Shown here: one piece after another, positions 1-24,000 of the stretch
How positions within the stretch are numbered: the stretch's first letter is position 1
Layout of the letters: every line of letters begins with the position of its first letter
Assembly: GCA_041671025.1 (NCBI GenBank)
Contig: JBAZCI010000020.1
Coordinates: 509 to 24,508, forward strand
Direction of reading: 5' to 3'
Length of the DNA stretch: 24,000 nt
Source: Patescibacteria group bacterium
GTDB taxonomy: Bacteria > Patescibacteriota > Patescibacteriia > UBA10025
Position numbers and translations under genes: made by a program
Notes under the pieces: generated by a model
Told to the model about the DNA's origin: nothing
What the model saw: the letters and a program-made list of their open reading frames with translations, nothing else
Database searches by the model: none

Positions 1-54
1 TCGGGCTGCTAATTTCTCTACTTCGCTTTTTTCTACCGATGATAGTTCGGCCAT
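1..54 (-). CDS. 5' end of a gene that continues past the left edge (N-terminus MAELSSVEKSEVEKLAAR); product unknown, weak resemblance to GatC-type N-termini
   Basis: ATG at 54..52 read on the minus strand stays open to the window edge. A TTGATT-17-TATAAT promoter lies 25 nt upstream. Only 18 codons are visible. Confidence 0.3.
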   Translation of the reverse strand, partial: MAELSSVEKSEVEKLAAR

Positions 55-78
55 GAGATTTTATTTTTCTTTATGTGT

Positions 79-107
79 ATTATATCATTTTTTATAAAAA
101 AAATCAA
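79..107 (-). promoter_or_regulatory. sigma70-type promoter, TTGATT (107..102) - 17 nt - TATAAT (84..79)
   Basis: Hexamers and the exact 17-nt spacer were read directly on the minus strand, upstream of the ATG at 54. Confidence 0.45.
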
Positions 108-194
108 ACACCGCACTTTTTACCAGTTAAAAGAGTAATCGTGGGCGTAAAAGAAAAAAAGGCACCACGACACATAAGCCCGGTTTTTTATCGC

Positions 195-1715
195 TTATTC
201 AGCCTTCGATCTATACTGCAGTGCTTCCGCGACATGAACTGACCCGATACACTCCTGGCCTTCAATATCGGCGATGGTTCGGGCAATTTTGAGAATGCGA
301 ATATACGACCGCGCTGAGAGCCGGAGCCGCTCGACCGCTTGGCGCAGAATCTGTGCTGATGCTGAATCCACGGCACACCATGCCCGAAGCTCCCGAGGAG
401 ACATTTCTGCATTTGTAAAAATACGGCGGTTTCCAAACCGTTTCTGCTGACAGTTGCGGGCTAAAATTATACGACTGCGAATCTGCTCAGATGTTTCACC
501 GACACTCGTATCAGTGAGTTTTTCAAATTCCACATGGGGCACCTCTACATGCAGATCGATACGATCGAGGAGCGGGCCTGATATCCTCTTCTGATACTTG
601 GTGACAGCGGCGGGCGGACACACACACTGCCGCTGAGGATGTCCGGCATACCCGCACGGGCATGGATTCATTGCGGCAATAAGCGTAAATTGAGCGGGAA
701 ATATGTATGTCCCTGACGCACGTGAAACTGAAATGACGCCGTCTTCAAGTGGCTGGCGTAAATTTTCGAGAACTACACGGGGGAATTCCGGAAACTCATC
801 TAAAAACAATATCCCCCGGTGAGCCAATGAAATCTCGCCGGGCTTTGGCGTCGCACCGCCTCCCACAAGCGCTACGCCAGATGCCGTATGATGGGGTGAG
901 CGAAACGGTCGTGCGGTAACAAGCGGCTGAGCTCGCGAAAGCAGTCCGGCAACGCTGTAAATCTTTGTTACCTGCAGGGACTCTTCAAGCGTCAACGGAG
1001 GGAGTATGGCGATCATCGCCCGAGCCAACATTGTCTTGCCGACTCCCGGCGGACCGGTAAGAAGAACATTGTGGCCACCGCTTGCCGCAATTTCAAGCGC
1101 CCGCTTCACATGTTGCTGACCCTTAATGTCAGAAAAATCTACACGTGTCTGGTGCCCAGAATCAGCCGACTGCATTCGAATATTTTTGAGAATAGGGATT
1201 TTTTTCACACCCGAAATATGCTCGACGAGCATGTGCAGATTTTTGACTGGATAAATATCGATACCCGGAATCATTGCCGCCTCTCGCGCATCACACGCGG
1301 GAACGTACAATTCACGGATGCCCATCTCTCGCGCATGTACAGCGATCGAAATAACTCCTCGTATTGAACGGGTAGTCCCGTCTAACGCAAGTTCGCCCGC
1401 AAAAAGCCGAGTGCCCGTGTTTCGAAAAATAACAATGCCCTGAGCGATGAGTATCGAGAGCGCAATTGGCAGATCAAACATTGAACCTTCTTTCTTGATA
1501 TCTGCCGGGGCTAAATTGACTGTAATGCGCGTTCGGGGAAAAGCAAATCCGGAATTTTTGATCGCCGAACGAATCCGTTCCCGCGCTTCCTGCACAGCGG
1601 CATCAGGTAATCCGACAACACTAAAATGCGGCAGTCCGTACAGAATATCCGCCTCTACATCAACGAGTCGCGCATCAATACCGACAACCGCCGCCGCATG
1701 TATATTTATATTCAT
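195..1715 (-). CDS. comM: YifB/ComM family Mg-chelatase-like AAA+ ATPase
   Basis: 506-aa ORF. Walker A motif LLTGPPGVGKTM, an ILFLDEFPEF Walker B-like motif, an N-terminal Lon-protease-like/ChlI-like domain and a C-terminal Mg-chelatase subunit-like tail. This architecture is typical of the YifB/ComM family. Confidence 0.85.
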   Translation of the reverse strand: MNINIHAAAVVGIDARLVDVEADILYGLPHFSVVGLPDAAVQEARERIRSAIKNSGFAFPRTRITVNLAPADIKKEGSMFDLPIALSILIAQGIVIFRNTGTRLFAGELALDGTTRSIRGVISIAVHAREMGIRELYVPACDAREAAMIPGIDIYPVKNLHMLVEHISGVKKIPILKNIRMQSADSGHQTRVDFSDIKGQQHVKRALEIAASGGHNVLLTGPPGVGKTMLARAMIAILPPLTLEESLQVTKIYSVAGLLSRAQPLVTARPFRSPHHTASGVALVGGGATPKPGEISLAHRGILFLDEFPEFPRVVLENLRQPLEDGVISVSRASGTYIFPAQFTLIAAMNPCPCGYAGHPQRQCVCPPAAVTKYQKRISGPLLDRIDLHVEVPHVEFEKLTDTSVGETSEQIRSRIILARNCQQKRFGNRRIFTNAEMSPRELRAWCAVDSASAQILRQAVERLRLSARSYIRILKIARTIADIEGQECIGSVHVAEALQYRSKAE

Positions 1716-1724
1716 ACTATGGTG

Positions 1725-1761
1725 AAAAGCAAAAAAGCTCTTCGCGAAAAGACGAGAAGAG
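1725..1761 (-). terminator. intrinsic terminator after lspA
   Basis: Minus-strand RNA reads CUCUUCUCG-UCUUUU-CGCGAAGAG (9-bp stem with one mismatch), followed by CUUUUUUGCUUUU. It lies 23 nt after the lspA stop. Confidence 0.5.
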
Positions 1762-1784
1762 TGAGAAGTGAATGGCGCAGCGTC

Positions 1785-2240
1785 CTAACGTGTACGGGGA
1801 AAAAGTATGGAAATGCCCATCAGGACGGCTCCGCAGAAAATCAGTATATCACCCGTATTTATCGTTGACCAGGAAAAAAAGTCTAGGTAATCCACCACCG
1901 CTCCGTGCATGATACGATCAATCAGATTCGAAAGCGCACCGAAAACAACCATTGCGGCGGCGGCGGCCTGCGTCAGACGTCCCTGTTGATAACTCTTCAA
2001 CCATACGAAAGCTACTCCTGCGATAACCACAGCGGAAAAAATTATCGCCAACACATTGGAAAGCGGGATACTCAAGGCAACGCCCGAATTACGCACATAC
2101 ACAAAAGATAACACCTTCGGAATGATTTCATGCGTCCCGTCGATCTGAAGAGAAATTACCCGAAGTGCTCGGTCAATGAGGACCACAAAAAACAGCACGG
2201 CGTGAATAATCAGCCACCGCCGTCTATCTTTCGTTTCCAT
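1785..2240 (-). CDS. lspA: lipoprotein signal peptidase (signal peptidase II)
   Basis: 151-aa polytopic membrane protein. It has the family motifs VRNSGVALS (N.G.AF-like) and AVVDYLDF ... NTGDILI (catalytic Asp regions). Confidence 0.8.
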   Translation of the reverse strand: METKDRRRWLIIHAVLFFVVLIDRALRVISLQIDGTHEIIPKVLSFVYVRNSGVALSIPLSNVLAIIFSAVVIAGVAFVWLKSYQQGRLTQAAAAAMVVFGALSNLIDRIMHGAVVDYLDFFSWSTINTGDILIFCGAVLMGISILFPRTR

Positions 2241-2255
2241 CGAAGTACGTTCCTG

Positions 2256-2606
2256 TTACACGCTGCACTCCGTGTGCTGCATCGCCGCAGGAAATGCTTC
2301 GAGACGCTTCTCGTCAATTTTTTTTCCGCACCGAACGCAAAGACCGTATGTCCCTTCTGCGATTTTCTGTAGCGCAGTCGTCACGTCAAGTAGTGTATGC
2401 GAAAGATTTTGCTGAATGGCGAGTTTCTCCGCATACGTCGCAACTTCAGCTGCATTCTCATCATCTTTTGATCCCATATCAGTCCACTCAACGCGTTCCG
2501 AAGAACCGTCGGAATTGTTGGTAATTAACTTTGCAAGCTGTGTATCCAATCGTTTCTTTTCTTCTTCCAATCTGGATTTCATTTTTGCAGTAAATAGTGT
2601 TGTCAT
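2256..2606 (-). CDS. DksA/TraR family zinc-finger protein
   Basis: 116 aa. An N-terminal coiled-coil-like region is followed by the C-terminal CVRCGKKIDEKRLEAFPAAMQHTEC. The second metal pair reads HxxC instead of the usual CxxC. Confidence 0.7.
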   Translation of the reverse strand: MTTLFTAKMKSRLEEEKKRLDTQLAKLITNNSDGSSERVEWTDMGSKDDENAAEVATYAEKLAIQQNLSHTLLDVTTALQKIAEGTYGLCVRCGKKIDEKRLEAFPAAMQHTECSV

Positions 2607-2700
2607 ATGCAGAATAAAAAAATTATTGATGCCAAGAGAGGTAGCAAAATTCTACCCGTGAGCAGTGTAACACGAAATGGAAAAGAAGTATAGAGTTACC

Positions 2701-2736
2701 AAAAAGGCTCTATCCCGTACACAAGGATAGAGCCTT
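2701..2736 (-). terminator. intrinsic terminator after the giant surface-protein gene
   Basis: Perfect 11-12 bp stem AGGCTCTATCC / GGATAGAGCCT (2704-2715 / 2725-2736) with a 9-nt loop, followed on the minus strand by a U-run. It lies 15 nt after the stop at 2751. Confidence 0.75.
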
Positions 2737-2750
2737 AGTTTGTAAGAAAA

Positions 2751-5700
2751 CTAGTATGCGGGGAAAATAGTCAGACCGCCGCGGAATCCTTTGTGATGGG
2801 AGAAAAACTGTGAAAGTGCGCCACCATTGCGGGAAAAGGTACGGACCTGTGGACCCATTCCTGCCCCTGGTGCCGTCACGACCTCAGCTGTACCGTTGCC
2901 ATCAAGGTCGGCGACAAACGATGTGAAGTTCCCGCGAAGCCGCGAAGCATACGCGAAGAACTGTGATTTTACCTTGCCTGCTGAGCTGAAAACACGAACT
3001 TGCGGTCCCGCGGTGCTTATCGGTGAAACCACAACATCATTTGACCCATCGCCATCGACATCTCCGACTGAGACGTTCACGCCCCCGCGGAATGTAGAAG
3101 CGTACGCGAAGAAGCGCGAGAGTGTAGCCCCATTCTTATCAAAGACTGCAACCTGAGGACCATTGCCCGCCTTTGTGGAAACAACTATGTCATCATCGCC
3201 GTCTCCGTCCATATCACCAAGCGCGGCATTAAATCCTCCGCGAACGCCTGCAGCATAGGCATTAAATCTTTTAATCACCGTTCCGCTCGCTTCAAAGACG
3301 CCTACTTCCGGACCGGCGTTAGAATCCGGGACCGTAACAATTTCCGAGACACCGTCACCGTCTACATCACCGGTCAATGCTCTGGATCCTCCCCGGAAAC
3401 TTGAATTGTATGCGAAGAATTGGTGAATAACATTCCCACTGCGATTAAAGACACGGACCTGCGGACCTGCGCCCGCCATGGGCGAAGTAATGATCTCGTC
3501 TGTACCGTCTCCGTTGATATCAGCGGATGTCACGTGAATACCCGTTTTAATGGACTCGGGATAGGCGAAGAACTGAGATAGCAGTTTTCCGCTTTTATTG
3601 AATACACGGACCTGCGGACCTGCGCCGCTGCCCGGAGCAACGATAATCTCCTCGACACCGTCACCGTCTACATCACCGGTAACCGCCTCAATCCCGATAC
3701 GAAGGGTCGAGCTGTACGCGAAGAAATTAGCGAGTACTTTGCCGTTTTCATCTGCCAGAATCACCTGAGGTCCTCCGCTTGCCGCCGGCACCGCGAGAAT
3801 ATCAGCCGGCCCGCGGTTTGAACCCGCCGAGGCTCCTGAGACGAGCACAAAGGTCGTGAAATGGTTCGTCTGAATAGTAATCGTGTTGTTGTCATTGTCC
3901 TGCACGACACCGATAGGATTCTGGTAACTGCTGGTTGTCTCATCAAAAAACTTGCTGACCAGCGTACCCTCATCTATCCCCAACGCAGTCAACTGAGATT
4001 CAGAATACGGAAATTTGATCGTCACATTTGAATTAAATGTGGTGATTTCATTATTATCCGCATCAAGTGCTGTCAAGTCATACCCGACACCAAAGGGCTG
4101 TACATTTTTCATGCGGAAAAGATTGGTTACTGTCGGGTTTGCGCTAACGGTTACATTCGTTCCAGAATCGCCTAGTGCACCTGACGGTATCGTGATACTC
4201 GTGCCGTTCTCCAGATTAATGACCTGAGCCGTACCGGCATCAAATGTTGTGGTAACAGGAGCAGGAACAGTAAAGTTGGAAGCGGTGACCGGGAAATCCT
4301 TCGTAATGCTGGTCTGCGTCGTGATCGTTATGATCTCTTCATCAGACTGGTAGAATGACGTACCGTCAAAACTGTCAGCGCCGCAATGCCACGTTCCTGC
4401 GCGATAATTCACTGAATATGCGCCGCCAAACATGACCGGCCCGCCGGTAAATCCGCCGTTTTCTTCCCAACAATGTACAAATCCCATATTGAGGGGCGTA
4501 CCGGCAATTTTTACCGTCCCGCTCATTGTGCCTAGTGCCTTATCAAGCCGTAATGTGATATTGGCCGTCGATGCCGTACGCATATCAACTTTTTCAAAGT
4601 CAGCGGGAATAAATGCGCTGCCCGGCGGGAGGCCCATGCCTACTTCATAGCGATGACCCTTGAGCACGCCAAGAGAAAAAGTTCCGTCTGGATTTGTTTT
4701 TACATCAGAATGCAACTCGTTCTTGAAATTCTCGGGATTATTACCTTGACCCTCAAATTCGACCCAGTTACCAGCAAACACAAACGCATCCACGCCGTTT
4801 CCGTTCGGATCAACAACGCGTCCGGTGATCGTTGCATCCGCCTTATTGACTGTGAGATTCATCGTGGTGACTCCCACAGCAATGGTGATCGGTGTAGGAT
4901 CCGGGGGTTTCATCATAAAGCCGTTTGAAGACTCAATGAAATACCCCATGTGATACCCTTCGCCGGAGAGTAAACTGACGCTGTATGTACAGTCAGATCG
5001 AATCTCTCCGCCTTTCCATGAACCGCTCCGATCGAAATGAACATCGCCGAACCATCCTTTTGAAGAAACGCACGATGTAATGGTATGCCCATTTTGGTCA
5101 ATCAACCGGCCTTCCACTGTCGCATCATTTGCCTTGACCTGGATATTTTTTGTCGAAGTAGCATTGGCGAATACTGCGACATTCTGATTATCAACTGCAG
5201 AGTATGGGGCATTGGGAGGCGTATGAATGCTCAACGTATATGTTGAGGCTACGCTACTCGGAACACTAATACTGAAAGACCCATTCTGACAATTGACCGG
5301 CCCGCCATATCCGGGACCGAAACCGCCTATGCCCGAAGTTGCCGGCCGTGCCTCGACATACGCGCAAAATCCGCTCACAACATTGCCCGACATGTCTACA
5401 ACCGAGCCGCTAATGGTCGCGTCGGCAAAAGTGAGAACCATAGTAGGGACACTTACCGTAGAAGTCTCTGTGGGAACATCAACATCAACCGGCGGCCCAC
5501 TGTAGACATAGCGTTGATTGCGTCCCTGATCAATATTTACTCCCCACCGCCCTGAAGTAACGGCGAGCGTGAAATTTCCTTCTGAGTCACTTTGTGTATT
5601 ACTCCACCCGGGCTGTCCATGCATGAATGAATTGACGTACACACCACCGACACCCGTGCCGTCCGATTTGACGACCTTACCGACAATTTTCGCAGACTTG

Positions 5701-7409
5701 CTTTTCGCGGTTAGCGTGCCGATATCTTTTGCCTCATTGTCACCGATAGTAATATTTATTTCTGAAAACGTATACTGATTATCAGGACTAAATACGCTTA
5801 CCCGATACGATCCCGCCTGTACATTTACGGTAAATGTTCCGTCCGGTCGTACCTGCCCATTGTTGCCGATACCTTCTTGATTTCGTACATCAACATTTGC
5901 ATTCGTCATCGCCGATCCGTCCGGTTTCACCACTCTTCCCGTCACAGATGCGTTGGCTGTCTGCACAGTTAAGTTGAGTGTTTTGTTCTCCGTTGAGGAA
6001 TTACCAGAAAATTCTACCCGCTGAGGCGGACCGGAAAAAAACCAGTCAACCGCCTGTGATCCGGGCCCCATGTTTGGCGAGACCATAATATTCCAGAGTC
6101 CGCCTGAAAGTGCCAAGGTATAGTTACCGTTAGAATCCGTGGTTGTGTTACTGAACCCAAAGCCTCCATCCTTATTAGCATTGACCATAGCGCCTCCCAC
6201 CGGCGTACCGTTATTTTTCTTGACCTGTCCTACCAGAAATTTGGTAGCGCTTACAAATGTCAGATTTTTCGTAATGACGCCTGAGCTTATGGTAATTGTT
6301 TGCTGCTCAGGTGAAATAAGACCCGAGGATCCCCAGGGTGCCTGTACTTCAAGCTTGTAGGTCCCTGCGGGCAATCCACCTATCTGATACTGCCCATTTT
6401 GAGCGCTTTGAGCGGAAGAATTTGTCGTCCAGTCATCTGTATGCACCTGTACATTTGCATTTGCCGTGGGCGTTGAACCGTCCGGACCAAACACCGTGCC
6501 TACCACCTGCGCGGTGGTCAGCTTAATGACACCGACGTTGAGCAGTGTGCCAGACGTGACGCTCACACTTTTTGGAACTGCCGCTGTAAAAACTAAATTA
6601 TTGGGACGGCATTCAATCGTATATGCACCGGTAGGTAAGGTGCCGAATCTAAAACTGCCATCAACAGGATTTGCATTAGAATTTTTTTGTACCGTTCGAT
6701 CCTGATTAAAAATGTCGCAATTGACATTTCCCTGACTGAGATCAAGTGCATTGCCGTCTGGATCCTTCACTGTACCGATCACATTCGGAGTATCCAGACG
6801 AATAATCTGTCCGGTGACAGGGGTGCCGGAAAACGTAAGAGGCGTCTGTGAAGAAGTATACGCAGATCCCTGAGGAGGTTGTGCGTCAATGGTAAATGAC
6901 CCGTTCGGGATGCCGCCAAATTTAAAATTGCCGTTATCGTCCGTGCCTGTTCCCGTGTTAAATGTCCAATCGGCGGTACGGATCTGTACCCAGCTATTGC
7001 CGACTCGTGTCGTCCCGTCCGGTGCCGTAACATACCCCACGATACTCGGATTGGTCAGGTGAACAGCTCCCAAATTGACTGCGCTATCTCCAACATTGAT
7101 CTTAAACGGAGTCGGCCCTGCATAATCTCCGTCATTGCCTTGGTAAGCAATCTGCACTTCATACTGACCGGCGGAAATACTTCCGACCGAAAAAGCCCCA
7201 GTCGGGTCAATTGACGCACCATTGCCCGGCCCCGGAACCGTTGGATTAATACTGACATATCCTCCGGCCTGGGATAATGCCGCTCCCGAAGGACTAACGA
7301 TGGTTCCCGAAACAGCGACCGACGCTGACGCCGGCTGAGTGAACCCAAACGCTACTCCTAGAACAAGGAGTAATACCCCGAAACTCACCAGACAAATATT
7401 TTTTGTCAT
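2751..7409 (-). CDS. giant secreted/surface repeat protein (1552 aa): signal peptide, 11 carboxypeptidase-regulatory-like beta-sandwich modules, one HFTTF-ending beta-sandwich module, and a 7-blade FG-GAP/VCBS-like beta-propeller
   Basis: ORF 2751..7610 is trimmed to the ATG at 7409, which opens MTKNICLVSFGVLLLVLGVAFGFTQPASA (signal-peptide-like). The 67 upstream codons run through a promoter and a terminator. Eleven modules each open with a ..G.V....G motif (IVGYVTAPDG, VIGTVKDPDG, VTGRVVKPDG, ITGRVVDPNG and others). The C-terminal 353 aa are 51-aa repeats carrying GDVDGDG, GPQVRVF and FFAY. There is no LPXTG motif and no C-terminal TM segment. Confidence 0.85.
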   Translation of the reverse strand: MTKNICLVSFGVLLLVLGVAFGFTQPASASVAVSGTIVSPSGAALSQAGGYVSINPTVPGPGNGASIDPTGAFSVGSISAGQYEVQIAYQGNDGDYAGPTPFKINVGDSAVNLGAVHLTNPSIVGYVTAPDGTTRVGNSWVQIRTADWTFNTGTGTDDNGNFKFGGIPNGSFTIDAQPPQGSAYTSSQTPLTFSGTPVTGQIIRLDTPNVIGTVKDPDGNALDLSQGNVNCDIFNQDRTVQKNSNANPVDGSFRFGTLPTGAYTIECRPNNLVFTAAVPKSVSVTSGTLLNVGVIKLTTAQVVGTVFGPDGSTPTANANVQVHTDDWTTNSSAQSAQNGQYQIGGLPAGTYKLEVQAPWGSSGLISPEQQTITISSGVITKNLTFVSATKFLVGQVKKNNGTPVGGAMVNANKDGGFGFSNTTTDSNGNYTLALSGGLWNIMVSPNMGPGSQAVDWFFSGPPQRVEFSGNSSTENKTLNLTVQTANASVTGRVVKPDGSAMTNANVDVRNQEGIGNNGQVRPDGTFTVNVQAGSYRVSVFSPDNQYTFSEINITIGDNEAKDIGTLTAKSKSAKIVGKVVKSDGTGVGGVYVNSFMHGQPGWSNTQSDSEGNFTLAVTSGRWGVNIDQGRNQRYVYSGPPVDVDVPTETSTVSVPTMVLTFADATISGSVVDMSGNVVSGFCAYVEARPATSGIGGFGPGYGGPVNCQNGSFSISVPSSVASTYTLSIHTPPNAPYSAVDNQNVAVFANATSTKNIQVKANDATVEGRLIDQNGHTITSCVSSKGWFGDVHFDRSGSWKGGEIRSDCTYSVSLLSGEGYHMGYFIESSNGFMMKPPDPTPITIAVGVTTMNLTVNKADATITGRVVDPNGNGVDAFVFAGNWVEFEGQGNNPENFKNELHSDVKTNPDGTFSLGVLKGHRYEVGMGLPPGSAFIPADFEKVDMRTASTANITLRLDKALGTMSGTVKIAGTPLNMGFVHCWEENGGFTGGPVMFGGAYSVNYRAGTWHCGADSFDGTSFYQSDEEIITITTQTSITKDFPVTASNFTVPAPVTTTFDAGTAQVINLENGTSITIPSGALGDSGTNVTVSANPTVTNLFRMKNVQPFGVGYDLTALDADNNEITTFNSNVTIKFPYSESQLTALGIDEGTLVSKFFDETTSSYQNPIGVVQDNDNNTITIQTNHFTTFVLVSGASAGSNRGPADILAVPAASGGPQVILADENGKVLANFFAYSSTLRIGIEAVTGDVDGDGVEEIIVAPGSGAGPQVRVFNKSGKLLSQFFAYPESIKTGIHVTSADINGDGTDEIITSPMAGAGPQVRVFNRSGNVIHQFFAYNSSFRGGSRALTGDVDGDGVSEIVTVPDSNAGPEVGVFEASGTVIKRFNAYAAGVRGGFNAALGDMDGDGDDDIVVSTKAGNGPQVAVFDKNGATLSRFFAYASTFRGGVNVSVGDVDGDGSNDVVVSPISTAGPQVRVFSSAGKVKSQFFAYASRLRGNFTSFVADLDGNGTAEVVTAPGAGMGPQVRTFSRNGGALSQFFSHHKGFRGGLTIFPAY
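2754..3812 (-). repeat. in-frame tandem coding repeat, period 153 nt (51 aa): six full units plus a split unit (33 aa N-terminal part, 14 aa C-terminal part)
   Basis: I counted the units directly from the translation. Each has the pattern ..R.G.....GD.DGDG...(I/V)(I/V).....AGPQVRVF...G.....FFAY. The split unit is consistent with velcro closure of a 7-blade propeller. Confidence 0.8.
4290..7322 (-). repeat. 11 divergent tandem ~85-95-aa beta-sandwich modules (CarboxypepD_reg-like) inside the giant gene; boundaries approximate
   Basis: The module-opening motif recurs as hydrophobic-x-G-x-V-x-x-x-x-G, followed by D.NG.F/Y ... G.Y.(V/I) strands. The repeats are conserved at protein level but not at DNA level. 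Confidence 0.6.
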
Positions 7410-7449
7410 GAATGTGATCTTAATGATTATTGCTGAATGTAATAAATAC

Positions 7450-7479
7450 AAAAAAACCCTCTTATCGGGCGACAAGAAG
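7450..7479 (-). terminator. intrinsic terminator inside the 5' leader of the giant gene, 40 nt upstream of its ATG
   Basis: Minus-strand RNA reads CUUCUUGUC-GCCC-GAUAAGAGG (9-bp stem including 2 G-U pairs, tetraloop), followed by G and seven U (7456..7450). Confidence 0.65.
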
Positions 7480-7601
7480 CCTAGGAATATATATTCGATT
7501 GAATATCTGAAACTTTTGTCTTTTGTTTCTCTGCTTGGCCATCCCCCTAAGGCATTATCAAGCGAAATAGTTAAGCTAAACGTTTTTGAGCTTACCCCTG
7601 T

Positions 7602-7630
7602 AGTATACACTAAAAATTTGGCTAAGTCAA
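7602..7630 (-). promoter_or_regulatory. sigma70-type promoter, TTGACT (7630..7625) - 17 nt - TATACT (7607..7602)
   Basis: Hexamers and spacer were read directly. The predicted transcription start near 7595 lies about 185 nt upstream of the giant-gene ATG. Confidence 0.55.
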
Positions 7631-7694
7631 GCCTCTCCCCGGATCATACTGCATGATCTAGGCAATATATACCCGTTGGGCATGAAGAAAACTG

Positions 7695-8963
7695 CTAGCC
7701 CCGCAATTTCATCGCTTCAGCTATGCGCCCGATAGCGACTGCGTATGTTCCTATTCTCAGATCGGTTTTGTGCTGTTCAGCGGCACGCCATGTCGCATCA
7801 AAGCTTGAGGTCATTATTTTCTCCAACCGCTCCAATACGTCTTTTTGCGTCCACTGTGATCCTTCGCGATTTTGCATCCATTCAAAATAACTTCCCGTTA
7901 CTCCTCCCGCATTCGCTAACACATCGGGTACAACAGGGATGCCCCGACGGTGAAGTCTCACGTCAGCTTCGGGAGTAGTCGGTCCGTTTGCCATTTCCAC
8001 AATGGCTTTTGCCCGGATCTTTGATACATTTTTCCGGGTGATTTGATTTTCTAGCGCTGCGGGAATAAGAATGTCACACGGCGTTGTGAGAAGTTGTGCA
8101 TTGGTGATTGTTTTGAAATTGACGCAATCGCAAACCGTTCCGATGCAGTAGCATCCGTCAATTAATCCTTTTTCCTTTTTTGCCTTCATCACCATATCGG
8201 GATCCATGCTCTTCCCCTTCAGCGACAAGATACCTCCTCGTGAATCCGAGAGTGCAATAATCTGATATCCTTCGGCATACAACAGGCGCGCCGTATGATA
8301 CCCGACGTTACCGAATCCTTGAACAGCAACCCGCGTCTTTGCAGGAACCAGCTTTAATTTTTTTACCAATTGTTTGATGACCATGACACCGCCCTGTGCC
8401 GTAGAATCTTCACGGCCGTCTAATCCGCCTGCGGCAAGCGGCTTCCCCGTAAATGCTGCCGGCGTATATGCTCCGGCAAGCTTGCCATACTCATCGGCCA
8501 TCCATGCCATAATCGTCGGATTGGTGTACACATCCGGCGCGGGTACATCAACATCGGGTCCGAGAACAGGAAAAAAAGCATCGACCCATTGCCGGCTCAA
8601 ACGTTCCAATTCGCCAACACTCAAAACGCGTGGATCAACTTTCACACCGCCCTTGCCTCCGCCAAAAGGTATATTTGCAACAGCACACTTCACAGCCATC
8701 CAGAACGATAATGCCTTTACCTCGTTCAGGTTTACATCCGGGTGAAATCGAATACCGCCTTTGAACGGCCCTCGCGCATCATTATACTGCACCCGATAGC
8801 CGGTAAATACTTTCGTGGAACCGTCGTCCATCCGGAGAGGCAAAGAGACTTCAACAATCCGCTGAGGTTTTTTTAACCGTGCAACAACTGAACTGTCAAT
8901 CTGCAAATACGACAAAACGTTATCCAACTGTTCCATCGCTGAAGCAAACGGATTTGTGGCCAT
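7695..8963 (-). CDS. gdhA: NAD(P)-dependent glutamate dehydrogenase
   Basis: 422 aa. It has the Glu/Leu/Phe/Val dehydrogenase signatures KGGIRFHP and PFGGGKGG, plus the dinucleotide-binding motif VQGFGNVG. Confidence 0.9.
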   Translation of the reverse strand: MATNPFASAMEQLDNVLSYLQIDSSVVARLKKPQRIVEVSLPLRMDDGSTKVFTGYRVQYNDARGPFKGGIRFHPDVNLNEVKALSFWMAVKCAVANIPFGGGKGGVKVDPRVLSVGELERLSRQWVDAFFPVLGPDVDVPAPDVYTNPTIMAWMADEYGKLAGAYTPAAFTGKPLAAGGLDGREDSTAQGGVMVIKQLVKKLKLVPAKTRVAVQGFGNVGYHTARLLYAEGYQIIALSDSRGGILSLKGKSMDPDMVMKAKKEKGLIDGCYCIGTVCDCVNFKTITNAQLLTTPCDILIPAALENQITRKNVSKIRAKAIVEMANGPTTPEADVRLHRRGIPVVPDVLANAGGVTGSYFEWMQNREGSQWTQKDVLERLEKIMTSSFDATWRAAEQHKTDLRIGTYAVAIGRIAEAMKLRG

Positions 8964-8981
8964 AGTGATGAATACAGTGAA

Positions 8982-9311
8982 TTAGCTCCCGAGAACTTTT
9001 TCGAACGCCTCGTCAATTTTGGCCTTGTCTTGCAACCCCACACCCTGCCACACCGGCTTGCCCTGCTTGAACATAATCAACGTGGGAATACTTAAGATTC
9101 CGTACTGCTGGGGAAACTGCGGATTCTGATCAACTTCCATAGTGGCCACTTTTGCCTTGCCCTCATACGCTTTTGCAACCTCTTCGATAATTGGTCCTTG
9201 TAATTTGCATGGCGGACACCACTCCGCCCAAAAATCTACAAGCACCGGCTTATCCATTTCATTGAGTACTTCCTGCTGAAATGTACCATCGGTTAATTTA
9301 ATTTCTGCCAT
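8982..9311 (-). CDS. trxA: thioredoxin with WCPPC active site
   Basis: 109 aa. The sequence VLVDFWAEWCPPCK ... SIPTLIMFKQGK shows the thioredoxin fold motifs, including the cis-Pro region. The active site reads CPPC rather than the canonical CGPC. The gene lies 18 nt upstream of gdh, so the two are probably co-transcribed. Confidence 0.9.
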   Translation of the reverse strand: MAEIKLTDGTFQQEVLNEMDKPVLVDFWAEWCPPCKLQGPIIEEVAKAYEGKAKVATMEVDQNPQFPQQYGILSIPTLIMFKQGKPVWQGVGLQDKAKIDEAFEKVLGS

Positions 9312-9338
9312 ATGTGTAGAGTGAATAAAAAAATAAAA

Positions 9339-9367
9339 CGTGAAATTTAGTATACTCCCTCATCTTT
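9339..9367 (-). promoter_or_regulatory. candidate promoter for trxA-gdhA, TTGTTT (9367..9362) - 17 nt - TATACT (9344..9339)
   Basis: Read directly on the minus strand. The -35 element is weak. The leader is about 27 nt and has no SD. Confidence 0.4.
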
Positions 9368-9415
9368 CTCAAAACAAGACAGCACAGTTTCCAAGCCTGC
9401 GTCCCGCATCAGACA

Positions 9416-9664
9416 TTATGTATAGTGAAATAATGTCCGCGCAACGTCCTTGAGACGCCTCTGCGTACTCTTGTCTGAAGACCGTACACACAGCTCGGTT
9501 TCCTGTTCGAGCAGTTTGAGAGTAATTTTCTCAATCGAGGACCGCGTAGCCATTAACTGCATGGCTATCTCGCTGCACGGTCGGCATTTCTGCACCATGC
9601 GTTCAACGCCTTGCAGCTGGCCCTGTACTCGATGAAGGTGGTGGAGAATATCGTCTTGGCTCAT
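9416..9664 (-). CDS. CsoR/RcnR/CstR family (DUF156) metal- or thiol-sensing transcriptional repressor
   Basis: 82 aa. The sequence LHRVQGQLQGVERMVQ..C...AMQL.A.RSS aligns with the CsoR helix-bundle family. Cysteines sit at 27, 30 and 59. The position of the usual His ligand (four residues before Cys59) is Glu. Confidence 0.8.
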   Translation of the reverse strand: MSQDDILHHLHRVQGQLQGVERMVQKCRPCSEIAMQLMATRSSIEKITLKLLEQETELCVRSSDKSTQRRLKDVARTLFHYT

Positions 9665-9681
9665 ATACCCTGTGGGGGTAT
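9665..9681. promoter_or_regulatory. candidate CsoR-family operator ATACCC-TGTGG-GGGTAT, abutting the csoR-like start codon and overlapping its -10/TSS region
   Basis: The pseudo-palindrome (C-tract/G-tract flanked by ATA/TAT) was read directly. From memory, it is of the same type as described CsoR-family operators. Confidence 0.5.
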
Positions 9682-9708
9682 GTTACCAACTGACAAAAAA
9701 GATGTCAA
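9680..9708 (-). promoter_or_regulatory. sigma70-type promoter for the csoR-like gene, TTGACA (9708..9703) - 17 nt - TAACAT (9685..9680)
   Basis: Read directly. The predicted leader is only about 10 nt. Confidence 0.5.
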
Positions 9709-9717
9709 CTACCGCCT

Positions 9718-9735
9718 TGTTTCACGTGGAACACT
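9718..9735. repeat. degenerate copy of the TGTTCCACGTGGAACAA palindrome (plus strand TTGTTTCACGTGGAACAC)
   Basis: It matches 16 of 17 core positions of the copies at 11259 and 12040. It lies 35 nt after the trmB-like stop and 9 nt upstream of the -35 box at 9703-9708. Confidence 0.7.
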
Positions 9736-9770
9736 GCTCAAACCGCCCATGATTCGGGAGTATAACGATA

Positions 9771-10520
9771 TTACACCGTCGACTGCTTCCACATGTAGGA
9801 GAACCATGTACGATAGCTCTGCGCCAGATCGGCGCTGTGTAAAATGAAGAATACGGTATCATCAGAAATTTCCATATATCCCAGTCCGGTATACGTCACC
9901 ACATAATCGCCAAAGATATGAATAGCTGAATTTGTAGAATATTCTTTAGGCAAAAAACGATACTGCAATGTGCCGCCAAAGTTCTTTGCAAAGTCCGGGT
10001 ACTTAGTTTTGATCTGATATTCAAAAAGCTGGATAAATTTCATTTTCTTGCGCTGAGCTTCCTTGAAAAAAGTTTTTCGCGATGATTCAAGCCGGGGATC
10101 ATACCATCCGCCCTTCGCACCGATAAAATAACTGTCCTTGCCTATGCGCAACATGTCACGGAAGATGTTTTTTTGTCCTTCAAGCCCACGATAAATATAG
10201 GCTTCCTGCGGAGCGAAACGGCTTTCAAATTTTTTACGAAGGTCGGGGAGTGCGTCACGAAGATGCTGCTCCTTTTCTGCATATACTTCTACCAGCTTAT
10301 CAGGATCAACCGCGTTGTACGTATGCTCAGATGTAGAAAAAATTTGGAAACACAGCCCCTTATCAATGAGACGCTGAATAGCATCATACGCATTTCGACG
10401 ATGCACTTTTGCGGCGATAGCAATAGTACTCACCGACGACTCACCTTTTTCAACAAGCGCTTCATATATCTTTGCCTCATTAGGGCTAAGCCCTAAACTT
10501 TCAAATATCTGTTGATACAT
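9771..10520 (-). CDS. TrmB family winged-helix transcriptional regulator
   Basis: 249 aa. The N-terminus LGLSPNEAKIYEALVEKGESSVSTIAIAAKVHRRNAYDAIQRLIDKGL is a typical TrmB-type HTH. I did not recognise the C-terminal domain. Confidence 0.75.
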   Translation of the reverse strand: MYQQIFESLGLSPNEAKIYEALVEKGESSVSTIAIAAKVHRRNAYDAIQRLIDKGLCFQIFSTSEHTYNAVDPDKLVEVYAEKEQHLRDALPDLRKKFESRFAPQEAYIYRGLEGQKNIFRDMLRIGKDSYFIGAKGGWYDPRLESSRKTFFKEAQRKKMKFIQLFEYQIKTKYPDFAKNFGGTLQYRFLPKEYSTNSAIHIFGDYVVTYTGLGYMEISDDTVFFILHSADLAQSYRTWFSYMWKQSTV

Positions 10521-10527
10521 ATTATGT

Positions 10528-10554
10528 GGTGTTAGTTATCACCCTATGGTGTTA
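10528..10554. promoter_or_regulatory. candidate TrmB-type operator: half-site array GGTGTTA-g-TTATCACC-ctat-GGTGTTA
   Basis: Read directly. It lies 8-34 nt upstream of the trmB-like ATG, in the divergent intergenic region. TATCAC-N6-GTGTTA resembles the Thermococcales glycolytic motif TATCAC-N5-GTGATA, as I recall it from the literature. Confidence 0.35.
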
Positions 10555-10630
10555 TTGGCCACTCTTTATATATATTCTACTCTTCCCTGTTAACAAAGCA
10601 AATACCCGAATCTAACAAACAGGAGGAACA

Positions 10631-11215
10631 TTGAAAAACCTAATAACCCTTATCGCACTCATTCTGGCGCCCGCAATTTGCCATGGACAAGAGGCTGATT
10701 ATCAAACCCGAATCCTCATCCACAAACAGTTTACTCAAAAGGCTACAAAAATTGGAATTGCCGGCTGGTCCATTATCCCCGATGCAAGTACAGTAAATCC
10801 TCTTCGGTGGCTCATTGTTTGCGGACCTATGTACAAAGATAGCAGCCAGTGGCTTGAGCTCATGGTCGGTGTGATGACGAATGGCATGACAAATATTGAA
10901 AAGGAGAAAGGCGATGCGATGGATTTCATATTTGATGTACGATCGAAAAAAGATTTTTCAAAAGGAGAGATAGCGTTTGAAACTTTTTTTAGAAAAAAAC
11001 GAAGCGCATTCATTTCATCTGCATCCTACTACATAACAAAATCAAAAAAGCTCGTCGTGGCATGTGGCGTCGAATCGGATTATTTTTTCACGAAATCCGA
11101 TGTACGATATGGGCCGAGATTCATGATCACCATACACCCGATTACATTTATTCAAACATACCACTTCAAACAGGGTGGAGATATCGTGAGGACATATATC
11201 GTAGTAAACCTCTAG
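10631..11215 (+). CDS. hypothetical secreted protein (194 aa), TTG start
   Basis: The N-terminus MKNLITLIALILAPAICHGQE is signal-peptide-like. A perfect AGGAGG (10621-10626) lies 4 nt before the TTG. A strong intrinsic terminator follows. I recognised no family. Confidence 0.6.
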   Translation: MKNLITLIALILAPAICHGQEADYQTRILIHKQFTQKATKIGIAGWSIIPDASTVNPLRWLIVCGPMYKDSSQWLELMVGVMTNGMTNIEKEKGDAMDFIFDVRSKKDFSKGEIAFETFFRKKRSAFISSASYYITKSKKLVVACGVESDYFFTKSDVRYGPRFMITIHPITFIQTYHFKQGGDIVRTYIVVNL

Positions 11216-11216
11216 C

Positions 11217-11248
11217 AGCCTCTTTTTTCCAAAAGGGGCTTTTTTATT
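11217..11248 (+). terminator. intrinsic terminator after the 10631 gene
   Basis: AGCCTCTTTT-TTCC-AAAAGGGGCT (10-bp stem with one G-U pair, tetraloop), followed by TTTTTATT. It starts 2 nt after the stop. Confidence 0.75.
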
Positions 11249-11258
11249 ACCTATTTAC

Positions 11259-11282
11259 AATTGTTCCACGTGGAACAATTTT
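11259..11282. repeat. perfect 22-bp palindrome AATTGTTCCACGTGGAACAATT (+TT); copy 1 of the pair flanking udk
   Basis: Self-complementarity was checked base by base. Positions 11260-11282 are identical to 12040-12062. It lies 5 nt after the udk stop. Confidence 0.9.
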
Positions 11283-11285
11283 GGA

Positions 11286-12041
11286 TTACTCTTTTTTTTC
11301 ATCTACCCCAGTATCGTTATGGATAACGATAGATGCCAACTCCTTTTGCGGAACAACAAATTCTTCGGTTGCAGGTAAAACATTTTCTTGAAATCTTTTC
11401 TTCACAAGATCGGGATGTATACCCCGTTCTTCCGCATCTCTGTGCAATTTTCTTTCCAACAGTGTATCTGGCCGCGCATCAACATAAATTTTAAAAGGCG
11501 TATCCTGATGCACCTGATTTAAAGCATATACTCCTTCGATAATAATTCTACGTCGTACATGAAGTCTTTCCTGGCCAACTCTTTTGCTATGAGACATGCT
11601 GTATAACGGAACCTCTACGACATCGCCGACTTGTGCATTATTTATTTTTTCAATATCATCCTGTATCCTTTCCTGATCTAAAGCCTCAGGGATACTGAAA
11701 TTAACACGACCTTGCCGCCTTTTTTGTAATTCTGATCCCAGATAATACCTATCCAAAGACAGATGAGTTTCCTCATCAGGGGAATGTGCTATCTCCTTAA
11801 TCAAGGTATCTTTTCCTGATCCGGAAGGTCCAGCAATAATTATAAAGTTTTTCTCATCTGGGTGATCTGCTTCCCATTTTAGCATTGAGTTTACCAGCGC
11901 TTCAGAACCTTCAGTAAGATTCGCGTACTCCATCTTTTCAATGCCAAAATCCTGAGAGCTGTCCTCTCTTCCTACATCATGCTCAGAACCTAATTCAGGC
12001 ATACCTTTAAATTCATCAATAATATAGACATTTTTCCGCAT
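11286..12041 (-). CDS. udk: uridine kinase family protein (PRK/uridine kinase P-loop kinase) with an N-terminal extension of about 65 aa
   Basis: ORF 11286..12143 is trimmed to the ATG at 12041, because the upstream codons overlap tRNA-Ala. P-loop IIIAGPSGSGKDT. The motifs SLDRYY, NFSIPEALD, VEVPLYSMSHSKR, IIIEGVYAL and KIYVDARPDTLLERKLHRDAEERG parallel the uridine kinase motifs. Confidence 0.75.
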   Translation of the reverse strand: MRKNVYIIDEFKGMPELGSEHDVGREDSSQDFGIEKMEYANLTEGSEALVNSMLKWEADHPDEKNFIIIAGPSGSGKDTLIKEIAHSPDEETHLSLDRYYLGSELQKRRQGRVNFSIPEALDQERIQDDIEKINNAQVGDVVEVPLYSMSHSKRVGQERLHVRRRIIIEGVYALNQVHQDTPFKIYVDARPDTLLERKLHRDAEERGIHPDLVKKRFQENVLPATEEFVVPQKELASIVIHNDTGVDEKKE

Positions 12042-12062
12042 TGTTCCACGTGGAACAATTTT
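12040..12062. repeat. perfect 20-bp palindrome ATTGTTCCACGTGGAACAAT (+TTT); copy 2 of the pair flanking udk, overlapping the udk start codon
   Basis: It is identical over 23 nt to 11260-11282. The A and T of the udk ATG (12041, 12040) lie inside it. tRNA-Ala(CGC) ends at 12071. Confidence 0.9.
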
Positions 12063-12070
12063 CACTTTTT

Positions 12071-12141
12071 TGGACCTAGGGAGAATCGAACTCCCGTCTG
12101 AGCAATGCGAATGCCCCGTACTACCACTGTACGATAGGCCC
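12071..12141 (-). tRNA. tRNA-Ala (anticodon CGC), no encoded CCA
   Basis: Folded by hand. Acceptor GGGCCTA/TAGGTCC with G3:U70, D stem GTAC/GTAC, anticodon loop TTCGCAT, T arm GGGAG-TTCGATT-CTCCC. Confidence 0.85.
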
Positions 12142-12146
12142 ACAAG

Positions 12147-12219
12147 TGGACCTCAGGGGACTCGAACCCCTTACCTCTTCCATGCCATGGAAGCGCTCTA
12201 CCAGATGAGCTAGAGGCCC
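12147..12219 (-). tRNA. tRNA-Ala (anticodon GGC), no encoded CCA
   Basis: Folded by hand. Acceptor GGGCCTC/GAGGTCC with G3:U70, D arm GCTC-ATCTGGTA-GAGC, anticodon stem CTTCC/GGAAG with loop ATGGCAT, T arm AGGGG-TTCGAGT-CCCCT. Only 5 nt separate it from the next tRNA. Confidence 0.85.
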
Positions 12220-12242
12220 ATTAATAAAGTGATTGCGTTTCT

Positions 12243-12314
12243 TGCCCCCACCAGGAATTGAACCCAGATCCATCCCTTAGGACGGGATTGTTCTATCCAT
12301 TGAACTATGGGGGC
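12243..12314 (-). tRNA. tRNA-Arg (anticodon CCT), no encoded CCA
   Basis: Folded by hand. Acceptor GCCCCCA/TGGGGGC, D arm GTTC-AATGGATA-GAAC, anticodon stem ATCCC/GGGAT with loop GTCCTAA. The T stem contains two G-U pairs. Confidence 0.75.
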
Positions 12315-12327
12315 GGAAAGTTTTATT

Positions 12328-12358
12328 TCAAAGAAAAATAAAACCTGTAAAAACAGGT
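12328..12358 (-). terminator. candidate intrinsic terminator after the small membrane-protein gene
   Basis: Minus-strand RNA reads ACCUGU-UUUU-ACAGGU (6-bp stem), followed by UUUUAUUUUUCUUU. The stem is short. Confidence 0.4.
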
Positions 12359-12456
12359 GTTATTGCTAATTACTCTACAACTCGGATATAATTTCAGACT
12401 AATATACTACTTTTATAGATATTATCTATAATTAGCCAAAATAATGTGTCGTAAAA

Positions 12457-12684
12457 CTATTTTATTAAAGTACTTGAAATTTCTGATGAAATTCTTCCAA
12501 CGATCCCTGAGCTTTGATCATACATATACAGACCAAAGAGCAAAAGGACAATAGCTACAATGAGCGCAAGTGAACCTACCAGCTCCTTGCGTACGACACG
12601 GGATTCAACATCCCGCGATTGTGATTCAGCCGATAATTGCTCATTGTTCGCCATATCGTACATAGTGTACAAAGAAAACCTCAT
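12457..12684 (-). CDS. small single-pass membrane protein (up to 75 aa; start uncertain)
   Basis: One clear TM segment, LVGSLALIVAIVLLLFGLYMY. Several in-frame ATGs lie near the N-terminus. I recognised no family. Confidence 0.4.
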   Translation of the reverse strand: MRFSLYTMYDMANNEQLSAESQSRDVESRVVRKELVGSLALIVAIVLLLFGLYMYDQSSGIVGRISSEISSTLIK

Positions 12685-12760
12685 TTAATCAATGGATCGA
12701 GCGAGGTATAGGCAGCTAGGTGTACGAAGTTAAAACGGGACAATAAGCGTAAAACATCGT

Positions 12761-12789
12761 TTTGACATGCACAATCACGCATACTACAA
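12761..12789 (+). promoter_or_regulatory. sigma70-type promoter, TTGACA (12761-12766) - 17 nt - TACAAT (12784-12789)
   Basis: Read directly. It overlaps the first ATG of the ORF track (12767), which argues for the downstream start at 12824. Confidence 0.55.
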
Positions 12790-12823
12790 TGAGGACGCTC
12801 TCTACTATTTTTATCTAAAAAAT

Positions 12824-13213
12824 ATGTTTGAAAAAGATGCTCAAAAAACGATAGGCAAGGAGGTAGAAACCGTTATCGGACCGTCCGTGCGGGTCGAAGG
12901 AAACTTTACCGGCGAGGGAAATATTGTGATTGAAGGTTCAATCAGTGGGACACTCAAAACTCAGCATAACTTGCGAGTCGGCAAAGACGCCAAAGTGAAA
13001 GCTGATGTGCAGGCAGCAAATGTATATATTGCGGGTGAGGTCCGAGGAAACATGAAGGTTACAGAGAGAACCGAGATATTATCGACCGCGAAGATTTTTG
13101 GAAATGTTGAAACAAAGATTTTGTCAGTCGAGACCGGTGCAATTGTCCAGGGAAAAATAACGATGATTGCAGAAAATCGAGAACCGCAGATCGAGAAGCG
13201 TCCAAATAAATAA
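12824..13213 (+). CDS. bactofilin family cytoskeletal (polymer-forming) protein
   Basis: The beta-helix repeat pattern is typical of bactofilin (DUF583): IEGSISGTLKTQHNLRVGKDAKVKADVQAANVYIAGEVRGNMKVTERTEILSTAKIFGNVETKILSVETGAIVQGKI. The start was moved from 12767 to the first in-frame ATG after the promoter. Confidence 0.75.
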   Translation: MFEKDAQKTIGKEVETVIGPSVRVEGNFTGEGNIVIEGSISGTLKTQHNLRVGKDAKVKADVQAANVYIAGEVRGNMKVTERTEILSTAKIFGNVETKILSVETGAIVQGKITMIAENREPQIEKRPNK

Positions 13214-13231
13214 TAGCTCGGGCACGAGTGC

Positions 13232-14002
13232 ATGTACACCTACATCTACGATTCGTTTGTCAATGAAAAAAAATATCAGTCGCTTCTTTTTCGAATCGAA
13301 ACGAGACTGCTAGAGCTTGGCATTAACGGACGCGTAGAAAAACTATCCCTGCTGAAAAGCGTCAAGGAGATCATTGCAGACGCCATTACTCGAAAGAGTG
13401 AAACAATTGTCCTTGTAGGAAATGATGAGACCATAGCACAGGCAATCAGTTTTTTATCGGGAATACGAGTCGTTCTGGGCATTATTCCGATCGGTCCGCA
13501 CAATAGCATCGCGGATATGCTTGGCGTTCCTCAAGGAGCTGAAGCGTGCGATATTCTCTCGCGTAGAATTGTGGAACACATCGACCTGGGGAAAGTAAAC
13601 GGCCGTCACTTTTTATCGCAGCTGGAAATTCGCGACGCCTCACATGTGACACTTGATTGCGACGGGTACAACATTACCTCAGATGGACCGGACAGTGTCG
13701 TCCAGATATGCAACTTCGGATATGCTGAGAGTTCATTTGACCGGATACCGTCTGATCCCCAGGACGGAGTACTGGAGGCGGTGATTCGCACACCGATAAA
13801 ACGAACACTGCTCAATACCTTTGGCCACCGATCCATGCGACCAAGCGTATTTCCTTTTACTAAGATACACATCAGAAGTAAGGGGGAAAACGTCGCCGTC
13901 ATTGCCGACGGGCAAACCATGCTCAAAACGCCGATCACTGTAGAGGTTGCCCCGAAAAAGCTCACCATGATTGTCGGCAAGCGCCGAGCCTTTCACGCAT
14001 AG
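13232..14002 (+). CDS. diacylglycerol-kinase-catalytic-domain (YegS/BmrU-like lipid kinase) family protein with degenerate nucleotide-binding motifs
   Basis: 256 aa. IVLVGNDETIAQAI aligns with the GGDGT loop, and LGIIPIGPHNSIADMLG aligns with the PlGTGNDfAr motif of DAGK_cat proteins. Both motifs are substituted. Confidence 0.6.
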   Translation: MYTYIYDSFVNEKKYQSLLFRIETRLLELGINGRVEKLSLLKSVKEIIADAITRKSETIVLVGNDETIAQAISFLSGIRVVLGIIPIGPHNSIADMLGVPQGAEACDILSRRIVEHIDLGKVNGRHFLSQLEIRDASHVTLDCDGYNITSDGPDSVVQICNFGYAESSFDRIPSDPQDGVLEAVIRTPIKRTLLNTFGHRSMRPSVFPFTKIHIRSKGENVAVIADGQTMLKTPITVEVAPKKLTMIVGKRRAFHA

Positions 14003-14021
14003 CACCGGAGGGCAAAGACAA

Positions 14022-14046
14022 CGGATATCCGCAATCCGCATTTTTT
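14022..14046 (+). terminator. candidate intrinsic terminator after the lipid-kinase-like gene
   Basis: CGGAT-ATCCGCA-ATCCG (5-bp stem), followed by CATTTTTT. The stem is weak. Confidence 0.35.
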
Positions 14047-14059
14047 GCTTTAGTGTACA

Positions 14060-14088
14060 TTGACGAAAACATCCATTTTCACTATACT
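14060..14088 (+). promoter_or_regulatory. sigma70-type promoter for infB, TTGACG - 17 nt - TATACT
   Basis: Read directly. It lies 33 nt upstream of the infB ATG. Confidence 0.55.
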
Positions 14089-14121
14089 AAACTACGATTT
14101 TGATATTGATGACTGCCACAC

Positions 14122-16113
14122 ATGAACGTAACTGAACTCGCTCGACGACTGAAAATTCCTACTGATTCTCTCCGGGACTTAATCCCGGATCTTGGTTTTG
14201 ATGTCGGGAAAAAAGCGATTAAGGTAGATGACCGTGTTGCGCAGCAAATCATTAAAAAGATAAAGAGTCAGCCAAACCTGCTCGAGGACATGCGGAAGAA
14301 GAAGCTTGCGGCAGTCAAAACAGAAGAGAAGGCGGTCGCAGGTGCGGACACATCACGCCCCCTTCAATTGCCCCAACAGATTGCCGTTCGTGATTTTGCC
14401 GACATGCTCAAGATGCCCGTCACGCAAGTCGTTAAAGAGCTGATGAACAGCGGCATTCTCGCCTCGCTCAATGAACAGATCGATTTTGAAACCGCTTCAA
14501 TCATTGCGGAAGATCTGGGATTTGCAACCGAGCTGACAAAAAAAGCGGAAACGCACGCGGAAGCGACTATCGAGAGCCTCGTCGCTTCGGACACCGAGGA
14601 ACATTTGGTTGAGCGACCACCGGTCGTTGTGGTCATGGGCCATGTTGATCACGGCAAGACGAAGCTGCTCGATGCCATCCGCAAAACAAATGTTGTCGAA
14701 GGTGAAGCGGGCGGTATTACTCAACACATCGGTGCCTACCAGGTAGTATACAAAAAAAGAGGACTGACATTTATCGATACTCCCGGCCATGAAGCGTTTA
14801 CCACCATGCGATCACGCGGCGCCCGCGTGGCCGATATCGCCATTCTTGTTGTCGCTGCCGATGAAGGCATTAAACCGCAAACACAGGAAGCGATTACGAT
14901 CATCCAAAACTCTGAACTGCCCTTTATCGTTGCGATTAACAAAATTGATAAAGAGGGAGCAAACATCGAGCGCATTAAACAACAGCTTGCAGAAAAAAAC
15001 TTGCTCCCCGAAGACTGGGGCGGCAAGGTTATTACCGTTCCTATCTCCGCAAAACAGAACAAGGGCATTCCGGAACTTCTTGATACCGTCATCCTTGTCG
15101 CAGATATGGAAAAAGATAACATCCGCGCAAATCCCGATCGTGCGGCGGTCGGAACTATTATTGAGTCCCGAGTGAGCAAGGCCGAGGGGCCGATTGCAAC
15201 GGTACTTGTTCAATCAGGTACGCTTCGCACCGGCGACCTGGTGAGCGTCGGCGGTATCGGAGGCAAGGTGAAGACTATGAAAGATTTCAGAGGGCAAGAT
15301 GTCCGTGAAGCAGTGCCGTCGACACCGGTAAAAATTTTAGGACTCAAAACCGCATCTGCGGTAGGCGACATTCTTCAGGTACAGCAGGACGTGAAGGCAT
15401 TGAAAAAAACTCTCAAAGAGCACGAACTCCATAAAATGAAATACCGCGCGAGCTTTGATGCGCGCACCGGCGATGACGACGAGCGCATTCAAAAAATGCC
15501 TATCATTCTAAAATCGGACACGCTGGGATCTCAGGAAGCAATCCTACAGGCTTTGGAAACGCTTGAACTTCCGGATTTCAAAATTACCGTTATTAAAAAA
15601 GGACTGGGCAACATCACGGAATCAGATCTTGAAAGCGCACAGGCGACTCATGCAATCGTCTACGGATTTCATGTCCAGATGACACCGCCGATCGCCCAAA
15701 TCGCTTCCGAACAAAATCTTCCCGTAAAAATGTACGATATTATCTACGAACTCATCCAGGATGTGAAGCAGGAGGGAGAAAAAATTCTCGTACCTGAGAT
15801 TGTACGGACAGAGGAAGGGCGGGTTAAAGTGCTCGCAATATTCAGAACGGAAAAAAAGCATATGATCGTTGGCGGCACCGTAACTAAAGGCCGCGCGATT
15901 GTTAATGCCCAAGTCAATATACTTCGGGGTGTCGAGCAGATGGGTACCGGGAAAATTACCGGACTTCAGGCGGGCAAACAAAATGTTAAAGAAGTTCTTG
16001 CAAATCAAGAATGCGGACTTTCATATGAAGGCTCTGTAGTCATTCAGATAGGAGATTTCCTGGATATATTCACCGAGGTCAAGCGGTACCGAAAACTCGC
16101 AGGTAAAGAGTAA
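14122..16113 (+). CDS. infB: translation initiation factor IF-2
   Basis: 663 aa. N-terminal IF2_N-like segment, G-domain motifs GHVDHGKT, DTPGH and NKID, and C-terminal IF-2 domains. Confidence 0.95.
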   Translation: MNVTELARRLKIPTDSLRDLIPDLGFDVGKKAIKVDDRVAQQIIKKIKSQPNLLEDMRKKKLAAVKTEEKAVAGADTSRPLQLPQQIAVRDFADMLKMPVTQVVKELMNSGILASLNEQIDFETASIIAEDLGFATELTKKAETHAEATIESLVASDTEEHLVERPPVVVVMGHVDHGKTKLLDAIRKTNVVEGEAGGITQHIGAYQVVYKKRGLTFIDTPGHEAFTTMRSRGARVADIAILVVAADEGIKPQTQEAITIIQNSELPFIVAINKIDKEGANIERIKQQLAEKNLLPEDWGGKVITVPISAKQNKGIPELLDTVILVADMEKDNIRANPDRAAVGTIIESRVSKAEGPIATVLVQSGTLRTGDLVSVGGIGGKVKTMKDFRGQDVREAVPSTPVKILGLKTASAVGDILQVQQDVKALKKTLKEHELHKMKYRASFDARTGDDDERIQKMPIILKSDTLGSQEAILQALETLELPDFKITVIKKGLGNITESDLESAQATHAIVYGFHVQMTPPIAQIASEQNLPVKMYDIIYELIQDVKQEGEKILVPEIVRTEEGRVKVLAIFRTEKKHMIVGGTVTKGRAIVNAQVNILRGVEQMGTGKITGLQAGKQNVKEVLANQECGLSYEGSVVIQIGDFLDIFTEVKRYRKLAGKE

Positions 16114-16128
16114 CCCCCACTCGCGCAT

Positions 16129-16479
16129 ATGCCCGTAGACCGCATGGAGCGGATCAACGAACTGATTAAACGACAGCTCAGCTCGATTCTTCTCAAAGAG
16201 GCGGATTTAGGGCATGAAAATTTTGTAACGATTACTGACGTACAGACTGCCGCAGACCTTTCGGCATGCACCGTACTTGTCACGATTACTCCCGACGACG
16301 CGATTCCCCATATGCTCTCCCGCCTCAAATCTATGGCAGGTTTTCTTCAACACGAGCTCAATGGAAAAGTGATCATCCGCAAAATTCCCAAAATACGCTT
16401 TGAGCTTGATACGGCCCAAAAAAAAGCGGACCGCATTGAAGAGCTCCTTGAGCAAATTCATAAGGAAAGCCCGAAGTAG
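16129..16479 (+). CDS. rbfA: ribosome-binding factor A
   Basis: 116 aa. The sequence RMERINELIKRQLSSIL ... VTITDV.....L..C.V.V ... IRKIPKIRFELD is typical of RbfA. It sits immediately after infB. Confidence 0.85.
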   Translation: MPVDRMERINELIKRQLSSILLKEADLGHENFVTITDVQTAADLSACTVLVTITPDDAIPHMLSRLKSMAGFLQHELNGKVIIRKIPKIRFELDTAQKKADRIEELLEQIHKESPK

Positions 16480-16574
16480 GACAACTCGTGCACGAGGTAA
16501 GTCTCAAGATAGTACTCACTCACTGTATTAAGTACTCCAAGCAAGGGATAGATTACCATTCTTACCTTGTTTCG

Positions 16575-16603
16575 TTGACAAAAGTCAAAAAATGCGCTAT
16601 AAT
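16575..16603 (+). promoter_or_regulatory. perfect-consensus sigma70 promoter TTGACA - 17 nt - TATAAT, with inverted repeat GCGCTA-TAAT-TAGCGC (16594-16609) wrapped around the -10 box
   Basis: Hexamers, spacer and inverted repeat were all read directly. It lies 34 nt upstream of the ATG at 16638. Confidence 0.6.
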
Positions 16604-16637
16604 TAGCGCAGAATAAAAAAAAATTAACATAAAAACA

Positions 16638-17984
16638 ATGGATCAACCTCAAATTGCCGTTGCAAGTGGAGTTAAAACGCACATTGCAACAAAGACAGCC
16701 CTTCTCATGGGAATGGTTGCTGCTTTTAGTATTGCCGGGAGTTTCGCAGTTGCACTCTTGAGACCGACTCCACCTTCAACACCCGTACAATCCTTTTCGT
16801 CAGCATTTCGACCTACAAAAATTACGAACGGGGCAATGAGCGAATCGTATTTAACCGAATTACAGAATATAGGATTTCTTCGTAATGGCATCACCCTGGC
16901 GTACTACGAGAGAGGGACAATTATAAGCACCGGCAAACTTGTCCCTGCAACAAGTTCTGCTCCTTTGGTAATCCAAATTTCTGGTACATCATCGACACAC
17001 ACCTTACCTGCGCGCACCGCTGCGCTTCAAACAAATTTGGGCATAACAACGGTATGTATCCCGGAAACTCAGGTCACCCCGCTCACCGGTATCACAAAGT
17101 ACTACTATGATTTTGCCGGCACACCGTATCGGGATTCAAATCTAAGAACGCCTGCGATTAGCACTCCTTGCGACCAACTCCTCTCGGAATCTCTCGCACC
17201 GGCGTCTGTTACGGGCGGCCGATTAAGTCAAGAGTTAGTAGGGATGTACTCAGGTATCAGTATGAAGCTTATCCGCGACAACACTGAAGTCGGTAACTAT
17301 GTTAACGAAGCCGGGAATCCAGGTGTCATTTTGCCAGTTGGATCTGCATGGACCGGTAGCAGGTCTCCTCTGATCATCAGCGCAGAAGATAGTCTTGCAC
17401 GAACAGTTCCTGCGCGAACTCTTGCGATAACCACCGATATGGGCGTCTATACCCTCTGCCTCCCTGAAACAACGTATACCGCCGGACAAAAAGTAACCTG
17501 GTACTTTAAAGAGGACGGCACGCCGTATCATGATGTATTTCTCACTCAGCCTGCCCTCATCCCCAATTGTGGGGAAATGCTACAGTCGTCATTTACACCT
17601 ATTTCTCTAACAGGAGCATCCCTCAATGAGCCTTACGCGGATGAACCAGACCCCAATGACCCACATGCAACTGGCGGGCATATACTTTCATTCGGACGCG
17701 ATTTGTACAACTTAGGCGGTTTCAGTAACAATACTTTTTCTCAATCGTCCAGCAACGCAATCAGTGGAAGCCGTTCACCTTTCAACGTGAGCTTTGCATT
17801 TCGCACCTCTTACCCCCAGCGCACACTCACGTTAGTGACAGATCAAGGTTCACTCGAATTATGCCTTCCCGAAATTATACCTGCCGGCGATAACCGCACG
17901 GTGTACTTCTATGATTCCCTTGGGCACCCGTATACTGACAGTTTTCTACAACACCCAGTCGAATGCATAAGTGAAGTGCAATAA
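16638..17984 (+). CDS. hypothetical membrane-anchored extracytoplasmic protein built from three ~135-aa repeats of an unrecognised two-cysteine module
   Basis: 448 aa with an N-terminal TM segment, TALLMGMVAAFSIAGSFAVALL. Three units share the pattern S.SP(L/F)...S......P.RT(L/A)...T..G.....C(L/I)PE......(K/R).(T/Y).Y(F/Y).D..G.PY.D..L..P.....C. The Cys pairs are 140/178, 274/311 and 409/443. Confidence 0.7.
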   Translation: MDQPQIAVASGVKTHIATKTALLMGMVAAFSIAGSFAVALLRPTPPSTPVQSFSSAFRPTKITNGAMSESYLTELQNIGFLRNGITLAYYERGTIISTGKLVPATSSAPLVIQISGTSSTHTLPARTAALQTNLGITTVCIPETQVTPLTGITKYYYDFAGTPYRDSNLRTPAISTPCDQLLSESLAPASVTGGRLSQELVGMYSGISMKLIRDNTEVGNYVNEAGNPGVILPVGSAWTGSRSPLIISAEDSLARTVPARTLAITTDMGVYTLCLPETTYTAGQKVTWYFKEDGTPYHDVFLTQPALIPNCGEMLQSSFTPISLTGASLNEPYADEPDPNDPHATGGHILSFGRDLYNLGGFSNNTFSQSSSNAISGSRSPFNVSFAFRTSYPQRTLTLVTDQGSLELCLPEIIPAGDNRTVYFYDSLGHPYTDSFLQHPVECISEVQ

Positions 17985-18011
17985 GAAAATCCAGAGCGCA
18001 CGCTCAACACC

Positions 18012-18043
18012 AAAAATTACCCGGACATCCGGGTAATTTTTTT
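18012..18043 (+). terminator. strong intrinsic terminator after the three-repeat gene
   Basis: ATTACCCGG-ACAT-CCGGGTAAT (9-bp perfect stem, extendable through the flanking A/T runs), followed by a T-run (18038-18043). Confidence 0.8.
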
Positions 18044-18081
18044 GGCAGATAGAAAAGACACAGACGGCCAATGTTCCTCCC

Positions 18082-18110
18082 TTGACAAATAGCACACCGG
18101 GACGTAGACT
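18082..18110 (+). promoter_or_regulatory. sigma70-type promoter, TTGACA - 17 nt - TAGACT
   Basis: Read directly. The TTG that opens the ORF-track entry at 18082 is the -35 box itself. Confidence 0.5.
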
Positions 18111-18135
18111 GTCATACTTATGTACTACATCAGAT

Positions 18136-19116
18136 ATGACAGAGTTTAATCACATTTTTCAGACAATCCGAGATCATTTGCATGGGGCAGCTCACGTGGT
18201 GATTATCGCGCACCAGAAACCGGACGGAGATGCCCTGGGTTCATCTTTGGCACTCTCACATTATCTTGAAAGCATCCAAAAGCCTCATACGTGCTTTTGT
18301 ATTGATGAGGTCCCATTTCATCTCGCCTTCCTTCCAACATCGGAAAAGTTTACTGCAAATACCGAACATCCTGCGCTGCAGGAAGCGGATGTGATTTGCG
18401 TACTGGATTCCGGAGATCTGTCATATGCGGGCATCGAACAGATAATCCAATCCAGAATAGCTAATGGAAAGAAGTTGCTCATTATTAATATCGACCATCA
18501 TCCGACCAACACGCGCTACGGCAACCTTAATCTGGTTCACGAACAGGCGTCTTCCACATCGGAAATGATTTTCCATTTCCTGGACGCAGTTCGTCATCCC
18601 ATGACGCACGAAACGGCGACCTGTTTACTCACCGGCATCCTGACTGATACCGGGATGTTTTCAAACCTGGCGACTACCCCCTCATCTCTTGAGGCGGCGT
18701 CGAGACTCATGGCGTATGGTGCAAAAATTAAAGATATTACCCAGCATACCGTCCGCAATATGTCGCTGGTGAATCTCCAGCTGTGGGGCCGCGCGTTGTC
18801 CCGGCTCAAGGAAAACCCTGAAACAGGGGTCGTAACCACCGTCATTACCCGTAAAGACTTTGATGAACTCGGCATCGCCTCCGAACAGACGGAAGGTATC
18901 GCAAACTTTTTGAATAATCTGGGCCATGCCCGCATGGTCATGGTGTTGAAAGAGGCTGAGCCGGGAAAAATTAAGGCGTCACTCCGCACGACACATCCCG
19001 ATGTAGACGTATCTAAATTTGCGCAGACGTTTGGCGGCGGCGGACACAAAAAAGCCGCAGGATTTACCGTTGACGGCAAGCTCAAGGAAACTACAAAAGG
19101 CTGGGAAGTCGTATAA
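18136..19116 (+). CDS. nrnA: DHH/DHHA1 family phosphoesterase (NrnA-like oligoribonuclease / pAp phosphatase)
   Basis: Motifs AHQKPDGDALGS (DHH motifs I-II), VLDSGD, IDHH and a C-terminal GGGGHKKAAG (DHHA1). The start was moved to the first in-frame ATG after the promoter. Confidence 0.8.
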   Translation: MTEFNHIFQTIRDHLHGAAHVVIIAHQKPDGDALGSSLALSHYLESIQKPHTCFCIDEVPFHLAFLPTSEKFTANTEHPALQEADVICVLDSGDLSYAGIEQIIQSRIANGKKLLIINIDHHPTNTRYGNLNLVHEQASSTSEMIFHFLDAVRHPMTHETATCLLTGILTDTGMFSNLATTPSSLEAASRLMAYGAKIKDITQHTVRNMSLVNLQLWGRALSRLKENPETGVVTTVITRKDFDELGIASEQTEGIANFLNNLGHARMVMVLKEAEPGKIKASLRTTHPDVDVSKFAQTFGGGGHKKAAGFTVDGKLKETTKGWEVV

Positions 19117-19198
19117 GCCACAAAATCATACACGGGAGCTTTTCATACGAAAGCATGACACTTCTTTTAAGATACCCGCGATCATCTTTGCCAGATAA

Positions 19199-19227
19199 TT
19201 GACAAAGTAGTTTATCATCCCTACTAT
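19199..19227 (+). promoter_or_regulatory. sigma70-type promoter for clpP, TTGACA - 17 nt - TACTAT
   Basis: Read directly. It lies 32 nt upstream of the clpP ATG. Confidence 0.55.
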
Positions 19228-19259
19228 TAAATACGCTTTAATATATAATACACTGGCAT

Positions 19260-19847
19260 ATGTACCTTATCCCTACCGTTATCGAAAAATCGCAATTTGG
19301 CGAACGCGCATACGACATCTATTCGCGTCTTTTGAAGGATCGAATTATCTTTTTGGGTAGTCCTGTCGATGACGCCGTTGCCAATACCGTCATTGCCCAA
19401 CTTCTCCTCCTTGATTCACAGGAACGCACCAAGGATATCAAATTGTACATAAATTCTCCGGGAGGATCAGTAACCGCCGGCATGGCCATTTATGACACCA
19501 TGCAGTACGTAAAGGCTGACGTCGTTACAATCTGCGTCGGACTTGCGGCATCGATGGCTGCAACACTGCTCGCTGCGGGTGCCAAAGGAAAACGGTTTGC
19601 ACTGCCTAACGCCGAAGTAATGATTCATCAGGTGATGGGGGGAACGGAGGGGCAGGCAAGCGACATTAAAATCCGCGCTGAACATATTCTAAAAATCCGC
19701 GATCGGTTAAATCAAATCCTGGCAAAACATACCGGACAACCGATAAAGAAGATTGAAGTCGATACAGATCGAGACTTTTTCATGTCTTCTGCAGAAGCCG
19801 CCAAGTACGGCATTATCGATAAAATCATCGAGCAAACGCCGTCGTAA
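19260..19847 (+). CDS. clpP: ATP-dependent Clp protease proteolytic subunit
   Basis: 195 aa. [29 protein letters not shown], a catalytic Ser context GLAASMAA and MIHQ are all classic ClpP. Confidence 0.95.
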
Positions 19848-20013
19848 TCCGGGAACTTTCTCTCCAATACCCCTGCATTTTAGGCAATATACCCGGTTCA
19901 TCCCATGAATCTTGGTCTTTTTGGGGTATTGCGCCAAGAGTCGCTTTATGTTACGCTGTGAAAGACTCAATTTTATATTAATTACCTTGAGTCCATGATT
20001 ATTCAGCTATTTT

Positions 20014-21549
20014 ATGATCGCAGAAAATTTGATATGGGTCATTTTGACCGTCGTTGGGTTACCCGGCGGTATGATCGTTGGCTATTACGCTCGCAAAGTG
20101 TGGGCGGCCAAACAGATCGATACCGCAGAGGCTAGACTCCATCAGCTCACTCAGGAAACAAAAAATAAACAGAAGGAAACTCTGCTCCAGGCAAAGGATC
20201 AGGCGTTTCGTATTGTAGAGGAAGCAAAAAAAGAAGAGAATGATCGTCGGCGGGAACTCTCCCAAGTCCAATCTCGGCTTGAAAAGCGCGAGGAGCTTTT
20301 TGACCAAAAGCTGATGGACCTGGAAAACCGCCAGCAGAAGGTTCAGGAAAAAGTACAGGAACTCGAACATGTCCGCCAGGAAATTACGGGTATACGCGAA
20401 AAACAGATTGAGAAACTCGAAAAAATCGCGGAGCTTACCCGTGACGAAGCTCAAAAAGTTCTGATTGATAACGTTGAAACCAGTGTCAAAGAAGATCTGA
20501 CCCAGCGGGTCAAACGACTTGAACGGGAAGGGTCAGAGCAATATGAAAAGAAGGCGCGGGAGATTATGAGCACGGCTATGCAACGCTGGGCTTCATCTCA
20601 TGCTGCGGAAACAACTACTACCGTCGTCCACCTCCCCTCAGATGAAATGAAGGGCCGCATTATCGGCCGTGAAGGACGCAATATTAAGACCATTGAACAA
20701 CTCACGGGAGTTGAAATTATTGTCGATGATACCCCTGAATCAATTCTTATTTCTGGATTTAGTCCGATCCGTAGACATCTTGCGAAACGCGCACTTGAAA
20801 AGCTTATCCAGGATGGCCGCATTCACCCCGGAAAAATCGAGGAAGCAATCGACCAGGCAAAAAAGGAACTTGCGCGGGACATTCGTGAAGCCGGAGAAGA
20901 AGCCGCATACGAAGTTGGCATTGCAGGACTTGACACCAAGCTTATTCAGATTTTGGGACGATTGAAATACCGGACAAGCTATGGACAGAATCAGCTACGT
21001 CATTCTATTGAAGTAGCACATCTGTCTGCGATGCTCGCGGAAGAACTTGGAGCAAACGTATCCGTCGCCAAAAAGGGCGGCCTGTTTCACGATATTGGAA
21101 AAGCTGTCGACCACGAAATCCAAGGATCACATACGGAGATCGGCTACGACATCATGAAACGCAAATTCAATTTCCCTGAAGAGGTTGCCTACATTTGTAT
21201 CGGGCACCACGAAGATCTGCCTAAGACACTTGAAGCGGTCATCGTAAAAGTAGCCGATGCTATTTCAGGGGCACGCCCAGGCGCACGAAAAGACACCTAC
21301 GAACAATACGTTCAGCGTCTCGAAGAGCTTGAAAGTATTGCCCAAAGCTTTGAAGGGGTTGATAAGGTGTTTGCGATACAAGCAGGGCGCGAGGTTCGTG
21401 TATTCGTTACCCCCGATAAGATCGACGACTGGGCGGCAACCAAGATGGCCAAAGATATTGCTGAAAAAATACAACAGGAGTTGAAATACCCCGGTGAAAT
21501 CAAGGTAACCGTTATCCGTGAAAAGCGGATTATCGAATACGCCCGTTAA
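20014..21549 (+). CDS. rny: ribonuclease Y
   Basis: 511 aa. N-terminal TM anchor, long coiled coil, KH domain (GRIIGREGRNIKTIEQLTGVEIIVDD) and HD domain (HSIEVAHL ... LFHDIGK). Confidence 0.95.
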   Translation: MIAENLIWVILTVVGLPGGMIVGYYARKVWAAKQIDTAEARLHQLTQETKNKQKETLLQAKDQAFRIVEEAKKEENDRRRELSQVQSRLEKREELFDQKLMDLENRQQKVQEKVQELEHVRQEITGIREKQIEKLEKIAELTRDEAQKVLIDNVETSVKEDLTQRVKRLEREGSEQYEKKAREIMSTAMQRWASSHAAETTTTVVHLPSDEMKGRIIGREGRNIKTIEQLTGVEIIVDDTPESILISGFSPIRRHLAKRALEKLIQDGRIHPGKIEEAIDQAKKELARDIREAGEEAAYEVGIAGLDTKLIQILGRLKYRTSYGQNQLRHSIEVAHLSAMLAEELGANVSVAKKGGLFHDIGKAVDHEIQGSHTEIGYDIMKRKFNFPEEVAYICIGHHEDLPKTLEAVIVKVADAISGARPGARKDTYEQYVQRLEELESIAQSFEGVDKVFAIQAGREVRVFVTPDKIDDWAATKMAKDIAEKIQQELKYPGEIKVTVIREKRIIEYAR

Positions 21550-21560
21550 GCACGAGCTGT

Positions 21561-22355
21561 ATGAGAATACTGTTTATCGGCGACATCGTCGGCAAGGCTG
21601 GCCGACACGCTGTAGCATCCTCTCTCCCCGGACTCCGCAAAGAACTGAACCCGGATTGCGTCATCGCTAACGTAGAAAATATTGCCCACGGTACGGGAAT
21701 CACCCGGTCCACGCTCGAAGAAATTCGCGTGGCCGGTGTTGATGCGTTTACATCGGGAAATCACGTATGGACCAAGCCGGAGGTACTTGAGATCTTTGCT
21801 GAAGGCACGATTCCTCTCGTTCGCCCCGCCAATTTTCCCACGGGTTCCGCAGGAAAAGGCTCAATAGTTATCCGAGTCGGAGCGCGTACGATGCAGATTA
21901 TTAATGTGCAGGGACGCGTCTTTATGAATCAGCACTTGGACGACCCGTTCCGTACATTTGAACGCGAACTTTCCGAACACGCAGGAGAACATCCCGATGC
22001 CGTCTTTGTGGATTTCCATGCAGAAGTAACGTCTGAAAAAGTCGCCTTTGGTCTGTGGGCCGACGGTCGTGCATCTGCAATTGTGGGTACACACACGCAT
22101 ATCGGTACCGCAGATCAACGTATCTTACCTGGCGGTACCGCGTACATCACCGATGTGGGCATGGTAGGCATACAGAATAGCGTACTTGGCGTAGATAAAG
22201 ATGTGATTATCAAGCAATTTCTTACCCAACAACCTGCACGGCATACCCTTCCTGAATCGGGCACCTGTATATGTAATATGGTATGTATCGATATTGACGC
22301 ATCTACCCATAAAGCGACCGCCATCCAGAGAATTGATCGAATTGTGGAAGTGTAG
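21561..22355 (+). CDS. ymdB: YmdB family metallophosphoesterase (2',3'-cyclic-nucleotide phosphodiesterase-like)
   Basis: 264 aa. MRILFIGDIVGKAGR, NVENIAHGTGIT, TSGNHVW and GTHTHIGTAD. The position directly after rny matches the known rny-ymdB pairing in Firmicutes. Confidence 0.85.
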   Translation: MRILFIGDIVGKAGRHAVASSLPGLRKELNPDCVIANVENIAHGTGITRSTLEEIRVAGVDAFTSGNHVWTKPEVLEIFAEGTIPLVRPANFPTGSAGKGSIVIRVGARTMQIINVQGRVFMNQHLDDPFRTFERELSEHAGEHPDAVFVDFHAEVTSEKVAFGLWADGRASAIVGTHTHIGTADQRILPGGTAYITDVGMVGIQNSVLGVDKDVIIKQFLTQQPARHTLPESGTCICNMVCIDIDASTHKATAIQRIDRIVEV

Positions 22356-22361
22356 TATACT
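22333..22361 (+). promoter_or_regulatory. sigma70-type promoter for the HU gene, TTGATC - 17 nt - TATACT, embedded in the 3' end of ymdB
   Basis: Read directly. It lies 23 nt upstream of the HU ATG. Confidence 0.45.
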
Positions 22362-22384
22362 AAAAAAACTAATAAATTTCGCAT

Positions 22385-22666
22385 ATGAACAAAGCAGAAC
22401 TCATTAATGCAATCGCCGAAAAAACTGGCGTCGCCAAAAAGCAGGCTGAAGACATGCTTGAGGCTTTTACCTTAACCATAACCGACGTTCTGAAGGCAAA
22501 GGGTGAAGTAACTATCACCGGCTTTGGCACATTTATGGCCAAAGAGCGTTCCGCCCGCGCCGGAGTCAATCCCCAGAATCCCAGCGAGCGTATCCAGATT
22601 GGTGCTGTGACTATCCCTAAATTCAAATCAGGAAAAGCACTTAAGGACGCGCTAAAAGGAAAATAG
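22385..22666 (+). CDS. hup: HU family DNA-binding protein
   Basis: 93 aa. MNKAELI.AIAEKTG ... GFGTF ... R.ARAGVNPQNP ... IPKFKSGKALKDAL. Confidence 0.95.
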   Translation: MNKAELINAIAEKTGVAKKQAEDMLEAFTLTITDVLKAKGEVTITGFGTFMAKERSARAGVNPQNPSERIQIGAVTIPKFKSGKALKDALKGK

Positions 22667-22797
22667 CAGTCACATGCCAATGGATCTGCGCACACCCACC
22701 TGTGAACACGATGGGTGGGTTTAGGTATCGGCGTTCTTGCCTCCAACTTTAATCATGTCCTAATAGTCCCCTCATTATTAACAATAAGAAATTCACT

Positions 22798-23253
22798 ATG
22801 TCAACAAAGAATAACAAGACAGGAAAAAAGAAGTACGAGGGATTCTCAGAATTTGAACGGGAAGCGATGCAAGCCCGCGCCAAAGAACTGCTCGCGGAAG
22901 CACGCGCGAGCAAGAATAACGCTCAGGGTGAGCGAGACATTCTCGCAGCTATCGCCAAGATGTCAGAACCGGATCGCAGTATGGCCAAACGGCTGCATAC
23001 CCTTATCACGAAGCATGCCCCGGGTCTCTCACCAAAAACCTGGTACAGCATGCCTGCCTATGCCAAAGGCGATAAAGTTGTCTGCTTCTTCCAAGCAGCG
23101 AGCAAGTTCAAATCGAGATACGCGTCATTAGGCTTCAGTGACACAGCAAAACTCGACGACGGGGCGATGTGGCCAGTTGCTTTCGCGCTCAAGAAGTTAA
23201 CTGCCACCGAGGAAGCCAAAATCGCCGCACTGTTGAAGAAGGGGGTAAGGTGA
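22798..23253 (+). CDS. DUF1801 (YdhG-like) domain protein
   Basis: 151 aa. The pattern [48 protein letters not shown] matches the YdhG/DUF1801 core as I remember it. The N-terminus is Lys-rich. Confidence 0.55.
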
Positions 23254-23324
23254 GATTATTAAATATATAAATCTCACGGTATTCATGCTGAATTTACTGA
23301 GCAGTCATGTGAAACAAAGCCGAC

Positions 23325-23813
23325 TTATCGGGATTTAATCAATTGCTCAAATGACTCCTTAGTAATCGAAGGATCTACTCCAACCATCTTTGCAGTACGT
23401 TCACGCCATCCGCCTACGTTGTTGTCTGTATCCCATGATGACGCCCTGTTATCCATATCAAAATAGAAATATTTCAGAGTTTTTAGCATTGTGCTCCTCG
23501 CTACTAACCGAGGAACCACAATAAAATAAATAACAATAATTAGCATCCCGACGGAAAAGCTGAGAACAACGAGCATCGCGGTACGAGGAATTGACACGAA
23601 CAATGCCACAATACTCGCCAATACCCCTAAGGCGTTGACGCTAACCCCTATGACTGTGGCCATTCTCTGTTTTCCGATTTCCGCCGCCATGTTTAAATTA
23701 TAACCATGGCGTTGAACAGATAAAATCGCAGCAGTCCTCCCACTTAATCCGACGGTCCCGAAGCCCCAGATAATAGTCCCAGCGAGTCCAAGAATGATTC
23801 CTATTATTTCCAT
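23325..23813 (-). CDS. hypothetical integral membrane protein (162 aa, about 4 TM segments)
   Basis: Four hydrophobic stretches (IIGIILGLAGTIIWGFGTVGL, VIGVSVNALGVLASIVALFV, AMLVVLSFSVGMLIIVIYFIVV and others) and a soluble C-terminal tail. I recognised no family. The gene is visibly AT-rich. Confidence 0.55.
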   Translation of the reverse strand: MEIIGIILGLAGTIIWGFGTVGLSGRTAAILSVQRHGYNLNMAAEIGKQRMATVIGVSVNALGVLASIVALFVSIPRTAMLVVLSFSVGMLIIVIYFIVVPRLVARSTMLKTLKYFYFDMDNRASSWDTDNNVGGWRERTAKMVGVDPSITKESFEQLIKSR

Positions 23814-23875
23814 TTCTATCGGTAATTAACTTAACCCTGAGTCAAAGAAGGGTTAACTTGCGCAAAAATCTGCCT

Positions 23876-23951
23876 TGGTGGGTCGTGGAGGAATCGAACC
23901 TCCAACCTTGGGCTTAAGAGGCCCCTGCTCTACCAATTGAGCTAACGACCC
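23876..23951 (-). tRNA. tRNA-Lys (anticodon CTT), CCA encoded
   Basis: Folded by hand. Acceptor GGGTCGT/ACGACCC, D arm GCTC-AATTGGTA-GAGC, anticodon loop CTCTTAA, T arm GGAGG-TTCGATT-CCTCC, 3' end ACCA. Confidence 0.85.
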
Positions 23952-24000
23952 ATGCAATGCCTACATCAACGGGATACAAACGAACGTGCACCAGTACACG

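Follow-up and report, generated by a model that had tools for sequence, protein, structure and literature searches.

The window considered here is the whole 24-kb stretch of DNA, which derives from an uncultured member of the Patescibacteria (CPR). It contains a cluster of three tRNA genes, located between a gene for a udk-like nucleoside kinase and a bactofilin gene (Table 1). The udk-like gene is flanked by two letter-identical copies of the sequence ATTGTTCCACGTGGAACAATTTT. This identity extends over exactly 23 nt, the preceding base (a versus c) and the next base (g versus c) being different. Both copies are built around a perfect palindrome, 22 bp long in the downstream copy and 20 bp long in the upstream one. 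The downstream palindrome ends 5 nt from the udk stop codon (3 nt for the 23-mer), while the upstream copy includes A and T from the udk ATG as called (12039-12041). The repeats, the lengths of the palindromes and the overlap with the ATG had been described correctly in the initial annotation. The distance to the end of tRNA-Ala(CGC), at position 12070, had been given as 11 nt and is 7 nt from the 23-mer or 10 nt from the palindrome according to ARAGORN, a trivial difference. It had also been stated that the pair encloses one ORF and nothing else. This is true around udk, but a third copy of the motif at 9718-9733 had been missed, so that the pair belongs to a cluster and does not form an exclusive bracket.

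Table 1. Features of the tRNA cluster and of the predicted parS sites in the window.
Feature	Position	Strand	Remarks
Third predicted parS site, TGTTTCACGTGGAACA	9718..9733	.	Intergenic, between TrmB-like and CsoR-like genes
Intrinsic terminator of orf194	11217..11249	+	Canonical, AGCCTCTTTTTTCCAAAAGGGGCT followed by a T-run
Predicted parS site, core TGTTCCACGTGGAACA	11262..11277	.	Palindrome 11259-11280, repeat 11260-11282; intergenic spacer of the convergent orf194 and udk-like genes
udk-like nucleoside kinase gene (PRK/uridine kinase family)	11286..12041	-	Stop codon 11286-11288; Pfam PF00485, E 1e-19
Predicted parS site, core TGTTCCACGTGGAACA	12042..12057	.	Palindrome 12040-12059, repeat 12040-12062; flanked by tRNA-Ala(CGC) and the udk-like gene
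tRNA-Ala(CGC), tRNA-Ala(GGC), tRNA-Arg(CCT)	12070..12314	-	ARAGORN; conserved landmark alongside parS in relatives
Bactofilin gene	12767..13213	+	Pfam PF04519, E 2.5e-25; divergent from the tRNA/parS cluster

A search of the window for the 16-mer TGTTCCACGTGGAACA, allowing up to three mismatches, returned three matches against 0.08 expected, and none of 100 shuffles reached this number. The three sites (9718, 11262 and 12042) are all intergenic and lie within 2.3 kb. No further similar site is present in the 24 kb, even at this tolerance. The 9718 site adjoins a promoter-like match of the CsoR-Trx-GDH genes, at its -35 hexamer.

The published consensus of chromosomal parS, the binding site of ParB (Spo0J), is TGTTNCACGTGAAACA, and the form found in Myxococcus xanthus is TGTTCCACGTGGAACG (both in review PMC7022226). 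The core of the two sites flanking udk equals this consensus except for the symmetric base G12, as in the Myxococcus form, from which it differs by one base. The 9718 site, in its reverse complement TGTTCCACGTGAAACA, is an exact match to the consensus. With position 12 of the consensus left unconstrained (pattern TGTTNCACGTGNAACA), all three sites match without any mismatch, against 0.13 matches expected in the window. The initial annotation had recognized in this motif the site of no known regulator. Since it is the published parS, a textbook sequence bound by ParB/Spo0J, that statement was wrong. It is highly probable that the palindromes are parS, the loading sites of ParB in a chromosome segregation system that is predicted here from the motif and its distribution. 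The feature is of an already known kind, and is neither a new regulator site nor a mobile cassette.

The same sequence is widespread. At least 120 metagenome contigs, whose GC contents range from 0.24 to 0.67, contain an exact copy of the 20-mer ATTGTTCCACGTGGAACAAT. Among the 120 contigs listed, parS is present at least twice in 54, and 23 carry parA or parB within 560 bp of the 20-mer (18 of these 23 within ~100 bp). In comparison, the 1.27 Mb of control loci gave no ParA or ParB signature.

Conservation was examined in related genomes. A GTDB genome scan with the single udk protein found no relative, and GDH was therefore taken as the anchor for the loci. Perfect 16-mers are present at the syntenic locus in L001, L003, L006-L010, L011 (three sites), L013 (two), L015 (two), L016, L017, L018, L027 and L104/L126. 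In these site-bearing relatives, GDH is merely 53-65% identical and the intergenic flanks are otherwise unalignable. At least ten distinct relatives have perfect cores at this locus, surrounded by diverged intergenic DNA, a conservation that fits purifying selection. Over the 1.27 Mb of GDH-centred loci, the sites with at most one mismatch are all located within the tRNA-Arg/Ala/Ala region of site-bearing relatives, which, together with the three sites in 2.3 kb of the window, indicates that the motif is not a scattered generic repeat.

Orthologues of the individual sites can be recognized. The upstream site has counterparts in L001 (171-186) and in L006-L010 (565-580), and the downstream site in L003 (865-880, perfect), L001 (941-956, one mismatch) and L006 (1410-1425, two mismatches). 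The orthologue of the 9718 site (L001, 5424-5439) lies directly upstream of a CsoR-like gene. The same three tRNA genes are found among or beside the parS sites of L011, L015, L016, L017, L018, L027 and L104, and in L013 two tRNA-Ala genes alone were seen with them. The bactofilin gene is adjacent to the locus in L011, L015, L017, L018, L020, L027, L104 and L126; it represents a conserved neighbourhood context of the parS cluster, known from gene adjacency alone. In L020 (Komeilibacteria), synteny is kept, yet parS is absent at the locus. Elsewhere, the comparison of the tRNA-Arg/Ala/Ala locus revealed conserved sites whether or not udk is present: in L011, L015, L017, L018 and L104 they occur without udk and without TrmB. 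The position of the sites moves between the spacers of the tRNA cluster from one relative to another, and no single promoter is tracked.

A comparison of 28 sites from the relatives also explains much of the similarity between the two flanking copies. Of 56 half-sites, 44 have A at position -2 and 53 have A or T at position -1. The extended consensus of this lineage, aaAW-TGTTCCACGTGGAACA-WTtt, with symmetric A-rich and T-rich flanks, largely accounts for the 23-nt identity, most of which results from flank preference and not from the duplication of a cassette. Nine of the sites are variants, seven of them altered on one side only. The other two carry symmetric double changes (TGTTCTACGTAGAACA in L017 and TTTTCCACGTGGAAAA in L104), the pattern expected if base pairing mattered.

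The udk-like protein scores 108 bits with the NCBIfam uridine kinase model, under the 180-bit cut-off. Only nine homologues were found, one of them an identical JGI entry (P0001) and the others with 34-53% identity. A separate look-up for exact copies of the protein gave no record. The called start codon is uncertain. An alternative ATG at 12002-12000 (Met14) would give the N-terminus MPELGSEH..., which resembles that of the syntenic orthologue in L001 (MPIPLGEG...). The AT-richness of the gene, judged by eye in the initial annotation, is borne out by the computed values: its GC content is 0.396 versus 0.473 for the window, and its GC3 of 0.313 is about 3 sd lower than the average of 20 genes (0.477, sd 0.055). 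No other gene in the window is as AT-rich, and it ranks at the 2nd percentile of all 756-bp windows.

Three readings had been offered for the pair of repeats, and each has to be weighed against the parS identification. The sites might be operators of a transcription factor, such as the TrmB-like protein encoded nearby or some other dimeric regulator, controlling udk and its neighbours, with the copy on the start codon blocking initiation. Palindromes do suit a dimeric helix-turn-helix protein, the upstream copy overlaps the called ATG, and the promoter-like match beside the 9718 site would fit the same scheme. However, the motif is a pan-bacterial parS that stands beside parA or parB in 23 of the 120 unrelated contigs listed, relatives keep it without TrmB or udk, and its shifting position among the tRNA spacers follows no one promoter. 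If translation starts at Met14, the upstream site lies 40 nt upstream of the start codon and not on it. TrmB in particular was rejected as the binding protein, as it shows no co-occurrence with the sites in relatives. Operator control is thus very unlikely, although the reading was right in kind: a site for a dimeric DNA-binding protein is what is predicted, with ParB as the protein and chromosome segregation as its main role.

The reading as RNA hairpins, which would end, stabilize or process a tRNA-udk transcript and sequester the udk AUG, has in its favour that the flanking copies can fold, on the udk-sense strand, into a stem of 8-9 bp with a 4-nt loop (-9.4 to -10.3 kcal/mol). Moreover, the downstream sites of L001 and L003 are followed by a T-run on that strand, and two variant sites show the symmetric changes mentioned above. 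On the other hand, the T-tails in the window are antisense to udk and the tRNAs, the sole terminator called lies at 12040 in plus orientation, without an upstream gene, and the third site is unfolded (z = +1.9). The sequence of the stem stays constant in diverged relatives, and seven of the nine variants are uncompensated. Because orf194 has its own canonical terminator, the palindrome next to it is not needed for termination. Hairpins would also leave unexplained why the same sequence is linked to parAB operons in other phyla. An intrinsic terminator or structured RNA was rejected for the weakness of the folds (-9 to -10 kcal/mol), the wrong-strand T-tails, the unfolded third site and the lack of pairing covariation, and we regard this reading as extremely improbable.

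It is equally hard to maintain that the repeats are att-like boundaries of a mobile single-gene cassette integrated beside tRNA genes. The 23-nt direct repeats do flank exactly one gene next to tRNAs, this gene has an outlying composition, many relatives lack it at the locus, and its homologues occur in several unrelated contexts. Yet the repeats are also found at the locus in relatives without udk, where they flank tRNAs instead, and L003 carries udk with one site only, the downstream one. In L001 and L006, the sites on either side of udk are not identical, both the core and the flanks being different. The window holds no integrase or recombinase domain, and an att-flanked island was rejected on this basis and because the repeats exist without udk. 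The syntenic udk orthologues are only 47-50% identical, a low value that implies long residence. Low GC3 is likewise seen in the udk homologues of all six other contexts, including copies without palindromes. AT-richness is therefore a trait of the gene family, seen wherever it was examined; it is unconnected with the palindromes and provides no argument for a recent insertion. Under the parS reading, the apparent bracketing of udk would have a simple origin: the sites are placed in the short spacers between the genes of a conserved tRNA/parS region, and one sub-lineage has a udk-like gene between two of them.

In some relatives, the locus is close to the replication initiation gene. Signature regexes placed dnaA 3.5-5 kb from the cluster in L017, L018 and L027, and Pfam searches confirmed dnaN-dnaA and yidC in L017 and L027, as well as rnpA in L017. 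In the window, infB-rbfA stands in place of the dnaA-rnpA-yidC block beside the bactofilin gene, and no dnaA gene is present in the 24 kb. The number of DnaA boxes in the window (TTATCCACA, at most one mismatch) is five versus 5.4 expected, without a cluster, and the same scan detected no cluster even in the dnaA-adjacent relatives, so that oriC could not be placed. Gene orientation diverges at ~12.4 kb in the window; the GC skew is not clean.

The genes of the partition proteins were searched for with signature regexes and with local ParA and ParB HMMs built from the proteins beside the 20-mer in metagenome contigs. No ParB, ParA or SMC gene was detected in the 24-kb window, in its left extension of ~7 kb or in any syntenic relative locus. 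This left extension, obtained via identical proteins in other assemblies, contains a sensor kinase, a response regulator, a LysM-M23 peptidase and a large protein. Nothing new was gained on the right by the same route, and par genes appeared on neither side. Our literature search found no report of ParABS, ParB or parS in Patescibacteria, CPR or Saccharibacteria.

The parS reading is based on motif identity, clustering, positional conservation, proximity to the origin in some relatives, and the linkage of the 20-mer to parA or parB elsewhere. In ParABS systems, chromosomal parS is the bacterial centromere sequence, to which the partition protein ParB binds. Here, a ParB dimer would recognize the 16-bp palindrome via its helix-turn-helix domains, then shut as a CTP-dependent clamp and slide to the flanking DNA, resulting in a build-up over several kb. 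The ParB complex would be moved by ParA and/or would load SMC, by which the origin-proximal region would be segregated and organized. These steps are established knowledge on ParABS and are carried over by inference to this organism, for which we infer that ParB is present and bound to these sites. The best explanation is that the three sites within 2.3 kb mark the zone, or one of the zones, in which the partition complex of this chromosome is nucleated.

A secondary effect on gene expression is conceivable. According to two reports (PMC5521831, PMC4488948), ParB-parS represses promoters beside parS3 and parS4 in Pseudomonas aeruginosa and modulates competence in Streptococcus pneumoniae. As ParB-parS is reported to affect nearby expression, a regulatory effect on udk is possible. 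It is a remote possibility that ParB clamps, loaded at the two sites around udk, tune the expression of this CMP/UMP-salvage kinase. If true, the supply of CTP would be connected with the CTP-dependent ParB in organisms relying on nucleotide salvage.

The identification corrects the annotation of a motif flagged as unknown, which corresponds to the standard bacterial centromere, and marks the place in an uncultured CPR genome where ParB is predicted to load. The location of parS in a tRNA cluster beside bactofilin, and in some lineages beside dnaA-rnpA-yidC, offers a handle for finding origin regions and for the study of chromosome segregation in Patescibacteria.

In comparison with known systems, the sites resemble those of Spo0J in Bacillus subtilis and chromosomal parS in general, in being 16-bp palindromes centred on CACGTG and present in several copies, in their nearness to dnaA in some Patescibacteria relatives, and in the exact fit of the 9718 site to the consensus. 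In contrast to the B. subtilis-type description, three intergenic sites are packed here into 2.3 kb beside a tRNA cluster, with no adjacent parAB, and a symmetric A/T flank preference is added to the consensus. The array of M. xanthus (22 sites) shares the dense clustering and the GG/CC core variant, one base off (PMC7022226), whereas only three sites are present in the window. In Myxococcus, the bactofilins BacNOP, together with PadC, position the ParB-parS complexes (PMC5703909). A bactofilin gene adjoins the parS cluster here too, a likeness of gene neighbourhood only, and no PadC-like adaptor was seen. By analogy, and as a long shot, the ParB-parS complex of these ultrasmall cells might be anchored or positioned by a bactofilin polymer. 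This could amount to a bactofilin-coupled centromere without an adjacent parAB operon, perhaps even without ParA. That the Patescibacteria centromere is a parS array in the tRNA-Arg/Ala/Ala cluster, genetically coupled to the bactofilin gene (an adjacency kept in at least eight loci), is likewise improbable. Another known system is the parS located between gidB and parA in many Proteobacteria, Acidobacteria and others, where the identical 20-mer is often arranged in tandem pairs within ~100 bp of parA. Unlike these, the Patescibacteria sites are set apart from parAB genes and follow yidC/DAGK/bactofilin, the place where many bacteria carry parAB.

The sequence ATTGTTCCACGTGGAACAATTTT is present twice in the window. 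These two identical palindromic repeats, whose coordinates and palindrome lengths in the initial annotation are borne out in the sequence, surround a uridine-kinase-like gene (udk). One convincing ORF lies between them, as had been claimed for the pair, but a third copy of the motif, TGTTTCACGTGGAACA, had been overlooked. The 16-bp core of the repeats, TGTTCCACGTGGAACA, and the third site both match the pattern TGTTNCACGTGNAACA with 0 mismatches, giving three sites with this pattern against 0.13 expected. Apart from position 12, which it leaves unconstrained, this pattern equals the conserved chromosomal parS, TGTTNCACGTGAAACA; parS is the bacterial centromere site bound by ParB. TGTTNCACGTGAAACA is the chromosomal consensus given for Bacillus subtilis, Corynebacterium and numerous other bacteria (PMC7022226), and the third site, which reads TGTTCCACGTGAAACA on the opposite strand, fits it exactly. 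The statement that the motif is the site of no known regulator is therefore the main error of the initial annotation. Very probably the palindromes are canonical parS centromere sites arranged in a cluster, a feature of an already known kind, with predicted loading of ParB.

Features of the window, and parS cores at retrieved loci of relatives (L numbers)
Feature or locus	Position	Strand	Remarks
Gene for a 1619-aa protein	2751-7610	minus	probable surface protein with FG-GAP repeats and five CarboxypepD_reg-like domains; L001 counterpart 67% identical
Promoter-like match TTGACA-17-TAACAT	9708-9680	minus	third parS site directly upstream
Third parS site (predicted)	9718-9733		between TrmB-like and CsoR-like genes
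orf194 terminator	11217-11249		canonical
Repeat downstream of udk	11260-11282		perfect palindrome of 22 bp at 11259-11280
udk-like gene	11286-12041	minus	Pfam PRK/uridine kinase match
Repeat upstream of udk	12040-12062		perfect palindrome of 20 bp at 12040-12059
tRNA-Ala(CGC), tRNA-Ala(GGC), tRNA-Arg(CCT)	12070-12314	minus	same strand as udk
Divergence spacer	~12315-12766		452 bp, GC 0.356
Perfect palindrome ACCTGTAAAAACAGGT	12343-12358		T-runs on both strands, just upstream of tRNA-Arg; looks like a bidirectional terminator
Bactofilin gene	12767-13213	plus	followed by DAGK/YegS-like lipid kinase gene
L011			three perfect cores, interleaved with the three tRNAs
L013, L015			two perfect cores each, one either side of tRNA-Ala(CGC)
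L016, L017, L018, L027			one perfect core each, plus degenerate sites
L104, L126			two perfect and two degenerate sites within 1.3 kb
L001, L003, L006-L010			udk-bearing relatives with perfect cores at the locus

Related loci were fetched from GTDB genomes with the GDH gene as an anchor. They are closest to Patescibacteria MAGs (55-64% identity), in the groups Kerfeldbacteria, Parcubacteria, Paceibacter, Komeilibacteria and 'Patescibacteria group'. The 'uncultured Gammaproteobacteria' labels on some TPA assemblies are probably placeholder mislabels, as those loci have the same synteny. The conserved order starts with infB-rbfA or dnaN-dnaA-rnpA-yidC, followed by a lipid-kinase-like gene (DAGK) and bactofilin, then by tRNA-Arg(CCT) and two tRNA-Ala, the variable genes udk, TrmB-like and CsoR-like, thioredoxin, sometimes TrxR, and finally GDH.

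All three window positions (udk upstream, udk downstream and beside the CsoR-like gene) are matched in L001, where the counterpart of the third site is located at 5424-5439. In L003, udk comes straight after tRNA-Ala(CGC) and has a parS site downstream, with none upstream. No parS was found at the udk homologues in other places of the genome (L002, L004, L005). Since relatives carry parS at the tRNA locus and udk elsewhere lacks it, the sites go with the tRNA region, not with udk. Their variable number and spacers fit a regional (centromere) requirement better than the control of one promoter. The Komeilibacteria MAG L020 has the same synteny (bactofilin - tRNA-Ala/Arg/Ala - Trx - GDH) and no parS at 6100-8400 even at 2 mismatches; the centromere sites are therefore lost or moved in that lineage.

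Public metagenome contigs were also scanned for the 20-mer ATTGTTCCACGTGGAACAAT. It is present in at least 120 contigs, with a GC content ranging from 0.24 to 0.67, and 54 of the 120 among the matches listed contain two or more parS sites. Using local ParA and ParB HMMs built from genes in these contigs, parA or parB was located at most 560 bp from the motif in 23 of the 120 contigs among the matches listed, a lower bound because the median locus measures only 3.9 kb. The distance is about 100 bp or less in 18 of those 23, and the classic gidB-parA spacer often holds the motif. No ParA/ParB signature was detected in 1.27 Mb of GDH-anchored control loci. A very dense parS array is visible in contig L157 (GC 0.38), with seven sites within ~900 bp (385-1291), and contig L155 has four exact 20-mers at 2694-2935, ~75 bp apart.

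Read in the udk sense, both repeats beside udk can fold (-9.4 to -10.3 kcal/mol), in line with the earlier proposal that they act as RNA hairpins. This explanation is not supported, however, as the third site shows no folding, the T-tails lie antisense to both udk and the tRNA genes, and orf194 has a terminator of its own. Moreover, the core is conserved as a sequence in relatives, with one-sided changes in seven of nine variant sites. Two variants (L017:7273 and L104:3245; TGTTCTACGTAGAACA and TTTTCCACGTGGAAAA) are symmetric and keep the palindrome, possibly through hairpin-templated mutation or by chance. The proposal of an operator for an unidentified dimeric regulator came closer: the site is that of a dimeric DNA-binding protein, but the parS fit indicates that this protein is very probably ParB. 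An operator of TrmB or another regulator is a rival explanation, but most relatives have the sites and lack TrmB. A side effect of the sites on neighbouring promoters is possible by analogy with the ParB-parS complexes described as repressing adjacent promoters in Pseudomonas aeruginosa and modulating competence in Streptococcus pneumoniae (PMC5521831, PMC4488948, for both organisms).

The palindromes had also been considered as ends of a mobile udk cassette, an idea to which the patchy presence of udk among relatives and its atypical composition lend themselves. The AT-richness, judged by eye at first, was confirmed by the composition check (GC 0.396 versus 0.473 for the window; GC3 0.313 versus 0.477 +/- 0.055 for 20 genes). 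The cassette explanation is nevertheless not supported: repeats are found where udk is absent, no recombinase is present in the window, and syntenic udk orthologues are just 47-50% identical. In addition, in each of the six other contexts, palindromes or none, the GC3 of this gene family ranks at or near the bottom of its gene neighbourhood (0.23 versus 0.51 in L003; 0.47 versus 0.67 in L005); possible causes are a low expression level, codon preference and frequent transfer.

The protein scores 108 bits against the NCBIfam uridine kinase model, below its cut-off of 180 bits, and is therefore best called udk-like. Nine homologues only were found in a collection of 5.8 billion proteins, one of them an identical JGI sequence on a 24.5-kb contig. 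The parS repeat extends over part of the called ATG, as had been noted, but the start is ambiguous, since Met14 (ATG at 12002) resembles the N-terminus of the L001 orthologue. The upstream palindrome would then be 40 nt before the start codon, so that the parS site would fall within the udk 5' leader or promoter region.

The flanks were compared across 56 half-sites, pooled from 28 sites in the window and in L001, L003, L006, L011, L013, L015-L018, L027 and L104. Position -2 carries an A in 44 of 56 half-sites, and 53 of 56 have A or T at position -1; A also predominates at positions -3 and -4. The lineage consensus is thus about aaAW-TGTTCCACGTGGAACA-WTtt. The window 23-mer (AT + core + ATTTT) is near this consensus, and the L003 flanks are the same (aaat...attttt). 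A duplication, still possible, would not be needed to explain the 23-nt identity, and the symmetric extended flanks suggest that recognition, or a preference for DNA shape, reaches past the 16-bp core.

A DnaA Walker motif is found 3.5-5 kb from the sites in L017, L018 and L027; dnaN, dnaA and yidC were Pfam-confirmed in L017 and L027, and rnpA in L017. With dnaA nearby, the expected origin-proximal placement of parS therefore holds in these relatives. In the window, gene orientation diverges at ~12.4 kb (10 of 11 genes minus on the left, 10 of 11 plus on the right), and the GC skew changes sign locally. The spacer at this divergence looks origin-like, but neither dnaA nor a DnaA-box cluster was found in the window, whose skew is not clean and becomes negative again at 16-19 kb.

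The bactofilin and lipid kinase genes are located immediately beside the tRNA/parS cluster, and their adjacency is kept across Patescibacteria lineages (L011, L015, L017, L018, L020, L027, L104 and L126). In Myxococcus, ParB-parS complexes are positioned by bactofilins (PMC5703909). Conserved synteny alone may account for the adjacency; a functional bactofilin-centromere link in CPR bacteria, or a role of ParB in tuning the CTP-salvage kinase gene, is very improbable.

ParB dimers are described as recognising parS, closing as CTP-dependent clamps and spreading onto neighbouring DNA; the resulting partition complex is moved by ParA and loads SMC (PMC8494293, PMC8299390). The three window sites would load ParB and form a partition complex in the same way. 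With loading sites on either side of udk and of the strongly transcribed tRNA genes, ParB might, speculatively, occupy the region more readily despite transcriptional roadblocks. No ParB, ParA or SMC genes were found in the window, in ~7 kb of extra sequence of the same organism or in any of the syntenic loci, and a literature search returned nothing on ParABS in Patescibacteria. The feature very probably corresponds to a known type, the canonical parS centromere cluster, and the Myxococcus xanthus parS form, TGTTCCACGTGGAACG, is one base away from the window core (PMC7022226).
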